Both the position numbers and the translations under genes were made by a program. The notes beneath the pieces are model-generated. The model was not told where the DNA came from. It made no database searches and was given only the letters and a program-made list of their open reading frames with translations. 64,000 nt of DNA from Escherichia phage AV109: sequence record OR352939.1; one strand, given 5' to 3'. Within the stretch, counting starts at the first letter, position 1, and every line of letters begins with the position of its first letter. Shown piece after piece: positions 1 to 64,000 of the stretch.

Positions 1-90
1 AATATCGTCCATAACGAAAGGCCACCGGGCAAAATTACTTAATGCACATGACGGCCACTTAAAATTGCTTCTTATTTCTAATTCAGACAT
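1..90 (-). CDS. partial CDS (N-terminal part, continues past window start), hypothetical
   Basis: ATG at 90-88 overlapping the stop of the ORF at 83-301; frame open to window edge. Confidence 0.3.
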   Translation of the reverse strand, partial: MSELEIRSNFKWPSCALSNFARWPFVMDDI

Positions 91-301
91 CTTTAACACT
101 TATAATTTCAATATCAGCCCAATGACCGTATCCAGGTATACGGTCTTCGATAGATAAATTTCCGTCATTTTTAGGCATTTTAATTGACGTAACGTATGGT
201 TCTAGACGGTTTTCTGCATAATACGGAAAAACGTCTGTTACACGATAAGTAACTTCGATCATTTCTGTACCCAACAATTTCTGAATTAATTTCTTTAACA
301 T
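83..301 (-). CDS. hypothetical protein (72 aa)
   Basis: ORF in tightly packed minus-strand array downstream of rIII. Confidence 0.4.
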   Translation of the reverse strand: MLKKLIQKLLGTEMIEVTYRVTDVFPYYAENRLEPYVTSIKMPKNDGNLSIEDRIPGYGHWADIEIISVKDV

Positions 302-302
302 A

Positions 303-497
303 TTATCCTCGCTTTAAACATTTGATTACAGACAGTTCACCACCCATGCGAACGTCTTCAGTTCCATCGACCCATAGGACGGTGTAGGCTTCTTTAATAG
401 TAGCATTACCTAATTTAAAAGCAGGTAAAACCTTTGAAATCATACCAGGAATACCTATACCTTTTAACTGGACAGTTTGTGATAAGAATAGTTGCAT
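303..497 (-). CDS. hypothetical protein (64 aa)
   Basis: ORF abutting neighbours with overlapping stop/start. Confidence 0.35.
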   Translation of the reverse strand: MQLFLSQTVQLKGIGIPGMISKVLPAFKLGNATIKEAYTVLWVDGTEDVRMGGELSVIKCLKRG

Positions 498-784
498 TAG
501 AACCTCATCTGAAATCCGTGTGATTTAACATTACCGCCATAAATGTCAGAGGTATTGACTTCACGTGCAGCGCTAGGGTCGATGTTAATATCATGGTTGA
601 GCTTAGTGATTGCTAGGGTATCACGACCATTGACGGTACGGAATTCTACAGGGCATACCACATCTGCATAAGCCTTAATAGATTCACGAGTAGGCTGTTT
701 GTCAGCAGGAACACCTTTACCGGCTTTAGAGAAAACAACTTCACAGAAATTTTTACGAGTATCGAAATAAGTGGTCATAAACAT
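497..784 (-). CDS. hypothetical protein (95 aa)
   Basis: ORF in same operon-like array. Confidence 0.4.
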   Translation of the reverse strand: MFMTTYFDTRKNFCEVVFSKAGKGVPADKQPTRESIKAYADVVCPVEFRTVNGRDTLAITKLNHDINIDPSAAREVNTSDIYGGNVKSHGFQMRF

Positions 785-822
785 AATATTTTCCTCAAGG
801 AGGCCGAAGCCTCCATTTAAGA

Positions 823-1188
823 TTAGATATCAAACTCGTTAAGAACTACATCAAAGATTGCTTCAAGATGTTCAGGTTTAGCTCGGTTACTCAGGATATG
901 ACGAATCCAAGTTTTAACTAAGAGTTTACGATTATCACCGTTCCAACAAGGATGAGTGCCTAAATCGCGTTCACGGAAATCATCATCTAAAGCGATTTTA
1001 AAGTTGGAACCTTCCTTAGTGATTGAAAGAGTGATACCGTTTTCAAATCGCATATAAACGTAGTTAGGAGTCATGCACTGCTCGATTTCACATACTGAAC
1101 CGTTTTCATGTTTCCACAAGCAAACCATGTCGATAGAACCAGCGATACCGTTAGAAACATATTTACGTTCGAAGTTGATGTAGTTCAT
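823..1188 (-). CDS. hypothetical protein (121 aa)
   Basis: ORF with GGAGAA Shine-Dalgarno upstream of ATG 1188 and early promoter upstream. Confidence 0.5.
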   Translation of the reverse strand: MNYINFERKYVSNGIAGSIDMVCLWKHENGSVCEIEQCMTPNYVYMRFENGITLSITKEGSNFKIALDDDFRERDLGTHPCWNGDNRKLLVKTWIRHILSNRAKPEHLEAIFDVVLNEFDI

Positions 1189-1229
1189 TTTATTCTCCGG
1201 TTGTTTTATTGATTAGGTGGTACAAGTCT

Positions 1230-1258
1230 ATAGTAACACATCCTACAGGAGAGTAAAC
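1230..1258 (-). promoter_or_regulatory. T4-type early promoter (GTTTAC -35, 17 nt spacer, TACTAT -10)
   Basis: minus-strand GTTTAC at 1258-1253 and TACTAT at 1235-1230. Confidence 0.5.
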
Positions 1259-1294
1259 ATCTTTTTAAACTTTTTCTGCCCTAAACGCACAAAA

Positions 1295-1312
1295 GGGAGA
1301 CCGAAGTCTCCC
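1295..1312 (-). terminator. intrinsic terminator hairpin GGGAGAC-UUCG-GUCUCCC followed by UUUUGUG
   Basis: perfect 7-bp stem with C(UUCG)G tetraloop on minus-strand RNA, U-tract 3' of stem, just after stop of 59-aa ORF. Confidence 0.65.
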
Positions 1313-1317
1313 TAAAA

Positions 1318-1497
1318 TTATGCAACAACCTTTCCAAAACGAGAAGCATCATCTCGAAGAACTGCACGTGCTCTGCGCATGATCTTCTCAACGGTTTGAT
1401 TAATACGAGAGTTCGACCCACGCTTGTATCCAGCGCGTTTAGAGGTACCATCAACTTTCTTTTCAACTGCTTTCTTTGCTTTAGCTTGTTTTGCCAT
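1318..1497 (-). CDS. small basic protein (59 aa), hypothetical; not in ORF track
   Basis: ATG 1497-1495 to TAA 1320-1318, translated by hand: MAKQAKAKKAVEKK...; followed by terminator hairpin. Confidence 0.4.
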   Translation of the reverse strand: MAKQAKAKKAVEKKVDGTSKRAGYKRGSNSRINQTVEKIMRRARAVLRDDASRFGKVVA

Positions 1498-1660
1498 TAT
1501 AAATTCTCTTTAAATGAAAATGCAGGACTTATTGACATTGCCTGCTCAAGCCCTCAATGGGAACATAGGTTTTGGATATTTAACGACAGGATAACCATAA
1601 ACCCGTCATCATACCTACCATGACTTACACAGCTAACCTTTTGCTGACGCATGATAGCAA

Positions 1661-1909
1661 TTATTTCAAAGTAATAACAAAATGACGTACTGCTTTACGA
1701 GCTGCAGAAGCCAAAGGCTTAGCATATTTCAGTTCATCTTTTGCTTCCAGTTCAGAAGCCAAAGCTGCCTGGACCGGGTTCAGATGTTTGAAATAACGCA
1801 AGATTTCCAGTGCTTCGGCTTCAACATCAATCGACGCGCCGTAGTTTTCATGACCATTATTCCATGCGTTTCGTTGCAGTTCAAGAGCGTGTTGTAATTG
1901 TTTAATCAT
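1661..1909 (-). CDS. rIII: rIII lysis-inhibition accessory protein (82 aa)
   Basis: size and position immediately downstream of gene 31 as in T4; sequence resembles remembered T4 rIII. Confidence 0.7.
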   Translation of the reverse strand: MIKQLQHALELQRNAWNNGHENYGASIDVEAEALEILRYFKHLNPVQAALASELEAKDELKYAKPLASAARKAVRHFVITLK

Positions 1910-2025
1910 TTTAAATTCTCAATTCGAGATAATATTTAGTAGCCACGTTCGTCTGAATTTCACCTTCTTTCGACAAGTCTCTCAGTTGTAGGCTACCGCT
2001 TAGAAGAGTGTTCTCTTCATATAGT

Positions 2026-2033
2026 TATTTATA
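2026..2033 (-). promoter_or_regulatory. late promoter motif TATAAATA upstream of rIII
   Basis: exact TATAAATA on minus strand directly after gene 31 stop. Confidence 0.35.
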
Positions 2034-2366
2034 TCACTTATAAAGACACGGAATAGCTTTATAGTGGCATGTTACGAATTTCTGTTTAATTTCTTTAGGT
2101 TGTTTAAGTCCCAAAGCCACAAATGGATGTGGAACATTTCGAATTTGTCCAACTGGTAGTGGAGTCAAATCACCGACTTCAACAAAACCTTCAGGAACAT
2201 CAGGACCTACAGAATGAACTACACATAGTTCAGGAACTTCACCTTGAACACGTTTACCAATCACAAGTCCTGATTCGGTAACTTCTTCATCACCTGCTTG
2301 AGCGGGTTCAGAAACCAGAATGACATATTCACCAACAGCACGAATTGGGAGTTGTACTTCAGACAT
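2034..2366 (-). CDS. 31: gp31 co-chaperonin (GroES analogue) for capsid protein folding
   Basis: near-identical to T4 gp31 ([34 protein letters not shown]...[11 protein letters not shown]). Confidence 0.92.
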
Positions 2367-2396
2367 CTTATTTCCTTGTTGTTTGACGATAGATTA

Positions 2397-2421
2397 ATAA
2401 TACCATACTATTCGTAAAGCA
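2397..2421 (-). promoter_or_regulatory. MotA-dependent middle promoter candidate (MotA box TGCTTTA, ~12 nt, TATTAT -10) for gene 31
   Basis: minus-strand ..atatGCTTTAcgaatagtatggTATTAT.. 30 nt upstream of gene 31 ATG. Confidence 0.4.
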
Positions 2422-2423
2422 TA

Positions 2424-2732
2424 TTACATAAGAAGCAAACGTTCTACCGGAGTACCATCAACCGAAATTACTTTATCAAGGCGGAAAGAACGCCACTGAC
2501 CTAACTCGGTATCGAATGCTCGAACTGATTCACGAGGTTCAGAACGAACTTCTGTTGATGGGTTACTATTTTCATATTTGACTTCAAGTTCGTCGCGGGA
2601 AGCAAACATCGTACGAACATCACCGTTAGCCTTTTCAAATACAACACAATGAACGCCTACAGACAGAATAGTTTTAATACATTCACGAAGAACCATAGTT
2701 TCTTGTTCAGTTAAAATCATATTATTCACCAC
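2424..2732 (-). CDS. hypothetical protein (102 aa)
   Basis: ORF between cd and 31. Confidence 0.45.
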   Translation of the reverse strand: MVNNMILTEQETMVLRECIKTILSVGVHCVVFEKANGDVRTMFASRDELEVKYENSNPSTEVRSEPRESVRAFDTELGQWRSFRLDKVISVDGTPVERLLLM

Positions 2733-3303
2733 AAAAGTTTCGAATTTGTTCCCAATTCAGAGAACGAAGATTATTACGAGAGTACTGAATTACTTCAATA
2801 CCGGCTTTTTTTAGAATGTCTGCCCAATTTTCAGGAGATCGGTCATATAATTCTGCATATACAACCTTTTTAATACCTGACTGTGTAATAGCTTTAGTGC
2901 AATCAGGACATGGAGAAAGCGTCGTATACAACGTAGCACCTTCAATAGAATTACCTTTACGAGCTGCAAACAAAATTGCATTCAATTCCGCATGGATTTC
3001 GTTATTAGCAGACCATGCACTATGAGCGGCCCGATGTTCTTTAGCCAAAACAAAATTATCCACCCGTCCAAATGCTGTAGTGCCTTCTTTATGCCCAGCA
3101 ACGATGACCGGGCTTGGTTTATTCTTCAACCAACCATTTTCGGATGCATGTTCGCAACAGTTTGTACCACCTGAAGGAGAGCCATTATAACCTGTAGAAA
3201 TAATGCGTCCATCTTTTTCAATGACGGCGCCAACTTTCCATGAACAACATTTTGATTCTTGAGAAATCAGATAAGCAATCTGAAGATATGTGCTAGCTTT
3301 CAT
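2722..3303 (-). CDS. cd: dCMP deaminase
   Basis: 193 aa; cytidine/dCMP deaminase zinc motifs HAELNAI and SPCPDC; T4 cd length and position. Confidence 0.9.
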   Translation of the reverse strand: MKASTYLQIAYLISQESKCCSWKVGAVIEKDGRIISTGYNGSPSGGTNCCEHASENGWLKNKPSPVIVAGHKEGTTAFGRVDNFVLAKEHRAAHSAWSANNEIHAELNAILFAARKGNSIEGATLYTTLSPCPDCTKAITQSGIKKVVYAELYDRSPENWADILKKAGIEVIQYSRNNLRSLNWEQIRNFCGE

Positions 3304-4295
3304 TATTGAACCTTATTAATATAAGTTAACAGCTCTTTAGTTTGTTCCCAACTGATGCACGCATCGGTAATGGAAACGCCATAGGACATATTATCAGAAA
3401 TTTTTTGATTTCCTTCATGTAGGAATGATTCTATCATAATTCCTTTGACCAAATCATTAGCTGCTAAATTTTTACCAATACCAATTTGATTGCTATAATG
3501 CCCATCAGCGTTTGCATGGCTACAGTCAACCATTACATAATGATTCAGACCTACTGCCCTTGCTTTGTTAGAAGCTTCTTGAATATCAGAAGAATGATAG
3601 TTCGGGCCGTTAGTCCCGCCACGCAATACGATATGCGTATTCTGATTACCTTCAGCTTCAACAATGCCTACAGTACCATCGACGTCCATACCCATATACC
3701 GATGAGGCCGCGCGGCACTATACATCGCGTCTGTAGCTACTTTAATAGAACCATTGGTTGCGTTCTTGAAGCCTACGCACATCGGTAGACCTGAAGCAAT
3801 TTCACGATGTGTCTGACTTTCAGTCGTACGGGCGCCAATAGCAACCCATGAGAAAATACCAGAAAGATACTTAATCGTGAATGGGTCTAATACTTCAGTT
3901 GCTAATGGAAGTCCCATACGTAGAAGTTTACGACACAATGTTCGTGCAACTATAAGACCGTGGTTCATATCAAAACTTCCGTCAAGATATGGATCATTTA
4001 CAAGACCTTTCCAACCTACGGTAGTTCGAGGCTTTTCAAAATAAACGCGCATCACTAACAGAACATTAGGAAGACGAGTTTGAAGTTCAGCCAGACGTTT
4101 GCCGTATTCAACAGCAGCAATAGGGTCATGAATTGAACAAGGACCTACAACAATAAGTTTGCGTGGGTCTTCACCGTTCATAATCGAATTAACTTGTTCG
4201 CGATGAGAAGCCACTTGTGATGCGTAAGCTTCCGACAAAGGAATAATCTCAGCCAGTTCTTTTGGAGAAATAAGTTTTCTGACGACAGGTAACAT
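3303..4295 (-). CDS. 3-deoxy-D-arabino-heptulosonate-7-phosphate (DAHP) synthase, class I alpha (AroG/AroF-like)
   Basis: 330 aa with hallmark blocks LIVVGPCSIHD, MRVYFEKPRTTVGWKGL, AIGARTTESQTHRE, CVGFKN, LRGG..PNY, GVSITDACI closely matching E. coli AroG; AAGGA SD before ATG 4295. Confidence 0.85.
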   Translation of the reverse strand: MLPVVRKLISPKELAEIIPLSEAYASQVASHREQVNSIMNGEDPRKLIVVGPCSIHDPIAAVEYGKRLAELQTRLPNVLLVMRVYFEKPRTTVGWKGLVNDPYLDGSFDMNHGLIVARTLCRKLLRMGLPLATEVLDPFTIKYLSGIFSWVAIGARTTESQTHREIASGLPMCVGFKNATNGSIKVATDAMYSAARPHRYMGMDVDGTVGIVEAEGNQNTHIVLRGGTNGPNYHSSDIQEASNKARAVGLNHYVMVDCSHANADGHYSNQIGIGKNLAANDLVKGIMIESFLHEGNQKISDNMSYGVSITDACISWEQTKELLTYINKVQ

Positions 4296-4415
4296 AACAA
4301 TCCTTAGGAGATATAAACAGATTCTGATTCAACAATACCTTTAACCGGATTAGACAGGCTAAGTTGGTAGTGCTCAGATTTATGACCATTCTCGATAGTA
4401 ATGAGATAGCTCTCA

Positions 4416-4652
4416 TTATAGTGTTCCATATACTCGAGTTGCTTCAACAAGACCATCACTGCCTAATTTAAGATTAGTAATTTGGTCACCATCTTTAGGA
4501 TTAACGATTATGAGAAAAGAACGTGGAGATTCTTGAATAACTCGTAATGTTGCATCCTGGAAACGTTCAGACACTTTATTGATGAGTGCTTGAGCAAATT
4601 CTTTTACTTTAATCTGAAATTCGTGTACTGTAATTGGATTTTCACTTAGCAT
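4416..4652 (-). CDS. hypothetical protein (78 aa)
   Basis: ORF with GAGGAAA SD; early promoter upstream. Confidence 0.45.
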   Translation of the reverse strand: MLSENPITVHEFQIKVKEFAQALINKVSERFQDATLRVIQESPRSFLIIVNPKDGDQITNLKLGSDGLVEATRVYGTL

Positions 4653-4678
4653 TTCGATTTCCTCATTTTGGTAGAGTC

Positions 4679-4708
4679 ATCATAACACAACTCTACAGTG
4701 TTGTAAAC
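4679..4708 (-). promoter_or_regulatory. T4-type early promoter (GTTTAC / TATGAT)
   Basis: minus-strand GTTTAC at 4708-4703, TATGAT at 4684-4679. Confidence 0.45.
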
Positions 4709-4984
4709 TTAAATTGCAAAACATTTAATTTCTTGTGAATCGAAATCAACTTCACACTGAATTACTAGATCAGCATCAAGTCCAAACACAACAATCACAT
4801 GAGCCGAGCTGGGCAACAACGTAACAGACACAGAATCCACTTGGTCAGGCACTAGTGTATTCAAAACGTAGAGTAGTTCAGAGTGGACCTTAAGCTCAGT
4901 AGCCGTATCCAGCTTATCAAAGAAATGATTTGCGATAATCTGACTAAAAACTACCTTTACAATTTCAGAATATTTAGGGAACAT
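4709..4984 (-). CDS. hypothetical protein (91 aa)
   Basis: ORF in cd-proximal array. Confidence 0.4.
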   Translation of the reverse strand: MFPKYSEIVKVVFSQIIANHFFDKLDTATELKVHSELLYVLNTLVPDQVDSVSVTLLPSSAHVIVVFGLDADLVIQCEVDFDSQEIKCFAI

Positions 4985-4991
4985 AATTACC

Positions 4992-5216
4992 TCAGTGCAC
5001 AGTATTTACTTTAACTCGAACAACAAATCGCTCGGTTGGTTCACCGACGGGAACAAACTCTACATGATATTCACCTTTGTAACGAGTATTCAGATCATTA
5101 CGAATTCCTGCGAGTTTGTTGATTAATGTAGGACTCATATTAAGTCCCACTAGTTTACGAAGCATTTTGTATGCTTCATCTTCGATTTCATGATGTTTAT
5201 CGTACATAGTTTTCAT
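4992..5216 (-). CDS. hypothetical protein (74 aa)
   Basis: ORF in array. Confidence 0.4.
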   Translation of the reverse strand: MKTMYDKHHEIEDEAYKMLRKLVGLNMSPTLINKLAGIRNDLNTRYKGEYHVEFVPVGEPTERFVVRVKVNTVH

Positions 5217-5387
5217 TTAACCATTCAATTGCCTGGTCGACGTTATCAAATATACCGCCGTCCAAACGTTCTTCACGCTCATAGTCCATCACATCAATAC
5301 CGAACTGTCCATTTACTAAAGGCCAGGCTACAAACAAATATTCTTTATGATGTTCGATGGCCTCAATCACTTCATATAATCGTTTCA

Positions 5388-5388
<1 letters not shown>
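5197..5388 (-). CDS. hypothetical protein (63 aa)
   Basis: ORF abutting pseT stop. Confidence 0.35.
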
Positions 5389-6474
<1,086 letters not shown>

Positions 6475-6475
<1 letters not shown>

Positions 6476-6774
6476 TATTTTATTCCTAAGAAAGTTTCAA
6501 GAATACGAATGTTATGCTCGCGCCGGTCTTTATTAATTTCAGCAACATTTTTATTAATTGACGTACTTCTAACGTTTGAAGAAATAAATTTAATCATATG
6601 ACTTTTGAGTTGTTGCAAATCCAACCCTTTTTCTTTAGCAGCTTTACGAAGAGCTTTACCTGCTTCATCTAGTGCCTTTGCTGCATCTTTGTCATAATCG
6701 ACAAGTGACATTCCACGGCAGATATCAATATACTCATCAGACCGTTTGATGTAATTCTCTAGTAATGTTTTCAT
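6475..6774 (-). CDS. hypothetical protein (99 aa)
   Basis: ORF with early promoter upstream. Confidence 0.45.
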
Positions 6775-6802
6775 TTAGATTTCCTCAATTATCCATAGGA
6801 GC

Positions 6803-6832
6803 ATTATACTCTGCTCCCGAGAGTTTGTAAAC
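6803..6832 (-). promoter_or_regulatory. T4-type early promoter (GTTTAC / TATAAT); near-duplicate of promoter at 38292-38321
   Basis: minus-strand GTTTACAAACTCTCGGGAGCAGAGTATAATGCTC. Confidence 0.55.
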
Positions 6833-7056
6833 TATTTTACTAAAGATTCAATATACTCATGAAGAGCTTTAGTAGCTACTGCCCACTTATTCTGATATTC
6901 ATTTTTCAGATTAGCACGAGACTGAACTAACAAGCGGTCATTAGTCGGAGGCAAAGATTCTAATCGTTGAATCTGGCGCCCATAAATCATAGCCGCCATT
7001 TCAGATTCATAGATAAGCCCTTTAATGTATTCATGCTGTTCTTTAGTCATTGGCAT
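6832..7056 (-). CDS. hypothetical protein (74 aa)
   Basis: ORF. Confidence 0.4.
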   Translation of the reverse strand: MPMTKEQHEYIKGLIYESEMAAMIYGRQIQRLESLPPTNDRLLVQSRANLKNEYQNKWAVATKALHEYIESLVK

Positions 7057-7337
7057 TTTTCCTCTTTTAAACCACTACGATAATAACATAACATAGTCTT
7101 CTGGTCATGTACATATCTTTTTATGTCGTTTAACCAGATACGAAATTCTTGAGAGTCTTCAAATGGCATTCCAACCCATGGATTACCATCAATAACCTTT
7201 ACTTGCCATTTCTGGTTATATTCGGAAATAGGCGTAGGCCATGAAGGATGTAAAGTTTCTTTAGGGCTTAAGGGCACATCCTGGGCACATCCAGCCAAAA
7301 TGCCAATAGATAATACAACTGCGGTTAATTTAATCAT
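7047..7337 (-). CDS. outer-membrane lipoprotein, probable o-spanin (T4 PseT.2-like)
   Basis: signal peptide with lipobox ILAGC; directly downstream of a TM plus coiled-coil ORF; matches T4 spanin position between alc and pseT. Confidence 0.6.
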   Translation of the reverse strand: MIKLTAVVLSIGILAGCAQDVPLSPKETLHPSWPTPISEYNQKWQVKVIDGNPWVGMPFEDSQEFRIWLNDIKRYVHDQKTMLCYYRSGLKEEKCQ

Positions 7338-7690
7338 TCTGAGAGCTTCCTGAGGTCTTCTGCAAAGGAATCGAAGGACCTGTTGATTTGTTTTTCGACC
7401 AATCCTGGCTTACTTGCCACCACGTTCTTCTTCTTCGAATCCTGACGGAGCTTTTCATTTTCGGCCTTAAGTTGGTCAACTAAAACACGGTTCTTATAAG
7501 TCATTTCTTCGATTGACTGATATTGAACCTTGAAGTCGTCTAATACTTTAGCATTGTTTTTAGCGGTCTCTTTGACAGAAGCTAATTCAGTATTCAGCGA
7601 ATCGACTTTATGGTTCAGAAATGCTATTGTTACAGTAGCAACAACTGCAAAAGCTGCCACTACAATATATGATGCATTTACTTTAAGCAT
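7334..7690 (-). CDS. N-terminal TM plus coiled-coil protein, probable i-spanin (T4 PseT.3-like)
   Basis: hydrophobic segment IVVAAFAVVATVTIAFL followed by charged helical region; overlaps start of lipoprotein ORF. Confidence 0.6.
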   Translation of the reverse strand: MLKVNASYIVVAAFAVVATVTIAFLNHKVDSLNTELASVKETAKNNAKVLDDFKVQYQSIEEMTYKNRVLVDQLKAENEKLRQDSKKKNVVASKPGLVEKQINRSFDSFAEDLRKLSE

Positions 7691-8178
7691 GTTTGAATAA
7701 TCTCAATGATTTCGTCTCGGGATAATCCATTGATAAGAACTGTTTTAGGCCCGTCAGTTTGGATTTTGTATGATTCAAACAATACACACAACTCTTCTGC
7801 TGTATGATATGGGCTTGAGATTCCGAGACGGTTAAATTTGTCGGTAAGAGGGTCGCAAATAATATAGAATTTGATACCTGCGATATGTACGTTTGGTTGA
7901 CTAATATTAATGAACACATTAGCGTCATATTTAGTCAAATTGTTTTGAAGAAATTCTACCATAGAATTAACTGCTTCTGGCATCGCTTCGCGTTTCTCTT
8001 CAGCGTATCGGGTTGAATACTCTTTTTGTTTTACTTTCTTTTTAAGATTTTTGGCCAGTGTAACACGTAGGTCAGTAAGATAACCAACTGGACGTCCTTT
8101 CTTAAAGACCCGGATTCCGTCAGTTGTGTCTCCAAAAGCGTTTACGACCATATCGTTAGTAATCAATTGCATATTCAT
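7678..8178 (-). CDS. alc: Alc-like protein (inhibitor of transcription from cytosine-containing DNA), 166 aa
   Basis: size and position between rnlA and pseT region as in T4; start placed at ATG 8178 (MNMQLI) preceded by AGGAGA SD, not the track start 8220 which lies in the promoter. Confidence 0.55.
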   Translation of the reverse strand: MNMQLITNDMVVNAFGDTTDGIRVFKKGRPVGYLTDLRVTLAKNLKKKVKQKEYSTRYAEEKREAMPEAVNSMVEFLQNNLTKYDANVFINISQPNVHIAGIKFYIICDPLTDKFNRLGISSPYHTAEELCVLFESYKIQTDGPKTVLINGLSRDEIIEIIQTCLK

Positions 8179-8207
8179 AATTTTCTCCTCGTGTTGTTGA
8201 TAAACCC

Positions 8208-8237
8208 ATAGTATCACCATCCTTGGTGTTTGTAAAC
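8208..8237 (-). promoter_or_regulatory. T4-type early promoter (GTTTAC / TACTAT)
   Basis: minus-strand GTTTACAAACACCAAGGATGGTGATACTAT upstream of alc. Confidence 0.5.
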
Positions 8238-8239
8238 CG

Positions 8240-9373
<1,134 letters not shown>

Positions 9374-9392
9374 TCAGTTAGTTTTTTTTTAA

Positions 9393-9422
9393 ATTGTACC
9401 ACAATCCTTGTGGTATGTAAAC
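9393..9422 (-). promoter_or_regulatory. T4-type early promoter (GTTTAC / TACAAT)
   Basis: minus-strand GTTTAC at 9422-9417 and TACAAT at 9398-9393 upstream of rnlA. Confidence 0.45.
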
Positions 9423-9832
9423 TACTTTTTCTTATGTTGGATATTCCAAGGCGGGTTGAACTTTTTGATAAAAAGTGGTTCTTCAAGGTCCATTGTTGCG
9501 ATGGTCATTGAACCAAGTTCGTTGGTGACTGAAAGGTCAAAACATTGGCGGGCCCAGAATTCAACCTTTTTGCCTTGCATTAAGGCATCCAAAATCATAA
9601 GTGATTTTCTTGAATCTGAAGTCTGGTCTTTTCGATTTATGGCTGTTCGATAATAGTTAATGCGTTTCTTTAAATTCTTGGTTTTACCAATATACACAAG
9701 TTCGTCATCTATAGCAATAGCATATATAACATTTTTCTTATTAGGGGCATCAATGGTTTTAATTGTTGCATCTTCTAATAGCTCCAATTCTATATATTTA
9801 ATAAAGGAATATTCGGCGGCAATATCTTTCAT
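9422..9832 (-). CDS. denA: endonuclease II (GIY-YIG family, host DNA degradation)
   Basis: 136 aa as in T4; GIY-YIG-like VYIGKT motif; position between nrdB and rnlA. Confidence 0.8.
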   Translation of the reverse strand: MKDIAAEYSFIKYIELELLEDATIKTIDAPNKKNVIYAIAIDDELVYIGKTKNLKKRINYYRTAINRKDQTSDSRKSLMILDALMQGKKVEFWARQCFDLSVTNELGSMTIATMDLEEPLFIKKFNPPWNIQHKKK

Positions 9833-9840
9833 AATAAAGT

Positions 9841-9854
9841 GGGACCGAAGTCCC
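9841..9854 (-). other. UUCG-tetraloop hairpin (GGGAC-UUCG-GUCCC) between nrdB stop and denA start
   Basis: 5-bp GC stem with C(UUCG)G loop, 8 nt upstream of denA ATG; no clean U-tract. Confidence 0.45.
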
Positions 9855-9858
9855 GTCC

Positions 9859-10361
9859 TTAGAAATATTTTTTGTATGAATTGATTACATTTTGGTCTAC
9901 ATCATTATCAATTTGTGCGACAAGATAAGAACTGATTTCAACTTCCTGAGGAGCTGCTTGAACTAAATCAGAGTTCAGATATTCACGAATCCAAGGATAA
10001 GGATGTTTGGTCGGAGCATCAGTAATTGGACACGGCAAACCACACTGTTTCATACGAGACACAGTCAAGTAATCAACAAAAGCACACATACTCTGTGTAT
10101 TGATACCTGGACATGTACCGTCTTTAAAGAGGTGTGCAGCCCATTCCTTCTCTTGACTATTTACTTCCATAAAAATGTCAACTGCTTCTTGTTCACATTC
10201 TTTAGCAATTTGAACCCACTCATCACCATCAGTACCGGATTGAAGTTGACGGATAATGTACTGAGTACCCTTGAGATGGAGTTGTTCGTCACGAGCAATG
10301 AACTTCATAATCTTTGCATTGCCTTCCATAATTTCCATATTCTTATGGAAATTAAATGTAC
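9859..10361 (-). CDS. nrdB: ribonucleotide reductase small subunit NrdB, exon 2
   Basis: encodes ..CTFNFHKNMEIMEGNAKIMKFIARDEQLH.. C-terminal half; joins exon 1 in frame to give a 392-aa product. Confidence 0.75.
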
Positions 10362-10953
10362 CGTTATGTTCGATTGAGCTCGCTAATTCTCAACCCGTTC
10401 TCTTATGAACTGCTGCATATTACTATGCAGACCAGACTATATCACAATCCCGGAGGGATTCTCCCCATTTCGAGTCGCTTGACCCTACGTCCGAAGACTA
10501 GTCGTTGAACCTTGCTTTGCAATTGTCGCCGTGCCATCGTTTATATGTCGATGGTGATAAATCTTTCTTTTCACAATATGGACAATTCAATTGAATTCTA
10601 TTTGGATTTAATTTGCATCTGTCATTATGTTTTAGATAAAACCCAGGACCTTTACCAATGTGACCGCAGAAATCACATGTGATTTCTTTTTGTGCAGGAT
10701 GGGTTCCGTTCTTAACCATTTCTAATGTTTTTGCTGATGTTCTTCCATCAGAATCTTTAGGTATAGGCCCGTTAGCATCCATCCAAATTTTTCTATAATT
10801 CAATTGTGCATCCTCTTAAAAGTATAATCATATTTATTTTATAATATACTAATTAAAGGTGCAAGCAAAACCTTGGCTGCTAGTTTTCCTATAAAGGACT
10901 TTCCAGCAATTAAAGGAGTTTTCGATAAACGTTACCGTTTAAAGGCGCATTTT
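10362..10953 (-). ncRNA. group I self-splicing intron in nrdB (approx. boundaries)
   Basis: exon 1 frame hits a stop immediately after conserved YVSFA; exon 2 resumes conserved NrdB sequence ~590 nt downstream; proposed splice sites follow exon-U / intron-G rule and restore frame; T4 nrdB has a similar intron. Confidence 0.65.
10498..10803 (-). CDS. intron-encoded endonuclease I-TevIII-like ORF (101 aa, probably truncated)
   Basis: ORF inside nrdB intron with Cys/His zinc-finger-like motifs (CDFCGH, CPYCEK); short compared with full-length I-TevIII of RB3. Confidence 0.55.
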   Translation of the reverse strand: MNYRKIWMDANGPIPKDSDGRTSAKTLEMVKNGTHPAQKEITCDFCGHIGKGPGFYLKHNDRCKLNPNRIQLNCPYCEKKDLSPSTYKRWHGDNCKARFND

Positions 10954-11629
10954 ACGCAAAAGATACATAAAAACGAATAGCTTCCAATGCATTGATGACA
11001 TGCAAACAAAGATAAAGAGATTTCATTAGGTCTCGTTTAGCTTCGGTCTCTTGTTTAATAGCTCGGTTTAAACGAAGGTCGGCATCAGGAGATTCTTTAG
11101 CTTGTTCTACAAATTCTTTAGCATTTTCCCAATTACGAGTCTTGACTAGAACATCATCATAATATTTACCTATTGATTCAGCTCGTTTCATGATTGCTTC
11201 GTCTAATACAATCTCATCAAATACTTTGGATGGATCGGTATAAAGATTTCGCATAATATGAGTATACGAACGAGAGTGAATAGTTTCACTGAATGTCCAT
11301 GTTGCAACCCACGTATCTAATGAAGGGTCGGAAAGCAGTGCCATAAGTACCGCAGATGGGGCCCTGCCTTGGATAGAATCTAATAATGATTGATACTTAA
11401 GGTTGTTTGTAAAGATGTCCTGTTGGAACTGAGGAAGCTTATTGAACTGGGCCGAATCCAGCATCAGGTTTACTTCTTCTGGTCGCCAGAAAAACGACAA
11501 TTGCTTTTCAATAAGTTCTTCAAAAACTTTATGTCGCTGAATATCATAACGTGCGAGGCCAAGACCAGAACCAAAGAACATTGGTTCATTCAAAACATCG
11601 ACTTGTTGTGTGTTAAAAACTGTACTCAT
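10954..11629 (-). CDS. nrdB: ribonucleotide reductase small subunit NrdB, exon 1
   Basis: N-terminal 225 aa ending ..EAIRFYVSFA, matching class Ia R2. Confidence 0.8.
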
Positions 11630-11684
11630 TATATTTTCTCACTTAGTTATTAACTCATCCATGAGTAAATTATAATCAAAAGTC

Positions 11685-13949
11685 TTAAAGCTTACAAGCA
11701 GAACAATCTTCAGCTTTAGGTGTTTCTAATTCATAGTCATCTGTACCTGACCCATCACGAGTGTTATGATAGTAGAGGTTTTTTCCGCCAAAGTACCAGA
11801 AGTAAAGCAGATCGTCAAGCATTACTGACATTGGCACTTTACCTTTCTCAAATACTGCAGGGTCATAGTAAGTATTAGCAGAAGCAGATTGGCACACCCA
11901 TTTCAACATGATAGCAACTTGGGTCAAATAAGGTTTATTACCTTTCTTAGCAAGTTTCCACGCGTAGTCGTAAAGACTCATGTTATGTTCTATATTAGGA
12001 ACAACCTGTCGGAAGTTGCCTTCTTTAGATTCTTTAATACTTACAGGTCCACGAGGTGGTTCTATACCATTTGTGCTATTTGAGACTTGACTGCTTGACT
12101 CACAAGGCATGAGTGCAGACAACGTTGAGTTACGAATTCCATGTTCTTTGAGTTCAGCTCGAAGTTCTTCCCAGTCACAGACATAGTTCGGGGCTGCGAT
12201 TTGGTCAATCTTTTTATTGTACCAGTCGATAGGTAATTCGCCTCTAGACCATTTAGTGTCTGAATAATACTCACAAGGTCCTTTTTCTTTGGCGAGTTTG
12301 ATTGATGCTTTGATAAGGCCATATTGCAATCTCTCGAACAATTCATGGGTCAAATCGTTAGCGTCTTCATATGAAGCAAAGTTAGAAGCTAACCATGCAG
12401 CATAGTTCGTCACACCAACACCGAGATTTCGACGCTTTTTAGCTTTTAAAGCTTCTGGAACCGGATAATCTTGATAGTCTAACAGGTTATCAAGTGCACG
12501 TACTTGTACTTCAGCAAGTTCATTAATTTTATCTTGGTCTTGCCAATCAAATTTATCTAATACAAAAGCAGATAATGTGCATAAACCAATTTCAGCATCA
12601 GGACCATTCACATCATTAGTTGGAATAGCGATTTCACAACATAAGTTACTCTGACGAATTGGAGCTTTTTCACGAATAAACGGAGTGTAGTTATTCGTGT
12701 TATCAACAAACTGTGGATAAATTCGAGCAGTGCCAGAACGTTCAGTCATGAACAATTCAAAGAGTTCTAGTGCTTTGATTCTTTTCTTTCTGATTGTTGG
12801 GTCTTTTTCAGCTTTCTCATAAAGCTCACGGAATTTATCTTGATCTTCAAAGAACGAGTAGTATAGTTCACCTGACATTTCGTGAGGGCTAAATAAAGTA
12901 ATATAATCATTTTTACCAAGGCGTTCCATCATAAGGTCATTAATCTGAATTCCGTAGTCCATATGTCGAATACGGTTTTCATCCACGCCTTTGTTATTTT
13001 TCAGAACTAATAGGTTCTCTACTTCTAAGTGCCACATCGGATAATACGCTGTAGCAGCACCACCACGAATACCACCTTGAGAACAAGATTTTACTGCAGT
13101 TTGGAAATGTTTCCAGAATGGAATAACACCCGTATGTCGGACTTCACCCATACCGATCTTAGAACCTTCTGCACGAAGCATACCAACGTTGATACCGATA
13201 CCAGCTCGTTTAGAAATATATTCAATAATTGATGCTGAAGTTTTGTTAATAGATTTTAACGAATCACCGGCTTCAATAACTACACAACTAGAGAACTGGC
13301 GAGTCGGAGTGCGAGCACCTGCCATAATTGGAGTAGGCAATGAAACTTGATGAGTAGAAACGGCATCATAAAAACGAATAATATGTTTCAAACGGTCATG
13401 AGTTTCGTCTTGATGTAAGGCCATACCAATAGCCATGATAGCAAACTGTGGAGTTTCATAAATCTTCCCAGTTGTTTTATCTTTAACCAAGTATTTTTCT
13501 TTAAGCTGCATAGCACCAGCATAAGTCAGGTCAAAGTCTCGTTCATGTTTAATCTGTGAATCGAGATAAATGATTTCTTCTGCTGAATATTTAGACAACA
13601 ACTCAGGGTCATATTTGCCTTCATTAACACAGTAAGAAATATGGTCGATAAAAGCAGGCGGTTCAAACTGCCCATATACATCTTTACGAAGTGCAAACAT
13701 TAGCCCTTTGGCGGCGACATACTGATAATCGGGTTCTTCGACAGAAATCAAGTTAGCTGCAACTTTAATACAAATCTTCTGAATATCTTTGGTGCTCATC
13801 CCATCAACCAGATGAGTCTTAATTTCTTCATACAATTCGTATGGGTCGATTTGTGTTCCTTCACACTGCCAAGTTAATACTTGAATAATTTTCTGTGCAT
13901 CAAAATTTTGGGATACACCTGAATTTTTCACTACTTTAAAATTATACAT
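11685..13949 (-). CDS. nrdA: ribonucleotide reductase large subunit NrdA
   Basis: 754 aa, near-identical to remembered T4 NrdA, ends ..DCSACKL. Confidence 0.95.
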   Translation of the reverse strand: MYNFKVVKNSGVSQNFDAQKIIQVLTWQCEGTQIDPYELYEEIKTHLVDGMSTKDIQKICIKVAANLISVEEPDYQYVAAKGLMFALRKDVYGQFEPPAFIDHISYCVNEGKYDPELLSKYSAEEIIYLDSQIKHERDFDLTYAGAMQLKEKYLVKDKTTGKIYETPQFAIMAIGMALHQDETHDRLKHIIRFYDAVSTHQVSLPTPIMAGARTPTRQFSSCVVIEAGDSLKSINKTSASIIEYISKRAGIGINVGMLRAEGSKIGMGEVRHTGVIPFWKHFQTAVKSCSQGGIRGGAATAYYPMWHLEVENLLVLKNNKGVDENRIRHMDYGIQINDLMMERLGKNDYITLFSPHEMSGELYYSFFEDQDKFRELYEKAEKDPTIRKKRIKALELFELFMTERSGTARIYPQFVDNTNNYTPFIREKAPIRQSNLCCEIAIPTNDVNGPDAEIGLCTLSAFVLDKFDWQDQDKINELAEVQVRALDNLLDYQDYPVPEALKAKKRRNLGVGVTNYAAWLASNFASYEDANDLTHELFERLQYGLIKASIKLAKEKGPCEYYSDTKWSRGELPIDWYNKKIDQIAAPNYVCDWEELRAELKEHGIRNSTLSALMPCESSSQVSNSTNGIEPPRGPVSIKESKEGNFRQVVPNIEHNMSLYDYAWKLAKKGNKPYLTQVAIMLKWVCQSASANTYYDPAVFEKGKVPMSVMLDDLLYFWYFGGKNLYYHNTRDGSGTDDYELETPKAEDCSACKL

Positions 13950-14589
13950 AATAATTCCATGTTGGATAATTTGATGATTTTAGACGGCGTCTAACCGTTT
14001 GGGTGCTCATAGATAAAATTATTGACGCTTCATTTAATGTATCATATATTACGTCGTTTATAATTACTTTCTTTGCAAATGGATTCTTAGCTCCTATCAT
14101 AGCGTTAGAAATAGCTTGCTTAGTTGATTCTTTTAATGGGACTCCTTTAGAAATTTTTGTTTTAATTTTTATATTGTATTGTCCGCGTTTTTTACCTAAT
14201 AAAGAATTTCGTATCTTTTCTTTAGTCTCTTCAGATTTAACATGTCCTAGTTTGGAACGAGATATTTTATCTTTTGTTTTTTGGTCTAATTTTCGCCCTT
14301 TAAGCAAATCAACCATTTTTGCTCTAGCCCATCCAAATTCTTTATTATTTCTAGAACTCATTAAATTAACCGCGGTTGCTAAACCTAAATTGTTCGGATA
14401 TATTTTTAATAAAAGAAGATGAGCCAAATAATGTTCTGAATATGTTAATTTAACTAGATTGTATGACTCATTGGTGCCACCTAAACATTTTGGGATTATA
14501 TGATGCCATTCACCATCGATATCTTCAAAATTTCTTTCTTTATTTACTAAGTTTTTATATATTTTTAAATAATCCATAGTATAATCCAC
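13942..14589 (-). CDS. HNH homing endonuclease (Mob-like) with NUMOD repeats and C-terminal HTH
   Basis: HNH block WHHIIPKCLGGTNESYNLVKLT..EHYLAH; freestanding between td-side ORF and nrdA. Confidence 0.75.
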   Translation of the reverse strand: MDYTMDYLKIYKNLVNKERNFEDIDGEWHHIIPKCLGGTNESYNLVKLTYSEHYLAHLLLLKIYPNNLGLATAVNLMSSRNNKEFGWARAKMVDLLKGRKLDQKTKDKISRSKLGHVKSEETKEKIRNSLLGKKRGQYNIKIKTKISKGVPLKESTKQAISNAMIGAKNPFAKKVIINDVIYDTLNEASIILSMSTQTVRRRLKSSNYPTWNYYV

Positions 14590-14653
14590 TTTGTAGTATC
14601 AACGGGATAGTATTTATCCCGTTAATTTTATTATACACTTTTAAACTGAAGCG

Positions 14654-14908
14654 TTAATTATCCTCAGCAATAATTTCTTCGTATTCTTTAGGTGTCAAGA
14701 CCGTGATATTGAAATAAACCAACGGTTCTTTTTCCACACCGTAACCACCACAGAATTCACGATATTCATAAATTCGTTCATGTGAATAACAAATGAATCG
14801 TTCACCTTTAACTATGATTTCACTATTCGGTGAAGGGATATCTAGTTCGGTAGGATTTTTCATTTCAAAAATTGTGGTGCCATATGAATTAATAAAACGT
14901 AAAATCAT
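14654..14908 (-). CDS. hypothetical protein (84 aa)
   Basis: ORF between td and HNH gene. Confidence 0.4.
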   Translation of the reverse strand: MILRFINSYGTTIFEMKNPTELDIPSPNSEIIVKGERFICYSHERIYEYREFCGGYGVEKEPLVYFNITVLTPKEYEEIIAEDN

Positions 14909-14909
14909 T

Positions 14910-15221
14910 TTATACCGCCATTTTAGCTTTGATAGCTGGATGTGATTCGTAATTTTTAAGAACGAAATCAGAATGTGTCATCGTTCCGGTAACCCAGTCC
15001 ATTTGGATTTTTGTAGGCCAATTCTCAAAATTACTAGGCCAATTAATTTCAAGAGAACATAACTCTTTAGGTTCACGACGAAGAACTTCTTTGCATTGTT
15101 CTACATGATTGCTGTAGATATGCGTGTTGCCGCCTGAGAACACTAAATCACCTGGGATAAGGTTACACATCTTCGCTACAATATGTGTCAAGGCAGCGTA
15201 CGAGGCGATGTTGAACGGTAG
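14910..15221 (-). CDS. td: thymidylate synthase, exon 2
   Basis: encodes LPFNIASYA..HIVAKMCNLIPGD..SGGNTHIY..; exon 2 begins one codon after the intron-terminal G of AUG, as in T4. Confidence 0.9.
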   Translation of the reverse strand, partial: LPFNIASYAALTHIVAKMCNLIPGDLVFSGGNTHIYSNHVEQCKEVLRREPKELCSLEINWPSNFENWPTKIQMDWVTGTMTHSDFVLKNYESHPAIKAKMAV

Positions 15222-15368
15222 CATTATGTTCAGATAAGGTCGTTAATCTTATCCCGGAATTATATCCAGCTGCATGTCACCATGCAGAGCAGACTATATC
15301 TCCAACTTGTTAAAGCAAGTTGTCTATCGTTTCGAGTCACTTGACCCTACTCCCTAAAGGGATAGTCG

Positions 15369-16112
15369 TTAGGCATTTATGTAGAACCAATTCCACTTAT
15401 CAGATTTTACACGGTAAGTAACTAATCCTGATGAAATTTCAAAATGTCTAGCCGCATCGGCTGCACATTCAAAAATAATCCCATCGCATGAAATCTTTTT
15501 GATGTTAGCTGGCTTTTTGCCTTTCATCTTTTCAGATAGTTTAGTTTTAGTTTTTTCTGAATGTTTGTGATTAAAGAACGGGTTATTTTCACCTGAACGT
15601 TTTCGGCACTTTCCACAAGTATCGGCCGAAGATGGTATGCGAACACCGCATTTACAAAACTTGTGGTTTTCTGGATTCCATCGGCCATTTTTACTTCCGT
15701 GTTTACCATAAAGAGCTTTCCGACCATCAGGACCAAGCTTAAGCATCTTAGCTTTAACAGTTTCAGCTCGTTTCTTAGCAATTTCTTCTTTTAATGGATG
15801 ATTTGAAAGCACATCGCCAAAAGACGCATCAGCAATATTATATCCATTAATTTTAGAATTTAGCTCTTTAATCCAAAAATTTTCTCGTTCAATAATCAAA
15901 TCTTTCTCATATGGAATTTCTTCCAGTATAGAGCATTCAAAAACATTACCATGTTTATTAAAAGACCTTTGAAATTTTATAGAAGAGTGAACACCGTTTT
16001 CAAGGTCTTTAAAATGTCTCTTCCATCTTTTCTCAAAATCTTTAGCACTTCCAACATACACTTTACCGTTTAAAGTGTTTTTAATCTGATAAATTCCGCT
16101 TTTCATAAACAC
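15369..16112 (-). CDS. I-TevI: intron-encoded GIY-YIG homing endonuclease I-TevI
   Basis: near-identical to remembered T4 I-TevI (KSGIYQIKNTLN.KVYVGSAKDFEKRWKRHFKDLE ... DAARHF.ISSGLVTYRVKSDKWNWFYINA); true start probably the third codon (MKSG). Confidence 0.9.
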   Translation of the reverse strand: MFMKSGIYQIKNTLNGKVYVGSAKDFEKRWKRHFKDLENGVHSSIKFQRSFNKHGNVFECSILEEIPYEKDLIIERENFWIKELNSKINGYNIADASFGDVLSNHPLKEEIAKKRAETVKAKMLKLGPDGRKALYGKHGSKNGRWNPENHKFCKCGVRIPSSADTCGKCRKRSGENNPFFNHKHSEKTKTKLSEKMKGKKPANIKKISCDGIIFECAADAARHFEISSGLVTYRVKSDKWNWFYINA

Positions 16113-16129
16113 CTCTTTTTATATAGAAG

Positions 16130-16137
16130 TATTTATT
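16130..16137 (-). promoter_or_regulatory. variant late-promoter-like motif (AATAAATA) upstream of I-TevI
   Basis: 7/8 match to TATAAATA on minus strand inside the td intron. Confidence 0.25.
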
Positions 16138-16237
16138 AAAGGGTAGTCCTACAATTTAGCACGGGATTGTCTACTAGAGAGGTCCCCCGTTTAGATAGAT
16201 TACAAGTATAAGTCACCTTATACCTAGGCCTAAATTA

Positions 16238-16786
16238 ACCTAAGAAAACATCTACACTGCGTTGATACCATTGTAAATCAAGATGTCCATTACGCACATT
16301 AAATTGATAGAACATATGACAAGGAGGAAGAGCCATTTGATTTATTTCAGCCGGATTCCAGGCAGAAACAATTTGACGACGATCAGTTGGTAATTTTTTA
16401 ATACGGTCGATTGTTTCAACTAATTGGTCTACACCACCAAAATCACGCCATTGCTTACCATAAATAGGACCAAGTTCGCCGCTATGATATCCAAGGTCTT
16501 TTGCCTGATTTTCATAGTTGTCGTCCCAAATAGTTTTACCTTGAATAAGACTACCATGAGTACGAATACGCAAATCATTAACATTTGTAGAGCCAGACAT
16601 GAACCATAATAGCTCAGCAATACAAGCTTTCCATGCAAGCTTCTTGGTTGTTACTGCAGGAAATCCTTTAGTCAGATCCCATCGCAATTTAGTTCCGAAC
16701 AGGGCAATAGTGCCGGTACCTGTACGGTCGTCTGTTTCGTAGCCATTTTCTAGGATATCATTAATCAGGTATTGGTATTGTTTCAT
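16238..16786 (-). CDS. td: thymidylate synthase, exon 1
   Basis: 183 codons ending ..QRSVDVFLG then in-frame intron stop; exons sum to 286 aa as in T4. Confidence 0.9.
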
Positions 16787-17370
16787 TTATATACGCTCTC
16801 AGTAATTTCGGTGAGTTCATCGATTCTGTAGTAATGAGATTCTACCATAGAACGTTGAAGCATAATATCTTGAATGAAATCTTTATCAAGTTGAACGTCT
16901 GAATTAACACGACATTTCTTAATGATTTTAGTCATCACGATTTCATCAGCATAAGGCAATGCTTGTTTCAATAAAGCAGGGCCACCAATAACAGATACAT
17001 CAACATGTTCAGTAGAAAGTTTAAATGGTACGTCAGTTGCAGTGCTAAACAGGTTAATTTCACCACCCATTACCAAGGTAATAAATTCAGATTGGGTGAT
17101 ATAGAAACGCGCAAGTTCGTTGGTTTTGGTCCTAGGCAGTTCTCTGGCCATATCAGTGACAACCACATGAGTACGATCCTGGAGTAGACGAGGTAATGAT
17201 GCAAAAGTCTTAGCACCCATAACCATTACAGTGTTTTTAGTGCGAGCAACAAAGTTACTCATATCTTGTTTGATATGCTTCCATGGAAGTCCATCACCTA
17301 ATCCAAAAGCATATTCCAGTTTATCATCAACTGTTTTAGTCGGAGCGCATGCGAATACTAATTTAAGCAT
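16783..17370 (-). CDS. frd: dihydrofolate reductase
   Basis: 195 aa; near-identical to remembered T4 Frd (AFGLGDGLPW, VIGGPALL, PYADE). Confidence 0.9.
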   Translation of the reverse strand: MLKLVFACAPTKTVDDKLEYAFGLGDGLPWKHIKQDMSNFVARTKNTVMVMGAKTFASLPRLLQDRTHVVVTDMARELPRTKTNELARFYITQSEFITLVMGGEINLFSTATDVPFKLSTEHVDVSVIGGPALLKQALPYADEIVMTKIIKKCRVNSDVQLDKDFIQDIMLQRSMVESHYYRIDELTEITESVYK

Positions 17371-17373
17371 TTT

Positions 17374-17685
17374 TTATTTCCTCAGATTTTTCTTAACAAC
17401 TTTCCAATCAGCTTTAAACGATTCAACATCAGAGTGGTGAATCCAGAATCCTGCACTTTCACCATCTTCGTAGAGTGGACATCCATCGCATTCTTCGTTC
17501 CAACCCATTTCACGTAAAGCTTCTTCAGCTTGTTCAAGGAGTTCAGCGTCTTTACCAACGATGTTGAAGTACCATTTACCTCTAACTTCAGAATCTTTGA
17601 TGCTCTGGCGTTGCAATCTCATTTTATTCTCCTTCACTTTTGATTTGATAGGGCTACTATAACATAACCCTATCTGATTATACAC
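17374..17685 (-). CDS. hypothetical protein (103 aa)
   Basis: ORF between 32-side ORF and frd. Confidence 0.45.
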   Translation of the reverse strand: MYNQIGLCYSSPIKSKVKENKMRLQRQSIKDSEVRGKWYFNIVGKDAELLEQAEEALREMGWNEECDGCPLYEDGESAGFWIHHSDVESFKADWKVVKKNLRK

Positions 17686-18077
17686 TACTTTTTAAAAGTT
17701 TTTTGCAAAAGTTTGATGATTTCGTCGACGTTGGTTTCATCTACGATACAATGGATTTTTGTTACACCTAAAGTTATACCTTCGTTAGTAGGTTGAGGCT
17801 TTACTAAATCTACTTCAATAAAGTATTTGAACTCGTCAGGATAAATCTCGAAATAAGTTTCAATTTCACCACCGGCAGAACATACAGTACCGTCTTCCAT
17901 AGTTACACTTACTACGTTTGACGTATCGCTATCATAATCAGGTTCCATTCCGTTTACAACAAAACTAGGCCCATGGAGTTCAATCAATTTTAACATCTTA
18001 GCGTTATTGTGTGGTGCTTCTTGAACAAAGTCGTCTTTAAATAAAGGGTTAATGATATAAGATTTTCCGATTTCCAT
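17685..18077 (-). CDS. hypothetical protein (130 aa)
   Basis: ORF with SD GAGGAAA and early promoter upstream. Confidence 0.45.
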   Translation of the reverse strand: MEIGKSYIINPLFKDDFVQEAPHNNAKMLKLIELHGPSFVVNGMEPDYDSDTSNVVSVTMEDGTVCSAGGEIETYFEIYPDEFKYFIEVDLVKPQPTNEGITLGVTKIHCIVDETNVDEIIKLLQKTFKK

Positions 18078-18106
18078 TTTGATTTCCTCATGTTGTTGAT
18101 AGGTCT

Positions 18107-18135
18107 ATACTAACACATCCAGGGAAGAAGTAAAC
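18107..18135 (-). promoter_or_regulatory. T4-type early promoter (GTTTAC / TAGTAT)
   Basis: minus-strand GTTTAC 18135-18130, TAGTAT 18112-18107, followed by AGACCTATCAACA leader. Confidence 0.5.
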
Positions 18136-18166
18136 AACTTTTTCAGCAATTTACAGATACTCAAAA

Positions 18167-18184
18167 GGGAGACCGAAGTCTCCC
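18167..18184 (-). terminator. intrinsic terminator hairpin GGGAGAC-UUCG-GUCUCCC + UUUUGAG downstream of gene 32
   Basis: 18-nt element identical to copies at 1295-1312 and 27165-27182; 6 nt after gene 32 stop. Confidence 0.7.
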
Positions 18185-18190
18185 AATTTA

Positions 18191-19090
18191 TTATAGACCA
18201 GCTAACAGGTCATCGAGGTCGCCATCGTCAGAAGACGAGGAACTCATGAAGTCATCTTCAGTTTTTGCAGAACTAAAGGCTTCCATGTCTTTATCAAAAT
18301 CGTCAAGGTCAGAAGCAACTTTATCTGCAACAGAAGCTGCTGCGGCTGCTGCACCACCAAGAGCGGCAGTACCAAGAACTTGATTAAATTTAGTATTCAA
18401 TTCTTCAAACGATTTGAACTTATCTTTAGAAGTCATTTCAGAAAGGTCGACCATTTGTTCGAACAATTCTTTCTGGAAAGATTCATCATCAATGTTTGGA
18501 ATCGCAGATTGATTCAGGAATTTAGATTCGTCGTAGTTACTGAAACCAGAAACCTGTTTAACTTTCAGCACGAAGTTAGCACCTTCCCATGGGCAAGTTA
18601 CATCAACAGGAGTTTCACCCATTTCAGTATCGACTGCAATCATTGCATTGATTTTGTCCCAAATCTTTTTACCGAAACGATATTTGAATACTTTACCTTC
18701 ATTATCTGGAGCTTGAGGGTCTTTAACAACCAGAATATTAGCCCAATAAGAAGTTTTACGTTTCAGTTGAGAATATTCAGTTTTGTTGGTATTGTACAGG
18801 TCATTTTTACTAATGTACTGACATACAGGACAAGAGTCATAATCACCGTGTGTAGATGAACAGGTTTCAATATACCATTTGCCATTTTTCTTGAACCCGT
18901 GGTTAACAAGAATTGCAAACGGAAGTGCGTCATCTGTTTTTGCCGGCAGGAAACGAATTACCGCTTGGCCATTACCGGATGCGTCGAGTTTCAGCTTCCA
19001 TTCACCTTTATCTTCTGAAGAGAAACCTTTGTTACCATTCAGTTTAGCCATCTGAGCTGCGAGGTCTGCGGTACTTTTACGTTTAAACAT
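18191..19090 (-). CDS. 32: single-stranded DNA-binding protein gp32
   Basis: 299 aa, near-identical to remembered T4 gp32 incl. zinc site and acidic C-terminus [12 protein letters not shown]. Confidence 0.95.
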
Positions 19091-19165
19091 TTTATTTGCC
19101 TTTATTTAGATTATTAATTAAATTTTACAGTTGGTTGCTACGACACTTATACCTCGTAGCTGGTA
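19091..19165 (-). promoter_or_regulatory. gene 32 mRNA leader: A/U-rich translational operator and probable pseudoknot (autoregulation site)
   Basis: minus-strand ..CCAGCUACGAGGUAUAAGUGUCGUAGC.. (inverted repeat) followed by AAAAUUUAAUUAAUAAUCUAAAUAAAGG before ATG, resembling the T4 gene 32 operator. Confidence 0.45.
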
Positions 19166-19170
19166 TGATT

Positions 19171-19178
19171 TATTTATA
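19171..19178 (-). promoter_or_regulatory. late promoter motif TATAAATA upstream of gene 32
   Basis: exact TATAAATA on minus strand ~80 nt upstream of gene 32 ATG. Confidence 0.35.
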
Positions 19179-19207
19179 AAGTAATTTTAACACACAAGAA
19201 ATAAAGC

Positions 19208-19861
19208 TTAATACTTACATGATTTGATTGTTTCTATGAACAATTTCTTAGCAGCATTTCTATCGATTTGAAGTATTTTTCGATATGCCTTTAATTTGGT
19301 AGAATAATTTTGCCAGACTAAGTTATCGGTGAGTTCGTCGTGCTTATCTATAATATTCAAAAATGAGTCCAACAATAAGAAAGTCTCAAATGAAATTATA
19401 TTGCTTTGTAGCAATTTGAATATGTAGCTCGACTGAACGTTGCTATTATAATCAAATATCTCTTGAAGCGCACTAACTTCAACTTTCTTACTGAAATAGT
19501 AGATGTTACGTACGTCTTCAGCAAACGACTCTTTAGCTTGTTTGAGACGTCCAATATATTCCCTATAGAAAACTAATGCATCAGCGTCTGATATCTCACC
19601 AATCCATGCGTCTTGGTTAGCAACTAAGTTGCTTATGAATATCAAGGTGAGTTCCTTCAATTTATATTTCTCTGCTAGTTTTTCAAAGAAATATTTATCT
19701 CGGCGTTTTTGATACGCATTATCCGAAACACGCATGCACCAGTTATATTTGATTACGTCATACCGACCACCAAAGTGGTTTTTGCACATCAAGTATAGTT
19801 TATATACTGATTTTCCATTAATATAACGTTCTCCGTCAGGAGGCATGCGTATTTTAATCAT
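19208..19861 (-). CDS. 59: gp59 helicase-loading protein
   Basis: 217 aa, near-identical to remembered T4 gp59. Confidence 0.92.
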   Translation of the reverse strand: MIKIRMPPDGERYINGKSVYKLYLMCKNHFGGRYDVIKYNWCMRVSDNAYQKRRDKYFFEKLAEKYKLKELTLIFISNLVANQDAWIGEISDADALVFYREYIGRLKQAKESFAEDVRNIYYFSKKVEVSALQEIFDYNSNVQSSYIFKLLQSNIISFETFLLLDSFLNIIDKHDELTDNLVWQNYSTKLKAYRKILQIDRNAAKKLFIETIKSCKY

Positions 19862-20537
19862 AGTTCCATCCAGGCCATTTTGAAGATTTAAGTCTATATG
19901 TAACTAAAGACGCAGAAATATTAAAAACATTTGAAACTTCTTTACACGAGGCGTATTTTATACCATCAATAATTATAGGTTTTTGTTTTTTAATAGTTCT
20001 TTCTTTAGAATGCGGCTTTGAATTTGCTATTCTAAGAGCTTCTTTGGTTGAATCAGGCATCGGCTTATTCGTTTTTCGCCCTTTTCGGACTTTACTCAAG
20101 GCCAATTTGTGAGCTTCAGATAGTTTCTTACCCTTATTAGGTGACGGTATTTTTCTTTCTAGTCTTGTTTTAGATACTTTAGCCTTAGTCTCTTCAGATC
20201 TAGGTTTACCTAATTTAGAAAGTGAAATAGACCTTTTAGCTTCATCACTTTGTTTTTTACCAGGACCACCTTTACCACCGGGAACTAAGTTATAAGTATC
20301 ATCTCGCAAAACAAAATCTTCATTAACCAATTCTGCTTCTTTTTTATAGGCGTCCTTGTCATTATCATATTCATAAAGAATTTCGGTATAAAAATTTTTT
20401 AGTCCATATTTAGCTTTGGCCGCTAATATAGCGCGGCCTGATCCAATATACCAATCTTTCTCTTTATGTTTTTTGTGTACGCCTATATAAATTTTACCAT
20501 TTATTTTATTGGTAGTTTTATACACAACGTATTTCAT
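19854..20537 (-). CDS. GIY-YIG homing endonuclease (Seg-like) with NUMOD repeats and C-terminal HTH
   Basis: N-terminal GKIYIGV..YIGSG motif, NUMOD-like repeats, C-terminal IDGIKYASCKEVSNVFNISASLVTYRLKS like I-TevI DNA-binding tail. Confidence 0.75.
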   Translation of the reverse strand: MKYVVYKTTNKINGKIYIGVHKKHKEKDWYIGSGRAILAAKAKYGLKNFYTEILYEYDNDKDAYKKEAELVNEDFVLRDDTYNLVPGGKGGPGKKQSDEAKRSISLSKLGKPRSEETKAKVSKTRLERKIPSPNKGKKLSEAHKLALSKVRKGRKTNKPMPDSTKEALRIANSKPHSKERTIKKQKPIIIDGIKYASCKEVSNVFNISASLVTYRLKSSKWPGWNYD

Positions 20538-20872
20538 AATAAGAAATCTAACGTATTAGTTTTTTCACCACGAGCAACTGATGGGCGAAGCATGTTTTCG
20601 TCAATTGCTTCGCTTGTAATTTTTTCAACAATTCCTGTAGGAATAAATTTAGCAAATTGTGTTTCTGGAATAGAATTTTCTTCCAAGAAAGCAGTTGTTG
20701 CTTCTAAATAAGACATACCAAATTGTTCAACCATGGATTCGATAATGAATCCGTTTTCTTGTCGGTCAAGCAATTTAGCGATATCATCTTTATCGTGTTT
20801 TACTGCTAATTCTTGTTCAGATAAACCGGCCTCATCAACCGGTTTAATATCACTTAGTGAAAACTGTGTCAT
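20534..20872 (-). CDS. 33: gp33 late-transcription co-activator
   Basis: 112 aa near-identical to remembered T4 gp33. Confidence 0.92.
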   Translation of the reverse strand: MTQFSLSDIKPVDEAGLSEQELAVKHDKDDIAKLLDRQENGFIIESMVEQFGMSYLEATTAFLEENSIPETQFAKFIPTGIVEKITSEAIDENMLRPSVARGEKTNTLDFLL

Positions 20873-21119
20873 AAAGCTCGACTACCTCTTCGTTTTCAGC
20901 TTCAAATTGGTCACGAGCGTCTTTATGATAAAGAGCTAACAAACGATTAAACATTTTTCCATCGACGCCAAGCTCTTCTTTAGCACGAGTACGAATGTCT
21001 TTAATCAGTTCATTATAACCAGAAATTTTAAGTTTGTTATCGGAAGCTTCTTTGACTAGTTTAGCCAGTTCTTCACCATGCACATCTTGATTAAATTCAA
21101 CTGCTTCTTTCTTAGCCAT
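20850..21119 (-). CDS. dsbA: DsbA double-stranded DNA-binding protein (late transcription)
   Basis: 89 aa from internal ATG (MAKKEAVEF..); near-identical to remembered T4 DsbA; track start 21137 would overlap rnh. Confidence 0.8.
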   Translation of the reverse strand: MAKKEAVEFNQDVHGEELAKLVKEASDNKLKISGYNELIKDIRTRAKEELGVDGKMFNRLLALYHKDARDQFEAENEEVVELYDTVFTK

Positions 21120-21126
21120 GTTTACC

Positions 21127-22044
21127 TCAGAATTCATTAATTACACTTGTTAATTTAGAAAGACCAGATTTTACAAAGTATGAATAAATCTTGCCTTTAG
21201 GTTGTGGTTTATATGAGTTATAATACTCTATAATGGTTGAAGCAATATTATCAGGGATATAATCAAAATCAATGAGAACCAAATTTTCTTGATACCGTTT
21301 ATATTCTTCTGCACTTAATAATACTTCAGCTTGAGAACGGTCATTAGCAATTGCTTCAATAATCGTTGTTTTCATGCTCGGAGTTCGTTCACCATCAACT
21401 CTGGTAAACCAGAAGTCACCACGAACTCGAACAGATGCAACGCCGTCTTTACGGTCACCTTTAAGAATTTTAGTCATGCAATCAATTTCAGCAGAACCGT
21501 TCTTAATTTTAACCCATTTTTTCTGTGGTGGCGACCACTGTTTAACGTTAGGATATTTGTGTAATTGTGTAAAGTCACCATCTGATGCAACAATACATAC
21601 CTTATGACCGGCTAATGACAAATATTTAGTTAATACACCGATATGGTCATCCGCTTCATACTTGTCAATATCCATTACAACGTATGGCATGTATTTCTTA
21701 ATCTCATCAACAACTTGATGGAGTGCAGTAAAATATCCTTCCCAATCCCACTTTGAAGCTTCACGATCGGTTTTACGATTTTTCTTGTAATAGTAAGCAA
21801 AATCACGTCGCCAATAACCTGAAGTAGCATTATCCATACACAATACAAATTTTGTATAGCCTTGCTTACGGAACATCACTACGTTTTTACGAATTGAATT
21901 CAAGATTACATGGCGAACCATCGGAACAGTAATTTTATCGCCGTCTTCAAAGTTGTTTAATGCGGCTGCCAATGCAATGTTACTAAAGTCGGCAAGTGCA
22001 ATACCTTCTTTGTAATCTTCATCCAACATCATTTCTAAATCCAT
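21127..22044 (-). CDS. rnh: RNase H (5'-3' exonuclease / flap endonuclease)
   Basis: 305 aa near-identical to remembered T4 RNase H. Confidence 0.92.
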   Translation of the reverse strand: MDLEMMLDEDYKEGIALADFSNIALAAALNNFEDGDKITVPMVRHVILNSIRKNVVMFRKQGYTKFVLCMDNATSGYWRRDFAYYYKKNRKTDREASKWDWEGYFTALHQVVDEIKKYMPYVVMDIDKYEADDHIGVLTKYLSLAGHKVCIVASDGDFTQLHKYPNVKQWSPPQKKWVKIKNGSAEIDCMTKILKGDRKDGVASVRVRGDFWFTRVDGERTPSMKTTIIEAIANDRSQAEVLLSAEEYKRYQENLVLIDFDYIPDNIASTIIEYYNSYKPQPKGKIYSYFVKSGLSKLTSVINEF

Positions 22045-22076
22045 ATGAACCTCTTGTTCAGTTAGTCAACTTGTCT

Positions 22077-22106
22077 ATAGTAACACACTCATTTGAAAGC
22101 GTAAAC
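22077..22106 (-). promoter_or_regulatory. T4-type early promoter (GTTTAC / TACTAT) for rnh
   Basis: minus-strand GTTTAC 22106-22101 and TACTAT 22082-22077. Confidence 0.5.
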
Positions 22107-22109
22107 TGG

Positions 22110-22117
22110 TATAAATA
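22110..22117 (+). promoter_or_regulatory. late promoter TATAAATA for gene 34
   Basis: exact TATAAATA 30 nt upstream of gene 34 ATG, divergent from rnh early promoter. Confidence 0.7.
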
Positions 22118-22147
22118 AGTATTATTGAAACAATAAAGGAAAAACGA

Positions 22148-25100
22148 ATGGCCGACATCAAACGTAAGTTCAGAGCCGAAGACGGTCTGGACGCCGGTGG
22201 CGACAAGATTGTTAACGTAGCATTAGCCGACCGTACAGTAGGTACTGATGGCGTAAACGTTGACTTCCTGGTACAAGAAAACACCGTTCAAGTATATGAT
22301 TCTACACGTGGATATAACAAAGGATTTGTTGTTCTTTATGACAACCGTTTATATCAAGCAATAAATGATATCGTGTCTCCTTCCGGGGCATTTAACCTTT
22401 TACAATGGCGTGCAGTTCGTACTGATACACAATGGATAACTGTCGCTTCTGGGACTTATCAACTTTCTTCAGGTGAATCGATTTCGGTTAACACTGGTGC
22501 CGGCAATGATATGGTTTTCACGTTGCCAAATACTCCTGTTGATGGTGATACTGTTGTTTTGGCTGATATTGGTGGAAGAACCGGGACAGTTAAAGTACAG
22601 ATTAACGCGTCTGTACAGAGTATTTTAAACTTTAGAGGTGAACAAGTTCGTACGGTTTTAATGACGCGTCCGCGTTCACAACTATTGTTTGTGTTTAGTA
22701 ATCGTTTGTGGCAGATGTATATTACCGATTATGGTAAAGAATCAATCACTGTTACACCTGCGACACCATATCAAGCACAAGCAAATGATTTTATCGTTCG
22801 TCGTTTTACTAGTGCAGCACCAATCAACATTACACTTCCACGTAATGCTAACAATGGTGATATAATCAGCCTAGTCGATTTAGATAGATTAAACCCACTG
22901 TATCATACAATTGTTAAAACATTTGATGATACAACGTCTATTGGTGAAGTCGGGACTCATATTGCCGAAGGCAGAAATGACTCTGACGCGTTTTTTGTTT
23001 TTGATGCCGCAAATAGTTTATGGCGTATATGGGAAGGCGACCAGAAATCGCGTCTTCGTATTATCCGTGCGGATTCAAATATTCGTCCAAATGAAGAAGT
23101 TCTTATTTTTGGCACAAATAACGCTACAGCCGGAACTATTAATCTTACGCTGCCTTCCGGAATTTTGAGTGGTGACACTGTTAAAATTTCAATGAACTAC
23201 ATGCGTAAAGGCCAAACAGTAAAAATTAAAGCTGCCGAAGGTGATACAATTGCTTCTTCTGTCGCATTACTTCAGTTCCCTAAACGTTCTGAATATCCAC
23301 CTGATGCTCAATGGGTTTCTGTTACTGAACTAGAATTCAATGGCACTACTTCATATGTTCCTGTGTTAGAATTAGCGTATATCGAAGACACTGTTGCTGG
23401 TACACGTTATTGGGTTGTTCAACAAAACGTCCCTACAGTAGAACGTGTTGATGCTGGAACTGATGCTACACGAGCTCGTTTAGGTGTTATTGCTCTTGCT
23501 ACTCAAGCGCAAGCAAATGTTGATTTAGAGAATACTCCAGCTAAAGAAGTGGCTATTACTCCGGAAACATTGGCAAATCGTACAGCAACTGAAGCTCGAC
23601 GTGGTATCGCTAAAATTGCTACAACAGCACAAGTTAACCAGAATTCCACAGCATCATTTGTGGACGATACTATTGTTACGCCTAAAAAACTAAATGAGCG
23701 TACAGCAACTGAAACTCGTCGCGGTCTTGCTGAAATTGCTACTCAGACCGAAACCGATGCTGGTCTTGATGACACAACGATTATTACACCTAAGAAATTG
23801 CAGGCACGTCAGGGTTCTGAAACACTATCGGGTATAGTTAAATATGTATCAACTACTTCTGCTACTCCTGCTGAAACTCGTGGGGCTGCAGGCACTAACG
23901 TTTATAATAAAACCGTAAATAATTTAACTATTTCTCCTAAAGCCCTTGACCAATATAAAGCAACTTATGCTCAACAAGGTGCAGTAATTTTAGCTGTTGA
24001 AAGTGAAGTAATTGCTGGTCAATCCCAAGCAGGTTATTCTCACGCTGTAGTAACTCCTGAAACACTACATAAGAAAACTTCTACTGATGGACGTATTGGT
24101 TTAATTGAAATTGCTACGCAAGCAGAAACTAATGCTGGGACTGATTATACACGTGCAGTAACGCCTAAGACGTTAAATGATAGGAAAGCTACGGAAGGAT
24201 TATCCGGCATAGCCGAACTTGCTACGCAAGTCGAATTTGATACTGGAACTGATGATACTCGTATCTCGACTCCACTGAAAATTAAAACTCATTTTGATTC
24301 TTCTGACCGTACCAGTGTTAATTCTGATTCCGGACTTATTGAAGAAGGAACCTTGTGGAACCATTATACTCTTGATATTTCTAAAGCAAATGAAACACAA
24401 CGTGGTACACTTCGCGTAGCGACCCAGGCAGAATCTAATGCAGGAACTTTAGATGATGTTCTTATTACTCCTAAAAAGCTTTTAGGGACTAAGTCCACTG
24501 AAACGTCTGAAGGCGTAATTAAGGTTGCTACTCAGGCTGAAACTGTAACAGGAACTTCTGCTAATACTGCTGTATCTCCTAAGAATTTAAAATGGATTGT
24601 CCAGAAAGAACCAACATGGGCTGCTACTACAGCAATTCGCGGATTCGTTAAAACTTCATCCGGTTCTATTACATTCGTTGGTAATGATACAGTTGGTTCA
24701 ACACAACCTTTAGAATCATATGAGAAAAATAGCTATGCAGTATCACCATATGAATTAAACCGTGTATTAGCAAATTATTTGCCGTTAAAAGCAAAAGCTG
24801 TAGATAGTAATTTATTGGATGGTCTAGATTCATCTCAGTTCATTCGTAGGGATATTGCACAGACGGTTAATGGTTCACTAACCTTAACCCAACAAACGAA
24901 TCTGAGTGCCCCTCTTGTATCATCTAGTACTGCTACGTTTGGTGGTTCAGTTTCGGCAAATAGTACATTGACTATTTCTAATACGGGAACAGCTACTCGA
25001 CTGATTTTTGAAAAAGGACCTCAGTCCGGAACAAATCCTGCTCAAACGATGACTATCAGAGTTTGGGGAAATGAATTTGGTGGTGGTTCAGATACAACAC

Positions 25101-26023
25101 GTTCTACTGTATTTGAAGTTGGTGATGAAACATCTAATCACTTTTATTCTCAACGTAATAAAGCTGGGAATATAACGTTTAGCATTAATGGTACTGTGAT
25201 GCCAATAAATGTTAACGCTTCAGGCACGTTAAATGCGAATGGTGTAGCAACATTTGGTCGTTCAGTTACAGCCAATGGTGAATTCATTAGCAAGTCTGCA
25301 AATGCTTTTAGAGCAATAAACGGTGATTATGGATTCTTTATTCGTAATGATGCCTCTAATACCTATTTTTTGCTCACTGCAGCCGGTGATCAGACTGGTG
25401 GTTTTAATGGATTACGCCCATTATTAATTAATAATCAATCCGGTCAGATTACAATTGGTGAAGGCTTAATCATCGCCAAAGGTGTTACTATAAATTCAGG
25501 CGGTTTGACTGTTAACTCGAGAATTCGTTCTCAGGGTATTAAAACATCTGATTTATATACTCGTGCGCCAACATCTGATACTGTAGGATTCTGGTCAATC
25601 GATATTAACGATTCAGCCACTTATAACCAGTTCCCAGGTTATTTTAAAATGGTTGAAAAAACTAATGAAGTGACTGGGCTTCCATACTTAGAACGCGGCG
25701 AAGAAGTTAAATCTCCTGGTACATTGACTCAGTTTGGTAATACACTTGATTCACTTTACCAAGATTGGATTACTTATCCAACAACTCCAGAAGCACGTAC
25801 CACTCGCTGGACACGTACATGGCAGAAAACTAAAAATTCTTGGTCAAGTTTTGTTCAGGTATTTGATGGAGGTAACCCTCCTCAACCATCTGATATTGGT
25901 GCTTTACCATCTGATAATGCTACAATGGGGAATCTTACTATTCGTGATTTCTTAAGGATTGGTAATGTCCGCATTATTCCAGACCCTGTGAATAAATCTG
26001 TTAAATTCGAGTGGATTGAATAA
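22148..26023 (+). CDS. 34: long tail fibre proximal subunit gp34
   Basis: 1291 aa; N-terminus matches remembered T4 gp34; internal tandem repeat units. Confidence 0.95.
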   Translation: MADIKRKFRAEDGLDAGGDKIVNVALADRTVGTDGVNVDFLVQENTVQVYDSTRGYNKGFVVLYDNRLYQAINDIVSPSGAFNLLQWRAVRTDTQWITVASGTYQLSSGESISVNTGAGNDMVFTLPNTPVDGDTVVLADIGGRTGTVKVQINASVQSILNFRGEQVRTVLMTRPRSQLLFVFSNRLWQMYITDYGKESITVTPATPYQAQANDFIVRRFTSAAPINITLPRNANNGDIISLVDLDRLNPLYHTIVKTFDDTTSIGEVGTHIAEGRNDSDAFFVFDAANSLWRIWEGDQKSRLRIIRADSNIRPNEEVLIFGTNNATAGTINLTLPSGILSGDTVKISMNYMRKGQTVKIKAAEGDTIASSVALLQFPKRSEYPPDAQWVSVTELEFNGTTSYVPVLELAYIEDTVAGTRYWVVQQNVPTVERVDAGTDATRARLGVIALATQAQANVDLENTPAKEVAITPETLANRTATEARRGIAKIATTAQVNQNSTASFVDDTIVTPKKLNERTATETRRGLAEIATQTETDAGLDDTTIITPKKLQARQGSETLSGIVKYVSTTSATPAETRGAAGTNVYNKTVNNLTISPKALDQYKATYAQQGAVILAVESEVIAGQSQAGYSHAVVTPETLHKKTSTDGRIGLIEIATQAETNAGTDYTRAVTPKTLNDRKATEGLSGIAELATQVEFDTGTDDTRISTPLKIKTHFDSSDRTSVNSDSGLIEEGTLWNHYTLDISKANETQRGTLRVATQAESNAGTLDDVLITPKKLLGTKSTETSEGVIKVATQAETVTGTSANTAVSPKNLKWIVQKEPTWAATTAIRGFVKTSSGSITFVGNDTVGSTQPLESYEKNSYAVSPYELNRVLANYLPLKAKAVDSNLLDGLDSSQFIRRDIAQTVNGSLTLTQQTNLSAPLVSSSTATFGGSVSANSTLTISNTGTATRLIFEKGPQSGTNPAQTMTIRVWGNEFGGGSDTTRSTVFEVGDETSNHFYSQRNKAGNITFSINGTVMPINVNASGTLNANGVATFGRSVTANGEFISKSANAFRAINGDYGFFIRNDASNTYFLLTAAGDQTGGFNGLRPLLINNQSGQITIGEGLIIAKGVTINSGGLTVNSRIRSQGIKTSDLYTRAPTSDTVGFWSIDINDSATYNQFPGYFKMVEKTNEVTGLPYLERGEEVKSPGTLTQFGNTLDSLYQDWITYPTTPEARTTRWTRTWQKTKNSWSSFVQVFDGGNPPQPSDIGALPSDNATMGNLTIRDFLRIGNVRIIPDPVNKSVKFEWIE

Positions 26024-26031
26024 GAGGTATT

Positions 26032-27159
26032 ATGGAAAAATTTATGGCTAAGTTTGGACAAGGATACGTCCAAACGCCATTTTTATCGGAAAGCAATTCA
26101 GTACGATTTAAATTAAGCATAGCGGGCTCTTGCCCGCTATCAACATCTCCTGCTTATATTAAGTTCCAGGATAATCCACTTGGGTCCCAGGTTTTTTCCG
26201 TTGGATTAAACGTTCGTGTAATAAATCCTACAACGGGTGCAGTAGTTGAATCTAAGACATATAATTTCTCTACTGAAAACGACGCCACGTCAAGTGCATT
26301 TGTTACTTTCATGGACACATATGCTTCAAATTTTATATTTGCTCTTGTTACTAACGCTAAAACAAACTTTCCGCCAGAAGTTCTTGCATGGTTTAATAAA
26401 GCCGGAAGTTCTGCTATTCCATTAGCTCAACAAGTTTTAAATATAGTGGACATTTCTTATTCGGCATTTTATATTTCTGGTAAGAATGCTATAGCACTAG
26501 AACATATTAAGTATAGTAATAAGAAAACTTCAACCGACTATAGTACACCACTTGATGTTGTGTACGACACGATCGATGATATTGGTGCTACCGGCTTCCC
26601 TAGTCGTACGTACGAATCGACAGACACATTTTTATCTGCTGTTGGAGGTACTAATAACGAAATTAAAAGGATGCCTACAACATCCCTTATTACACCTCTC
26701 GCTGGGTATAAATTGAAGCCTGGAGATTTCCTTTATATGAAATTCCAACTAATGGCAGATGCTGATTTGTTAGCACAAGGGACGACACGACTTTCTATTC
26801 GTTTCTTTAAATCTCCTTCTACTTCACCTATTTCATTTAAGGATACAAACTTTGATGGGGCTGCAGGTGAATGGAAGATATATGAAGACTACATAGAAAT
26901 TCCTGCCGGTGCTGACGGGTTCACGATTTATTGTTATCGTACGGCCCCAGTCGGGCAAGGCGGATTAAGAAACGTTATATTCACTGAAGTGTCATGTAAT
27001 GGAAGCGTTTCAAAACCTGCTGAGTTTGGTATAAATGGTATTCGTGTAAATTATGTTTCAGAATCTTTAAGTGCCCCAGACATAATGACATTACCTACTC
27101 AATCTTCAACTGATACCGGTAAGGTATTTGGACAAGAATTTAAAGAAGCATCAGAATAA
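26032..27159 (+). CDS. 35: long tail fibre hinge protein gp35
   Basis: 375 aa near-identical to remembered T4 gp35. Confidence 0.92.
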   Translation: MEKFMAKFGQGYVQTPFLSESNSVRFKLSIAGSCPLSTSPAYIKFQDNPLGSQVFSVGLNVRVINPTTGAVVESKTYNFSTENDATSSAFVTFMDTYASNFIFALVTNAKTNFPPEVLAWFNKAGSSAIPLAQQVLNIVDISYSAFYISGKNAIALEHIKYSNKKTSTDYSTPLDVVYDTIDDIGATGFPSRTYESTDTFLSAVGGTNNEIKRMPTTSLITPLAGYKLKPGDFLYMKFQLMADADLLAQGTTRLSIRFFKSPSTSPISFKDTNFDGAAGEWKIYEDYIEIPAGADGFTIYCYRTAPVGQGGLRNVIFTEVSCNGSVSKPAEFGINGIRVNYVSESLSAPDIMTLPTQSSTDTGKVFGQEFKEASE

Positions 27160-27164
27160 ATTTA

Positions 27165-27182
27165 GGGAGACCGAAGTCTCCC
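27165..27182 (+). terminator. hairpin GGGAGACCGAAGTCTCCC + AUUUUUG after gene 35
   Basis: third copy of the 18-nt palindromic element, followed by T-tract and then the gene 36 late promoter. Confidence 0.55.
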
Positions 27183-27189
27183 ATTTTTG

Positions 27190-27197
27190 TATAAATA
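27190..27197 (+). promoter_or_regulatory. late promoter TATAAATA for genes 36-37-38-t
   Basis: exact TATAAATA 25 nt upstream of gene 36 ATG. Confidence 0.7.
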
Positions 27198-27221
27198 TGG
27201 TATACATATAAGGAGACAACT

Positions 27222-27884
27222 ATGGCCGATTTAAAAGCTGGTAGTACAACTGGCGGTGCTGTTATATGGCATCAAGGTAATTTCCCTTTAATGCCAGCAG
27301 GTGATGACGTCCTGTATAAAACGTTTAAACTCTATTCAGAATATAATAAACCACAAGCTGCTGATAATGATTTCGTTTCTAAAGCTAATGGTGGTACTTA
27401 CGCTGCAACTGTTCGATTTAACGAAGGCGTACATGTTCCTACTGTAGGTAGTAGTCAACAGTGTGGTGTTTATCCAGGTAACGGTGATGCAGCTACTTTT
27501 GATATGGCAAATATTGACATCGTTTCGTGGAATGGTATTGGTTTTAAGTCATCACAAGGTTCAGCAGACCGAACTGTTGTTATTAACGCTCGTAATGGTG
27601 ATATTAGTACAAAAGGCGTTGTGACAGCAGTAGGTCAAATAAGAAGTAATGCAGTTGCTCCAGTTGCAGCAAATGATCTCACAAGAAAAGATTATGTTGA
27701 TGGACGAATAAATATTGTTACGGATAACGCAAATTCCCGTGTATTGCGTTCTGGCGATACCATGACTGGTACTTTAACAGCACCAAACTTTTTCTCACAG
27801 AATCCGGCATCCGAGGCTAATCATGTTCCACGATTTGATCAAATCGTAATTAAGGATTCTGTTCAAGATTTCGGCTATTATTAA
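27222..27884 (+). CDS. 36: long tail fibre gp36 (distal hinge connector)
   Basis: 220 aa near-identical to remembered T4 gp36. Confidence 0.92.
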   Translation: MADLKAGSTTGGAVIWHQGNFPLMPAGDDVLYKTFKLYSEYNKPQAADNDFVSKANGGTYAATVRFNEGVHVPTVGSSQQCGVYPGNGDAATFDMANIDIVSWNGIGFKSSQGSADRTVVINARNGDISTKGVVTAVGQIRSNAVAPVAANDLTRKDYVDGRINIVTDNANSRVLRSGDTMTGTLTAPNFFSQNPASEANHVPRFDQIVIKDSVQDFGYY

Positions 27885-27892
27885 GAGGACTT

Positions 27893-30800
27893 ATGGCTAC
27901 ATTAAAACAGATACAATTTAAAAGAAGCAAAGTAGCAGGAGTTAATCCTACTGCAGCACAATTAGCCGAAGGCGAATTAGCGATAAACTTAAAAGATCGA
28001 ACTCTTTTTACTAAAGATGACCTCGGTAATATTATTAGCCTAGGCTTTGCTAAGGGTGGGGATATTAACGGTAATGTAACTCAAACTGGCGATTATTTAC
28101 AAAACGGCACGTATAATCTCAATGGAAATCAGTTTGTTTACGCAGGAAAATACATTGAATTTTTACCTAAAACCACTGGAAATGGCGCTTGGGCTAACCA
28201 ACATTCGAATAAAGCCCCTATCTTTACAGATTTAAGTTCAACTACTTCTGTTTCAGAATACCATCCACTGATTAAACAACGTTATAAAGATGGAACTTTT
28301 TCTGCTGGTACATTAGTAAACGAAGGTAGTTTTAAATTCCATTATATTGATGAAACCGGGACTTCAAAATACTGGACTTTTAATCGAAACGGTAATTTTC
28401 AAGTTGATTCCGGAAGTTTATTAGTATCTAATGGATATTTAGTTACTCAAAGTAATATTGAAACTAAAGCTGGTTCTTTAATTGGTCCTAAAGTTATTAC
28501 CAAAAATATCAATGTGAGTACTAAATCTTGGGACACTAATATTGATACTGCATATGATTTAGTTTCATTACCGACTTGGCACTATACTCCAACCGAAACA
28601 GATTTGGATACTAATGGTATAAACTACCTTCGTAAATTCCGCGGACATGTTTCTTCTGCTATTTTCCATGAAGTTGCTGATGCTCGTTCAGGTAAACCAC
28701 AGAATATTTCGTATTGGACGGGACGTAATGCTGAAGTTTATCAATGGTCTTATACCACAGACGGGCGTATGTCTGTTGCTAATTCGATAGGTATAGGTCT
28801 TGCTGATGTTGGTGACCAAGGACGTTATCCATTGGTTTCGTTTGGTAAAGGTATTGCAATTGGTGACAATGATACTGGTATTAAATGGGTTCGTGACGGC
28901 GTTATTGATTTGATTGCTAACGGTGTTTCGACCGGTACAATAAACAGTACTGGTGTTAATAGTACAAAGAAATTAACAGTTGGGTATAGCCGTGATTCTG
29001 GATCTACTTGGGATTATCCGAATACCAACCAGGCAATGTTCAGCGCTAGAACAGAAGTTGATGGTAATAATAACGGTGATGGTCAAACTCACATTGGTTA
29101 TAGTTCTAATGCTAAGATGTATCATTATTTCCGTGGCGCTGGCCGCATGGCCATCAGCATGGGTGAAGGTCTTATTGTCGAACCAGGAATTCTTGATATT
29201 AAAACCGGTTCAAATTCGTTAAATTTGCGTGCTGATGGTACCATCGCTTCTGTTCAAACGTTAAAACTTAATAATGGATTATATTTTAATGGTGATGGAA
29301 CTAATGCTTCTCTAATTTTTAAAGCAGCTTCAGGTATTGATGGTACTAAGCAAATTTTGTGGGAAGGCGGTACTCGTGCAGGTCAGAACAAAAGTTATGT
29401 GACCGTGAAAGCATGGGGTAACTCATTTAATGCTACTGGTGATAAAGCTCGAGAAACCGTATTTGAGGTTTCTGATGGCCAAGGTTATTATTTCTATTCT
29501 CAACGCGTAGCTCCGACCGGTTCTGAAACTACAGGCCCTGTTGTAACTCAGTTCAATGGACAGGTTAATGCTAGAGGAAGCTTAATAACCGACGGAAGTC
29601 TTAGAGTTAACGGATTAAGCACTCTAGTTGGCAACGTTACAATGAATAATGGATTGTTTGTTCAAGGCGGTTCTTCTATTACTGGACAAGTTAAAATTGG
29701 TGGAACAGCTGATGCATTAAGAATTTGGAATGCTGAATACGGTGCTATTTTCCGTCGTTCTGAAGATAAGCTTTATATTATTCCAACTCCGCAGAATGCT
29801 GGTGAATCAGGTGGTATTTCTAATTTACGTCCGTTCTATATTGCATTAAGTAATGGTAAAGTTTCTATGGATCATGATGTAGATATCGGCGGCGGCAGAT
29901 TTAAAGTAGAAGCTGCTGGAACTACGGCTGGTCAACGCATAACAGTAAATATGGCATCAGATGCTATTAGAATAAATGCTCCAACACAAGAGTCTTCTAA
30001 CTTCATTCAAGGACGTAAAGCAGATGTTCCGAAATGGTATTTAGGTATTGGCGACGGCGGCAACGTCGTTCGTATGCACAGTTACACATATTCACATGGT
30101 ATTGCATTAAACTCTGATTCTGTCGATATTACTAAACCTCTTAAAGTCGGAAATGCCCAACTAGGAACCGATGGCAATATCACGGGCGGTTCCGGTAACT
30201 TTGCTAACCTAAATACCGCATTAAACCGCAAGGTAAATTCAGGATTTGTAACATACGGTGCAACTGCCGGATGGTATAAATTCGCCACAGTAACGATGCC
30301 ACAATCTACTTCTACTGTTTCATTTACTGTAACTGGTGGTAAAGGATTTAATACTGGACTGTTTACACAGTGTGCTATAACAGAAATTGTTCTTCGTACT
30401 GGTAATGACCACCCAATAGGTTTAAACGCGGTGATGTATACCAGAACAGCTGCGGGTTTTACTGATATTGCTGTAGTTAATACCTCAGGAAATACATATG
30501 ATGTCTATGTTGAATCTGGCACTTATGCCAACCAATTAGCTTATACCTGGCATGCAGTTGATAATGCTACCGTAAAAGTTATTGGTGCTTTTGGTCCGAC
30601 TCAAGACCCGGTAGATTCTTTGCCGGTTGATTATGTTAAAGGCCAGGTAGCTAACATGCTTAACAACCTGGTAGACACAGGTAAAGTAAAACGTTATGAA
30701 GCCGATTCTGAAATAGCTATTAATAACCCAACCGGTATTCGTATCAGAAGTAACTATGATAAAACTGGTTCTGTGGCTACAATGTTACGAAATGATGGCG

Positions 30801-31666
30801 GTAGTTTTTATATTCTGTTTACAGATAAAAATGCCACCGATGGCGCAGCAACTGTTAATGGTGATTGGAATAGTAAACGTCCTTTCGCAATTAACTTAAC
30901 AACCGGCGAAGTGATAATGAATAATGGCATAGCTGTTCGCAGCGCTGCTTTATTCTATAATAGCATAAACGTCAAAGATAATGGTTCTATTAACTTTGAT
31001 AAGTCCGGTGCGAACCCAAGAAACATGCGTATATTCCACGCAGGTGATGGTACGCGAGGAAACCGCCTTGAAATTTCTGATGAAACTAACTATATTGCTT
31101 ACTTCCAAAAATTACCTGGTGGTCAAAACCAAGTTTCATTCAATAGTGCTACACTTTCTGGATTAACACAGTGCAATCAATTTGGTGTTAACACAACAAA
31201 CGCACTTGGTGGAAATAGTATAACGTTTGGTGATAATGACACCGGTATTAAGCAAAATGGCGATGGATTATTAGACATATATGCGAACAACGTGCAAGTG
31301 TTCCGTTTCCAAAACGGCGATTTGTACTCATATAAAAATATAAATGCTCCAAACGTTTATATTCGTTCTGATATTCGTTTAAAATCCAACTTTAAGCCTA
31401 TCGAAAATGCACTTGATAAAGTTGAAAAACTTAACGGTGTCATTTACGATAAAGCTGAATACATCGGTGGAGAGGCAATTGAAACTGAAGCGGGTATTGT
31501 GGCTCAAACGTTACAAGACGTTTTACCAGAAGCTGTCCGTGAAACAGAAGATAGCAAGGGTAATAAAATACTCACTGTTTCTTCTCAAGCCCAGATTGCT
31601 CTTCTGGTTGAAGCTGTGAAAACACTTTCTTCTCGTGTAAAAGAACTTGAATCTAAACTTATGTAA
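27893..31666 (+). CDS. 37: long tail fibre distal subunit gp37 with C-terminal intramolecular chaperone-like domain
   Basis: 1257 aa; N-terminal ~620 aa match remembered T4 gp37; C-terminus carries SDIRLK motif typical of self-cleaving chaperone domains (T2-type). Confidence 0.9.
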   Translation: MATLKQIQFKRSKVAGVNPTAAQLAEGELAINLKDRTLFTKDDLGNIISLGFAKGGDINGNVTQTGDYLQNGTYNLNGNQFVYAGKYIEFLPKTTGNGAWANQHSNKAPIFTDLSSTTSVSEYHPLIKQRYKDGTFSAGTLVNEGSFKFHYIDETGTSKYWTFNRNGNFQVDSGSLLVSNGYLVTQSNIETKAGSLIGPKVITKNINVSTKSWDTNIDTAYDLVSLPTWHYTPTETDLDTNGINYLRKFRGHVSSAIFHEVADARSGKPQNISYWTGRNAEVYQWSYTTDGRMSVANSIGIGLADVGDQGRYPLVSFGKGIAIGDNDTGIKWVRDGVIDLIANGVSTGTINSTGVNSTKKLTVGYSRDSGSTWDYPNTNQAMFSARTEVDGNNNGDGQTHIGYSSNAKMYHYFRGAGRMAISMGEGLIVEPGILDIKTGSNSLNLRADGTIASVQTLKLNNGLYFNGDGTNASLIFKAASGIDGTKQILWEGGTRAGQNKSYVTVKAWGNSFNATGDKARETVFEVSDGQGYYFYSQRVAPTGSETTGPVVTQFNGQVNARGSLITDGSLRVNGLSTLVGNVTMNNGLFVQGGSSITGQVKIGGTADALRIWNAEYGAIFRRSEDKLYIIPTPQNAGESGGISNLRPFYIALSNGKVSMDHDVDIGGGRFKVEAAGTTAGQRITVNMASDAIRINAPTQESSNFIQGRKADVPKWYLGIGDGGNVVRMHSYTYSHGIALNSDSVDITKPLKVGNAQLGTDGNITGGSGNFANLNTALNRKVNSGFVTYGATAGWYKFATVTMPQSTSTVSFTVTGGKGFNTGLFTQCAITEIVLRTGNDHPIGLNAVMYTRTAAGFTDIAVVNTSGNTYDVYVESGTYANQLAYTWHAVDNATVKVIGAFGPTQDPVDSLPVDYVKGQVANMLNNLVDTGKVKRYEADSEIAINNPTGIRIRSNYDKTGSVATMLRNDGGSFYILFTDKNATDGAATVNGDWNSKRPFAINLTTGEVIMNNGIAVRSAALFYNSINVKDNGSINFDKSGANPRNMRIFHAGDGTRGNRLEISDETNYIAYFQKLPGGQNQVSFNSATLSGLTQCNQFGVNTTNALGGNSITFGDNDTGIKQNGDGLLDIYANNVQVFRFQNGDLYSYKNINAPNVYIRSDIRLKSNFKPIENALDKVEKLNGVIYDKAEYIGGEAIETEAGIVAQTLQDVLPEAVRETEDSKGNKILTVSSQAQIALLVEAVKTLSSRVKELESKLM

Positions 31667-31667
31667 A

Positions 31668-31685
31668 AGAGGGCTTCGGCCCTCT
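31668..31685 (+). other. stable hairpin AGAGGGC-UUCG-GCCCUCU between genes 37 and 38
   Basis: 7-bp stem with C(UUCG)G loop immediately after gp37 stop and before gp38 SD. Confidence 0.5.
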
Positions 31686-31696
31686 AAGGATTTTTA

Positions 31697-32488
31697 ATGG
31701 CAATTGTAGGTGTTCCTGGCTGGATTGGCGAATCTGCCGTAAATGAAACTGGACAACGTTGGATGGATGCTGCAATGAAAGCAGTTCGTGTTTCAGTTCC
31801 TGGTTGGATGAGTTCAATGGCTGGGCAATCTAAAGAGATTCATTATAGCATTGGTGCTAGCAATTCTTACAATAAAGACACACTAATAAACTGGATAAAA
31901 GCCCAAGGAAGCACTCCTGTTGTTATTACTATTACAGGAAATATTGTTTCTCAATCTACCGGTGTTCCATGCTTAGATTTTCCTAGCTCATTAACTAATG
32001 CATATGTTACCTTAAATATTAATAGTGGGGTTCATGTATTAGGTCGGGGAGGAAATGGCGGAAGTAACTCTGCTGGCGGAGCAGGAGGAACTGCAATAAA
32101 TAACGGAATTGGAACTCGTTTAAGAATAAACAATAATGGTATTATTGGTGGCGGCGGAGGTGGCGGCGCTGGTGCTAGATACCATCCTTTCCCTCAAATG
32201 GATATGATATTTGGTGGCGGCGGAGGTCGTCCATTTGGCGCAGCTGGCGCAGCAGGAGGTGGCGCAGCGGCAGCATCCGCTGGTACAATTTCTGCTCCTG
32301 GTAAAGGTACTGTTTCTGGGGTTCACTATGGAGGAAATGGTGGAGATTTGGGAGCTGCTGGCAAATCTTCATATATTCAAGGTGGTACTGGAGGAACTGT
32401 TCACTCGGGTGGTGCAGCAGGTAAAGCTGTTACTGGTAATGCTCCAACTTGGACTAAAGTTGGTACAATATACGGTTCAAGAGTATAA
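31697..32488 (+). CDS. 38: gp38 tail-fibre tip adhesin (T2-type, glycine-rich motifs flanking variable segments)
   Basis: 263 aa; conserved N-terminus MAIVGVPGWIGESAVNETGQRWMDAAM, poly-Gly tracts (GGGGGGGAGA, GGGGG), C-terminal NAPTWTKVGTIYGSRV. Confidence 0.85.
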   Translation: MAIVGVPGWIGESAVNETGQRWMDAAMKAVRVSVPGWMSSMAGQSKEIHYSIGASNSYNKDTLINWIKAQGSTPVVITITGNIVSQSTGVPCLDFPSSLTNAYVTLNINSGVHVLGRGGNGGSNSAGGAGGTAINNGIGTRLRINNNGIIGGGGGGGAGARYHPFPQMDMIFGGGGGRPFGAAGAAGGGAAAASAGTISAPGKGTVSGVHYGGNGGDLGAAGKSSYIQGGTGGTVHSGGAAGKAVTGNAPTWTKVGTIYGSRV

Positions 32489-32519
32489 TTTTGAATAAAT
32501 ATCCTTAAAAGGAGGTATT

Positions 32520-33179
32520 ATGGCAACACCAAAAGTGGCATTTTCACCTAGTGATATTCTATTTGGGTTGCTAGATCGTATTTTCAAAGATAACGCTACT
32601 GGAAAGGTTTTAATGTCCCGAGTAGCGGTAATTATTCTTTTGTTCCTAATGGCACTAATATGGTACAAAGGAAGTATTTTGCTGGATTATTATGTAAGAG
32701 CTAAGTATGATACTTATACTGAAATAATCCAAAAAGAACGAGCTTTACGTTTTGAATCTGCGGCTCTAGAACAACTGCAAATAGTTCATATCTCATCTGG
32801 TGCAGATTTTAGTGCTGTGTATTCTTTCAGACCTAAAAACTTAAATTATTTTGTCGACCTTATAGCTTATGAAGGCAAACTACCTAGCACAATTTCTGAA
32901 AAGTCCCTTGGCGGATTCCCGGTGGATAAAACGGCCAATGAATATATAATTCATTTAAGTGGCCGTCATTTCTCATCTAAATCAGAATTTGCATTTTTGC
33001 CTACAAAATCTAAGACTGCCGAACTTTCTTATATGTATAGTTGTCCATACTTTAATTTGGATAACATCTATGCTGGAACTGTGACGATGTATTGGTATAA
33101 GGGGAGTAATATACTTGAGGAAGATCGCTTAGCGGCTATATGCAACCAAGCGATCCGAATACTAGGAAGGGCTAAATAA
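32520..33179 (+). CDS. t: holin T
   Basis: 219 aa near-identical to remembered T4 holin (SFSPSDILFG, one TM segment, large periplasmic domain). Confidence 0.92.
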   Translation: MATPKVAFSPSDILFGLLDRIFKDNATGKVLMSRVAVIILLFLMALIWYKGSILLDYYVRAKYDTYTEIIQKERALRFESAALEQLQIVHISSGADFSAVYSFRPKNLNYFVDLIAYEGKLPSTISEKSLGGFPVDKTANEYIIHLSGRHFSSKSEFAFLPTKSKTAELSYMYSCPYFNLDNIYAGTVTMYWYKGSNILEEDRLAAICNQAIRILGRAK

Positions 33180-33452
33180 TTAGTTGTTAGAATACATCGC
33201 TAAATGACGATAAATATTTTCAAAACCTTCATTGAATTCACTAATCAGTGTTTTCTTTTCTTCGGCAGTTAAATTTGTAATTAGTTTTCTGAACGAATTC
33301 TGATTTAACTGCCGACCATCTTTTTTAATTCCAATCTCATTCAAGAATCCGATGAAACTTGCTCGGTCTTCAACAATATCTTCCCTAGAGAATTTAATCA
33401 AAATAGAAGCAATAGTAATAATTTCACGTACGATTTCAATGTCTTTATTCAT
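33180..33452 (-). CDS. asiA: AsiA anti-sigma70 factor
   Basis: 90 aa near-identical to remembered T4 AsiA. Confidence 0.92.
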   Translation of the reverse strand: MNKDIEIVREIITIASILIKFSREDIVEDRASFIGFLNEIGIKKDGRQLNQNSFRKLITNLTAEEKKTLISEFNEGFENIYRHLAMYSNN

Positions 33453-33498
33453 AACGTTTTATTCATTCCACTTAGTTGATATGGATATAGTACCATTA

Positions 33499-33714
33499 TC
33501 AGTGTTGATTGTAAACGGCTTTTTCTACGCTTTTAACGTAATTGGTGTAGTCTTCCTGTTCGTACGAGTGTAAGGCCAAGAACGGAACTAATAGTTCATT
33601 ATAGACTAAAGCCTCACGCTCACGTTCGGCCTCTACTACGTTCTGAAGATTATGACTCATATTGTTCCTTATAACTATCAATATAGTCCTGTATGTCGAA
33701 GAACGATATTTCAT
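33499..33714 (-). CDS. hypothetical protein (71 aa; alternative start at 33660 gives 53 aa)
   Basis: ORF between asiA and upstream array. Confidence 0.35.
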   Translation of the reverse strand: MKYRSSTYRTILIVIRNNMSHNLQNVVEAEREREALVYNELLVPFLALHSYEQEDYTNYVKSVEKAVYNQH

Positions 33715-34036
33715 ATTCTAGGGCATTAAGAGCCTGTTCTTCGGTGTAGTCAGAACCAAATACAATAGTGATTTCACCTGGTTTAGAATGACTGAAATCA
33801 ACACTAAACTCAATTCTAGAGCAGACTTCATCTTCCATATCTATGATAACACTACGATACACTTCTCGGTTAACCTGATAAAGCTCTGCAAGTTCTTCAC
33901 AACGAATAACAAGTTCAGTGGCAGGATTTTCTTTGATTTTAGTAAGCATAGTCTTTACCCTTATGTTTTTGTTTACGTTTAGATTGAAGTTCTGATTTCT
34001 TTTTGTCCTTATGGACGGAAGCCTTATTGAAATCAT
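33650..34036 (-). CDS. hypothetical protein (128 aa; start uncertain)
   Basis: ORF; ATGA overlap with upstream stop at 34033-34036. Confidence 0.4.
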   Translation of the reverse strand: MISIRLPSIRTKRNQNFNLNVNKNIRVKTMLTKIKENPATELVIRCEELAELYQVNREVYRSVIIDMEDEVCSRIEFSVDFSHSKPGEITIVFGSDYTEEQALNALEYEISFFDIQDYIDSYKEQYES

Positions 34037-34251
34037 GTTTTGCTACAAGATTGTTCATAATGCTTTATAACCTCGTTTAAACATTTATCGGTAAAAGAAA
34101 ACTTTTTAGCCACAGAACATTCGATAATGTGCTCTTTCAAATCTTTAGAGTCGGTATATCCCATCTCAGTAATAAAGTGGCGAATTAAAGCTTTATTCTT
34201 ATCATTAACAGAATTAAAATAATCTGCTTTAGAATCAATTATTCTCATCAT
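34033..34251 (-). CDS. hypothetical protein (72 aa)
   Basis: ORF. Confidence 0.4.
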   Translation of the reverse strand: MMRIIDSKADYFNSVNDKNKALIRHFITEMGYTDSKDLKEHIIECSVAKKFSFTDKCLNEVIKHYEQSCSKT

Positions 34252-34516
34252 CTAATTTCCTTAATTGATATTGCAACGAGCTAATAATTTCTTCGTTCAT
34301 TTTAATATACATGTCACGCAAGAAAGGTTTTAACCCATCACGAATAATTGCTAACGTATCACCTTTACATAAATTAACCAAATAAGGATGGTCTAAAGCG
34401 TCCCAACCAGGCTGATTAGCATACATACCATAGTTTTCTTCCATCATATGATTAAGACGTTTGATATCTTGGATACGTGATTCAATAGCATCTTTCTGGA
34501 GTTGTTTAATATTCAT
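34235..34516 (-). CDS. hypothetical protein (93 aa)
   Basis: ORF in motA-asiA interval. Confidence 0.4.
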   Translation of the reverse strand: MNIKQLQKDAIESRIQDIKRLNHMMEENYGMYANQPGWDALDHPYLVNLCKGDTLAIIRDGLKPFLRDMYIKMNEEIISSLQYQLRKLDDENN

Positions 34517-34977
34517 TAATAAAGGTCCTCTGAATAAAGTTCTTTCTCACTTCCACCACGTTCAATACGTACCTGTCCAGCATACGTTGCAATAATCATT
34601 GCTTCTTCACGCGTCCAGTAATTAGAGTATTGGTCAATAAAGCCTTGGTCGTCACCACAAACTTGTTGCGAGACTAATTGAGGACCAACTATATCAAGTA
34701 CTTCAGCCATATCTTTAGAGTAATGACGAACTCCAGGAATAACTAGAGTTCCACCACTCTTCAATTTAAACCTATTAGCCGCACATACTATAACACGTTG
34801 AACTTTTTGGTCATTATTCCAATAGCACGTTTGCCAACAGATTTCAGGAACTTCATTCATTATATCATCAGCAGAATAATTATAACCGTAGGACTGGAAT
34901 TTTTCTGCTAGACTTTCAGGAGTCTCACGAGACAAGGCCAAATCTAATAGCTCTAAACGTTCTTTAAATGATTTCAT
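34516..34977 (-). CDS. hypothetical protein (153 aa)
   Basis: ORF. Confidence 0.45.
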
Positions 34978-35303
34978 TTAAACCATTCCTTAATACGTTG
35001 CCAAATAGATTTTTGTGCTTGTTTATTTACACCAATCGAACGAATAATCGGTTGTGACTGCTGATATTCTTTATAATCTTCTTTATAGATTTCGTAAGCG
35101 GCATCAACAAATGAACTGATCGCTGCCATGTAGTTTTTACGAAGGCCAAATGGAGCGTCATTATTTTCACGAATAACCGTATATTGGCCTGCTTTAATCT
35201 TTACAATTGTCCCTAAATAAGCCCCGTGGTACCAAATATCCCATCCTTCCTGAGTAGGTTCTGCACATTTACGAAGTTCGTTAATAATATTCAGCTTATT
35301 CAT
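34974..35303 (-). CDS. hypothetical protein (109 aa)
   Basis: ORF directly downstream of motA. Confidence 0.45.
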
Positions 35304-35313
35304 TATGTATTCC

Positions 35314-35946
35314 TCACAGTACGTTAGTTACAAGGGTAATGATTTCTTTGGACACATTAGGGAAGTCAATGTAAGTATATTTACCACCGATCTTAATCTT
35401 AACATCATTTTCAAGAGAAGTAAACAGCTTTGATTCAGTTTCTGACATGTTGTATGCAAAGATTCTAAGAGAACCATCTCGACGAATTTCGATCTGACGA
35501 ATACCTAGAACTCGTTTTGCAAATCGAACTTCCAAGTTACTACGGTTTTCACCGATTTCTTTAACTTCAACTTTATCTTTAATATTTTCAAAAACAAAGT
35601 TTGCTAGTTCATGCATTTCAGGAGTAACTCCACGTGCTTTTCTGGTGTTACGTTTCTGAAGAAGTTCTGGAGCATTTTCTTGAGCAAATAGGTCTGCAGC
35701 TTTTTGGATAATATCCATTGCTTCGCCTGTTGCTATAAGTCCATCACCAGATTTTTCGACTAAACCTTTCTTAATCAATACACCAATGTTAGAGTTAACA
35801 ACCGATGCATTGTATTCTGCCTCCAGAGCTTCACGGACATTGGCAGCAGTGGTGAAGTTGTTCTTAATGATATAAACCATTATTGCAGCAGTTTTTTCAT
35901 TCAGAGCGTTTTCAGAAGCTTTGATGATGTAAGTAACTTTAGACAT
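35314..35946 (-). CDS. motA: MotA middle-transcription activator
   Basis: 210 aa near-identical to remembered T4 MotA N-terminus. Confidence 0.9.
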   Translation of the reverse strand: MSKVTYIIKASENALNEKTAAIMVYIIKNNFTTAANVREALEAEYNASVVNSNIGVLIKKGLVEKSGDGLIATGEAMDIIQKAADLFAQENAPELLQKRNTRKARGVTPEMHELANFVFENIKDKVEVKEIGENRSNLEVRFAKRVLGIRQIEIRRDGSLRIFAYNMSETESKLFTSLENDVKIKIGGKYTYIDFPNVSKEIITLVTNVL

Positions 35947-35985
35947 TTTATTTCTCCAATTTGGTTGTTTTGTTTTGATAGGTCT

Positions 35986-36014
35986 ATAATATCATGTTTG
36001 AAGCATATGTAAAC
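35986..36014 (-). promoter_or_regulatory. T4-type early promoter (GTTTAC / TATTAT) for motA
   Basis: minus-strand GTTTAC 36014-36009, TATTAT 35991-35986, AGACCTATCAAAA leader. Confidence 0.5.
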
Positions 36015-36039
36015 TGTTTTGTGAGAAAAATGCACAAAA

Positions 36040-36055
36040 GGGAGCCGAAGCTCCC
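36040..36055 (-). terminator. intrinsic terminator hairpin GGGAGC-UUCG-GCUCCC + UUUUGUGCAUUUUU
   Basis: 6-bp GC stem with C(UUCG)G loop and U-tract, ~75 nt downstream of gene 52 stop. Confidence 0.65.
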
Positions 36056-36131
36056 TAATCATGTTTGTCCAACCAATACAGCCAAATCACTAGTGCAGCT
36101 ATTGCGCCGAGAAATCCTAAGGCTATGGCAC

Positions 36132-37457
36132 TCAAAGTGCCTCCAAGTCTTTAGTGTACTCTGTCACAACATCAGTAGACTTCCAATACTCATTTTCTTC
36201 TTTCTTAGCTTTAGCTTCTTCTGCTAGTTTACGTGCTTCATCGGAAGTGATATGGAAGATGTTAAGACCTACCAGTTTATCGACATGTTCTTTATACATT
36301 TCGATTTGTGCGAGCTCTTCAGTCAAAGCTTTACGAGTCTTGCCCTGAATCACAATTTCGCCGTTGATAACTTTTTTGATGAAGTGTGCCTTAGCAAAAG
36401 CCAGTTTAAATGCTTTTTCAGATTCAAGGATTTTGTTGTCAATACGTTTCTGAACGTAAGTCTTACGGACTTCAACAAAATCTTTGATTAAGTCCACTAC
36501 GTTATCGTAGACAGCTAATTTACCCTTTTCATTAATCACTGTGATGTTTTGTGAACGACGTTCGATGAGACTAAAATCTTTCATGATTTTTTCATGACGT
36601 AGCTCTTCATCATCAGGAAGCGAGTACTCTTTACGGAACTTCACCTTAAACCCAAAGCCGTGTTCACCGCAATCATCTTCCCATGAGATTAGACCTTTGT
36701 CTTCCAACGGGTCAAGAACCTTACTCACATACGTTTCACGGTCGAATTTATATGGGATTTCAGTTATCTGCATTTGAGTGCGAGATGTGAACTTATATGT
36801 TCCGTGAATCTCATAACGCCCATCAACTTCATGTACTTCACCACGGAATTCCGGGAATTCAACTTTTGGCTTAGTGACATTTTTACCTTGAAGAGCTTGT
36901 AATACAGCCTTTTTGACTGATTTAAAACTATGAGGCAGAATATTTGTTGCGTAACCGGTTGCAATACCAGAGACACCATTCAAAAGAACTGTCGGAATAA
37001 TAGGAAGATAGAATTTTGGTGGAATGTGTTCTTTATCTTCATGAGCTGGAGCATATTCAGTATCTTTATATACGTTATAGAAATTTTTACTTACACGAGC
37101 AAAAATATAACGAGATGCTGCAGCTTTTTGGACTGTTCGAGAACCAAAGTTGCCTTGACCATCTAACAGTGGATAGTTGTTGTTCCATGTGTTAGCCATC
37201 AATGCACCTGCATCTTGTGCAGAAGATTCACCATGGTGATAACCTAAATCGGCAACACCACCCGCAATTGACGCAAGTTTATGAAATTTTTCTTTATTAC
37301 CACGAGCCAAATCTAACGCACGATGGACCACAAAACGTTGAACCGGCTTAAATCCATCAATCATGTTTGGGATTGCACGGTTTTCAACGGTGTACATCGC
37401 ATATGCTAAGGCTTCGTTATCAATAATACTTTTTAGATTACGAGAATTCAATTGCAT
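36132..37457 (-). CDS. 52: DNA topoisomerase II medium subunit gp52 (GyrA-like breakage-reunion domain)
   Basis: 441 aa; matches remembered T4 gp52. Confidence 0.92.
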   Translation of the reverse strand: MQLNSRNLKSIIDNEALAYAMYTVENRAIPNMIDGFKPVQRFVVHRALDLARGNKEKFHKLASIAGGVADLGYHHGESSAQDAGALMANTWNNNYPLLDGQGNFGSRTVQKAAASRYIFARVSKNFYNVYKDTEYAPAHEDKEHIPPKFYLPIIPTVLLNGVSGIATGYATNILPHSFKSVKKAVLQALQGKNVTKPKVEFPEFRGEVHEVDGRYEIHGTYKFTSRTQMQITEIPYKFDRETYVSKVLDPLEDKGLISWEDDCGEHGFGFKVKFRKEYSLPDDEELRHEKIMKDFSLIERRSQNITVINEKGKLAVYDNVVDLIKDFVEVRKTYVQKRIDNKILESEKAFKLAFAKAHFIKKVINGEIVIQGKTRKALTEELAQIEMYKEHVDKLVGLNIFHITSDEARKLAEEAKAKKEENEYWKSTDVVTEYTKDLEAL

Positions 37458-37461
37458 ATTT

Positions 37462-37602
37462 TCACCATATTAATGAACGAATAACCATTATAACATCTGA
37501 AATGAAAAGCACTACTTGGATTAGTCCAAACGTCACACCGTAGTACAGAACCGTAAGCAACAACAAGAGCCCGAAGGCTCCTGCTAAGATTTTCTTAATC
37601 AT
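37462..37602 (-). CDS. small hydrophobic protein (46 aa), not in ORF track
   Basis: hand translation MIKKILAGAFGLLLLLTVLYYGVTFGLIQVVLFISDVIMVIRSLIW; TAATG overlap with upstream ORF. Confidence 0.35.
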   Translation of the reverse strand: MIKKILAGAFGLLLLLTVLYYGVTFGLIQVVLFISDVIMVIRSLIW

Positions 37603-37748
37603 TACTCGCCTTTTAACACGTTAAGAAGAGCTAAGACCGCTAAGGTACCTTGTGATACGGCCTGTTGAAATACTGTTGTTTCGCCTGTAACTAAAGTGTT
37701 AACGAATAAAAACGACCAACACAACAATGCAATAATCCATGCTACCAT
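37602..37748 (-). CDS. small hydrophobic protein (48 aa), not in ORF track; possibly Ac-like
   Basis: hand translation MVAWIIALLCWSFLFVNTLVTGETTVFQQAVSQGTLAVLALLNVLKGE preceded by GAGGTAATTAAA SD-like sequence. Confidence 0.35.
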   Translation of the reverse strand: MVAWIIALLCWSFLFVNTLVTGETTVFQQAVSQGTLAVLALLNVLKGE

Positions 37749-37800
37749 TTTAATTACCTCAAAAATAAATTAAAGGCCCAACTTAATAGGCCCGTATAAA

Positions 37801-38247
37801 TTAATAACTCTGCAGAATGAATTTAAAGTTATCAGCCAGAAGACGGTTCATTTCAGTGAGTGTTTGATATTCTGATGTATGGTTGCGAGTGAATGCCAGA
37901 GCCAATTGACCTTTACCGTAACCAGTGGTCAGTGGTTTCATGTTCTTAGCTGCAACAAAGATTACATCATATTCAATATTGTTAGTGCCCATGGTACGGG
38001 CTAGTTGCGAACGGCCTTGACGAATGTGAGAAAGAATTGCATCCAACCCTTGTTTAGAACGTTGACGTCCTACAAAGAATCGTGCTGCAACTTGACGCCA
38101 GTCGGATGAACCTTTAACAAAGAAGTAAAAACCTTCACGAGAACGAAACTCTTTAGAAACTTCAGAACCGTATTCACCATTACGAACTACTGCAACAACT
38201 TCACCGCCAACTGCCAGAAGGTCTTTACGAGTTAAATATTTGGACAT
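37801..38247 (-). CDS. ndd: Ndd nucleoid-disruption protein
   Basis: 148 aa; strongly matches remembered T4 Ndd ([70 protein letters not shown]). Confidence 0.85.
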
Positions 38248-38291
38248 GCTAATTTCCTCAATTGATTAATGTTTTTGTAATCCATGAGAGC

Positions 38292-38321
38292 ATTATACTC
38301 TGCTCTCAAGAGTTTGTACAA
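38292..38321 (-). promoter_or_regulatory. T4-type early promoter (TTGTAC / TATAAT) for ndd; near-duplicate of 6803-6832
   Basis: minus-strand TTGTACAAACTCTTGAGAGCAGAGTATAATGCTC. Confidence 0.5.
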
Positions 38322-38323
38322 TT

Positions 38324-38524
38324 TTATTCGGCTATATCAGAACGTTCAAAAAGCTCTTCAACAGTTAAACATTCAGTGTCATCTTCAATAAAGAATCGAG
38401 TCCAACACGTTGGGGCGATACAGTTATGAGTTTGTCCGGCGATAGAAGCTACACGAATAAGCTGCTGACCATTATTCAGAACAAATTTTTCACCAATTTC
38501 AACATCTTTAAAAAGCTTAGCCAT
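38324..38524 (-). CDS. hypothetical protein (66 aa)
   Basis: ORF with early promoter upstream. Confidence 0.4.
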   Translation of the reverse strand: MAKLFKDVEIGEKFVLNNGQQLIRVASIAGQTHNCIAPTCWTRFFIEDDTECLTVEELFERSDIAE

Positions 38525-38552
38525 TTTGTGTTCCTCATGTTTCAGTAGGACT

Positions 38553-38582
38553 ACTATACCATAATCCTACCTTGTTGTAAAC
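38553..38582 (-). promoter_or_regulatory. T4-type early promoter (GTTTAC / TATAGT)
   Basis: minus-strand GTTTAC 38582-38577, TATAGT 38558-38553. Confidence 0.5.
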
Positions 38583-38774
38583 AATTAAATTACATTAAAA
38601 TATGTTAAAGCCAACCATGTTCCAGTGAACGAACATGCAATGTAAAAACCAGTATCACAAATTGTTTTTAGTACAATAAGAAGTGCATTTTTCATAAGTA
38701 CCTCAATGCAATTGAAAATATTATACAAATCATAGGGATACTAAGCAACCATATTCCGATCCACATTTTAGAGC

Positions 38775-39038
38775 TCATATCTCAACTTCCACGAGTTCCA
38801 TATATCCTTTGTTGATAACCTCTTTAAGGTCTTTAGAAAGAATAACACCAAAATGGTCGTTCATATGTCCATTAACTAAACGAGTTATTTCGGCTTCAGA
38901 TGACATATAAGGCACGTCTGAGTCCCAATGAGATAGTCCCAAATGGGTATAAATCATCCCTTCGTCATCTGCAGTGTTGTACATTGAAACAAATTCGCCT
39001 GTTACTTTATGTTTTGCGTAGAAAAATTTAAATTTCAT
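38775..39038 (-). CDS. hypothetical protein (87 aa)
   Basis: ORF with AGAGGA SD and early promoter upstream. Confidence 0.45.
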   Translation of the reverse strand: MKFKFFYAKHKVTGEFVSMYNTADDEGMIYTHLGLSHWDSDVPYMSSEAEITRLVNGHMNDHFGVILSKDLKEVINKGYMELVEVEI

Positions 39039-39064
39039 GATGTTATCCTCTTTTAGATAGGACT

Positions 39065-39094
39065 ACTATATCATAGTCCTACTTAGTTGTAAAC
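39065..39094 (-). promoter_or_regulatory. T4-type early promoter (GTTTAC / TATAGT)
   Basis: minus-strand GTTTAC 39094-39089, TATAGT 39070-39065. Confidence 0.5.
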
Positions 39095-39106
39095 ACTTTT
39101 ATGAAA

Positions 39107-39664
39107 TTAAAGATGAAGATACCACCCGTTGTAGTTGCTCTTGCGGACGATTTTCTTTAGGTCTTCATGGTCTCCCACGAACTTTATAGAATAAGAGAAG
39201 ACGTCAGGTGAGGTTTCTTTGACATCTAATATAATAATGCAATCTGCGACTCGATGGTTCAAGAAGGGCCCTATATTGATTCCATTACCACCAGGATAAT
39301 CACCACTGTATCCTGTGGTAACCGAAATCCATTTAGAATCTATCTGGTGCGTCTTGACTTCGACACGCAACCCGCAGTATTTAGGATGAGCTAACACGTC
39401 CCATGCATACGTGTACGGGTCTTCTACGTCTTCATTACCTTTATTAACATATCCATCTAGCCAATTTGCTACTACATACTCTGCAAAGACTGCAACCTTA
39501 CAACGTCGAACAACGTCTTCTTTTATTTGACCTGGATCTTGTTTCAACGAGTACCGAGCAGTGTCAGCAATCTTCACCTTCATTTCACTAGTCAAAAACT
39601 CATTCGACAGGATAAATGTCGGAAGATTCTTCAGCCTCAACAGCCCCAAGTTCGTCTTTACCAT
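39107..39664 (-). CDS. denB: probable endonuclease IV (DenB-like), 185 aa from ATG 39664
   Basis: position adjacent to rIIB as in T4; internal ATG with AGAGGT SD gives exactly the T4 DenB length; identity not verified by sequence. Confidence 0.45.
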   Translation of the reverse strand: MVKTNLGLLRLKNLPTFILSNEFLTSEMKVKIADTARYSLKQDPGQIKEDVVRRCKVAVFAEYVVANWLDGYVNKGNEDVEDPYTYAWDVLAHPKYCGLRVEVKTHQIDSKWISVTTGYSGDYPGGNGINIGPFLNHRVADCIIILDVKETSPDVFSYSIKFVGDHEDLKKIVRKSNYNGWYLHL

Positions 39665-39887
39665 AGATACCTCTGATGTGTAGTTCGCCAAAATAAATGC
39701 GGTCACCTTCTTCAAGATATTCTGCATCTACAGGCGGAATTTCAATAACAACTTCGTCGCATTCTAACCAGCCGTAGTGTGCATCGCCCGGGTGTTTTAC
39801 CAATTTAGCACAATAAACTGATTTACACTTATGATGACCACGAAGATTAGCAATTTTGGATTCTGATACGTCAAATGGATGAATCAT
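39600..39887 (-). CDS. hypothetical protein (95 aa from ATG 39887), overlaps denB-like ORF
   Basis: AGGGG SD before ATG; 65-nt overlap with the denB-like start makes one of the two starts doubtful. Confidence 0.3.
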   Translation of the reverse strand: MIHPFDVSESKIANLRGHHKCKSVYCAKLVKHPGDAHYGWLECDEVVIEIPPVDAEYLEEGDRIYFGELHIRGIYGKDELGAVEAEESSDIYPVE

Positions 39888-39907
39888 AATTACCCCTAAA
39901 GAAAAAA

Positions 39908-39923
39908 GGGGACCGAAGTCCAC
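39908..39923 (-). terminator. hairpin GGAC-UUCG-GUCC followed by UUUUUUC after rIIB
   Basis: short GC stem with UUCG loop and U6 tract 5 nt after rIIB stop. Confidence 0.45.
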
Positions 39924-39928
39924 AATTA

Positions 39929-40855
39929 TTATTCTGCAAATAATTCAGTAACGTCTGAAATTACTTCGTAACGACAAGTACGCATCTTAGCATCGCCATA
40001 GTCAACTGGGATAGATACAACATCACGTGGATGAACTTTAACCTTAACAACTTTATCTGAGCTAGAACCGAAGTAACGAATATATGATTTAGCACAAACG
40101 TGGAGACCGCGAGAACAGGTTTGAGTATCATCGTCGTTAACTCGAGTACGAGGCATTGAAACAACTTTACCAGGCGAGTTATCAAATGTGCCGCTATAGC
40201 AATCTAAATAGTCTTTACGAACTACTTTCCATGCATAGAAATGCCCGTCTTCAGTGATTTCAATATCATTTGCAACCAAGAAGTCGAATAAACGTTGTAC
40301 AGCTTTTTCGCTTGGGTTTTCTAACAGGTTTTCAAGGAACGGCAGATAGAATTTAAAGTCTTCGCCTTTTTCCATGGAATCAATAATACGATTAACCAGT
40401 CCTGAACGAATCTCTATACCTTGATAAAATAAACTACCACCTTCAATAGTAACATTACCGTCAACAAACTTAGTAATAGCTTTCTTGATGTTAATAAGTT
40501 CGACAGCTTTACTAAGGTTTCCTGCGACCAAATTAGCTTTAATTTCTTCAAAATTTGCATGACTTGATGGGGTCGCATTGTATGCTACGCGTCCTTCAAT
40601 GATTGAAATAAATTTAGATGACGCATTCCATACGATTTCTGGACGATGACCTGTAATAATAGGTTCATCATTTTTCGGAACTTCTTCAACTTTAGAAGTC
40701 TCATCTTCGTCTTTAAAATTCTTAACAATCTTACGAAGAGTGTCAGTGGAAATATTGAAGTAATCAGCAATTTCCCGACGAGTCCATTGACCTGATTCAA
40801 CCAGTCTGTAAGCTTCTAACTGTTCTTCTTTAGACAAGCATTTAATATTGTACAT
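39929..40855 (-). CDS. rIIB: rIIB membrane-associated protein
   Basis: 308 aa; position and sequence consistent with T4 rIIB. Confidence 0.85.
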   Translation of the reverse strand: MYNIKCLSKEEQLEAYRLVESGQWTRREIADYFNISTDTLRKIVKNFKDEDETSKVEEVPKNDEPIITGHRPEIVWNASSKFISIIEGRVAYNATPSSHANFEEIKANLVAGNLSKAVELINIKKAITKFVDGNVTIEGGSLFYQGIEIRSGLVNRIIDSMEKGEDFKFYLPFLENLLENPSEKAVQRLFDFLVANDIEITEDGHFYAWKVVRKDYLDCYSGTFDNSPGKVVSMPRTRVNDDDTQTCSRGLHVCAKSYIRYFGSSSDKVVKVKVHPRDVVSIPVDYGDAKMRTCRYEVISDVTELFAE

Positions 40856-40864
40856 AATGTTTCC

Positions 40865-43078
40865 TTATTTGGCTGCTTCCACAGCCTTCATGAATTTAAC
40901 GATTTGAGCGACCTGTTCTTTTGAAAGAGTACCACGTCGTCCCATGTATTCTGACACAATATGATAATTGGTTTCGAATTCAATAACCATTTTATCATCA
41001 TTATCGTAAGCATTATCTTTAAGCTTATCGAAAATTTTAGCACACAATTCTAACTTCTTATTCAGGTCTGTATTAGTAGCACCTGCGAATCGATTCCATC
41101 CCCAACGATTATTTACTGTTGAGAGTTTTGCAAAATCTTTACTGATTTCTTTGTTTTTAGAGCTAAAATACTTACTAAGGAAGTTAAGCTCTTCATTACG
41201 AGTAATATGATTCAAATAAGGTTGAGCTCTACGACTTGGTGATACATACTCATCATAATCCGCTTTATCAATTAGCGTAATATAGTCATTAATTGATTTT
41301 TCGAACAAGCATTCTACTTCACCAAGTTTACGAACTTTCTTAGCAATCTGTGGACGAACTACAGTGAACTCTTTAATACCCGACAAATCAGCAATACGGG
41401 TCAAGAAATTGGAGTCATAGTTCAACCAACCTTTATCTGCGTCAAGACATTCAGCATTAGAACGATTACGAACTATAGCATAACCTTGGATTTCATCTGC
41501 TTCACTTGCCGGAATAAAGAGATCTTCTGATACCCAAACATCGTTTTCATTCTTAAAGAATCGATGAGCACTTGGCGATTTAGGACGAGGCTCATTAGTC
41601 CGTTTCTTGACTTCAATCCATGGCTTAACGATTTGTAAAAGCTCTGAAGTCTTGTACATGTTAATGTTGTCGCCATCAAAGATAACTTTAAGGCGTTCCA
41701 GAAGTTTCATTGCATCTTCGTCTGTAGGGTCAACGAATAGTATGCTTTTACCAAAACCGCGCGGAACTTTACCAGTTAATTTAACATCGTCTTTAGACAT
41801 TTCAATTGAATTAAGAGCTCGCATTAATGGAACGCGTCCCTTAACGTCGTCAATAACAATTTCAACATTTTTAATGTTAATGCCAATCAGACTGTTAATT
41901 GAAATAGTCGCCGATGAGCTACCACTTTCACGAATACGACGAAGACGAGGGGATTCAACTATATCGTATACTACGCCAAGATTACACCACTCAGGCCCCA
42001 TTTTAAAACGTTTGTACAACTCAGAATAAGTTAGTTGTTCTTTAGAGTATTTCAGTGATTCAATATTAGACCCGGCCTTTTCCATGTATTTACGAGCGGT
42101 ATAGCCAAGAGAATCAATTTCACGGAACACATGACGTGGGTATTTACAATCAATCCATTTCTTAGAATCTTCAGCGAACAATTTAGCATCGATTTCTGCA
42201 ACGCGTTTATGGATATTTGCTACTGTACGTTTATCAAATGACAATGCTTCACGAGACGGGGCTACATCTAGTTCACCCATAGGGAATTTAATATAAGCTG
42301 TAGTGCATCGCGTCATCATCCATGTTTGTTCTTTAATAACACTTCCGATTGGATATACAATACCACCATAAACAGCCATGATATTACCACGTTCACCCCA
42401 TGGAGCTTCCTTGGCCAAATATACATCGTCAAATTCTGGGAAGTATTTAATATCTTTAACACCACGAACTTCTGCAATATCACCTAGAGGACGCATAACA
42501 TAAGCAATTTCGGATGCGAACTTTTCAAAATCTTCTGGGTTAACAGGCACAACTACTTCAACGCCGGTCCGGTCATCAGGACCCATCTTATCTACGAAGG
42601 TTGGCTTAATCTGTGGACCCGTGTCATCTTGGTAGATTACGTAACCACGAACTTCACCGTTGTGATAAGACGTAAGGTTAAACGTATCGGTATATGCTAA
42701 TGGAGCTTTAGAGCCGAGTCCGAATCCACCAATGAAATCGTTACTCGATGTTTTAGTTGAAGCAAAATATGAGTTATAGATTCCTGGCTCTTTGTCATTA
42801 CCTCGAATGGTGAAATCACTCATACCCGGTCCAAAATCACGAACTACAAAACGTGGGTCTAAACGACCTGGAGCCTGAACAATAAACTTATCAGTGCAAC
42901 CATTAAGAATTTGCCCATCAATACAGTTTGTGATTAATTCACGTACACAAGCCAATTCTTTGTTTGTATAAAGGTCATTAGACAAAATCTTATAAACTTT
43001 GCTATTGCCTTGAATAGTAAATGCTGTGCTCTTACCGCCTGAACCAATAATCGTTTCTTTAGCCGTTTCGATAATCAT
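40865..43078 (-). CDS. rIIA: rIIA protein (GHKL-ATPase-like N-terminal domain)
   Basis: 737 aa; position upstream of rIIB; N-terminal ATPase-like motifs. Confidence 0.9.
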   Translation of the reverse strand: MIIETAKETIIGSGGKSTAFTIQGNSKVYKILSNDLYTNKELACVRELITNCIDGQILNGCTDKFIVQAPGRLDPRFVVRDFGPGMSDFTIRGNDKEPGIYNSYFASTKTSSNDFIGGFGLGSKAPLAYTDTFNLTSYHNGEVRGYVIYQDDTGPQIKPTFVDKMGPDDRTGVEVVVPVNPEDFEKFASEIAYVMRPLGDIAEVRGVKDIKYFPEFDDVYLAKEAPWGERGNIMAVYGGIVYPIGSVIKEQTWMMTRCTTAYIKFPMGELDVAPSREALSFDKRTVANIHKRVAEIDAKLFAEDSKKWIDCKYPRHVFREIDSLGYTARKYMEKAGSNIESLKYSKEQLTYSELYKRFKMGPEWCNLGVVYDIVESPRLRRIRESGSSSATISINSLIGINIKNVEIVIDDVKGRVPLMRALNSIEMSKDDVKLTGKVPRGFGKSILFVDPTDEDAMKLLERLKVIFDGDNINMYKTSELLQIVKPWIEVKKRTNEPRPKSPSAHRFFKNENDVWVSEDLFIPASEADEIQGYAIVRNRSNAECLDADKGWLNYDSNFLTRIADLSGIKEFTVVRPQIAKKVRKLGEVECLFEKSINDYITLIDKADYDEYVSPSRRAQPYLNHITRNEELNFLSKYFSSKNKEISKDFAKLSTVNNRWGWNRFAGATNTDLNKKLELCAKIFDKLKDNAYDNDDKMVIEFETNYHIVSEYMGRRGTLSKEQVAQIVKFMKAVEAAK

Positions 43079-43090
43079 GTTTTTCTCTCA

Positions 43091-43321
43091 TCACAAGTTA
43101 CGTTTAAAAATTTCTGCCACTTCGAGAAGTTCTTCTTTAGTAGCTGTGTCGGTTTGTATTTTATATCGAATTTCCTTAAAGCGTTCTTTAAAGGCTTCAG
43201 CTGATTCGATATCAAAAAATCTTTGGATAAGCCGGAATTCCCGGAGCACTGCTTTATCAAAAAGTTCCAAGTCCACGTTATATGTTCTCATAATATTCTC
43301 TTCAGTAGATTCCTGAGGCAC
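43091..43321 (-). CDS. hypothetical protein (76 aa), rIIA.1-like position
   Basis: ORF immediately upstream of rIIA. Confidence 0.4.
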   Translation of the reverse strand: MPQESTEENIMRTYNVDLELFDKAVLREFRLIQRFFDIESAEAFKERFKEIRYKIQTDTATKEELLEVAEIFKRNL

Positions 43322-43383
43322 TATTACTAAAGACCATATAATCTATCATCTTATGTGTAATAGTGCCTCAGGCGATTCAGGAT

Positions 43384-44484
43384 TTACGCTGTGAAGATTT
43401 TATCCCACATCGCAACAACTGCATCTCGATTATACTTCTTCCATACTGCTTCAGCACGTTTAACTCGAGCTTCGTATGTGTCAGTGAATTCTAATACAGC
43501 TTTTGTGTAAAGCGCAACTACTTCTTTCTTAGGAGTAGAGGAATCAATTTCTACACGCACAGTATCTGGGTCGTATTCAAATGTCGCATGAGGATAATCC
43601 TTAAAAACTAACTGGATTACAGGGACACCTTTAGAGATGGCTTCAATAGAACTATTCTCTACCGTACCTGTGTCAGGACACGTATTAATAAGTGCTTTAG
43701 CTGTTTTAAGACGTTCCATGATTTCACTATGTGGAGCATCAATAATAACAGGATACTTAGCCGGTGGTGCCCATTTACTAGGACAGTATCCTGCACCATT
43801 TTCGCCTAGTGCTTTAATCGCTTCAAGAGCAACATCAGTGCGACGCATTTTAGTGTCATAACGTTGGGCACTAATAATCAAATCAGTTGCTGGGAGAACT
43901 TCTGGCTTTTCGGTCAAACAAATAACCGGGTAGTCATCATGTTCAAATAATGGATTTTCACGCCAGTAATCATAATCAATGCTATCAGTAAGAGCTGAAG
44001 TCATATGGCAATATTTACGTTCAAATTCACGGAATGCTTTAGTAGGAGCATAGCTCTTACCACCGTATTTGTGGGTAAGAATAGTTTGTTTCCAAATTTC
44101 TACAATACCGCGAGATACAGGCTCAAATGGAGTTGCCATAAAATTTCTATGAACACTGGATAAACCGGCATCTTTAATTGCGTTAACAGTTAGTTTAGTC
44201 GGTTCCATAGTAACAACAAAATCGTATTCATGGATGCCGGCTAGTTCAACAATCTTACGAGCCATAGTATAACTCATACCTAGACTGAATTTAGTCAGAT
44301 GACCAACAGGATGATGATTAACTTTCCAGTCACCAAACGTGTCATTATCAAAGCCGATATAATCAATATCAGCACCGATGGACACAAGATATTTCAACAC
44401 ATTTAAATGTACTGCTTCAAGGCCACCTTGTACACGGTCAGGATTAAATGGGACTGCACGAGATGGGATAAACATAACTTTCAT
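43384..44484 (-). CDS. putative GT-B fold glycosyltransferase (366 aa)
   Basis: C-terminal block GTVENSSIEAISKGVPVI resembles the GT-B/GT4 E-x7-E nucleotide-sugar binding motif; located between gene 39 and rIIA. Confidence 0.45.
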   Translation of the reverse strand: MKVMFIPSRAVPFNPDRVQGGLEAVHLNVLKYLVSIGADIDYIGFDNDTFGDWKVNHHPVGHLTKFSLGMSYTMARKIVELAGIHEYDFVVTMEPTKLTVNAIKDAGLSSVHRNFMATPFEPVSRGIVEIWKQTILTHKYGGKSYAPTKAFREFERKYCHMTSALTDSIDYDYWRENPLFEHDDYPVICLTEKPEVLPATDLIISAQRYDTKMRRTDVALEAIKALGENGAGYCPSKWAPPAKYPVIIDAPHSEIMERLKTAKALINTCPDTGTVENSSIEAISKGVPVIQLVFKDYPHATFEYDPDTVRVEIDSSTPKKEVVALYTKAVLEFTDTYEARVKRAEAVWKKYNRDAVVAMWDKIFTA

Positions 44485-44510
44485 AATTAAGCCTTATTAA
44501 AATTAAAATG

Positions 44511-44528
44511 AAGCTCCCGAAGGAGCTT
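44511..44528 (-). terminator. hairpin AAGCUCC-UUCG-GGAGCUU overlapping HNH gene stop
   Basis: 7-bp stem, UUCG loop, followed by CAUUUUAAUUUU. Confidence 0.5.
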
Positions 44529-45339
44529 AGGACATCCAACACATTTTATAACCTTTGCAGGTTCTGTTAGGATTATTTAATGCTTTCAATATATTAGAAG
44601 ACCCTATATCTAAATACTCCCTTAATTCATAAAGATAGTTAAAATCAATAGTTTCACCTGTTTTTACACTTGTGATTCTTATAGGCCTTCTTTCATATTT
44701 AGATTTATACAACTCTCTAGTCTTAGCTTTAGTTTCTTCTGACCTAGGAGTGTATGGTTTAAATCCTTTTGTTTTAAATGTTTCCATTCTTGATTTAGTT
44801 ATTTTATCCTGGTGTTCTTTTGTTTTTACAGGTGCTTTTCGCCCATTCTCCCAAGATAACTTGTTGGCCTGTATTATTTTATCTATTGCTTCTTGCGTAT
44901 GAGTTTTACCATAAAATGGATTTAATTCGCCTATACGTTGTGAAGCAATATGTGACATTAATTCTCTTGTTGCTTTAGTATGTTTTTTACCTTTAAATGG
45001 ATTGCCATTTTTAGCAATCCATTCTTTCATAAATCTAGAGTGCTCTTTAGAGAATTCTTGTTTAAGCCAATCATAATCTCTAGAATTTCTAGCTCCCATG
45101 TAAAAAGCTCTAATAGCCATAAGCATAGAACGGTTCTTATGAATTTTATAAAGCAATAAATGGGCGATAAAATGCTCTCTAGGGGTCATTTTAACTAGAT
45201 TTGATTTAGCATTACTCCCACCCATAGATTTAGGCAAAATATGGTGAGTTTCAGTATAATTAGGAATAGTGCTGCGGTTTTTAGCCGCAGCGATAAGTTT
45301 ATCATAAATTTTACGATAATTCATTATCCTAGCATCCAA
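44527..45339 (-). CDS. HNH homing endonuclease (Mob-like) with NUMOD repeats
   Basis: HNH block THHILPKSMGGSNAKSNLVKMT..EHFIAH; NUMOD-like repeats; freestanding immediately downstream of gene 39. Confidence 0.75.
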   Translation of the reverse strand: MDARIMNYRKIYDKLIAAAKNRSTIPNYTETHHILPKSMGGSNAKSNLVKMTPREHFIAHLLLYKIHKNRSMLMAIRAFYMGARNSRDYDWLKQEFSKEHSRFMKEWIAKNGNPFKGKKHTKATRELMSHIASQRIGELNPFYGKTHTQEAIDKIIQANKLSWENGRKAPVKTKEHQDKITKSRMETFKTKGFKPYTPRSEETKAKTRELYKSKYERRPIRITSVKTGETIDFNYLYELREYLDIGSSNILKALNNPNRTCKGYKMCWMS

Positions 45340-47162
45340 TCTTTACGGAGTTCAGGGTCGTTACCCATGAGCATTTCAAATAGTTCTTTCCAATTTTCAG
45401 GAAGTTTAACTACGTCGTACACAGGGTTTTGAATCATTTCTTTATATTCATCCCGCTGAAGTGAGCCCAATCCCTTGATGTATCGAATACTATGCTTAGG
45501 CAGTGTATCTTTAACTTCTTCATACTCAGCTACAGTATAAAACCATTTTTGAGTTTTGCCAATTTGTGCAATAATTACAGGCGTTTTAACAAAGCGAATA
45601 CGTCCTTGTTCAAACAATTCAGGCCAATTACTAAAGAAAGCAAGCAAAGCCGGATAAATACTTCCAAGGCCGTCATGATCGGCATCGGTCATAATTGCAA
45701 TATTACGGTAGTTCGTATTCTCTGCCTTTTCACCAAGAATAAGACCCGTGATAGCACAGATATCAAAGAGCTCTTTGTTCTTCATCATATCGGCATATGA
45801 CATACCCCAGCTATTCATCACCTTACCACGTAATGGGAATCCGCCGTGTAGTTCACGGTCACGAACATCAATGAGATAACCAATTGCCGAATCACCTTCT
45901 GTTAAAAACAATGTCGTATCTGCATCTTTACCACATTGGTTAGCTTTAATATGCTTATGAACCTTAGCTTTAGTTGCCTTTTTAGCTGCTTTAGTTTCTG
46001 CAGCCTTTTCTGCTGCCAATTTACGAGCTAATGCGGCTTCAATTATAGGCATTAAAACTGCTTCAGAATTCAAAATATTTTTTGCCAATTTTTTTGTATC
46101 TAATTTAATATGCGTCCGAATTTCGCCATAAGGACTTGTTAAACGCTCTTTGGTTTGGGAATCAAAACGAAGGTTCTTCATTCCACGAACGAACATTAAG
46201 AGAGTGAGACATTCCTTGATTCGCGCTTTAGTCACGTCGATTTTATATTTGCGTTTAATAGCCGGAATTAATTCTTCGCTAATGTCGTCCATCACACATT
46301 CAATGTGATGACCACCGTTTTTGGTATGGATGTTATTCACATAAGTTAAATGACGGAAGCCATCTGGTGACCGTCCAATGGCAATAGAGCATCCGTCTTG
46401 TTCTTGAATGATGGTCTCTTCATCAAATTGTTTAGCAAACTTCTTAAAGTTACCTTGAATCTTTTTGCCATTAAATTTAAATTCAATACCAGGATAAACG
46501 ACCGCCAATGTTTGGAGCCGGTCTATAGTAATATCTTGGTATATTTTTTCAAATTGATTCATTTCAAAATGTGAGAAATCAGGAATAAACTCGACCTTAG
46601 TACCGTTGTTTTTAGACGGCTTAGATTTCCAAGAAATATTATCAGCGTTATTAGAACAATTAACGGTCAATTCATTTTTACCATCTGAAGTAGTGCCAAC
46701 AAAAGAGACAGAAAAAATATTTGTTAATGAAGAACCGACACCGTTTTGTCCACCCGTAACACGTTCTTTGTCGTCACCAAAGTTGCCACCGGCTTTTGTA
46801 CGTGTCCACGCCGCAACTGGTCCTGGAATTTCTTCTCCTTCAGGAGTAATAACTGTTTCTTGAGGAATACCTCGACCATTATCTTCAACAGTCACTTTAT
46901 TAGAATTTAAATCAATACTAACGGAAATTTTATTAGCATATTTGAAATTGGTTCGAATAGCTTCGTCTACTGAGTTGTCAATAATTTCATCAATTAATTT
47001 GAGAACACCTGCAACATATTTAACCTTTTTAAATTCACCGAATAGGAAACGTTCTTGTTCTTCATTGGCAACACTTCCAATATACATGCCAGGACGCTTC
47101 AAACAATGCTCTTTATCAGATAGCATTTCAATTTTATTATCAATCATTAGATTTTCTCTCAA
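45324..47162 (-). CDS. 39: DNA topoisomerase II large subunit gp39 (GyrB-like ATPase), unsplit
   Basis: 612 aa single ORF covering the regions that are split into genes 39 and 60 in T4; GHKL ATPase and TOPRIM motifs. Confidence 0.92.
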   Translation of the reverse strand: MRENLMIDNKIEMLSDKEHCLKRPGMYIGSVANEEQERFLFGEFKKVKYVAGVLKLIDEIIDNSVDEAIRTNFKYANKISVSIDLNSNKVTVEDNGRGIPQETVITPEGEEIPGPVAAWTRTKAGGNFGDDKERVTGGQNGVGSSLTNIFSVSFVGTTSDGKNELTVNCSNNADNISWKSKPSKNNGTKVEFIPDFSHFEMNQFEKIYQDITIDRLQTLAVVYPGIEFKFNGKKIQGNFKKFAKQFDEETIIQEQDGCSIAIGRSPDGFRHLTYVNNIHTKNGGHHIECVMDDISEELIPAIKRKYKIDVTKARIKECLTLLMFVRGMKNLRFDSQTKERLTSPYGEIRTHIKLDTKKLAKNILNSEAVLMPIIEAALARKLAAEKAAETKAAKKATKAKVHKHIKANQCGKDADTTLFLTEGDSAIGYLIDVRDRELHGGFPLRGKVMNSWGMSYADMMKNKELFDICAITGLILGEKAENTNYRNIAIMTDADHDGLGSIYPALLAFFSNWPELFEQGRIRFVKTPVIIAQIGKTQKWFYTVAEYEEVKDTLPKHSIRYIKGLGSLQRDEYKEMIQNPVYDVVKLPENWKELFEMLMGNDPELRKDWMLG

Positions 47163-47823
47163 ATTGCATGACTATATTTTTGTATGAACCTTCCGGAAAT
47201 CCACGTTTAATGCTTTCTTTAGCAAATTTCCCAACCTTTGGTTTATCCAATTCTAACCATAATTTATATAAAGCAGATTCATATTCCCATACAGGACTTT
47301 TACGATTTTTAAGCCCACACTTTATAAGCGCTTCCTTTGTATGTTTCTTATTATAAAATGGATTGTTTTTGCCACTCATTGCTTTAGAATGTTCCGGGCG
47401 CTTAATTCCATACATCGGATTAAGATCGCCTTTCTTGATAACGGATTGTAGTTCAATAGTTTCTTCAGAGTGATTGTGTCCATAAAATGGATTTAACTCT
47501 TTTGAAACATCCATACCAAAGCACCCATCGACTGTGGCATAAGACATGTTGAAAAATTTTTCAGATTTAACCACATTATGCAATTTCTGGTAATACAACT
47601 CACAAAACGTCGCTTCTTCCCGTGTATCAAATTCGCCAATAATACATGAATCAAATAAATGAGGATTATCTTTTATCTCTTTATCATAAATTTGTTTATA
47701 TTTTTTCGACTTTACCGTACCATGATAGTGATTGTTTGTATGTTTATCAAGATAAGTAGACCCTATATAAAACGGTGGCAACTTATCGCCTGTGTATATT
47801 GTTAAGTATGTTATGTATTTCAT
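47140..47823 (-). CDS. GIY-YIG homing endonuclease (Seg-like) with NUMOD repeats
   Basis: N-terminal YLTIYTG..FYIGST motif; repeated NPFYG.xHSEET / NPMYG / NPFYNKKHT modules; no obvious SD. Confidence 0.7.
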   Translation of the reverse strand: MKYITYLTIYTGDKLPPFYIGSTYLDKHTNNHYHGTVKSKKYKQIYDKEIKDNPHLFDSCIIGEFDTREEATFCELYYQKLHNVVKSEKFFNMSYATVDGCFGMDVSKELNPFYGHNHSEETIELQSVIKKGDLNPMYGIKRPEHSKAMSGKNNPFYNKKHTKEALIKCGLKNRKSPVWEYESALYKLWLELDKPKVGKFAKESIKRGFPEGSYKNIVMQFERKSND

Positions 47824-47856
47824 AAAGGTATTCTATCATCCGAAATCTAAAGCAAA

Positions 47857-47872
47857 AAGGGCCGAAGCCCTT
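47857..47872 (-). terminator. hairpin AAGGGC-UUCG-GCCCUU + UUUUG overlapping stop of upstream ORF
   Basis: 6-bp stem, UUCG loop, U-tract. Confidence 0.5.
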
Positions 47873-48293
47873 ATTTAAATTTAATTTTCTGAAGTGCATC
47901 AATTGCAGCCAAACGCCCTTGTTCACTTTTAACTGTAACGACCACATCGCCTGATACGATCACCGAACCATCAACAAATTCTATAGAGCCTTTTTTGAAA
48001 TCGACAGCTGTATCTGGTTCCGGAACTTCTTCAAAGAATTTAAATTCTGCACCATAAAGCAGAATATCACCTTGCATACTAATGATTGTACGTCCAGGTC
48101 CATCGGTTTCAGCGGCAATAATCGAAACGCCGTAACCAATCATCTCTTCCACAATAAAATCTTTGGACAATAAAGTAGTATGCAGATTAGTATTAAGACG
48201 TTTACCAGTCGTATTAAGAATTCTCAAGAAATTATCTTCCTGTCCTTTGATAATACGATATTTCTTACCAACTTCAAAACCTTTAAAAGCCAT
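47871..48293 (-). CDS. hypothetical protein (140 aa)
   Basis: ORF upstream of GIY-YIG gene. Confidence 0.45.
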   Translation of the reverse strand: MAFKGFEVGKKYRIIKGQEDNFLRILNTTGKRLNTNLHTTLLSKDFIVEEMIGYGVSIIAAETDGPGRTIISMQGDILLYGAEFKFFEEVPEPDTAVDFKKGSIEFVDGSVIVSGDVVVTVKSEQGRLAAIDALQKIKFK

Positions 48294-48295
48294 AA

Positions 48296-48475
48296 TTAAC
48301 CCTTCTTAAGTAAGTCGTAAAAACCACCGTTCACATGTTTAGGAGCAGAAACCCGACGAGTAGACAGACGATGACATTCAGGGCAAACATCGGTTTCTCG
48401 TTCAGAAATTCTTTTAATTTTTTCATATTCATGACCACAATCTTCAGATTGGCATTTATAGTCGTATAACGGCAT
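48296..48475 (-). CDS. zinc-ribbon small protein (59 aa), not in ORF track
   Basis: hand translation [42 protein letters not shown].. with two CxxC pairs; TAATG overlap with upstream ORF. Confidence 0.45.
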   Translation of the reverse strand: MPLYDYKCQSEDCGHEYEKIKRISERETDVCPECHRLSTRRVSAPKHVNGGFYDLLKKG

Positions 48476-48906
48476 TATTGTTCCTTAAAGCGAGCTTTCA
48501 ACATTTGATACAAAGACCATGCCTGGTCGTTATTTTCGATAGTAATCGTCATCACCGGAAATTCAGACAATTCGTCAAGTTCACCAGAATCTTGCTCTTC
48601 GGACTCTTGATATGGATTTCCAACTTCGTCAAAGAACTCTGCTTCATTCGTGGAGAGCCAGATAAAGTTTTCATCAAGGATATCACCGCCTGTTGCGTAT
48701 CCAACCGTGCCAGTAGATGTCACAATTTTAGTAGGACGACCAAGATGGTCAACATCTAATACTTTAAATGGTTCCATGCCAAGACGTCGTGCATAAATCC
48801 CATTATCAGTGTGGTTTTTAATAAACTCTTCTTGGGCACGTTTATCTTTAAATTGGTACCATGAGTTAACGTGGAATTTATTAGCCATTAGTAAGTTTCC
48901 TTCCAA
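48475..48906 (-). CDS. hypothetical protein (143 aa)
   Basis: ORF. Confidence 0.45.
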
Positions 48907-49115
48907 TAAGTTGTACCGTTTTCAGTGATTTCACGGAAGATACCATAGATAGGCATTTCATCGCCGAGTTTTTCGTAAACGTAAACCACTTCGGTGTAGC
49001 ATAAAAATTCGGTCCAGTTTTTCTGTACAACAACTAAATCAGGATTAAACAGAACATCTTCAAACTCATCGATGTTTGAATCAGTAGTTACGTTTTTAAT
49101 GATTTGACGTTTCAT
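48888..49115 (-). CDS. hypothetical protein (75 aa from ATG 49115)
   Basis: AGAGGAGAA SD before internal ATG; track start 49160 lies within the promoter. Confidence 0.4.
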
Positions 49116-49143
49116 AATATTCTCCTCTTGTTTTGATAGGTCT

Positions 49144-49173
49144 ATAGTATCATAGACCATAGTTGTTGTACAT
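49144..49173 (-). promoter_or_regulatory. early-promoter-like element (ATGTAC / TACTAT)
   Basis: TACTAT + AGACCTATCAAAA leader conserved; -35 is a weak match. Confidence 0.35.
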
Positions 49174-49697
49174 CATTTTAGCAAAATAAAATCAACTTGT
49201 TCTGCCAATGAACGTCTAAACATTAATTGACAACTTCCGAGGATGAAATCAGGTGCTTCATAGACCGCGATGTAGTATCCTTTAGCTTTCAAGAGTTCAA
49301 CATCCACCTGGTCATCAAACCATGCATAAACCGCATCAACACTTTCAAATCCAAAATAGAACCCTTGAGCCCAATCTTCGTTCAATTCAAATGTGTGCTC
49401 AATTCTATAGTATCTTAAGATATTTTGTTCAAGGAGTTTGTCTTCATTTACTGTAGGACGATTAGGGACATTATAGTTGTCGCCGTGATGGTAGAAGTTA
49501 CCTGAGAGTATTCCATGCTTATCAAGGAACTCCCATGTTTCTTCAGAGTTGTCGGTGCCCGACCAACCGTATGGCGAGCGAGGTTCTTTATTCCAAGAGG
49601 TTTCCCAAATTCTGACGGCTTTACCATCTTCGATAGCAATTCCTGGTAATGATTCACGTTGAGTACAAAAACTACGTTCTACGCGATAAACTAACAT
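49173..49697 (-). CDS. hypothetical protein (174 aa)
   Basis: ORF with AGAGGAGAA SD and early promoter upstream. Confidence 0.5.
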   Translation of the reverse strand: MLVYRVERSFCTQRESLPGIAIEDGKAVRIWETSWNKEPRSPYGWSGTDNSEETWEFLDKHGILSGNFYHHGDNYNVPNRPTVNEDKLLEQNILRYYRIEHTFELNEDWAQGFYFGFESVDAVYAWFDDQVDVELLKAKGYYIAVYEAPDFILGSCQLMFRRSLAEQVDFILLK

Positions 49698-49723
49698 ATT
49701 ATTCTCCTCTGGTTGATATGGTT

Positions 49724-49752
49724 ATAATATCAAAACCAAAGGAGAAGTAAAC
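49724..49752 (-). promoter_or_regulatory. T4-type early promoter (GTTTAC / TATTAT)
   Basis: minus-strand GTTTAC 49752-49747, TATTAT 49729-49724. Confidence 0.5.
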
Positions 49753-49756
49753 AATT

Positions 49757-50176
49757 TTATGCGAAAGCAGCTGGGCTATATTTTTTAATTTGGAATTCAG
49801 GAACTACCATGAACTGACCAGCGAAAACGATGTTATAAAGCTTAATACCGTCTTCTACCCAACGGTCGCTAATAAATCCGGCGATTTGCTTAGTTTTCCA
49901 CGGTGTTCCATCAGTTGCCGCAGCAATAGTGAATTCATGGTCTTTTTCAACAGAAACTGATCTGCATAGTCCCCATTTGAACGCTTTTTCTTCCGGTTCA
50001 ATGAATTGGCTTTTAACGTAACCAATGTTACCATCGGCGTCACGAACTTTAACTTCGTTACGTCCAAAAACCGGATCACTCACAGAAAGAACTTCAACCA
50101 ACTTCCCGGCAACTTTAGAGCGAGAAGCAACAGATACATATACGTAATCACCTGTAGAGAGATTTACAATATTCAT
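49757..50176 (-). CDS. hypothetical protein (139 aa), paralogue of 50186-50650
   Basis: shares RSK.AGKLVEV and C-terminal GFISD.WVEDG.KLYNIVF.G.F.VV with neighbour. Confidence 0.5.
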   Translation of the reverse strand: MNIVNLSTGDYVYVSVASRSKVAGKLVEVLSVSDPVFGRNEVKVRDADGNIGYVKSQFIEPEEKAFKWGLCRSVSVEKDHEFTIAAATDGTPWKTKQIAGFISDRWVEDGIKLYNIVFAGQFMVVPEFQIKKYSPAAFA

Positions 50177-50185
50177 AATAATTCC

Positions 50186-50650
50186 TTAAGCTTTACGAGG
50201 AGACACATAGCGAGTGATTTCAGATTCTTTAACAACTCGGAAGTCACCTAAGAATACGATATTGTATAACTTTTCACCATCTTCAACCCATTGGTCACTA
50301 ATGAAGCCACACATGGTATCAGTTGTGCTTGGATAACCGTATTCGTCGATGTAATCAAATTCTTTATCGGTTATAAATTCAACGCCTTTGCAAAGGGCCC
50401 ATTTGAACTGTGTAGTAGGCTCAACGATATCGCTTGAAGCAAAGTGGGCACTTACACGAGTTTCCAAGAATTTAGGACTTACATAGGCGAACTGAGTTTC
50501 AGTTTTTCCAGAACTAGGAATGATTCGAACTTTAACTTCATTAATACGGCCCATGCCATTAGTACGAAGTCCTACTACTTCAACCAGCTTTCCTGCAGCT
50601 TTAGAACGAGACGCTGTCGATACACGTTTAATTTCACCAATATTAATCAT
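50186..50650 (-). CDS. hypothetical protein (154 aa from ATG 50650), paralogue of 49757-50176
   Basis: internal ATG downstream of promoter; track start 50719 lies within the promoter. Confidence 0.5.
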   Translation of the reverse strand: MINIGEIKRVSTASRSKAAGKLVEVVGLRTNGMGRINEVKVRIIPSSGKTETQFAYVSPKFLETRVSAHFASSDIVEPTTQFKWALCKGVEFITDKEFDYIDEYGYPSTTDTMCGFISDQWVEDGEKLYNIVFLGDFRVVKESEITRYVSPRKA

Positions 50651-50680
50651 ATTTTTTCTCTCTTTGTTTAAATTGAATTC

Positions 50681-50710
50681 ATTATACTCCATCCATCCTT
50701 GGATGTACAA
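50681..50710 (-). promoter_or_regulatory. T4-type early promoter (TTGTAC / TATAAT) with duplicated CCAAGGATGG spacer motif
   Basis: minus-strand TTTACAACCAAGGATGG..TGTACATCCAAGGATGGAGTATAAT. Confidence 0.45.
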
Positions 50711-50742
50711 CATCTCCAACCATCCTTGGTTGTAAACTGGTT

Positions 50743-51420
50743 TTATCGCTGTTTTACACTTAACGGGTCAGGATTCTCAGGTACATCTTCAAGGCCAAGC
50801 GCATAACGCTGAGCATATTTTAACATCAAAATATCTTTAGCACAATCATGAATACTATCATGGGTAACGAATCCTTTTAGCGTACCCATCGGTAATGGAC
50901 ACATACTTAATCCTCGTGTCAACGAGTAAGCTTCGATTGCTGTACGAATATCGCGTTGTGCCCAGAATTTAACCGGTTCTAATTTATCGGTATCAATCTC
51001 TGGTTCAAGAACACCTTCATCACGATAGAGGTCACGAATCAAATCGACCAATATCGGGAAGTCAAAGCTCATACCACGGCACCACATCTGTGATTTCCAT
51101 TGGTCAACTTTATTAGCTCGGCAATAGTCTAAAAAGATTTTAATGCCTTCAAGCGTAGTGACATCGTCTTCAGACGGAGCCAAGTTTTTACGCGCTTCAG
51201 CCGATTGTTCTTTCCACCATTTCATAGTTGATTTAGCGAAAACTCGCTTCCCTTTCTGAGAAGCTAAATTAAATTTAATTCGCTTACCTCGTTGAACAAG
51301 TTCTTCAAATGATTCAACAACTTCAGGGTCGGAATTATATGCAATAACCGCAAGGTCAATAACAGCCGCTTTTGATGTATTGCCGAATGTTTCAAAATCT
51401 ATAATAACATCAGTGCTCAT
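50743..51420 (-). CDS. dexA: exonuclease A (DnaQ-like 3'-5' exonuclease)
   Basis: 225 aa; N-terminal IIDFETFG exonuclease motif; position downstream of dda as in T4. Confidence 0.85.
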   Translation of the reverse strand: MSTDVIIDFETFGNTSKAAVIDLAVIAYNSDPEVVESFEELVQRGKRIKFNLASQKGKRVFAKSTMKWWKEQSAEARKNLAPSEDDVTTLEGIKIFLDYCRANKVDQWKSQMWCRGMSFDFPILVDLIRDLYRDEGVLEPEIDTDKLEPVKFWAQRDIRTAIEAYSLTRGLSMCPLPMGTLKGFVTHDSIHDCAKDILMLKYAQRYALGLEDVPENPDPLSVKQR

Positions 51421-51429
51421 AATTTTCTC

Positions 51430-52743
51430 TCAAATAAAATGGACGTCAAAACGACCACGAGTTGTGCCGACATACAATAACTGTTTAGCTAGTTCTGAAT
51501 CGGCATAATGGATACACGGTGTATAAACAAAGGCAGTGTCAACAGACATACCCTGGGCCTTATGGAAGGTTGATACTGGTAGTGCCTTCACCTTAGTGAA
51601 CATACGTTTAGCATCCCAGAATTCGCTCCATGGAGCTTTACCACCTTTATTCCAGAATTTGTATGTTTCTGCGGTCTTAGCCAAAAACAAATTGAATTTA
51701 TAAAGCTCTTCTTCAGAAGAAATAACCTTTATATCTTCGCGGATGTATTCTTCATCATCCCCATATGTTTCTACTGTAAGATTCCAGTATCGTATCATAT
51801 ATTCGCCTGAAACACCACGTGCTTTAACGAATGTAGACGTTTCTACAGCATCTCGAATACGAACGAATTGCCCATTATTGAAAAGCATTTCGGTCATATT
51901 TTTACCATCTAGCTTATATGTCTTAGTAAACGGCTCTTGTAGAACAATGACTTCGTCTTTAATAAATGGTTTTTCTGTTTCAAGAAGTTTTCGGCGAATA
52001 ATTGAATTTAACTTGTCCACCGACTTATTTGTGAATGCCATCATTCGATTTTCAAAAAGGTCTTCAGGAGTTTTAACGACATTAAAATAGTTCGTCATAT
52101 ACGATTTAAGGTCTGTATATCCATGAACACCATGTCCGTCAACTACTTTATCGTAAATCCATTTGCCATTACGAATATCAGTTGCAACATCAATAATTGG
52201 TGCATTGCTACGTTTAACTTCTGTAAGGTTGCATTGCACAAAGTCTTTGTGAGTGAAGAAAGGACTTAGATACGCGGTTGATTCGCCTAGGTCTACCGGA
52301 CGAATCTGGCATCGGTCGCCGATTCCAATTACTGTGCACCATTTAGGGATACTAGCTAACATTATTTTAAACAGAGAACGGTCGCACATTGACGCTTCAT
52401 CAAATAACAGTACACGACACAAGGCTAAGTCGGGAACCTTTTTCTGTTCAAACAATACGTTTTCTTCGTATGTAGTTGGGTTGATTTTAAGAATGCTATG
52501 AATAGTCGATGCTTCTTGACCGGCAAGTTTGCTTAGAACCTTTTTAGCGGCATGTGTTGGTGCTGCTAAAATAATACCTGATTCTCCAGAAGAAATAAGA
52601 GCTTCAACGATAAATCTAGTAAGGGTTGTTTTACCTGTACCGGCAGGCCCATTAATAGTTACGTGATGTTTCTTTTCTTTAATAGCTTTCATAACAACGT
52701 TGAAGGCGTTTTTCTGGCCTTCAGTCAAATCATCAAATGTCAT
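51430..52743 (-). CDS. dda: Dda DNA helicase (SF1B)
   Basis: 437 aa; Walker A GPAGTGKTT; matches remembered T4 Dda. Confidence 0.92.
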   Translation of the reverse strand: MTFDDLTEGQKNAFNVVMKAIKEKKHHVTINGPAGTGKTTLTRFIVEALISSGESGIILAAPTHAAKKVLSKLAGQEASTIHSILKINPTTYEENVLFEQKKVPDLALCRVLLFDEASMCDRSLFKIMLASIPKWCTVIGIGDRCQIRPVDLGESTAYLSPFFTHKDFVQCNLTEVKRSNAPIIDVATDIRNGKWIYDKVVDGHGVHGYTDLKSYMTNYFNVVKTPEDLFENRMMAFTNKSVDKLNSIIRRKLLETEKPFIKDEVIVLQEPFTKTYKLDGKNMTEMLFNNGQFVRIRDAVETSTFVKARGVSGEYMIRYWNLTVETYGDDEEYIREDIKVISSEEELYKFNLFLAKTAETYKFWNKGGKAPWSEFWDAKRMFTKVKALPVSTFHKAQGMSVDTAFVYTPCIHYADSELAKQLLYVGTTRGRFDVHFI

Positions 52744-53051
52744 CGTAAAGTCCCTGCAATTGGAATACTAACAATACGGCCTGTGTCCAGGATTCGTTGA
52801 TACAATCTTTGTGTCTCCGCATCTAGTTTAACGTGTTTCATTTCAAGCTTATTAAACCAGAACTTACGCGGAGTTTCGACCATTCTTAGAACTCCCATTT
52901 TTAAATCTGTTTTATACTGTGTTTTCAAAGTATCGAAAACTTTATCTGCAATATCCTTTCTAAAAAATACTGCAGGACGATGCTCATCAAGTGGAACCGG
53001 GACAGTAAATCCTTCCATATCTCGATAAACTATTGCATATACATAAACCAT
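52740..53051 (-). CDS. hypothetical protein (103 aa), dda.1-like position
   Basis: ORF overlapping dda start. Confidence 0.45.
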   Translation of the reverse strand: MVYVYAIVYRDMEGFTVPVPLDEHRPAVFFRKDIADKVFDTLKTQYKTDLKMGVLRMVETPRKFWFNKLEMKHVKLDAETQRLYQRILDTGRIVSIPIAGTLR

Positions 53052-53053
53052 AA

Positions 53054-53800
53054 TTAACCTTTAATCAGTTGGAATAATGATGCGCTAAGTGGTAAGCCAC
53101 GTTTCAATTTTAATTTACCAATGAAACCAATCTTTTCAAAACGTTGCAGACCTTGGATAACTTTATCATATGTATCGAAAAGCGATTCAGCGTCAGTTAA
53201 TTTAGTTTTAGTTTTCCAGTCAGAGCCTTTAAGAAGAACGTTGAGTTTAGTAAGTTCATGGCCTTCTGCTTGATGTGAGCCATTAATGCGTGCTTTCAAA
53301 GCAACAATTCTAAGTTTAGACTCATTAGATAAAGGTTGATTTTTCATCATGTTCGCCATATGCTTAACACGGTTTTCACGTTTTGCTCGGATTTTTAAAA
53401 TAGTACCATAAACCTTTTTAATTTGGGCCCATTTCTTCTCGTCGAGATTAAGTTTCTCTACTTTACGAGCAGAAGGATTAGCGATACGTCTTGCAATAGC
53501 ATCACGTTTCTCAATAAGTTCTTCTAATGTTAAATCAGAACGAGCCGTGTTATATTTTTTCTTAACTGGGATAACATTACCTTTAATGTAGCCTATATCA
53601 TTATTAAAACGTTCTAAGGATAATTTCTCACCTTCAACAGAGTTATTAAAAGATTCACCTGAGTAAGCGCAGACCTTTTGATCAAGAATGTTTTTAAGGT
53701 AATTAAAGTCTAAGTTAAAATCCTTAGAGCGTCTCTTCGCAGAAGCTCTGGTGTGGTCAAGACGACGATTGATTTTGTTAATTTTATTATTTGATAACAT
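53054..53800 (-). CDS. hypothetical protein (248 aa), Srd-like by position
   Basis: basic protein at the T4 srd position between mod genes and dda.1; sequence identity not verified. Confidence 0.35.
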   Translation of the reverse strand: MLSNNKINKINRRLDHTRASAKRRSKDFNLDFNYLKNILDQKVCAYSGESFNNSVEGEKLSLERFNNDIGYIKGNVIPVKKKYNTARSDLTLEELIEKRDAIARRIANPSARKVEKLNLDEKKWAQIKKVYGTILKIRAKRENRVKHMANMMKNQPLSNESKLRIVALKARINGSHQAEGHELTKLNVLLKGSDWKTKTKLTDAESLFDTYDKVIQGLQRFEKIGFIGKLKLKRGLPLSASLFQLIKG

Positions 53801-53850
53801 AATATTTTCCTCTGTCTTACGGACGTTAAGGTCATTTAGCTGATAAGCTT

Positions 53851-53880
53851 ATAATATCATGCCCTCAGGTAGTGTACACT
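53851..53880 (-). promoter_or_regulatory. T4-type early promoter (GTGTAC / TATTAT)
   Basis: minus-strand GTGTAC 53880-53875, TATTAT 53856-53851. Confidence 0.45.
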
Positions 53881-53953
53881 CTTTTTTCATAAAATGCTTT
53901 AATTTTTTATGTGTTATAATGGTTCTGAGTTCCATCCGGTTATTCCAATTCAG

Positions 53954-54562
53954 TCAGTAACTGACAATAGACAGATTCCAGATTGTATAACGTCCATCTT
54001 GAATAATAGAATCTACACGCAGTGTAGTCCCTATAGGGAGCATAAATTCACATTCGTCAGATATAAGTCTAGCATTAGACCGTCTTGTCGCTTCAGGGAA
54101 AGCTCCATTGAACTCACAAGATGGCGCAGCCAGAATCATGTTAAGCATATGTTCACGGAAGTTGAAAGCAAATGGTGCATCTTTGATGCAGAACATATTA
54201 AATGTTCCGTAAAAATTATACGAAGCAAAGTTACGTGCTACACCGAACACTGGACTGAAGCTCATTACTCTGTCAAATTTAATAATACTACCAATGCCTT
54301 TATCATCAAGTGTGGCCATAGTTTTCTTAGAGATTCCACGATACATTGTCTCAGGAACAGAAGACGTCCAATTTCTACGAACGATTGAACTTAACTCCTG
54401 TTGAATACAGTCTGGCTTGTTTTCCATACACTGCCAAAGGATGCTTTGTTCATTATCGTTGAATTGACTATCAATTTCGTACTGCAATACATCTTGATAT
54501 TCGGGGTTTTGAGCACGACGAACCATTTCTTCAATTTCACACTCGTTATACGGCATAAACAT
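53954..54562 (-). CDS. Mod-like mono-ADP-ribosyltransferase (R-S-EXE type)
   Basis: 202 aa; YRG arginine, SFS serine block, ECE glutamates; paralogue of adjacent ORF; T4 modA/modB position. Confidence 0.7.
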   Translation of the reverse strand: MFMPYNECEIEEMVRRAQNPEYQDVLQYEIDSQFNDNEQSILWQCMENKPDCIQQELSSIVRRNWTSSVPETMYRGISKKTMATLDDKGIGSIIKFDRVMSFSPVFGVARNFASYNFYGTFNMFCIKDAPFAFNFREHMLNMILAAPSCEFNGAFPEATRRSNARLISDECEFMLPIGTTLRVDSIIQDGRYTIWNLSIVSY

Positions 54563-54590
54563 TTAGGTTTCTCCTGTGGTTGATAAAGGT

Positions 54591-54620
54591 ATAGTATCAT
54601 CATCGGAAGAGTTTGTACAC
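54591..54620 (-). promoter_or_regulatory. T4-type early promoter (GTGTAC / TACTAT)
   Basis: minus-strand GTGTAC 54620-54615, TACTAT 54596-54591. Confidence 0.45.
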
Positions 54621-55201
54621 TAAAAATTCAACATTTTCAAATGAATGATTTTGTATAATCGAGATAAAGGGTCATACTCTAACTCTTCAATTTTCACAAT
54701 CTCAAATCTAGAGATACCTGAAACCATGTACTCTTGTTCAGATTCAATCATATCTAGGACATCAACACGCGTTTCTTCCATAACATGCTTAGGGTTCTTT
54801 CCGGCGAGTACAATGTTAACCATGTTTTGGTAGTAATCAAAAATGAATGGAGCATTCCTGAGACTAAGAATAGTGTACGTCTGATACTCCCAACTCCCAG
54901 AGAATTGACGAGCTGTACTGAAATCAGTTGTGAACGATGTTACTCGTCCAGGAGACCAATGGCATCCAACAGAAAGAAGTGAAAGACGTTCTACTTCTTC
55001 TGGAGTTACACCACGGTAGAGTTCTACCGGTACTGTAGAAGTCATATGCTTACGAACAAGATGGTCTAATTCATAGTGGAAATCCGGGTCTTCCTTAGAA
55101 TCAGTGCAAGCCCAGAGAATGTTTTGTTCTTGGCGGGTGAATTTGCTATCAATCAGATTTGTTAGGTATTCGCGTTCTTGAAGTTCAGATTGACATGTCA
55201 T
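54620..55201 (-). CDS. Mod-like mono-ADP-ribosyltransferase (R-S-EXE type)
   Basis: 193 aa; YRG, TSFT, EQE motifs; paralogue of adjacent ORF. Confidence 0.7.
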   Translation of the reverse strand: MTCQSELQEREYLTNLIDSKFTRQEQNILWACTDSKEDPDFHYELDHLVRKHMTSTVPVELYRGVTPEEVERLSLLSVGCHWSPGRVTSFTTDFSTARQFSGSWEYQTYTILSLRNAPFIFDYYQNMVNIVLAGKNPKHVMEETRVDVLDMIESEQEYMVSGISRFEIVKIEELEYDPLSRLYKIIHLKMLNF

Positions 55202-55228
55202 GATAGACCTCCGTTTAAAGATAAGCCT

Positions 55229-55257
55229 ATCATAACACGAGAGGAGGGAATGTAAAC
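55229..55257 (-). promoter_or_regulatory. T4-type early promoter (GTTTAC / TATGAT)
   Basis: minus-strand GTTTAC 55257-55252, TATGAT 55234-55229. Confidence 0.5.
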
Positions 55258-55417
55258 TACTTTTTAAGCTTTCCTACTAAAGGACCATCAGGACCAGGTT
55301 GTTCTAACATGAATAAGGATGCTTTAAAAAGCAATGTCAACCCTTTCACCATTCGATACCATGTCTCAAAGTCTTTTTCCTTGATTTCTAGTAAGAATTT
55401 CTCTTTCAATTTATCTT

Positions 55418-55606
55418 TCATTTCCAAGGACTCCATGGTGGAGGGTCGTCATAATAAGAGGCAAGGTCTTTCAGGGCTTCAACAGGTAAACTAAAGCCAT
55501 GTCGTTGTATAATACTATCTAGTTCATCAACAAGTTCACTACGATGCACTTTAGGAGCCTCAACTTCAGGCTCGTCAAACATACTCATAAGGTCCATATT
55601 ATTCAC
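55418..55606 (-). CDS. hypothetical acidic protein (62 aa)
   Basis: ORF. Confidence 0.35.
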   Translation of the reverse strand: MNNMDLMSMFDEPEVEAPKVHRSELVDELDSIIQRHGFSLPVEALKDLASYYDDPPPWSPWK

Positions 55607-56063
55607 CTAAATAAAAACTAGGCTGCTCGGAGAATGTTTCTAGCGCTACACCTTTTGTCTTAAAAAATTTCCAAATAGCTCGTTGCAAATGGATTAAATC
55701 TGCTAATGATGTAATAAAGTATTTTTTGGCAAAATACTTATGGTCTCGCTTTTCAAACAAGTCTAAACGCTTTTCAGGATTCACATAAACTGCATTTTCC
55801 GTAGATTCATAACCTAAGTCCTTTATGCCTTCTTCAAGACTAAACGGAGAATTTTTAGAACGAGTAATAGCTCCAACTCGCTCTACACGAATTTTGTAAC
55901 CTTTAGGAATCTGCAATTTGCAGAATTCTTCTACGATATATTGCGGATTATTTAGACTTTTGTTAATGAGAATAGCTATTTCTAGTGGAGTCTTATCTTC
56001 TACTGGTATATGTTTAAACGACTTGGCTTCAAGCAAATACATTTTAAATAACATAGCATCCAT
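55599..56063 (-). CDS. hypothetical protein (154 aa)
   Basis: ORF. Confidence 0.45.
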   Translation of the reverse strand: MDAMLFKMYLLEAKSFKHIPVEDKTPLEIAILINKSLNNPQYIVEEFCKLQIPKGYKIRVERVGAITRSKNSPFSLEEGIKDLGYESTENAVYVNPEKRLDLFEKRDHKYFAKKYFITSLADLIHLQRAIWKFFKTKGVALETFSEQPSFYLGE

Positions 56064-56269
56064 TATAATTTCCTCGGTGGTTCACCCATATAAAGTTTTA
56101 CGATACGTTCGCCTTCATCTTCGACGAGCTTCTCTTCGTGTTTCTGGAATTCTTTAGCCATATTCTCTTCAAGAACATCCAGCCAATCTTCCGGACCGAC
56201 ACCATCGTCCCAGCTTTTAAACCATCTTACCACTCTGTTCATTCGCAGCTCCCTGAGCTTGAACCACAA
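56063..56269 (-). CDS. hypothetical protein (68 aa)
   Basis: ORF. Confidence 0.35.
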   Translation of the reverse strand: MWFKLRELRMNRVVRWFKSWDDGVGPEDWLDVLEENMAKEFQKHEEKLVEDEGERIVKLYMGEPPRKL

Positions 56270-56439
56270 TCAGAATAACTTGACCCAGAATCACCAGACC
56301 AAGACGGTACGTATGAATGATTATAACTTGAAGAGCTTGAAGCATTAACCTGTTTTGTTTTTGGACGAACAACTTCTTCCATCATCCCGTCACAGATATA
56401 TTCCCAACTTTTTTCGTGTGTATCAGGAATAGGCATCAT
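56239..56439 (-). CDS. hypothetical Ser-rich protein (66 aa from ATG 56439)
   Basis: internal ATG after upstream stop; track start overlaps upstream ORF. Confidence 0.35.
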   Translation of the reverse strand: MMPIPDTHEKSWEYICDGMMEEVVRPKTKQVNASSSSSYNHSYVPSWSGDSGSSYSDCGSSSGSCE

Positions 56440-56452
56440 ACCTTCGCCTGGT

Positions 56453-56680
56453 TTAACAGCAAATAACTTCTTCAGCGTCGTAAGCATTAATTGTTCCTCG
56501 AACAAAACGAACACCACCATCGCCCAAACGGATTTCGGCATTAAATTTGACGTCTTCACCATCCATCATGAATGAGTGTACGACTACATCATCGTAATAT
56601 CCAAGACCGTATTTCAACGAAACTTCTTGAGCAATCAAAGCACCTAATGTGTTATTAGGTTTAATCCAACGATTTAACAT
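56453..56680 (-). CDS. hypothetical protein (75 aa from ATG 56680)
   Basis: AGAGGAGAA SD before ATG; track start 56749 lies in promoter. Confidence 0.4.
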   Translation of the reverse strand: MLNRWIKPNNTLGALIAQEVSLKYGLGYYDDVVVHSFMMDGEDVKFNAEIRLGDGGVRFVRGTINAYDAEEVICC

Positions 56681-56708
56681 ATTGTTCTCCTCTTGAGTAA
56701 GTAAGAAT

Positions 56709-56738
56709 ATCTTAACACAGTTTTTAGTGGTTGTAAAC
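56709..56738 (-). promoter_or_regulatory. T4-type early promoter (GTTTAC / TAAGAT)
   Basis: minus-strand GTTTAC 56738-56733; weak -10. Confidence 0.4.
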
Positions 56739-56752
56739 TGTAGAAACAAAAA

Positions 56753-56774
56753 AAGGAATCCCGAAGGATTCCTT
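56753..56774 (-). terminator. intrinsic terminator hairpin AAGGAAUCC-UUCG-GGAUUCCUU + U7 after soc
   Basis: 9-bp stem, UUCG loop, long U-tract immediately downstream of soc stop. Confidence 0.7.
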
Positions 56775-56781
56775 AAATTAT

Positions 56782-57018
56782 TTAACCACTTACTGATGTA
56801 GGGGTAAACATTGCAGCGTTCTTAGTTTTCCAAGTTGCTGCATCAGAAACGACATCAGAATAAGCTGCCTTTTCTGACGGAAAGATTTGGTAATGAGAAT
56901 CTGCAATCCGATGTTCGTTTGAATAAATCTCAAACGGTACAGAAACTTCCATACCTTTGACTTCTTTGCCTTCACCAGCCGGACGTGTAAAGGTTTTGAT
57001 ATTAACGTAACCACCCAT
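56782..57018 (-). CDS. soc: small outer capsid protein Soc
   Basis: 78 aa; GYVNIKTF, HYQ.FPSEKAAYS blocks match remembered T4 Soc; late promoter upstream. Confidence 0.75.
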   Translation of the reverse strand: MGGYVNIKTFTRPAGEGKEVKGMEVSVPFEIYSNEHRIADSHYQIFPSEKAAYSDVVSDAATWKTKNAAMFTPTSVSG

Positions 57019-57049
57019 AATTAACTCCTTTGTTGTTTAATTACAGGTG

Positions 57050-57057
57050 TATTTATA
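57050..57057 (-). promoter_or_regulatory. late promoter TATAAATA for soc
   Basis: exact TATAAATA on minus strand 32 nt upstream of soc ATG. Confidence 0.65.
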
Positions 57058-57063
57058 ACTTAA

Positions 57064-57585
57064 TCAGTAACCATTATCCTGACGTTCAAAGTTGTGTTGG
57101 TTTTTCAAGTAGTAAAGTTTAAAGATTTCTTCAGCGGAAAGACCCAAACCTTGGAACATATTCAGAACAAAGTGGAGAATATCAATCATCTCGAATTTAA
57201 TTTCAAGCTGGTCTTCAGGAGACAGTTCATCGATACGACGATTACGATATTCAGCATGTTGTGCTTTCCATGGCTTCCACACAGAGCTGGCAGCTTTTTC
57301 ACCGTTGGACATACCACCGAGTGAAGTCAGCAGTTCACGGAATTCATCATCAATATAATCTTTCTGATTACGCAGCCAATCAACAACATCACCGGCAGTA
57401 GCCAATTCATCAGGATGTTTGTTATGTTCAGGCTTGTCATTTGCCAGACGAACCTGTAAAGATTTCTGCATATCAAGCATTACCTGCAGTGGGTCTTTAT
57501 CTTCGTGAATCAGAGCATTAAAATAAGCTTCTTCTGCTTTATCAACACCAGAAATAAGTTGTGAACATTCGTTAAAGTGTGCCAT
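57064..57585 (-). CDS. 56: dCTP/dCDP pyrophosphatase gp56 (MazG-like)
   Basis: 173 aa from ATG 57585 (MAHFNEC..), near-identical to remembered T4 gp56; track start 57600 is a TTG upstream. Confidence 0.88.
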   Translation of the reverse strand: MAHFNECSQLISGVDKAEEAYFNALIHEDKDPLQVMLDMQKSLQVRLANDKPEHNKHPDELATAGDVVDWLRNQKDYIDDEFRELLTSLGGMSNGEKAASSVWKPWKAQHAEYRNRRIDELSPEDQLEIKFEMIDILHFVLNMFQGLGLSAEEIFKLYYLKNQHNFERQDNGY

Positions 57586-57644
57586 TATTTTTCCTTTCAA
57601 TTCAGTATAAGAGAGTTAATTCTAACATTAATTTTATAAAGCGT

Positions 57645-57652
57645 AATAAATA
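57645..57652 (+). promoter_or_regulatory. variant late-promoter-like motif (AATAAATA) upstream of plus-strand small ORF
   Basis: 7/8 match to TATAAATA 22 nt upstream of ATG 57675; same variant as upstream of I-TevI. Confidence 0.25.
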
Positions 57653-57674
57653 ATAAGGTAACTAAGGAGATATT

Positions 57675-57872
57675 ATGTTTAAACTTCCATCGTTAATCAA
57701 CGCTATTAAAGGCAATAAAAAGAAAACTGCTATCGCTGCAATAGTTGTAGGTGGCATTATTTCATGGAACTTCGGGATTGCACCATTGTTAGTTGCCAAT
57801 GGTATTATAGTTCCTTCTGTTCCATTGGATACTGTAGTTGATTTGGCCTTTGCTATTATAGGGCTTGTTTAA
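57675..57872 (+). CDS. small hydrophobic protein (65 aa) on the opposite strand, convergent with gene 61
   Basis: strong SD AAGGAGA 6 nt before ATG; two predicted TM segments; occupies the only minus-strand gene-free gap between 56 and 61. Confidence 0.45.
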   Translation: MFKLPSLINAIKGNKKKTAIAAIVVGGIISWNFGIAPLLVANGIIVPSVPLDTVVDLAFAIIGLV

Positions 57873-58891
57873 ATCTTCGAATAACGAGATAATCTCATTT
57901 TAGCATGCAACCCACTTGAAATATTCTGTTTCATATATTCTAAAATTTCTTGTGGTGTTGCATTTTCTTTCATTACCATATCATTCACATCCTTTGAACT
58001 CCATGGAGCTCGGTCCCAGAACATGACACGTTCGCCTGCATCAACTAATCGCTTCATACGAGCTATAGTATCCGGATGCCTAGGTTCATTATCCATTACC
58101 CATACCCGGCGTTCTTTAAATGGTACCACATCTAAATCTATTGAGCCGCCTGTAATAGCGATTGCATTGGGTATGAATAAACTATCAATAGGACCTTCCA
58201 TTACCCAGACGTCCCCTTCCTTAACACGTTCAACACCATAAATTTTTGTTGCAGACTCAAACGCTTTAATAGTGATATATTTCTGAGGAGCATCTTTACG
58301 AAGTGCACGTCCTTGGAATGACTCGGCCTTCCCATCTTTATTAAAAATAGGAATCACTAAACGCGGTTCAGGAATCTCTTTCTTATACGTACCTGGTTGA
58401 ATCTTGTTGACCAATTTAGGCCATTCTAATGTGAACCATAATCTGTTCCATGATTCTTTAGGAATGCATCGAGACTTAACATATTTCACAATAGGATGCT
58501 CTTCAGGCAACTTGTCCAGACGAGAACAAGACGGCAAAGAATTTATAGTCTTTTTCTCTGGCTCCGGCTTAGCTTCAGGAACCTTTTCAATCTTTGGTTC
58601 CATTCTAGCTTTTTCTTTACGAACTTCCATTAGATATTCGCGATAAAGCTCTTCATCATACTCTTTTAAGTATCCGGAAATTGTATTGTGGTATTGACAG
58701 TTATAGCAATGTACATTACCAGGAGTACCGCCATAATACCAACCGCGAGCTTTCATTGCATCTGTCTGAGAGTCGCCACAAACTGGACATCGAAATGTTA
58801 ATTTAAATGTGCTTGAATTATTGATTTGTCTAAAACGAGGTAGGTGAGAAAACGCACGATAAGCAAATTCATTATCTATCCATTCAGCCAT
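57869..58891 (-). CDS. 61: DNA primase gp61
   Basis: 340 aa; zinc ribbon CPVCGDS..CYNC; near-identical to remembered T4 gp61. Confidence 0.93.
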   Translation of the reverse strand: MAEWIDNEFAYRAFSHLPRFRQINNSSTFKLTFRCPVCGDSQTDAMKARGWYYGGTPGNVHCYNCQYHNTISGYLKEYDEELYREYLMEVRKEKARMEPKIEKVPEAKPEPEKKTINSLPSCSRLDKLPEEHPIVKYVKSRCIPKESWNRLWFTLEWPKLVNKIQPGTYKKEIPEPRLVIPIFNKDGKAESFQGRALRKDAPQKYITIKAFESATKIYGVERVKEGDVWVMEGPIDSLFIPNAIAITGGSIDLDVVPFKERRVWVMDNEPRHPDTIARMKRLVDAGERVMFWDRAPWSSKDVNDMVMKENATPQEILEYMKQNISSGLHAKMRLSRYSKI

Positions 58892-58904
58892 AGTATTCTC
58901 CAGA

Positions 58905-58924
58905 GGCCTTAAATTAATAAGGCC
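58905..58924 (-). other. hairpin GGCCUUA-(6 nt)-UAAGGCC immediately upstream of gene 61 SD
   Basis: 7-bp inverted repeat between upstream ORF stop and gp61 RBS. Confidence 0.35.
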
Positions 58925-58930
58925 ATCTTA

Positions 58931-59425
58931 TCACAACTTATTAATATTTACTTTAATTCGCTTTCTTTTCTTGGAAGGAATTTGTTCGGGACCTTTATTT
59001 ACGACTGCACCTGTAGTTGTTCCTGATGCAATAGCTTGATGGCTGCCACCTGAATCACCAGCAACCATATCCTCAAATAAAGGGAGTTCTTTAAATATTT
59101 CTTTCTGTTGTTCTTCAGTAATGTTATAGCGTGAAGCTACAGCACTCCAAGCAGACATCATTGAGGCCATTCCATTAAGACCCGGAACAGTGCTCATCAT
59201 TCGCTTCATTGAACGAACTGAAGCATGAAAAGGTGTATAAGCCGCTTTCTCTTCAGGAGTAGAAGGACGTTTAAGAACACTTCCACGTTCATCGATGATT
59301 TTGGCTTCGTATGCTTTCCATTCGGTAAAAGGTTTTTGCATTAGTCGAATAAACTTATATGCATAAACAGAATCTATTGCAGTGTTAATAATACCCATAG
59401 GTACCTCCTGAGTATATTTAATCAA
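58931..59425 (-). CDS. hypothetical protein (164 aa)
   Basis: ORF in 41-61 island. Confidence 0.45.
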   Translation of the reverse strand: MIKYTQEVPMGIINTAIDSVYAYKFIRLMQKPFTEWKAYEAKIIDERGSVLKRPSTPEEKAAYTPFHASVRSMKRMMSTVPGLNGMASMMSAWSAVASRYNITEEQQKEIFKELPLFEDMVAGDSGGSHQAIASGTTTGAVVNKGPEQIPSKKRKRIKVNINKL

Positions 59426-59615
59426 TTACAAAGATTGCTTTGTCACCATTTATATCTGTGACTTCATATGTAGTGCCTTCATACTGTGGAATATTCCAAA
59501 TTACACCGTCATTAGCTTTTACGCTAATATGGCATTGGTGTTTTGAAACAACTTCATAATCTTCAAAACTTGTAAAAACACTAATTTTAGAACCAGTGCA
59601 AATTGCAGTAGTCAT
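59418..59615 (-). CDS. hypothetical protein (65 aa)
   Basis: ORF. Confidence 0.4.
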   Translation of the reverse strand: MTTAICTGSKISVFTSFEDYEVVSKHQCHISVKANDGVIWNIPQYEGTTYEVTDINGDKAIFVID

Positions 59616-59616
59616 T

Positions 59617-60276
59617 TTAACCTCGATTCATAAATGCATTAAATATTTGGTCATCAACAGAAATTTCTAATTCGACTTCAATTGCTTCAGCCTTTTCTTC
59701 AGGTGGTAATTCGTATCCACACACTACAATTTTTTCATCGATATCAAAATATACAGAAGCAATACGATTAATGTTATTTTCAGTTAAGTCTAAATCAACA
59801 TCAACATCTTTTTGATCTACACTTAAAGGATAACTAATACGGGTTATTTTATTATCTTTAACAAAGAGTCCACCAACATACTCTGTACTACGTTTGAAGT
59901 TTACACGTTTCCGAATTGAAAGATATGATACATCTTTACCGTGAGCTCGGCTCATAGGACATAATGAATAGCTAGAATAAGAGATGTCAAATCCTACACC
60001 TTCAATATGAGCCAACGTGTCATGATTAAACCAATTATAATCATATGCCAAATCCATTATATTGTAATATGTGAAAGGCACTGGATTAACATCATATGTT
60101 GTACCTTTAAAATCTGCCCAGGCAACGATTTCGTTATCTTTAACAATTACAAAAATTACACCAATATGGTATCCGTTATTATTTTCATTCGGCGTTATAT
60201 TATAACATTGTGCATTAGGAAATTTACCATATTTAAATGGCGCATTTTTGTGCATATAATAAATCATATTATTCAC
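59617..60276 (-). CDS. hypothetical protein (219 aa)
   Basis: ORF. Confidence 0.45.
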   Translation of the reverse strand: MNNMIYYMHKNAPFKYGKFPNAQCYNITPNENNNGYHIGVIFVIVKDNEIVAWADFKGTTYDVNPVPFTYYNIMDLAYDYNWFNHDTLAHIEGVGFDISYSSYSLCPMSRAHGKDVSYLSIRKRVNFKRSTEYVGGLFVKDNKITRISYPLSVDQKDVDVDLDLTENNINRIASVYFDIDEKIVVCGYELPPEEKAEAIEVELEISVDDQIFNAFMNRG

Positions 60277-60562
60277 CTGTGATTTCGGTTACGATATCTT
60301 TGTTATCGAAATTAGGGTCACAATACAAAACATAGTTGTACTGCATGATACCGCCAGACTTAAGTTGTTCAACAACTTTATTAACCATATTAGGACGGTC
60401 TCGTTTAGTGATGTTCATGATATCAGAGAAGATTTGTTGTTCAACATCTTCTTGATTTGCAGTCATTGACCACTCACAGAGGTCTTTATCATAACCTGCC
60501 GTAACTGGAGCCGGTGCACATGATACTGCAAGTAAGATTGCTGCCAATGATAACTTTTTCAT
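60269..60562 (-). CDS. sp: Spackle periplasmic superinfection-exclusion protein
   Basis: 97 aa with signal peptide; GYDKDLCEWSMTA..DIMNI.KRDRP..QLKSGG.MQYNYVLYCD.NF.NK matches remembered T4 Sp. Confidence 0.75.
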   Translation of the reverse strand: MKKLSLAAILLAVSCAPAPVTAGYDKDLCEWSMTANQEDVEQQIFSDIMNITKRDRPNMVNKVVEQLKSGGIMQYNYVLYCDPNFDNKDIVTEITGE

Positions 60563-60591
60563 TTTAACTCCTTAGTTGATTTGATAGGACT

Positions 60592-60621
60592 ACTATACTA
60601 TAGTCCATCTATAATGTAAAC
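60592..60621 (-). promoter_or_regulatory. T4-type early promoter (GTTTAC / TATAGT) for sp
   Basis: minus-strand GTTTAC 60621-60616, TATAGT 60597-60592. Confidence 0.5.
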
Positions 60622-60625
60622 AAGT

Positions 60626-60874
60626 TTATTCTTTTTCGCGAATAATAATTACTTGTTGAGGCTGCTGAGCAGATTTCTTTTCGGCAACGATAGACCAAAT
60701 TAAAGTTCCAATCCAACCAATCATCGTCCAGTTAAAGAGTAAAGATACAAAGAAGATTGCTGTTGTGCTTTTTGTGCCACGAATAAGTGCGATTACCCAA
60801 GGCAACATGTAAATGATGATTGAACCAATACCTGCGATTAAAACTGCTACTGAACTAGCTACGAATAATTCCAT
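60626..60874 (-). CDS. small integral membrane protein (82 aa, 2-3 TM segments)
   Basis: hydrophobic segments VAVLIAGIGSIIIYMLPWVIALI and AIFFVSLLFNWTMIGWIGTLIWSIV. Confidence 0.5.
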   Translation of the reverse strand: MELFVASSVAVLIAGIGSIIIYMLPWVIALIRGTKSTTAIFFVSLLFNWTMIGWIGTLIWSIVAEKKSAQQPQQVIIIREKE

Positions 60875-60935
60875 GTTAATTTCCTCTTGATTTGTTATGT
60901 TTATAGTATCTTATTTTAACTTTGGCGTAAACCAA

Positions 60936-61304
60936 TTAATTAAATTTGTTTAAACGTTCAATACACTGGACGTAGTTATTCGCGATTTGTTTCTGGGTAG
61001 GCTCTTTACCAGTTGTTTCAACATAGCGAATGAATGCGATTTCAGTAGCCTGTAAGCAATGTTCTTTAACGCGCTGTTCTTTTGACATAGCTACAGTATC
61101 AGAATCACGATAACGTTGAGCATGGGCATCAGCTTGAATCATTCGATTACCTACAGTAACCGGGTCTTCCACTTCAACTTTAGGTTGGTCGTACTGTTTA
61201 ACATTCGGATTGTAAATCAATTGGCCGACGTTATTAGGGATAAAGCCATGGGCACCACATCCGGTTAATCCAAATACCATTGCTAAAGCGATTAATTTTT
61301 TCAT
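60936..61304 (-). CDS. lipoprotein (122 aa)
   Basis: signal peptide with lipobox LTGC. Confidence 0.55.
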   Translation of the reverse strand: MKKLIALAMVFGLTGCGAHGFIPNNVGQLIYNPNVKQYDQPKVEVEDPVTVGNRMIQADAHAQRYRDSDTVAMSKEQRVKEHCLQATEIAFIRYVETTGKEPTQKQIANNYVQCIERLNKFN

Positions 61305-61332
61305 TTCAATTTCCTCTGTAGTTGATAGAAAG

Positions 61333-61362
61333 ATAGTAACACAGTATGTGGTGCTTGTAAAC
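61333..61362 (-). promoter_or_regulatory. T4-type early promoter (GTTTAC / TACTAT)
   Basis: minus-strand GTTTAC 61362-61357, TACTAT 61338-61333. Confidence 0.5.
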
Positions 61363-61375
61363 AGTTATTTTAAAA

Positions 61376-61564
61376 TTATCGAAAATCTGCTTCGAAAACT
61401 TTCTCGTCATTAACAAATGCTTTAACTAATGCTTTGTTCACTTCAGCAAGTTGTACCGTAACCCACTCGATTTCTTCGCGATCACCTGATAACATGATAT
61501 CTTTAGTGAACATCTCACCGCTTTTAAACCAACCGATAAAAGTAACTTTAGTTAATTTGCTCAT
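61376..61564 (-). CDS. hypothetical protein (62 aa from ATG 61564)
   Basis: ATGA overlap with upstream stop; track start 61585 overlaps upstream ORF. Confidence 0.35.
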   Translation of the reverse strand: MSKLTKVTFIGWFKSGEMFTKDIMLSGDREEIEWVTVQLAEVNKALVKAFVNDEKVFEADFR

Positions 61565-61878
61565 ATTTCCTCGCAAAATGCCCATTCAGCGTGATAAACT
61601 GTAGCGCCTTTAGTATCATTCATTTGAACTACATCTACCGGAGAAATTACTCGATAGAGACGTGGTTCACCTCCATAAGAGCGTGCTGCTCGTCCTGCAT
61701 AAATCTTTGCTAAACCGATATCTTCAGTAAAGAATACACGATCCAAGTTTTTCTTACGTCCAGTTTCAGACAGAACTCCTGTTTCTTCAGGAGGACAAAG
61801 CATGTTTTCGATGTTAGCTGAACTACTTGAACCGTGATAAAAAATCTTAAATTCTGCTTTACAATCGATGGTTTTCAT
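61561..61878 (-). CDS. hypothetical protein (105 aa)
   Basis: ORF with early promoter upstream. Confidence 0.45.
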   Translation of the reverse strand: MKTIDCKAEFKIFYHGSSSSANIENMLCPPEETGVLSETGRKKNLDRVFFTEDIGLAKIYAGRAARSYGGEPRLYRVISPVDVVQMNDTKGATVYHAEWAFCEEI

Positions 61879-61904
61879 TTTGTTCTCCAGTAGTTGATAG
61901 GTCT

Positions 61905-61933
61905 ATAATAACACAACTACTGGAGAAGTAAAC
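61905..61933 (-). promoter_or_regulatory. T4-type early promoter (GTTTAC / TATTAT)
   Basis: minus-strand GTTTAC 61933-61928, TATTAT 61910-61905, AGACCTATCAACT leader. Confidence 0.5.
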
Positions 61934-62308
61934 TTAAAAACGTAATTTAGATATATCTGCGTTGATTTCGTTTTGGTTTGCGTCGTATGCAATTAAACGA
62001 ACCGCTTTAGATGGGTCATTCAATGCATAGAAATGATGGAACATTGCTCGAACGATATCACCATTTACGAGTTCTACCTGGATAGGAGAACCTTTTTCGA
62101 GTTGGAAATGTTCATAAGCTTTGATGGTTCGTAGATAATCAAGTTTTTGATTTCCGGCTCCAACTATTTGTACGATACGTTTGCCCATGTTTTCCATACG
62201 AGATACAATAGTTTTAGGAGCAAGAATAACGTAGGTTGCCAGCGGAGAAACTACTTCAACAGTTGTGTTTTCGGTGATTGCAGTAAAAATTGCTTGAGAC
62301 ATATTCAT
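61934..62308 (-). CDS. hypothetical protein (124 aa)
   Basis: ORF with AAGAGGAAAA SD; first gene downstream of 41. Confidence 0.5.
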   Translation of the reverse strand: MNMSQAIFTAITENTTVEVVSPLATYVILAPKTIVSRMENMGKRIVQIVGAGNQKLDYLRTIKAYEHFQLEKGSPIQVELVNGDIVRAMFHHFYALNDPSKAVRLIAYDANQNEINADISKLRF

Positions 62309-62337
62309 AATGTTTTCCTCTTGGTTGGTGTAAGTAC

Positions 62338-62367
62338 ATCATATCATGCCTAGAGGAAGATGTAAAC
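62338..62367 (-). promoter_or_regulatory. T4-type early promoter (GTTTAC / TATGAT)
   Basis: minus-strand GTTTAC 62367-62362, TATGAT 62343-62338. Confidence 0.45.
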
Positions 62368-62371
62368 CCCG

Positions 62372-62393
62372 AAAGGAGACCGAAGTCTCCTTT
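62372..62393 (-). terminator. hairpin AAAGGAGAC-UUCG-GUCUCCUUU after gene 41
   Basis: 9-bp stem with UUCG loop 3 nt after gene 41 stop; variant of the repeated GGGAGACCGAAGTCTCCC element. Confidence 0.5.
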
Positions 62394-62396
62394 TTA

Positions 62397-63839
62397 TTAA
62401 AATTTTAACTCGTTGGCTAAGCTATCTAGGTCAGCACGTGTTGCTTTGGCTTTACCTACGCGTTCCGTACGATTCACCTCTGCCTGACGCATCTGAGCAC
62501 CTGCGTTTTCATTTACTGTGTTAGGTGTGTTCATGCCTTCTTGCTCAATCTCAACCCATTTCTGATTGCCTTTACGTACACCCATCAGGAATTTATTCCA
62601 CTTATTCTTATCACCATATCGTGATTTGATTTGTTTGATAAGTTGTTGTTCAGCTTGTGCAAGTTCTTCGGTTTCAATTACGGCCAACATGAAATCTGCC
62701 GTTGCTGGTAAACCTGCTGATTCTGCAATATCACTCATGTTCATGTCTGAAGCATCCCATGCTGCACGTCCTACTTGAGCTGCAGTCCATAGAACTGTTT
62801 CAGATTCTACTGCTAATGCACGAAGTTCTTCTGCGATAGCTTTAACTAATGTGTAGCTATTTTCAGTGTAAACTCTGATACGACAAGACCCACAAATACC
62901 TAAGTAATCAACCATGATTACAGATGGCACAAAGTTCTTCTTGAGTTTCAATTCATTAAGCAATGCACGGAATGTATTAGCATTAGCTCCGCCAGTAGGA
63001 TACTGTTTAACTACTAAACGTCCTAATGTGGATTTTGAACGCCATTTTTCCATCTTGGCTTTATATTCAGCATAAGATACGTTACCATCATCAATATCAT
63101 CGAGCGATACGTCAAGCATGTTTGCATCTATACGCTTAGCACAAACTTCTTCAGCCATTTCCATAGAAATATAAAGAACATTATGACCTGTTTGAAGATA
63201 ATCTGCAGCAAGTGAACAAAGGCCTAAAGATTTACCAACGTTAACACCGGCCATTAAAACATTCAGTGTACCGGTTTCAGCACCACCTTTAGTGATTTTA
63301 TTCAAAATGTTTAATTTGAACGGGACCTTACGTGCTTTGTTCAGATAAGAAAGCCAGCGTGCTTCATAGTCTTCCATCCAGTCATGTCCAACATAACTAT
63401 CGAACGAAATTGAAAGTGCTTGACGCATAATATCAGGAATAGCTCCTACGTCAGGCATTTTCTTGTTACGTTGTTCTGGAGGTAGTTCAGCATTAGACTG
63501 AATCTCAATGATTTTGGATGTAGCATTATACATCGCTTTTTGCTGGACATATTTCTCAGTTTCTTTAACCAACCATTCATGGTCTTCAGGAGTATCAGCC
63601 AATTTTTCAATTAGGTCCGAAGTTCCTTTATATTCGGCTTCAGTTAAAGAACTGTTATCTAAAGCCACCTTTAATGCATTGATAGATGGCATTGCATTAT
63701 ATTCGTTAACGTGGCTCTTTATAATTTTAAAGACATTTTTTGCCGGTCCACGCTCAAAATACTCAGAATCCATATAAGGCCAGACCTTAGAAAAATAAGC
63801 CTGGTCATATACTAGATGAGACAAAATAATTTCTACCAC
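62397..63839 (-). CDS. 41: replicative DNA helicase gp41 (DnaB-like)
   Basis: 480 aa near-identical to remembered T4 gp41; GTG start preceded by AAGGAG SD. Confidence 0.95.
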   Translation of the reverse strand: MVEIILSHLVYDQAYFSKVWPYMDSEYFERGPAKNVFKIIKSHVNEYNAMPSINALKVALDNSSLTEAEYKGTSDLIEKLADTPEDHEWLVKETEKYVQQKAMYNATSKIIEIQSNAELPPEQRNKKMPDVGAIPDIMRQALSISFDSYVGHDWMEDYEARWLSYLNKARKVPFKLNILNKITKGGAETGTLNVLMAGVNVGKSLGLCSLAADYLQTGHNVLYISMEMAEEVCAKRIDANMLDVSLDDIDDGNVSYAEYKAKMEKWRSKSTLGRLVVKQYPTGGANANTFRALLNELKLKKNFVPSVIMVDYLGICGSCRIRVYTENSYTLVKAIAEELRALAVESETVLWTAAQVGRAAWDASDMNMSDIAESAGLPATADFMLAVIETEELAQAEQQLIKQIKSRYGDKNKWNKFLMGVRKGNQKWVEIEQEGMNTPNTVNENAGAQMRQAEVNRTERVGKAKATRADLDSLANELKF

Positions 63840-63848
63840 GATAACTCC

Positions 63849-64000
63849 TTAAAAGAATTTAAATTTTTTCTTGGTTCGTTCATTAAAAGCTTGTTGTACT
63901 TGCATTGTAACACATTTTTCAACGTGTGGTGCAAGTTCTGCTTTTCTGTCCTGGTCAAGAACTGCAAAGTCCATTACGATTTTACCATCAACCCAGTCTA
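63849..64000 (-). CDS. partial CDS (C-terminal 49 codons of the gene upstream of 41), hypothetical
   Basis: frame open from window edge to TAA 63851-63849; hand translation ..DWVDGKIVMDFAVLDQDRKAELAPHVEKCVTMQVQQAFNERTKKKFKFF. Confidence 0.4.
   Translation of the reverse strand, partial: DWVDGKIVMDFAVLDQDRKAELAPHVEKCVTMQVQQAFNERTKKKFKFF

Follow-up and report, generated by a model that had tools for sequence, protein, structure and literature searches.

Genome comparisons indicate that intact gene 39 of the RB69-like Mosigvirus AV114 probably carries, at its two ends, two independent, promoter-less, freestanding endonuclease cassettes that spread by putative homing. AV114 (OR352944.1) is identical to the phage of the window, the 64,000-nt stretch of DNA analyzed here, and window positions equal record positions minus 32000. 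Three ORFs were confirmed at the positions given in an earlier note made from the sequence alone; they and all other features described below lie on the minus strand. The limits in that note were those of maximal ORFs opening at TTG, and we set the true ATG starts from homologs and the GenBank annotation of AV114. Gene 39 (45324 to 47147; Pfam, PHROG, and homologs) encodes the unsplit DNA topoisomerase II large subunit, 607 aa beginning MIDNK rather than 612 aa. Downstream lies a freestanding, Mob-type HNH homing endonuclease gene of 265 aa beginning MNYRK (44527 to 45324, previously 44527 to 45339; ORF, homologs, and annotation), and upstream a freestanding Seg-like endonuclease gene of 227 aa (47140 to 47823; ORF, homologs, and predicted fold). 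The HNH start and the gene 39 stop overlap by 1 nt (TAATG), and the gene 39 start overlaps the stop of the upstream ORF by 8 nt (ATGATTGA). Neither endonuclease ORF is a chance ORF, because each has more than 100 homologs with E values down to 1e-150. The GC content is 0.31 to 0.32 in the HNH gene and 0.36 to 0.42 in gene 39. The central observation of the earlier note, that an unsplit gene 39 has a freestanding homing endonuclease gene on either side, was borne out.

The AV114 gp39 contains HATPase_c, DNA_gyraseB, and TOPRIM_C domains by Pfam and matches PHROG 543 (E = 6e-284). In the alignment with T4 that the note had proposed, it is colinear with gp39 plus gp60 (76% and 85% aa identity, respectively) with no interruption. 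T4-like phages by default have an unsplit gene 39, RB69 and most members of Tequatrovirus among them. Segment identities nevertheless differ sharply along the gene. The initial 1,113 nt (46035 to 47147) are 98% identical among Mosigviruses that carry the upstream GIY-YIG-like (GIY) gene and 71% identical to those of GIY-less Mosigviruses, and their closest relatives outside the genus are in Dhakavirus (77 to 78.5%). The core, nt 1114 to 1679, is 97% identical in all Mosigviruses compared. The final 145 nt (nt 1680 to 1824; 45324 to 45468) are 100% identical among HNH-carrying phages, including phi25-307, and 99.3% identical to those of the HNH-carrying Tequatrovirus fPS-90, but only 80 to 81% identical to those of HNH-less HX01 and APCEc01. 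Since each endonuclease gene is tied to divergent gene 39 sequence, AV114 gene 39 is a three-part mosaic.

The HNH protein has an HNH nuclease domain at its N terminus, two NUMOD3 motifs, both above the Pfam threshold, and, at its C terminus, a DNA-binding region whose conservation is limited to the gene-39-associated homologs P0122 to P0124. It matches PHROG 655, "homing endonuclease" (E = 3e-56). Single-sequence Pfam scores for the nuclease domain were 17.4 bits for HNH (cutoff, 21.4) and 17.6 bits for HNH_5 (cutoff, 27.5); several relatives carry PF01844, and residues E25, H27, H28, G36, N42, H51, and H55, invariant across 36 family members, are all kept in AV114. The proposed HNH gene overlapping the end of gene 39 is thus well founded, with every family invariant in place.

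Four-genome alignment and sense-strand junctions define an 800-bp HNH cassette (44533 to 45332) that is missing in HNH-less Mosigvirus genomes. A 6-nt direct repeat, CATCCA (44533 to 44538 and 45333 to 45338), marks its two boundaries and reads TGGATG in the sense strand, the W-M codons of gp39. The insertion point lies in the last codons of gene 39, at nt ∼1815, upstream of the gene 39 terminator. The 5′ end of the cassette supplies new terminal gp39 codons (L-G-stop) and a GGA Shine-Dalgarno-like motif, and the original codons W-M-S-stop now end the HNH ORF, so that the C terminus of gp39 changes from KEWMS to KDWMLG. An intrinsic terminator hairpin (AAGCTCC-TTCG-GGAGCTT plus a T-run; 44511 to 44528; terminator scan), which directly follows gene 39 in HNH-less phages, follows the HNH gene in AV114. 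Two other T4-like contigs encode full-length HNH homologs (45% aa identity) directly after gene 39.

In the upstream protein, a divergent GIY-YIG domain at the N terminus (residues 1 to ∼100) is accompanied by three NUMOD3 motifs and, at the C terminus, a helical domain. Its position and its overlap with gene 39 were as the earlier note had described them; the assignment to the GIY-YIG family was not recovered by sequence models but is supported by the predicted fold, by which alone the nuclease is recognized. Scores fell short of the Pfam thresholds (E = 0.04 to 0.07), at 13.8 bits for GIY-YIG (cutoff, 22.6; E = 0.07) and 14.7 bits for SegE_GIY-YIG (cutoff, 25). Sequence search of the PDB and a profile search found no GIY-YIG chain, and BLAST detected no similarity to the I-TevI ortholog within the 64,000-nt window. 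Invariant residues of the family are TIY10, Y19-I20-G21, E75, and N92, and hhalign places E75 on E75 of I-TevI in an alignment that is weak by itself (E = 0.11). By sequence alignment, the family has no invariant Arg after the YIG motif at the equivalent of I-TevI R27; AV114 has Lys at position 27, where most members have Lys or Arg and a few have Asn or Ser. Because the protein is without this invariant Arg and below the GIY-YIG threshold, it could be catalytically altered or dead. In its predicted architecture it resembles T4 SegA to SegG and I-TevI, which combine an N-terminal GIY-YIG-fold nuclease, a NUMOD3-type linker, and a C-terminal helical DNA-binding domain. Like the Seg genes, the AV114 gene is intergenic and freestanding, with a neighboring essential gene co-converted; unlike Seg proteins and I-TevI, its GIY-like domain is too divergent for the Pfam models and has no invariant Arg27 equivalent.

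The GIY cassette sits between the promoter region of gene 39 and its ribosome-binding site. An upstream control region shared with GIY-less phages (47829 to 47872; terminator scan and sequence) contains an intrinsic terminator hairpin (47857 to 47872), a MotA-box-like element, TTTGCTTTA, and a −10-like TAGAAT (47830 to 47835) only 6 nt before the GIY ATG. We infer that the latter two elements form a putative promoter. The same control sequence precedes the gene 39 ribosome-binding site in APCEc01, and the fPS-90 annotation places a middle promoter at the equivalent position. GIY orthologs (65 to 76% aa identity) immediately precede gene 39 in Dhakavirus, Tegunavirus, and Klebsiella, Enterobacter, Providencia, and Proteus phages, and a clean GIY indel of ∼680 bp distinguishes Dhakavirus Bp7 from FB. 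In one related metagenomic contig, the slot upstream of gene 39 holds an ORF with an Endonuclease_7 domain instead; on this contig's evidence, the slot behaves as a hotspot for different nuclease families. Such swapping at one locus has been described for mobC/segH and mobE/hef (Sandegren et al. 2005, as summarized in a citing paper).

Among near-identical Mosigvirus genomes, both genes occur in AV114, AV115, AV116, and AV118; GIY only in HX01, JM10, and G2285; HNH only in phi25-307, AV111, p000v, and others; and neither in APCEc01 and RB69. Of the matching records, 135 of 162 have an uninterrupted 3′ (HNH) junction and 146 of 157 an uninterrupted 5′ (GIY) junction, and within Mosigvirus the frequencies are ∼12% for HNH and ∼5% for GIY. 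The AV118 copies of both endonuclease genes show 1-nt length differences and may be decaying. The earlier note had held that missing catalytic residues, or identical endonuclease genes in all relatives, would refute its interpretation: the catalytic motif of the HNH protein is complete, both Tyr residues, Glu75, and Asn92 are retained in the GIY-like domain, and both genes are strongly polymorphic.

HNH copies of at least 98.9% aa identity were found in 27 records, 8 of them Tequatrovirus (six phages from different laboratories). The cassette is 99 to 100% identical in nucleotide sequence between AV114 and these six phages, and identity to AV114 is 98 to 100% over ∼1.3 kb, whereas the remainder of gene 39 varies from 55 to 94% in 50-nt windows, mostly 60 to 85%. 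Tequatrovirus inserts include the Mosigvirus terminator and the initial 43 to 49 nt of ORF003c (44436 to 44484 for the initial 49 nt of the AV114 ortholog, whole gene 43384 to 44484; junction comparison), joined at CTGACC to a 27- to 33-nt remnant of the recipient's own gene 39 end. All Mosigviruses examined, endonuclease-less RB69 among them, have a full-length ORF003c. As the inserts carry the Mosigvirus terminator and the start of a Mosigvirus-only gene, their sequence indicates that the cassette moved from Mosigvirus to Tequatrovirus. There is no homology on the far side, which points to use of the 6-nt microhomology there. Tracts in the recipients span ∼190 to 400 nt with variable ends, the left ends differing among fPS-90, F1, BYEP01, and CJY920. 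Since HNH-carrying Tequatroviruses keep an intact gene 39 end remnant, the HNH target is not just the sequence beside the insertion point; as an indirect bound, it would lie upstream of −33 from the gene 39 stop.

In the mechanism that we propose, the HNH gene would be cotranscribed with gene 39. During mixed infection, each enzyme would cut or nick an endonuclease-less gene 39 allele near its own insertion site, and repair would copy the cassette together with adjoining gene 39 sequence from the carrier genome; the carrier allele would be protected, its site being interrupted and its flank diverged. The founding Tequatrovirus event would have used homology on the gene 39 side and the microhomology CTGACC on the other, and later spread of the HNH cassette among Tequatroviruses would have left the differing left-hand tract ends. 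An experimental cross attributed to Parker and coworkers in 1999 reportedly involved illegitimate double-strand-break repair in intron and endonuclease acquisition with limited homology. The founding junction is like that repair in its homologous exchange on one side, its 6-nt microhomology on the other, and its kept recipient remnant, and differs in being natural, cross-genus, and read from genomes.

Several features of the locus are those of homing. Freestanding T4 endonuclease genes are described as cassettes that lack a promoter, overlap the ORFs upstream of them, and carry their flanks along by co-conversion (Edgell et al. 2010; abstract on MobE). At the AV114 locus there is presence/absence polymorphism at one site for each gene, with endonuclease-linked, co-converted flanks. 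Near-identical copies in otherwise divergent genomes are found for HNH; for GIY, the nearest copy outside Mosigvirus is 76% identical (aa). T4 MobE, between nrdA and nrdB, is likewise an HNH cassette that is freestanding, has no promoter, sits at a gene boundary, and overlaps an upstream ORF, and it mobilizes flanking DNA by gene conversion, as the AV114 HNH gene may do; MobE has another target gene, and its activity and trans-homing were shown experimentally rather than inferred.

The strength of the case differs between the two elements and genera. The eight complete GIY-carrying Mosigvirus records are 98 to 100% alike with one common right-hand breakpoint. The GIY element therefore looks like a single acquisition in Mosigvirus, and recombination with an unsampled phage explains it as well as homing does; the 1.1-kb one-sided tract is long for co-conversion and counts against homing. 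Because HNH-carrying and HNH-less Mosigviruses are so similar outside the tracts, vertical inheritance plus loss is possible for the HNH distribution within this genus.

A broader alternative is that either or both ORFs are decaying remnants without activity and that the polymorphism and mosaicism arose by ordinary recombination and deletion in coinfection, without endonuclease-driven conversion. The GIY-like domain without the canonical Arg and below Pfam thresholds, its apparently single entry with a 1.1-kb flank, the 1-nt length changes in AV118, and the fact that mobA of T4 is itself a pseudogene all fit this explanation. We nevertheless consider it unlikely: both ORFs are intact in AV114 with residues strongly conserved in both families, the HNH cassette is nearly identical across two genera whose other gene 39 sequence is far more divergent, divergent homologs of each family hold the same position relative to gene 39, and a junction with one-sided homology into Tequatrovirus followed by several tract ends is hard to obtain without a targeted break there. 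Much less probable still is that the endonucleases are kept mainly for phage benefit, either by marker exclusion of competitors' gene 39 region or by using the overlapping start and stop signals to modulate gene 39 expression. Both genes do lie inside the gene 39 transcription unit with overlapping codons, the GIY lineage is tied to the gene 39 start in many genera, and Seg enzymes are established agents of marker exclusion in T-even phages (Edgell et al. 2010, review); however, the low Mosigvirus frequencies speak against a strong benefit, and the sequence offers nothing to tell benefit from plain selfish homing.

The T4 gene 39/60 split has been attributed to a MobA-plus-bypass cassette (Manning & Atkins 2022; Edgell et al. 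2010). MobA (Bonocora et al. 2011, cited in Manning & Atkins 2022, bioRxiv 10.1101/2022.08.31.505936) is also a Mob-type HNH endonuclease targeting the topoisomerase large-subunit gene. The nuclease domains of the AV114 protein (residues 1 to 71) and intact MobA are 61% identical over 71 aa (E = 1e-24), with no significant similarity beyond, the NUMOD3-type DNA-binding region of the former being unrelated to that of MobA. Both elements enter coding sequence and bring replacement C-terminal codons, so that the host protein stays functional, and both are presence/absence polymorphic and recently mobile. The MobA element, however, inserts at nt 1399 to 1419, in the Toprim domain, deletes 55 to 75 nt, and adds C- and N-terminal extensions and a 50-nt bypass (Manning & Atkins 2022), whereas the AV114 cassette lies ∼400 nt downstream, in the last codons, with no gene split, extension, or bypass. 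Furthermore, CJY920 has the full T4-type split, including an exact 30-mer of the T4 bypass, and this same HNH gene after gene 60. The different insertion site, the unrelated DNA-binding part, and this coexistence indicate that the two elements are independent and not stages of one process. That the locus is an evolutionary intermediate on the path to the T4 39/mobA/60 split with bypassing, as the earlier note had suggested, is therefore scarcely credible despite the shared nuclease domain, target gene, and replacement codons, and unsplit gene 39 without any endonuclease gene is the common state.

The AV114 locus thus adds nothing on the origin of the T4 split, which the MobA/bypass element already explains, and both endonucleases are new, well-documented members of already known kinds. 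Much of the mosaicism in T4-like phages stems from freestanding homing endonucleases, only a handful of which have been studied, and here one essential gene, apparently attacked at each end by a different nuclease family, constitutes a natural experiment in which all four occupancy states exist in sequenced, isolated phages. The HNH cassette appears to have been caught soon after its RB69-like to T4-like crossing, at a diagnostic junction assayable by PCR. The balance tips slightly toward a specific account of that crossing, in which an HNH endonuclease related to MobA but equipped with another DNA-binding module recently took ∼1.3 kb of RB69-type DNA, including the start of a candidate arabinosyl-hmC transferase gene (ORF003c), into T4-type genomes by one-sided homology and 6-nt microhomology, followed by ordinary homing within the new genus. 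If so, two related nucleases would attack two different sites in one essential gene. According to Thomas et al. (2018), RB69 cannot recombine with T4 or the other RB phages; provided that the endonuclease made the break, the transfer would be natural, datable homing-driven gene flow over a supposed recombination barrier. The locus bears on whether exchange between phage genera that hypermodify their DNA differently is driven by endonuclease breaks, on how a cassette becomes established with homology on one side only, and on the retargeting of related HNH nuclease domains through swaps of DNA-binding modules.

The 5.4-kb region around gene 39, the gene for the topoisomerase large subunit, is 100% identical to the corresponding region of Escherichia phage AV114 (OR352944.1), an RB69-like Mosigvirus from Danish pig waste, with 2 mismatches across 8.4 kb; window coordinates equal those of the AV114 record minus 32000. 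The minus-strand order is rIIA (40865-43078), rIIA.1, a 366-aa ORF (43384-44484), an HNH ORF, gene 39, a GIY-YIG-like ORF, and goF/cef/motB-type genes. The three ORFs proposed in the earlier note are all present, but the limits it gave them were those of maximal ORFs opened from TTG. Homologue N termini and GenBank annotation support ATG starts for the HNH gene (265 aa; 44527-45324, minus strand), gene 39 (607 aa; 45324-47147, minus strand), and the GIY-like ORF (227 aa; 47140-47823, minus strand). The HNH start overlaps the gene 39 stop by 1 nt (TAATG), and the gene 39 start overlaps the GIY-like stop by 8 nt. Gene 39 is unsplit, as the note had stated, its product being colinear with T4 gp39 plus gp60. 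Elsewhere in the window, a 215-aa Mob-type HNH ORF (13942-14589, minus strand) abuts nrdA (11685-13949), and a near-identical orthologue of I-TevI (MKSGIYQIKNTLNGKVYVGSAKDFEKRWKRHF...; 15369-16112, minus strand) lies beside a td exon (14910-15224), implying a td group I intron. With the two genes flanking gene 39, the window thus holds at least four endonuclease genes.

The flanking genes proved to be polymorphic among relatives, as the note's proposal of homing-endonuclease invasion would lead one to expect, and all four occupancy states occur within Mosigvirus. Both genes are found in AV114, AV115, AV116, and AV118; the GIY-like gene alone in HX01, JM10, and G2285; the HNH gene alone in phi25-307, AV111, p000v, phiC120, and others; and neither gene in APCEc01, RB69, and most other members. 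When a phage collection was probed with both uninterrupted junction sequences, the 3' junction was uninterrupted in 135 of 162 matching records, the remaining 27 equaling the number of HNH-positive records found by tblastn, and the 5' junction was uninterrupted in 146 of 157. This census corresponds to Mosigvirus frequencies of ∼12% of records for the HNH gene and ∼5% for the GIY-like gene. The two genes occur together only in the four AV phages, all from one study. Two-piece alignments with 1-nt length differences were obtained for both genes of AV118 (OR352948.1; 74889-75684 and 77503-78182) and for the HNH gene of ECO111 5-P (OR844765.1; 150514-151307); these could be either frameshifts marking early endonuclease-gene decay or homopolymer sequencing errors.

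Sequence comparison identifies the intact downstream ORF as a predicted Mob-type HNH endonuclease. It matches PHROG 655 ("homing endonuclease"; E = 3e-56), carries two NUMOD3 motifs above threshold, and keeps every invariant column of a 36-relative alignment (E25, H27, H28, G36, N42, H51, H55, and L58), although as a single sequence it scores slightly under the Pfam HNH threshold. A PDB sequence search gave no useful match (the only hit, McrA; E = 0.38). The protein shares 61% identity with the intact MobA of Tequatrovirus CJY920 over its first 71 residues, whereas the remaining ∼190 residues have no similarity to MobA. Relocation of T4 mobA is ruled out as the origin of the HNH gene, since sharing is limited to the nuclease domain.

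The upstream protein, likewise encoded by an intact ORF, is more divergent. Its Pfam GIY-YIG (E = 0.07) and SegE_GIY-YIG (E = 0.04) matches are both weak, no GIY-YIG domain is precomputed for any of the 120 homologues listed, and PDB searches with the protein and with a 27-sequence N-domain profile found nothing, so that fold prediction was needed. An AlphaFold2 model built with 40 homologues had a pLDDT of 89 overall and 91 to 98 in the N-terminal 100 residues. Its top Foldseek matches were the I-TevI catalytic domain (probability, 0.99; TM score, 0.63), the first match to any other protein having a probability of 0.06. Family invariants are ..TIY10, Y19-I20-G21, E75, and N92. An hhalign comparison of the N-domain profile with I-TevI, using an I-TevI sequence checked against PDB 1MK0, placed E75 on the catalytic E75 of I-TevI over 38 columns (E = 0.11), a weak result that agrees with the assignment of E75 but is no evidence alone. 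No invariant Arg occupies the I-TevI R27 position in the family (K27 in AV114, N or S in a few members). On the strength of the model, we call the protein a divergent GIY-YIG-fold, Seg-like putative endonuclease of unproven catalytic competence. Many Tequatroviruses (e.g., G28, G4507, and fPS-90, at ∼35 to 38 kb) carry, at an unrelated locus, a ∼121-aa ORF that is 64 to 66% identical to residues 2 to 123, the N-terminal nuclease domain; with the DNA-binding half apparently missing, it may be a truncated relative.

Comparison with genomes lacking the HNH gene defines an 800-bp cassette (44533-45332) flanked by a 6-nt direct repeat, TGGATG, which encodes W-M of gp39. The gp39 C terminus is ..LRKEWMS in HNH-less phages and ..LRKDWMLG in HNH-positive phages; the CTA GGA TAA codons of the latter are cassette derived and also supply a GGA motif and the stop overlapping the HNH ATG. 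The HNH ORF itself ends ..KGYKMCWMS on the former gene 39 end (TGG ATG TCC TAA), followed by the original intrinsic terminator, so that the cassette is, strictly, intragenic, by only a few codons. Lacking its own promoter, it lies inside the gene 39 transcription unit, in keeping with descriptions of several freestanding endonuclease genes of T4 (Edgell et al. 2010). The GIY-like ORF is placed between gene 39 and its upstream control region, which comprises a terminator hairpin, a MotA-box-like sequence (TTTGCTTTA), and a −10-like TAGAAT, all identical in GIY-less phages. The GIY-like ATG lies 6 nt past this hexamer and has no Shine-Dalgarno sequence, and the annotation of Tequatrovirus fPS-90 has a predicted middle promoter at the equivalent site. 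From these features we infer, speculatively, that a transcript from the putative middle promoter would begin at about the GIY-like ATG, giving poor endonuclease translation while still serving gene 39. A sigma-70 promoter scan did no better than chance (16 sites versus 15.8 expected in shuffled sequence).

Gene 39 itself reads as a three-part mosaic. Nucleotides 1 to 1113 (47147-46035, minus strand) are 98% identical to GIY-positive HX01 but 71% identical to GIY-less phi25-307, APCEc01, and RB69; nucleotides 1114 to 1679 (46034-45469, minus strand) are 97 to 98% identical across all Mosigviruses; and nucleotides 1680 to 1824 (45468-45324, minus strand) are 100% identical to HNH-positive phi25-307 but 80 to 81% identical to HNH-less HX01 and APCEc01. 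Each endonuclease gene is thus tightly linked to a foreign gene 39 block on its own side. A search of the phage collection for a donor of the GIY-linked 1.1-kb tract returned nothing above 80% outside GIY-positive Mosigvirus records, the nearest sequences being those of Dhakavirus (77 to 78.5%). That the divergent gp39 N terminus (MIDNKIEM..) is an immunity variant made by the endonuclease is ruled out, since it is native to GIY-less Dhakavirus FB. Other local differences were seen nearby. The 366-aa ORF (43384-44484, minus strand) has a divergent patch at ∼43950-44260 (77 to 88% to HX01, phi25-307, and APCEc01; flanks, 93 to 100%), another local mosaic. Upstream of the GIY-like gene, the 140-aa ORF (47871-48293, minus strand; PHROG 622) has one at ∼48100-48200 (78 to 91% to the same three phages); being divergent even from GIY-positive HX01, this patch is linked to neither endonuclease gene. 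In the reference RB69 record (NC_004928.1, 3663-5483), the gp39 N terminus is MIKNEIRVLSDVEPLLRNRMVCILVLSAKE, versus ...SDVEHIKKRSGMYIGSSAKE in all other Mosigviruses, a difference that probably reflects sequencing errors producing compensating frameshifts in an old record.

The earlier note had further suggested that this locus looks like an intermediate state of endonuclease invasion and may bear on the origin of the T4 39/60 split. In T4, gene 39 is followed by the decayed mobA, 60.1, and a gene 60 that relies on translational bypassing, an arrangement for which an explanation has already been published. MobA and the bypass form one mobile element that inserts at nt 1399 to 1419 of the unsplit gene, deletes 55 to 75 nt, adds C- and N-terminal extensions, and protects itself through a 50-nt insert (Manning & Atkins 2022); independent invasions have occurred in several phage clades (Manning & Atkins 2022; Edgell et al. 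2010). None of these features (split, extensions, or 50-nt insert) is present in the window gene 39. Moreover, CJY920 (PQ349265.1, 685-4341; a GenBank UNVERIFIED record) encodes a 516-aa gp39, an intact 272-aa MobA, an exact 30-mer of the T4 bypass, gene 60, and, directly after gene 60, the 265-aa terminal HNH protein. The two elements are thus independent, and the intermediate-state interpretation is unsupported. A more modest link survives: closely related HNH nuclease domains, joined to different DNA-binding modules, target two sites in one gene.

Similar placements recur in other phages. Two metagenomic HNH homologues (45% identity, full length) directly follow 606- to 607-aa gene 39 ORFs in T4-like contigs, and a homologue in Shewanella phage Thanatos-1 (MT457552.1, 89018-89761; 30% identity over 99% of its length) abuts the topoisomerase large-subunit gene, which hints that the association with the end of this gene is old. 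Thanatos-1 DNA is pentose modified. GIY-like orthologues (65 to 76% aa identity) immediately precede gene 39 in Dhakavirus (Bp7 and IME281), Tegunavirus TG1, and Klebsiella, Enterobacter, Providencia, and Proteus phages; between GIY-positive Bp7 and GIY-less FB there is a clean indel of ∼680 bp, its flanks being 98 to 100% identical. In one metagenomic contig (L015; SRR21291448), a 235-aa ORF with an Endonuclease_7 domain (1144-1851) fills the upstream slot and a 45%-identical HNH homologue lies downstream, which suggests that different nuclease families use the upstream slot. Given these conserved placements in several genera, the two gene 39 ends act as endonuclease landing sites of long standing.

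By analogy with the T4 Seg and Mob enzymes, MobE among them (Edgell et al. 2010), the two enzymes would, in mixed infection, nick or cleave alleles that lack the endonuclease gene, close to the insertion sites. Recombination-dependent repair would then copy the cassette and its flanks into such alleles, while interruption of the site and divergence of the flank would protect carrier alleles. This proposal is weakest with regard to the activity of the GIY-like enzyme.

The HNH cassette has also crossed between genera. By tblastn, copies with ≥98.9% aa identity occur in 27 records, 8 of them Tequatrovirus records that come from six Finnish, Chinese, and Danish phages (fPS-90, F1, FN, BYEP01, CJY920, and FL12), always directly after the topoisomerase large-subunit gene. 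Compared with AV114 and phi25-307, fPS-90 is 98 to 100% identical at the nucleotide level from about nt 1410 of gene 39 through the HNH gene and 67 nt past it, while 50-nt windows in the rest of its gene 39 range from 55% to 94%, mostly 60 to 85%. Past the HNH stop, the Tequatrovirus insert holds the Mosigvirus terminator, the intergenic spacer, and the first 43 to 49 nt of the 366-aa gene, and is then joined at the microhomology CTGACC to a retained remnant of the Tequatrovirus gene 39 end (CTTCGYAAAGAATGGATGAGCCARTAG). This 366-aa gene, orthologous to RB69 ORF003c (351/366 aa identical), was complete in every Mosigvirus examined, endonuclease-less RB69 among them, and does not occur at the gene 39 locus in Tequatrovirus. 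Because the start of a gene native to Mosigvirus lies inside the Tequatrovirus inserts, the transfer ran from Mosigvirus to Tequatrovirus.

The right-hand junction is common to all examined Tequatrovirus copies, indicating one founding event. The left tract ends vary, at about 400 nt in fPS-90, about 330 to 340 nt in F1 and BYEP01 (with a T4-like patch in BYEP01), and about 190 to 240 nt in CJY920, which fits later within-genus spread by recombination or homing. The founding event looks like break repair with one-sided homology, a class of event that Parker et al. reportedly described in 1999. The retained remnant places the initiating break upstream of position −33 from the stop, and the HNH target must include sequence upstream of −33, as carrier genomes would otherwise still be cleavable. 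The conserved 18-mer at the insertion point (CTTCGYAAAGAATGGATG) is insufficient as the whole target, since the remnant in HNH-positive Tequatroviruses keeps an intact copy.

Some genome records label these genes "homing endonuclease," and the phiC120 genome paper gives its NUMOD3-containing homing endonuclease gene no more than a passing mention; the literature searchable here yielded no paper analyzing either gene. They are new, uncharacterized members of a well-known kind of endonuclease, and to a specialist the locus would be a neat, testable example rather than a surprise. RB69 reportedly cannot recombine with T4 or the other RB phages, an inability ascribed to its arabinosyl-hmC DNA, and ORF003c is a candidate arabinosyl-hmC transferase (Thomas et al. 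2018); the transferred piece includes the start of this candidate gene. The Mosigvirus-to-Tequatrovirus transfer, which is datable, is the most interesting element of the locus.

Follow-up and report, generated by a model that had tools for sequence, protein, structure and literature searches.

A small gene converging on the primase gene of T-even phages, probably encoding a late accessory membrane protein

Organization of the locus

Between genes 56 and 61 of the window (the whole stretch of 64,000 nucleotides of Escherichia phage AV109 that was analyzed), the minus strand is free of genes from 57586 to 57868, and the plus strand carries an ATG open reading frame (ORF) of 65 amino acids at 57675–57872, whose strand and length, as given by a first-pass annotation, were verified from the sequence and the ORF table of the window. 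Its product reads MFKLPSLINAIKGNKKKTAIAAIVVGGIISWNFGIAPLLVANGIIVPSVPLDTVVDLAFAIIGLV. A megablast search with positions 57000–58900 returned 99.6% identity to Escherichia phage AV114 and 97–98% identity to many other Mosigvirus (RB69-like) phages; judged from its sequence, the source phage is an RB69-like Mosigvirus. The annotation of these relatives lists dCTP pyrophosphatase (gene 56), DNA primase (gene 61) and Soc in the flanking regions, and the names 56 and 61 given earlier to the two neighbors are correct. In AV114, the ORF is the sole plus-strand CDS among 67 annotated CDS over 42 kb. The features of the locus are as follows.

57064–57585, minus strand: gene 56 (dCTPase), context; its true start is the ATG at 57585 (MAHFNE...)
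57611–57651, minus strand: predicted MotA-dependent middle promoter of gene 56, context; RB69 Pm:16038 mapped via identity alignment
57645–57652, plus strand: late-promoter-type box AATAAATA, read directly; presumed transcription start near 57658
57663–57670, plus strand: Shine-Dalgarno sequence TAAGGAGA, 4 nt before the ATG, read directly
57675–57872, plus strand: CDS of 65 amino acids, orthologue of RB69ORF029w, PHROG 2024 (profile match, substitution pattern, tblastn)
57726–57797, plus strand: predicted transmembrane helix, codons 18–41 (hydropathy, charge, AF2 helix 15–41, Nolan et al. 2006, alignment)
57869–57872, no strand assigned: TTAA common to both converging stop codons (TAA of the ORF on the plus strand, TAA of gene 61 on the minus strand)
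57869–58891, minus strand: gene 61 (DNA primase), 340 amino acids, context (ORF table, annotation of relatives)

The Shine-Dalgarno sequence makes a 7-nt match to the anti-Shine-Dalgarno sequence and is near-perfect, as had been noticed before, but it lies 4 nt from the ATG when counted after AAGGAGA (5 nt after GGAG) and not 6 nt. A strong GGAGG or AGGAG occupies the same position in 12 of 12 orthologous contexts. At the other end, the overlap of the two stop codons described in the first-pass annotation was verified: the TAA of the ORF (57870–57872, plus strand) and the stop of gene 61 (complement of 57869–57871) both lie within the TTAA, so that the two convergent genes overlap by 4 nt, and the same TTAA overlap is found in RB69, T4, Merlin, STP4-a and JS10. 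An ATG ORF of 65 codons arises in 0.9–2.4% of random sequences of the same length and composition (p about 0.01–0.02); length alone is therefore modestly unlikely to be due to chance in AT-rich DNA, which is suggestive and not decisive, and it is conservation that settles the matter. An Rfam scan of 57300–58200 gave no match, and the search for repeats in the spacer revealed nothing meaningful.

Family, distribution and selection on the reading frame

The ORF product matches PHROG 2024 ("unknown function") over residues 1–65 of 65 (E=1.4e-26), and orthologues belonging to two other sequence subtypes described below (B and C) match the same profile with E=1e-20 to 1e-28. It is 97% identical to RB69ORF029w (NP_861719), a hypothetical protein of PHROG 2024 encoded at the same position, on the same strand and with the same stop overlap, and 94–100% identical to the other Mosigvirus copies. 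The two are the same gene, with no difference between them, and the ORF is thus an already-catalogued hypothetical gene (RB69ORF029w, PHROG 2024) and not a new kind of element. A tblastn search found the protein in 692 phage records, 685 of which cover at least 80% of it in one aligned piece. In T4, the orthologue has 66 amino acids and lies between dam and 61 (NC_000866, 17738–17938, plus strand); the T4 reference records (NC_000866 and AF158101) do not list it, and no protein accession at NCBI corresponds to the exact T4 sequence, although pipeline-annotated T4-type records do call the ORF.

The search for homologues in other T-even genomes that had been proposed as a check yielded syntenic orthologues in at least nine named Tevenvirinae genera, located on the plus strand and running toward the primase stop. 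Orthologues occur in Mosigvirus, Tequatrovirus, Gaprivervirus, Dhakavirus, Moonvirus, Gelderlandvirus, Kanagawavirus and Mosugukvirus, and also in T4-type Klebsiella phages and in a metagenomic lineage. The same junction and strand are occupied in Gaprivervirus CJ20, Klebsiella phage Roth01, Moonvirus Merlin, Gelderlandvirus STP4-a, Kanagawavirus Q7622, Mosugukvirus PM2, Dhakavirus JS10 (where the orthologue is unannotated) and the metagenomic T-even phage L016, which carries two tandem paralogues at the locus. The upstream neighbor varies among orthologues (dam, seg, 56 or other). Frame and length are kept at 63–69 amino acids across the family, with amino-acid identities of 30–55% across the named genera and unrelated upstream DNA. 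The family is restricted to phages of Enterobacterales. It is absent at the locus in RB49 (Krischvirus), where 61 and 56 are only 14 nt apart, and in 44RR (Biquartavirus), where denV follows 61 on the same strand; the gene is thus an insertion at this junction that is specific to Tevenvirinae.

More distant relationships were searched for by several means. Profile HMM searching of 1.84 billion representative proteins recovered only the family itself (three full-length clusters and fragments), word-indexed sequence searches found close relatives only, and a locus scan of IMG/VR gave 7 loci. Sequence-profile comparison with Pfam, NCBIfam and PDB gave no match to the ORF product, and Foldseek, run on the AF2 model, retrieved its own family only in BFVD and nothing in PDB. 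The literature search (ORF name, T4 Ribo-seq, late or antisense transcripts, mapping of transcription starts) returned nothing specific to the gene.

The substitution pattern was analyzed in order to assess the coding status of the ORF. Within a genus, dN/dS amounts to 0.08–0.3 (Nei-Gojobori, NG86), and the differences at the first, second and third codon positions number 18, 6 and 38 between the window and L016 and 32, 12 and 41 between the window and T4, that is, with an excess at third positions; moreover, one variant (P0032) carries an in-frame deletion of three codons. The frame is therefore held by purifying selection on the protein. Together with the synteny, this bears out the earlier reading of the ORF as protein-coding, and we consider that it is, on these sequence comparisons, almost certainly a genuine gene.

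The ORF could conversely be regarded as a chance frame in a regulatory spacer, in which only the gene 56 middle promoter and the end of the gene 61 transcript would matter. A middle promoter is indeed predicted in the spacer with a high score (RB69 Pm:16038), T4-type phages have a minus-strand terminator predicted within the 5' part of the ORF (annotation of fPS-90), the ORF is missing from the curated T4 reference, and a frame of 65 codons is expected by chance in 1–2% of comparable AT-rich stretches. Against this stand the dN/dS values and the strong third-position bias, the maintenance of the frame in divergent genera behind unrelated upstream DNA, the conservation of the Shine-Dalgarno sequences and of the NATAAATA boxes considered below, and the 14-nt gap of RB49, which indicates that the spacer is not needed. 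The chance frame is effectively refuted by the substitution pattern, and we give it hardly any credence.

The ORF evolves faster than its neighbors: between the window and T4 it is 52% identical, compared with 72–74% for gp56 and gp61. Two deposited T4-type genomes, T4_583L and T4_ev240, contain frame-breaking indels in the ORF, which are either real, in which case they would imply dispensability, or sequencing errors. From the sequence comparisons, the gene would be an accessory, non-essential one of T-even phages that is conserved throughout Tevenvirinae. The accessory status was argued from the faster divergence, the two frame-breaking indels and the absence in RB49 and 44RR.

Promoters and transcripts at the junction

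The box AATAAATA is separated from the ATG by 22 nt. The T4 late promoter consensus is TATAAATA at −13 to −6, and among the 50 T4 late promoters listed 32 are perfect and 9 have A at −13, which makes this the commonest natural variant (PMC2988020); across T4-like phages in general, T(−13) is poorly conserved and often replaced by A (Nolan et al. 2006, PMC1524935). The late-promoter motif seen in the first-pass annotation is thus present at the distance given there, but its description as a 7/8 match understates it, the deviating A(−13) being that of 9 of the 50 T4 promoters. In the window, the heptamer ATAAATA is depleted (16 observed versus 29.7 ± 5.2 expected), and 9–10 of the 16 sites lie 17–33 nt upstream of a same-strand ORF with a Shine-Dalgarno sequence, including a tail-fibre gene, soc and the gene of the T-type holin. 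The latter, gene t at 32520–33179 (PHROG 860, E=6e-102), is preceded at 18 nt by the identical AATAAATA variant.

The box is also conserved among orthologues. Of 12 orthologous contexts with otherwise unrelated upstream DNA, 10 have NATAAATA 20–30 nt before the start codon; the Kanagawavirus Q7622 copy has the perfect consensus, the box of L016 precedes the first of its two tandem paralogues, and the orthologues of Merlin and STP4-a have ATTAAATA in place of NATAAATA. In Mosigvirus, there is overlap between the late box and the 41-nt middle-promoter model on the other strand, and part of the local conservation of the box within this genus could be shared with that promoter. The distance between box and ATG is constant, whereas the position of the box relative to the middle promoter shifts between phages: in the window it adjoins the MotA-like box on the upstream side, and in T6 and fPS-90 it lies inside the middle-promoter spacer. 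This ties the box to the ORF and not to the middle promoter.

On the negative side, the HMM scan for late promoters in RB69 made no call at this site (Nolan et al. 2006); that study reported late promoters only 5' of orthologues of known late genes (PMC1524935). Our consensus scan of the plus strand found no sigma-70-like promoter for the ORF, and the literature search found no transcript, ribosome-footprint or proteomic data for it. In T4, early and middle transcripts all run in the same direction, and the use of either strand is confined to the late class (PMC2988020). The argument for late expression has four lines, namely strand polarity, frequency of the variant, depletion of the heptamer and conserved position of the box. 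The conserved NATAAATA, the depletion, the variant shared with holin gene t and the strand opposite to early and middle transcription uphold, by inference only, the late expression that had been suggested, and on these grounds the ORF is probably transcribed late. RNA polymerase carrying gp55 would start at AATAAATA, near 57658, after the onset of DNA replication, producing a transcript that runs counter to every early and middle one and has a leader of about 17 nt containing the near-perfect Shine-Dalgarno sequence.

The middle promoter of gene 56, read on the minus strand, consists of a MotA-like box aCGCTTTA (57644 to 57637) and a −10 element TAGAAT (57624 to 57619), and corresponds to Pm:16038 of RB69 (15998–16038, score 21.6), a predicted middle promoter (Nolan et al. 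2006, Additional file 4). The MotA-like box and the late box at 57645–57652 are immediate neighbors and direct transcription away from each other. Control of gene 56 by antisense RNA, one of the functions initially considered, does not agree with this geometry; it appears unlikely because divergent adjacent promoters give transcripts without overlap.

The situation differs on the side of gene 61. Scanning the plus strand revealed no intrinsic terminator downstream of the ORF stop in the source phage, and none was seen in T4 either. The late transcript of the ORF therefore probably runs some way into gene 61 in antisense orientation, and early or middle transcripts that read through gene 61 probably traverse the ORF in the opposite sense, so that an antisense interplay with gene 61 mRNA is possible in the source phage. 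Where the ORF stops short of gene 61 (L016, Roth01 and CJ20), the two are separated by a GC hairpin and a subsequent U run, which together look like a bidirectional terminator. It may accordingly be asked whether the function resides in the RNA, a late plus-strand transcript antisense to gene 61 shutting off primase late in infection and the peptide being incidental. The overlapping stops without a downstream terminator make read-through into gene 61 likely, and T4 transcribes both strands at several sites at different times (PMC2988020). Nevertheless, selection acts on the amino-acid sequence, antisense action on gene 56 is at odds with the divergent promoters, and in L016, Roth01 and CJ20 the protein is conserved even though the hairpin there would end transcription before gene 61 is reached. 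The search for a consensus fold inside the 3' end of gene 61 found no structure conserved across lineages. By these comparisons, antisense interplay with gene 61 cannot qualify as the conserved function, and the constraint at the protein level designates the polypeptide as the selected product; an RNA-level function is, in our estimation, highly improbable.

Predicted membrane topology and candidate roles

All five lysines of the protein (K3, K12 and K15–17) are N-terminal to its hydrophobic core, no Lys or Arg follows residue 17, and the sole acidic residues, D52 and D56, are both C-terminal to the core. The best 19-residue hydropathy windows cover residues 18–41. AF2, used with the family alignment, gives a model of pLDDT 80 with helices at residues 3–11, 15–41 (pLDDT about 85) and 51–62 (12 residues), and the RB69 protein was listed with one predicted transmembrane segment (21–41) and no signal peptide (Nolan et al. 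2006). Hydropathy, charge asymmetry, the AF2 helix and this earlier prediction concur with the membrane protein proposed in the first-pass annotation. Of the two transmembrane segments proposed there, the one at about 18–41 stands; the second comes down to a 12-residue hydrophobic tail. Indeed, the 19-residue windows placed over the C-terminal apolar run (12 residues after D56: VVDLAFAIIGLV) include D52, D56 and prolines and sum to +6 to +9 kcal/mol on the Hessa scale. A hairpin with two transmembrane segments is not borne out by the single segment found both by hydropathy and by Nolan et al. (2006) and by the 12 residues of the C-terminal AF2 helix, and the C-terminal segment is better described, from sequence and model, as a short hydrophobic or interfacial helix. 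Since the lysines are all N-terminal and both aspartates C-terminal to the helix, an N-in/C-out orientation is predicted, and the product is probably a bitopic inner-membrane protein.

The helix itself is marginally hydrophobic, at +0.8 to +3.3 kcal/mol on the un-weighted Hessa scale, with CJ20 at −2.4 and clearly hydrophobic; stable insertion into the membrane is consequently not guaranteed. About 40% of its residues are small, and it is rich in Gly, Ala, Ser and Thr. Three sequence subtypes can be distinguished, which differ in their N- and C-termini:

Subtype A: T4, RB69, CJ20
Subtype B: JS10, Q7622, PM2, upstream copy in L016
Subtype C: Roth01, Merlin, STP4-a

The cross-subtype alignment yields the common core W-N-[FYL]-x3-P-x-A-x3-G-x2-[LIV]-P-x4-[D/E]. 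The only region conserved in all three subtypes is the outer-leaflet half of the helix together with the juxtamembrane turn, and the family-invariant residues are W31-N32, P37 and the G43 region. This conserved core is likely a functional surface and suggests binding to another membrane protein.

Taken together, the best explanation is probably a genuine late accessory membrane-protein gene of T-even phages. The 65-residue product would insert into the inner membrane with its cationic N-terminus (K3, K12, K15–17) in the cytoplasm, one helix of about residues 18–41 spanning the membrane, and an acidic, proline-punctuated tail of about 24 residues at the periplasmic face, ending in the short hydrophobic helix. 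It may then bind another inner-membrane protein by helix-helix or juxtamembrane contacts, in the manner of small single-pass regulators, which is the weakest step of the proposed mechanism. Our preferred role is non-essential and belongs to the late envelope programme: it could concern the timing of lysis, its inhibition, or protection from secondary adsorption. Such an envelope or lysis-related role, suggested by the sequence, is put forward tentatively, as possible rather than probable. Comparisons with Pfam, NCBIfam, PDB, Foldseek and PHROG gave nothing that links the protein to a pathway, partner or phenotype, and the roles in lysis timing and superinfection exclusion that had been proposed at the outset are speculation.

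Small membrane proteins that act through a partner are well represented in bacteria by the single-pass regulators AcrZ, MgrB, KdpF and MgtS. The ORF product shares with this class a size below 70 amino acids and one transmembrane helix, and its conserved polar and aromatic residues in or at the edge of the helix likewise suggest partner binding in the membrane. The analogy is one of how the protein may work; there is no homology, and the ORF product is phage-encoded and presumably late. Closer at hand, T4 Imm and Sp are small, non-essential, envelope-located T-even proteins, and the sp gene lies in the same region, about 2 kb from the ORF. They differ from the ORF product in sequence, with no similarity, and in timing, being encoded on the early strand and made early, whereas the ORF occupies the late strand and follows a late-type box. 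Sp is periplasmic, and Imm has two transmembrane segments. Identity of the ORF with the classical rIV locus was discarded, rIV being sp (PMC6832632).

A dedicated lysis protein, acting as second holin, pinholin or antiholin to gate or block hole formation by the T holin, has to be considered, given that the product is small, embedded in the membrane and apparently late. Weakly hydrophobic helices rich in Gly, Ala, Ser and Thr recall the signal-anchor-release (SAR) domains, and the resemblance of the ORF helix to them is a lead, not a result. The features shared with T4 RI (in part after PMC6832632) and SAR-domain proteins are a membrane segment near the N-terminus that is modestly hydrophobic and contains many small residues, and a periplasmic C-terminus, which is predicted for the ORF product. 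In RI, holin T is bound by a periplasmic domain of about 70 residues. The ORF product has no homology to it, and its tail of about 24 residues is far smaller than this globular antiholin domain. Set against the features of holins, the protein has one transmembrane domain (about 18–41) but neither the charged C-terminus of classes I–III, its own being hydrophobic and devoid of Lys and Arg, nor the large periplasmic domain of the T type. No holin PHROG or Pfam entry is matched, the neighbors are a dCTPase and a primase and not endolysin, spanin or any other lysis gene, and the phage already has a T-type holin at 32520–33179. Orthologues in OE5505 and KP1079 bear the submitter labels "holin" or "putative holin", which are unsupported by any evidence. 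The name "putative head morphogenesis protein" given to the T6 copy in RefSeq is an artefact of annotation transfer, neighboring genes being similarly mislabelled, and all other source names are "hypothetical". A dedicated lysis protein is accordingly an unlikely reading.

More doubtful still is the proposal that the protein is a missing late component of the T-even response in lysis inhibition or to secondary adsorption, a bitopic micro-protein whose conserved outer-leaflet and juxtamembrane motif would contact the T holin/RI complex or sense the periplasmic insult caused by superinfecting phage. On that reading, the gene would have been missed in 70 years of r-gene genetics as being small, unannotated in T4 and arranged tail to tail with the primase gene.

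The main functional rival to the late envelope or lysis role is a target in the host inner membrane (a transporter, a protease, or an effector of defence or abortive infection) or the exclusion of related superinfecting phages. The evolution of the gene, faster than that of the neighboring core genes, its three subtypes and its tandem duplication in one lineage would fit such a role, as would its restriction to phages of Enterobacterales and its location in a region rich in factors of this kind (Sp, Imm, Dmd and the AdfA-like 61.2 are nearby). On the other hand, most known counter-defence and exclusion genes of T4 are early, whereas the ORF has a late-type promoter, and the subtypes track genera rather than hosts. 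This role is rather improbable, though less so than that of a dedicated lysis protein.

T4 is the reference for the whole phage family, and its curated record contains no gene at 17738–17938 on the plus strand, with the consequence that it will have been passed over in proteomic, CRISPRi and knockout screens based on that record. If the predicted late membrane protein does influence the timing or inhibition of lysis, or the envelope, a classical and incompletely understood system would gain an extra player; if not, the protein would be one of the many small accessory proteins of T-even phages. The main value of the finding is the reminder that the T4 reference lacks a conserved gene, which now stands as a candidate for lysis and envelope genetics.

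Predicted promoters at the gene 56 junction and the late heptamer

Analysis of the sequence preceding the ORF reveals that its late box lies back to back with a promoter of the opposite strand. The variant AATAAATA starts exactly at the end of the MotA-like box of the gene 56 middle promoter, so that the two form a compact divergent middle/late promoter pair. The late-promoter heptamer ATAAATA is rarer than expected in the whole window (16 sites vs. 29.7 ± 5.2 expected), and the majority of its sites sit 17–33 nt 5′ of gene starts. The identical AATAAATA variant is present upstream of both the ORF and the T-type holin gene of AV109. The corresponding features are the following:

Window 57611–57651, minus strand: predicted gene 56 middle promoter of the MotA type (RB69 Pm:16038), divergent from the late box
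Window 32495–32502, plus strand: late-box variant AATAAATA, 18 nt before the ATG of the T-type holin gene
Window 32520–33179, plus strand: T-type holin gene (PHROG 860, E = 6e-102)

Some heptamer sites are also located upstream of minus-strand seg-like homing-endonuclease ORFs (16136->16130 and 14617->14611).

Orthologues and their variants in T-even phages

The region between dam and gene 61 of T4 carries no annotation in the curated reference records NC_000866 and AF158101, despite the conserved 66-residue orthologue encoded there, which is preceded by GATAAATA and AAAGGAGG; no NCBI accession exists for its exact protein sequence.

NC_000866.4 17626–17934 (T4 locus L003 2627–2935): dam-61 gap
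17738–17938, plus strand: conserved T4 orthologue, 66 aa
L016 2305–2508 and 2501–2698, plus strand: two tandem, overlapping paralogues of the ORF family in a metagenomic T-even phage

In the metagenomic phage the copy belonging to sequence subtype B comes first and is followed by the subtype A copy, CATAAATA being found 22 nt 5′ of the first paralogue only. The T6 sequence (NC_054907, locus L012 1492–1494) has ATT in place of the ATG start codon of the other phages, and the RefSeq start of its CDS is the Met five codons downstream. Alignment further reveals that T4_583L (MZ375356) has lost 4 nt between SD and ATG as well as 2 nt near codon 23, and that T4_ev240 (LR597657) has lost 1 nt within an A-run near codon 16. 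These indels are either sequencing errors or a sign that these laboratory phages can do without the gene.

Candidate terminators around the end of gene 61

Two kinds of hairpin are found downstream of the ORF family:

Window 57907–57961, plus strand: long-range hairpin inside the gene 61 3′ end, followed by the T-rich run ATTTTCTTTC
L003 about 2975–3027: its T4 counterpart
L016 2699–2716, L013 2663–2680 and L004 3199–3316 (the latter two being further orthologue loci): GC-rich hairpin plus trailing U run in the ORF-gene 61 spacer

The first, with its T-rich run, may be a terminator of the late plus-strand transcript. Its fold z-score in T4 is −3.7; L016 and Roth01 lack the stem, and consensus folding of this hairpin yielded no shared structure. 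The GC-rich hairpin and U run occupy the spacer in loci without overlap between the ORF and gene 61, and look like a bidirectional terminator between converging genes.

Distribution outside Tevenvirinae

Only 14 nt separate genes 61 and 56 in RB49 (L027/L029), and denV follows gene 61 in 44RR (L028). Both soc and sp are, like the ORF, absent from this region in these two phages, and thus soc, sp and the ORF have in common a distribution restricted to Tevenvirinae.

Follow-up and report, generated by a model that had tools for sequence, protein, structure and literature searches.

A contiguous imm.1-imm-sp block among nine genes in the 41-61 interval of an RB69-type T-even phage

We analyzed a stretch of 64,000 nt from Escherichia phage AV109 (OR352939.1, hereafter the window), which its sequence places in Mosigvirus and which is 99.6% identical in DNA to the Mosigvirus phage AV114. 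Nine close-packed ORFs occupy the interval that separates gene 41 (62397-63839) from gene 61 (57869-58891), all on the minus strand, as are the promoters and hairpins described below. These ORFs had been listed in a preliminary description made from the sequence, and their positions held, except that three start codons (dmd, adfA, and ORF9) were corrected. We established gene identities, folds, synteny, and promoter motifs. Each ORF matches a PHROG family (E-values from 9e-29 to 7e-131), and Pfam matches above threshold were obtained for Dmd, DUF5481, Imm_superinfect, T4_Spackle, and AdfA. The proteins are 97-100% identical to those of RB69 in all nine cases, and pairwise identities to their T4 counterparts range from 32 to 73%. 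The GC content of the island shows no anomaly.

The RB69 record (NC_004928) has, from gene 41 to gene 61, the order ORF041c, ORF040c, dmd, 61.4, imm.1, imm, sp, 61.2, ORF033c, and ORF032c/61.1, and it already gives 61.1, 61.2, sp, imm, imm.1, and dmd their names here. The window shares this order, with the exception of 61.4, which is lost through a clean deletion of some 205 nt, with a 10-nt remnant (61366-61375) just upstream of the imm.1 promoter. This gene is present in some members of Mosigvirus and absent in others. On the other hand, 61.1 is intact in the window (155 aa), whereas the reference copy of RB69 is split by a 1-nt deletion and that of T4 is a 54-aa stub. In T4, the interval comprises dmd, 61.4, sp, 61.2, and 61.1, while the imm.1-imm pair, with 11 nt between its genes, is located some 6 kb away between genes 43 and 42; in the window the pair immediately precedes sp, and a separate promoter serves imm. 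The T4 orthologues of dmd, sp, 61.2/adfA, imm, and imm.1 have 32-66% identity to those of the window and the C-terminus of 61.1 is kept, whereas ORF1, ORF2, and ORF8 are missing from the two T4 intervals examined (41-61 and 43-42).

The nine genes had each been credited with an early promoter. We could find five, of the T4 early type (GTTTAC-N16/17-TAnnnT), in the five long spacers (55-88 nt) that precede ORF1, ORF2, imm.1, imm, and sp; the remaining four genes overlap their upstream neighbor or follow it closely (-4 to 19 nt) and have no promoter-bearing gap. These promoters are those of ORF1 (62338..62366, TTTACA-17-TATGAT, with an extended TG), of ORF2 (TTTACT-16-TATTAT, within the ORF1-ORF2 spacer at 61878..61932), of imm.1 (61333..61361, TTTACA-17-TACTAT), of imm (60903..60931, TTTACG-17-TACTAT), and of the unit formed by sp, adfA, ORF8, and ORF9 (60592..60620, TTTACA-17-TATAGT). 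They have in common a 33-nt repeat running from the -10 box to the Shine-Dalgarno sequence. In the five spacers, the promoters fit TTTACW-N17-TAYWAT, and a Shine-Dalgarno sequence and start codon come next. This is the early promoter consensus of the T4/PST PeSL (PMC4122927), cassettes that pair a promoter with a stem-loop in the variable regions of T4-like phages (Arbiol 2010; Comeau 2014, PMC4122927). The likeness extends to their location, in variable-region spacers beside an indel (61.4) and a relocated cassette (imm.1-imm). The upstream stem-loop of PeSL is clear in the island only after gene 41, where a GC-rich hairpin with a UUCG loop (62372..62393; -16.2 kcal/mol, z -2.3), either a terminator or of PeSL type, stands just upstream of the ORF1 promoter. 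In the ORF1-ORF2 and imm-sp spacers, by contrast, hairpin and promoter overlap; the hairpin between ORF1 and ORF2 has a 14-bp stem (-21.1 kcal/mol, z -5.0) and also pairs the Shine-Dalgarno sequence of ORF2. A fold-energy scan revealed no stem-loop before imm.1 or imm, and a further hairpin separates ORF9 from gene 61 (58902..58928; -13.5 kcal/mol, z -3.1). The positions of these motifs suggest that cassettes may have been shuffled at the promoter repeats, or relocated by a PeSL-mediated process.

Two genes of the island correspond to the T4 genes imm and sp, which are already characterized and are annotated in the RB69 record. The 82-aa membrane protein that had been noticed at 60626..60874 indeed has two hydrophobic segments (approximately residues 1-34 and 40-59) and is Imm, the inner-membrane superinfection immunity protein: it matches Pfam Imm_superinfect (PF14373; 57.2 bits, cutoff 27.9) and is 65% identical to T4 Imm over its full length (83 residues, E-value 3e-37). 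Spackle had also been recognized in the island, and its match to Pfam T4_Spackle (PF25676; 145 bits, cutoff 27, E-value 1e-42) leaves sp at 60269..60562 (97 aa). It encodes a periplasmic inhibitor of the gp5 tail lysozyme, with a signal peptide, conserved Cys29 and Cys81, and 66% identity to T4 Sp, from which the TA|GYDKDLCEW and VLYCD motifs are kept. The disulfide, the maturation, and the mechanism of gp5 lysozyme inhibition are known for Spackle (PMC7677548). By analogy with the T4 and RB69 literature, from which the functions given here for Imm, Sp, Dmd, and AdfA are taken, Imm would block DNA entry at the inner membrane and Spackle, once exported to the periplasm, would inhibit the tail lysozyme of incoming phages.

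The ORF with an LTGC lipobox at 60936..61304 was likewise found as described, and it is imm.1. It encodes a predicted lipoprotein of 122 aa, with a hydrophobic N-terminus, the lipobox cysteine at position 16, and further conserved cysteines at positions 83 and 114. It matches Pfam DUF5481 (PF17578; 37.4 bits, cutoff 27) and phrog_1754 (E-value 9e-29), and is 32% identical to T4 Imm.1 (E-value 1e-18). The lipobox reads LTGC in the window, LAGC in T4, and LAGC, LTGC, or LSGC in four other genera, and two C-terminal cysteine columns are invariant in the family alignment; one metagenomic homologue lacks the lipobox cysteine. The predicted site of anchorage is the outer membrane. In six genera of Tevenvirinae, at two places in the genome and in either order, the phrog_1754 lipoprotein gene adjoins imm or is two genes away from it: it is upstream of imm in T4, Mosigvirus, Gelderlandvirus, and Jiaodavirus, and downstream in Dhakavirus and Gaprivervirus. 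At the level of Mosigvirus and Tequatrovirus, the two genes have equal counts, with 656 phage records each. Because imm.1 travels with imm, its product probably helps or extends Imm-mediated exclusion. Imm.1 is not itself known to act in exclusion, and Lu and Henning reportedly obtained immunity with plasmid-borne T4 imm alone. One might instead regard the adjacency as hitch-hiking, with Imm.1 being an unrelated lipoprotein that shares a cassette with imm by chance (e.g., a receptor blocker similar to Llp of T5, or an accessory of lysis or lysis inhibition). The order and spacing of the two genes vary among genera, imm has a promoter of its own in the window, and the loss of the lipobox cysteine in the metagenomic homologue points the same way. 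However, the pair was kept through the move from the 43-42 to the 41-61 interval and through the inversion of its order, and the record counts are identical, so that we give chance association somewhat less than even odds.

The genes flanking this block on either side include two with known targets in the cytoplasm. The dmd gene (61376..61564 after correction of its start codon to 61564; 62 aa) overlaps by its start the stop codon of ORF2 (ATGA). It matches Pfam Dmd (PF17587; 74.7 bits, cutoff 27, E-value 7e-21) and its product is 58% identical to T4 Dmd, a cytoplasmic antitoxin mimic acting against the endoribonuclease toxins RnlA and LsoA (PMC5308261). On the other side, adfA (61.2; 59617..60267) encodes anti-DarT factor A. 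With its start corrected to 60267 it has 216 aa (212 aa in RB69 numbering), matches Pfam AdfA (PF23813; 396 bits, E-value 3.7e-119), and is 65% identical to T4 61.2. The T4 protein has a histidine where that of the window has Arg164 (NNINRIAS), the RB69-type allele, and His164 is thus absent. The His164 allele is reported to neutralize DarT1, and the RB69-type Arg allele to be non-neutralizing (PMC11257639). Together, the two proteins would neutralize toxin-antitoxin defenses of the host in the cytoplasm, namely the RNases RnlA and LsoA and the DNA ADP-ribosyltransferase DarT.

ORF2 (RB69ORF040c; 61561..61878, 105 aa) is a stand-alone domain with an Arr-like ADP-ribosyltransferase fold. Its family occurs in around 600 genomes of T4-like phages and is highly conserved, with 60-100% identity across phages of hosts from Escherichia to Aeromonas. 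The sequence itself has no Pfam match at E-value ≤ 1 and the family profile has none among PDB sequences. Yet, the profile of 57 sequences aligns with Arr-3 (hhalign probability 94.8%, E-value 5e-8), 24 of these 57 relatives match PF12120 (Arr), and a BFVD match (E-value 3.8e-8) is to a protein from a phage that bears the name "Ms Rifampin ADP-ribosyl transferase". The nearest comparisons are with Arr (PF12120), with the NAD+ lobe of Tpt1/KptA, and with the anti-CRISPR AcrF11. The domain is shorter than Arr-3 (105 versus 150 aa). A two-lobe enzyme of the Tpt1/KptA type, in which the N-terminal RNA-binding lobe carries the catalytic Arg-His-Arg-Arg set, was considered and rejected: ORF2 aligned to only 75 of the 179 residues of Tpt1, the N-terminal lobe is missing, and with 105 aa there is therefore no room for it. 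We know of no link of ORF2 with rifampin or CRISPR, nor of a biological reason to expect rifampin ADP-ribosylation in a lytic phage.

The residues that are invariant in the ORF2 family are H15-G16, R41, F49/T51, Y60, R63, and E103. The NAD+ site of Arr has a His in an HG[ST] motif and an aromatic residue in a strand of the form (I/V)(Y/F)F(S/T). From the alignment, H15-G16 is kept and an invariant Phe replaces the Tyr of Arr (Tyr49), which we take to be the nicotinamide-stacking residue. This substitution, together with the very small size of the protein and the occurrence of the anti-DarT factor AdfA within this island, might mean that ORF2 is catalytically inert and binds NAD+ or ADP-ribose, acts as a decoy, or inhibits a host transferase (DarT, for example). 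We consider this unlikely, since the invariant residues match what one would expect of an active site of the H-Y-E type, the conservation is very high, and the domain is reused as the terminal module of large effector proteins. ORF2-type domains are indeed also found inside phage polyvalent and portal-fusion proteins, with ART-PolyVal, NUDIX, and 2H/Acb1-like domains. ORF2 would be a minimal Arr-like ADP-ribosyltransferase, which most likely uses NAD+ at an early stage of infection and modifies a host or defense target.

The remaining three genes encode proteins in which we found no signal peptide or membrane segment. ORF1 (RB69ORF041c; 61934..62308, 124 aa) is a soluble protein of phrog_10668 (E-value 3e-86), with no hydrophobic segment and no PDB, Pfam, or NCBIfam assignment. 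It is essentially restricted to Mosigvirus, since only 2 of its 134 phage records have less than 60% identity. ORF8 (RB69ORF033c; 59418..59615, 65 aa) is acidic and soluble, belongs to phrog_3249, and has 262 phage records, including genomes labeled Mosigvirus and Dhakavirus and Salmonella T4-like phages such as S16 and Melville. ORF9 (58931..59398 with the start corrected to 59398; phrog_2086) is the full-length 61.1, in which a helical N-terminal domain is followed by a conserved MVAGDSGG...GTTTGAVVNKGP motif and by a basic tail. Its C-terminus is 73% identical to T4 61.1, its homologues form 112 clusters of around 155 aa, and its AF2 model has a pLDDT of 64.

The whole island had been described as a concentration of secreted or membrane proteins, and hence as a module for superinfection exclusion or envelope remodeling with other, uncharacterized members. 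This interpretation holds for the contiguous imm.1-imm-sp trio only, two genes of which are the known T4 exclusion genes. Hydrophobic or signal segments were found in these three proteins and in none of the other six, and the proportion is weakly enriched relative to the other small ORFs of the window (3/9 versus 7/66, one-sided Fisher test, p = 0.09). What is striking in the envelope genes is their contiguity, not their number. Among the uncharacterized members, only Imm.1 fits an action at the envelope. Cytoplasmic assignments, which the preliminary description had itself named as evidence against its proposal, were obtained elsewhere in the island: Dmd and AdfA are known anti-toxin factors of the cytoplasm (PMC5308261, PMC11257639) and ORF2 has the fold of an NAD+-using enzyme. 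ORF1, ORF8, and ORF9 also lack signal or membrane segments. Taken together, the nine genes therefore do not make up an envelope-remodeling module, and we regard the opposite view, in which the unassigned ORFs would also act on the envelope, as very improbable.

One might also propose that all nine genes serve competition, with dmd, adfA, ORF2, ORF1, ORF8, and 61.1 directed at host defense systems and imm.1, imm, and sp at rival phages, and that selection has brought them together. Four of the nine are already assigned a role of this kind, one is predicted for imm.1 and for ORF2, all nine are early genes, and the polyvalent proteins in which ORF2-type domains occur are typical conflict effectors. 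In other T4-like phages, however, the ORF2 family occupies sites with no relation to this one: in Aeromonas phage 44RR2.8t it is close to hoc and gene 24, and in a Vibrio phage it is at yet another location. In T4, imm and imm.1 lie between genes 43 and 42. The grouping is therefore genus-specific. Moreover, the variable regions of T4-like phages collect non-essential genes of every kind (PMC4122927). A selected clustering of all nine genes thus seems rather unlikely to us.

We favor, with a probability of roughly 0.85, the view that the 41-61 interval is a variable ("hyperplastic") early region of an RB69-type T-even phage, a mosaic of small early cassettes that are independently promoted and have products working in more than one compartment. 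In it, a contiguous envelope block of imm.1, imm, and sp would block rival phages, amid cytoplasmic genes that would act against bacterial toxin defenses. The interval is ordinary and already annotated, save for two under-studied members, Imm.1 and ORF2. We tentatively propose, at less than even odds for the two taken together, that Imm.1 is a working partner of Imm and would be a third component of T-even exclusion, in the outer membrane or periplasm, and that ORF2 is an early enzyme that, in a manner similar to AcrF11, may ADP-ribosylate a target in host defense or takeover.

Nine closely packed minus-strand ORFs occupy 58931-62308, as the preliminary description had stated, bounded by gene 41 (62397-63839) and gene 61 (57869-58891) on the same strand. 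The island as a whole is already known: the RB69 reference record contains its genes, and so do over 150 nearly identical genomes. Megablast of window 57800-63900 matched 702 phage records, the top match being Escherichia phage AV114 (Mosigvirus; 99.6%, full length), and each of the nine proteins shares 97-100% identity with its phage RB69 counterpart. The RB69 reference record lists, in transcription order, ORF041c, ORF040c, dmd, 61.4, imm.1, imm, sp, 61.2, ORF033c, and ORF032c/61.1. A recent foreign acquisition was rejected, as the GC content of the island (0.32-0.40) is the same as that of its flanks. The Rfam search of window 57600-64000 returned no RNA family, the NCBIfam search returned no match, and we found no paper on hyperplastic regions with RB69. 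Outside the island, on the plus strand between genes 56 and 61, we observed a 65-aa strongly hydrophobic ORF encoding a small membrane protein (RB69ORF029w, 57675-57872), and a terminator-like hairpin at 57782-57803.

Numbered in the direction of transcription, ORF1 (61934-62308, 124 aa) is RB69ORF041c (phrog_10668) and is almost exclusive to Mosigvirus; ORF2 (61561-61878, 105 aa) is RB69ORF040c, with an Arr-like transferase domain; and ORF3 (61376-61564, 62 aa) is Dmd (Pfam 7e-21; 58% to T4). ORF4 (60936-61304, 122 aa) is Imm.1 (Pfam DUF5481, 37 bits; 32% to T4 Imm.1, E 1e-18; lipobox LTGC) and ORF5 (60626-60874, 82 aa) is Imm (Pfam Imm_superinfect, 57 bits; 65% to T4 Imm; two hydrophobic segments). 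These identifications account for the lipoprotein and the 82-aa multi-TM protein described previously. ORF6 (60269-60562, 97 aa) is Spackle (145 bits; 66% to T4), with signal peptide and Cys29/Cys81 pair kept; ORF7 (59617-60267, 216 aa) is 61.2, i.e., the anti-DarT factor AdfA (396 bits; 65% to T4); ORF8 (59418-59615, 65 aa) is RB69ORF033c; and ORF9 (58931-59398, 155 aa) is a full-length 61.1. PDB sequence searches with the ORF2 profile, ORF1, ORF9, Imm.1, and ORF8 gave no meaningful match. What imm, sp, dmd, and adfA do is already documented in the literature.

Each gene had been credited with its own early promoter. The motif GTTTAC-N16/17-TAnnnT is present in five spacers of 55-88 nt only, upstream of ORF1, ORF2, imm.1, imm, and sp, whereas the remaining four junctions measure -4, 1, 1, and 19 nt. 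Five copies in 3.4 kb is dense, given 21 copies on the minus strand and 1 on the plus strand of the whole window. Of the promoter searches, only that for this T4-specific motif was informative; a generic sigma-70 scan showed no clear promoter-like excess (30 found vs 23 +/- 4.6 expected). The likely transcription units are thus ORF1, ORF2-dmd, imm.1, imm, and sp-adfA-ORF8-61.1. A 33-nt repeat, spanning the -10 box through the Shine-Dalgarno sequence, recurs in three of the spacers. The ORF1-ORF2 spacer (61878-61932, minus strand) forms a 14-bp hairpin (fold energy -21.1 kcal/mol, z -5.0), with the ORF2 promoter's -10 box in the loop and the ORF2 Shine-Dalgarno sequence paired by the 3' arm. 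In read-through RNA from the ORF1 promoter, this hairpin would mask ORF2 translation, which would be unmasked in RNA starting within the hairpin. A similar arrangement controls e, soc, and I-TevI in T4.

The island motif agrees with the T4/PST consensus TTTACW-N17-TAYWAT of PeSLs, the promoter/stem-loop cassettes of T4-like variable regions (PMC4122927). An early-promoter repeat is found at every cassette boundary, which matches the published proposal that such repeats mediate cassette gain, loss, and relocation in variable regions (PMC4122927); the island probably reached its arrangement in this way. In T4, imm.1 and imm are located between genes 43 and 42, an interval that in Mosigvirus is taken up by different genes, one of which encodes an arabinose-5-phosphate isomerase. 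In RB69 they lie between 61.4 and sp. In the window, 61.4, which fills the dmd/imm.1 gap in RB69 (4251-4463 of reference locus L007), is cleanly deleted (around 205 nt), leaving its last 10 nt at 61366-61375. The additional 205 nt are present in many Mosigvirus records, and genomes of the genus that are otherwise 98% identical differ in whether they have 61.4.

The island had also been described as rich in envelope proteins. This holds for imm.1, imm, and sp; the other six genes have no predicted signal peptide or membrane segment. The enrichment amounts to 3/9 envelope-type proteins against 7/66 other small ORFs (p = 0.09), with ORFs called crudely across the window. The notable feature is the adjacency of three envelope genes. 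Two of them are textbook exclusion genes: the mature 75-residue periplasmic Spackle forms a 1:1 complex with the gp5 tail lysozyme, which it inhibits, and superinfection exclusion is exerted by Spackle together with Imm (PMC7677548).

Imm (at least 60% identity) and Imm.1 were found in 656 records each, at identity levels typical of Mosigvirus/Tequatrovirus. In four more distant genera, a predicted lipoprotein gene lies beside or near imm. Gelderlandvirus STP4-a and Jiaodavirus pKp20 have it upstream; Dhakavirus PSD9 has it downstream, as does Gaprivervirus MN01 at a distance of two genes. All of these lipoproteins carry a lipobox (LAGC, LTGC, or LSGC) together with two cysteines near the C-terminus, and they match phrog_1754, the PHROG family of Imm.1, over their full length (E 2e-15 to 3.5e-52). 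This profile is the sole link between them and the T4/RB69-type Imm.1, as the mature domains of the two types showed no similarity in a small profile-profile comparison. Other searches with Imm.1 returned only three relatives (word-indexed search) and two loci (IMG/VR scan), and we found no paper on imm.1. The genes imm.1 and imm were thus kept together despite changes in location and order, which argues for a shared role. Three points speak against a partnership that Imm requires: imm has its own promoter in the window, one metagenomic Imm.1 homologue has lost the lipobox cysteine, and cloned T4 imm alone reportedly confers immunity (Lu and Henning). Asp never follows the lipid cysteine, so that under the Lol sorting rule of E. 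coli Imm.1 is predicted to be anchored in the outer membrane. The unrelated 46-kb Escherichia phage Bas77 (locus L016, 1190-1710) shows a further pairing of Imm with an exported partner: directly upstream of an Imm-family gene it encodes a 97-aa protein that has two cysteines and a Sec signal peptide.

The other members of the island are cytoplasmic, and at least some of them counter host toxin-antitoxin defences. Dmd is a phage antitoxin that stands in for RnlB/LsoB and blocks the RNases RnlA and LsoA (PMC5308261), while AdfA counters the DNA ADP-ribosyltransferase DarT (PMC11257639). At RB69 position 164 (NNINRIAS; residue 168 of the 216-aa form), AdfA has Arg where T4 has His. The Arg164 form reportedly fails to neutralise DarT1, and R164H escape mutants arise readily (PMC11257639). 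Given its RB69-type Arg164, AV109 is predicted to be sensitive to DarTG1 unless adfN (30.3) is intact.

ORF2 belongs to a family found in 609 phage records, at 60-100% identity, with Escherichia, Klebsiella, Acinetobacter, Aeromonas, and Vibrio hosts. It matched no Pfam family by itself, and we found no paper on the family. Its AlphaFold model is confident (pLDDT 85.5), and an alignment of 28 sequences shows invariant H15-G16, E38, R41, N44, F49, T51, D53, Y60, R63, and E103. Profile search of 1.84 billion representatives revealed 221 relatives, many of them an approximately 95-residue domain, terminal or internal, in proteins of 500-3900 residues, where the ORF2-like segment matches Pfam Arr-ms above threshold. 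The same match occurs in 24 of the 57 short relatives. The 57-sequence profile matches Arr-3 with 94.8% probability, including FYHG(S/T) and (V/I)(F/Y)F(T/S), and the BFVD match is a phage 'Ms Rifampin ADP-ribosyl transferase' (E 3.8e-8). A few GenBank records already label the family 'ADP-ribosyl transferase'. We read ORF2 as a putative active minimal Arr-like ADP-ribosyltransferase, cytoplasmic and made early in infection; the rival reading is that the conserved domain is an inert binder. A full Tpt1 is ruled out because ORF2 is too short.

In the large relatives, the domain's partners are ART-PolyVal, NUDIX, a lambda-type portal with a 2H/Acb1-like phosphoesterase, GNAT, and Toprim, a domain set typical of polyvalent and virion-delivered phage proteins. 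By their Pfam architectures, the fusions to portal and 2H/Acb1-like (P0281), ART-PolyVal and NUDIX (P0279), and GNAT and Toprim (P0290) place the module in polyvalent and portal-fusion proteins of other phages, a context associated with virion delivery. Neighbours of ORF2 vary between phage genera, so that its 4-nt overlap with dmd is a local feature. A fixed ORF2-dmd functional pair was rejected, as the adjacency is absent in Klebsiella, Aeromonas, Acinetobacter, and Vibrio phages. In Acinetobacter phage Acj61 (locus L010, 1-5291), the ORF2 homologue shares a gene row with a nicotinamide phosphoribosyltransferase (NAD+ salvage), which precedes it, and with sp, a 61.1 of 159 aa, and gene 61, which follow it. 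This row is suggestive, as it fits an NAD+-consuming ORF2 enzyme.

The 155-aa 61.1 (ORF9) is the usual form (more than 100 protein clusters) in T4-like phages. The 54-aa T4 61.1 aligns to its C-terminal part only (73% over 40 residues), and in the RB69 reference a 1-nt deletion splits the gene into 'gp61.1' and 'ORF032c' (L007 1818-2284); the gene is intact in the window. The T4 61.1 N-terminus (MKTFKEFIKE; T4 locus L002, 1467-1631) is similar to MKTYQEFIAE, the capsid-targeting sequence of T4 internal proteins. The LFE/IKE right before the conserved DMVAGD (around 59090-59100) fits the prohead protease cleavage motif (L/I)xE, and two of the family's UniRef entries bear the name 'Major capsid protein'. 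As a speculative hint, 61.1 could be a packaged protein.

The preliminary description thus gave a correct account of a variable region that is known and annotated, but interpreted it too broadly: the exclusion idea applies to the three adjacent envelope genes. The corrected map gives the ORF identities, five promoters instead of nine, and three envelope proteins instead of a nine-member module. The under-studied members of note are the Imm.1-Imm pairing and the widespread ORF2 enzyme family. A role of Imm.1 in exclusion, or a target of ORF2, would either way add a component to the well-studied biology of T-even phages.
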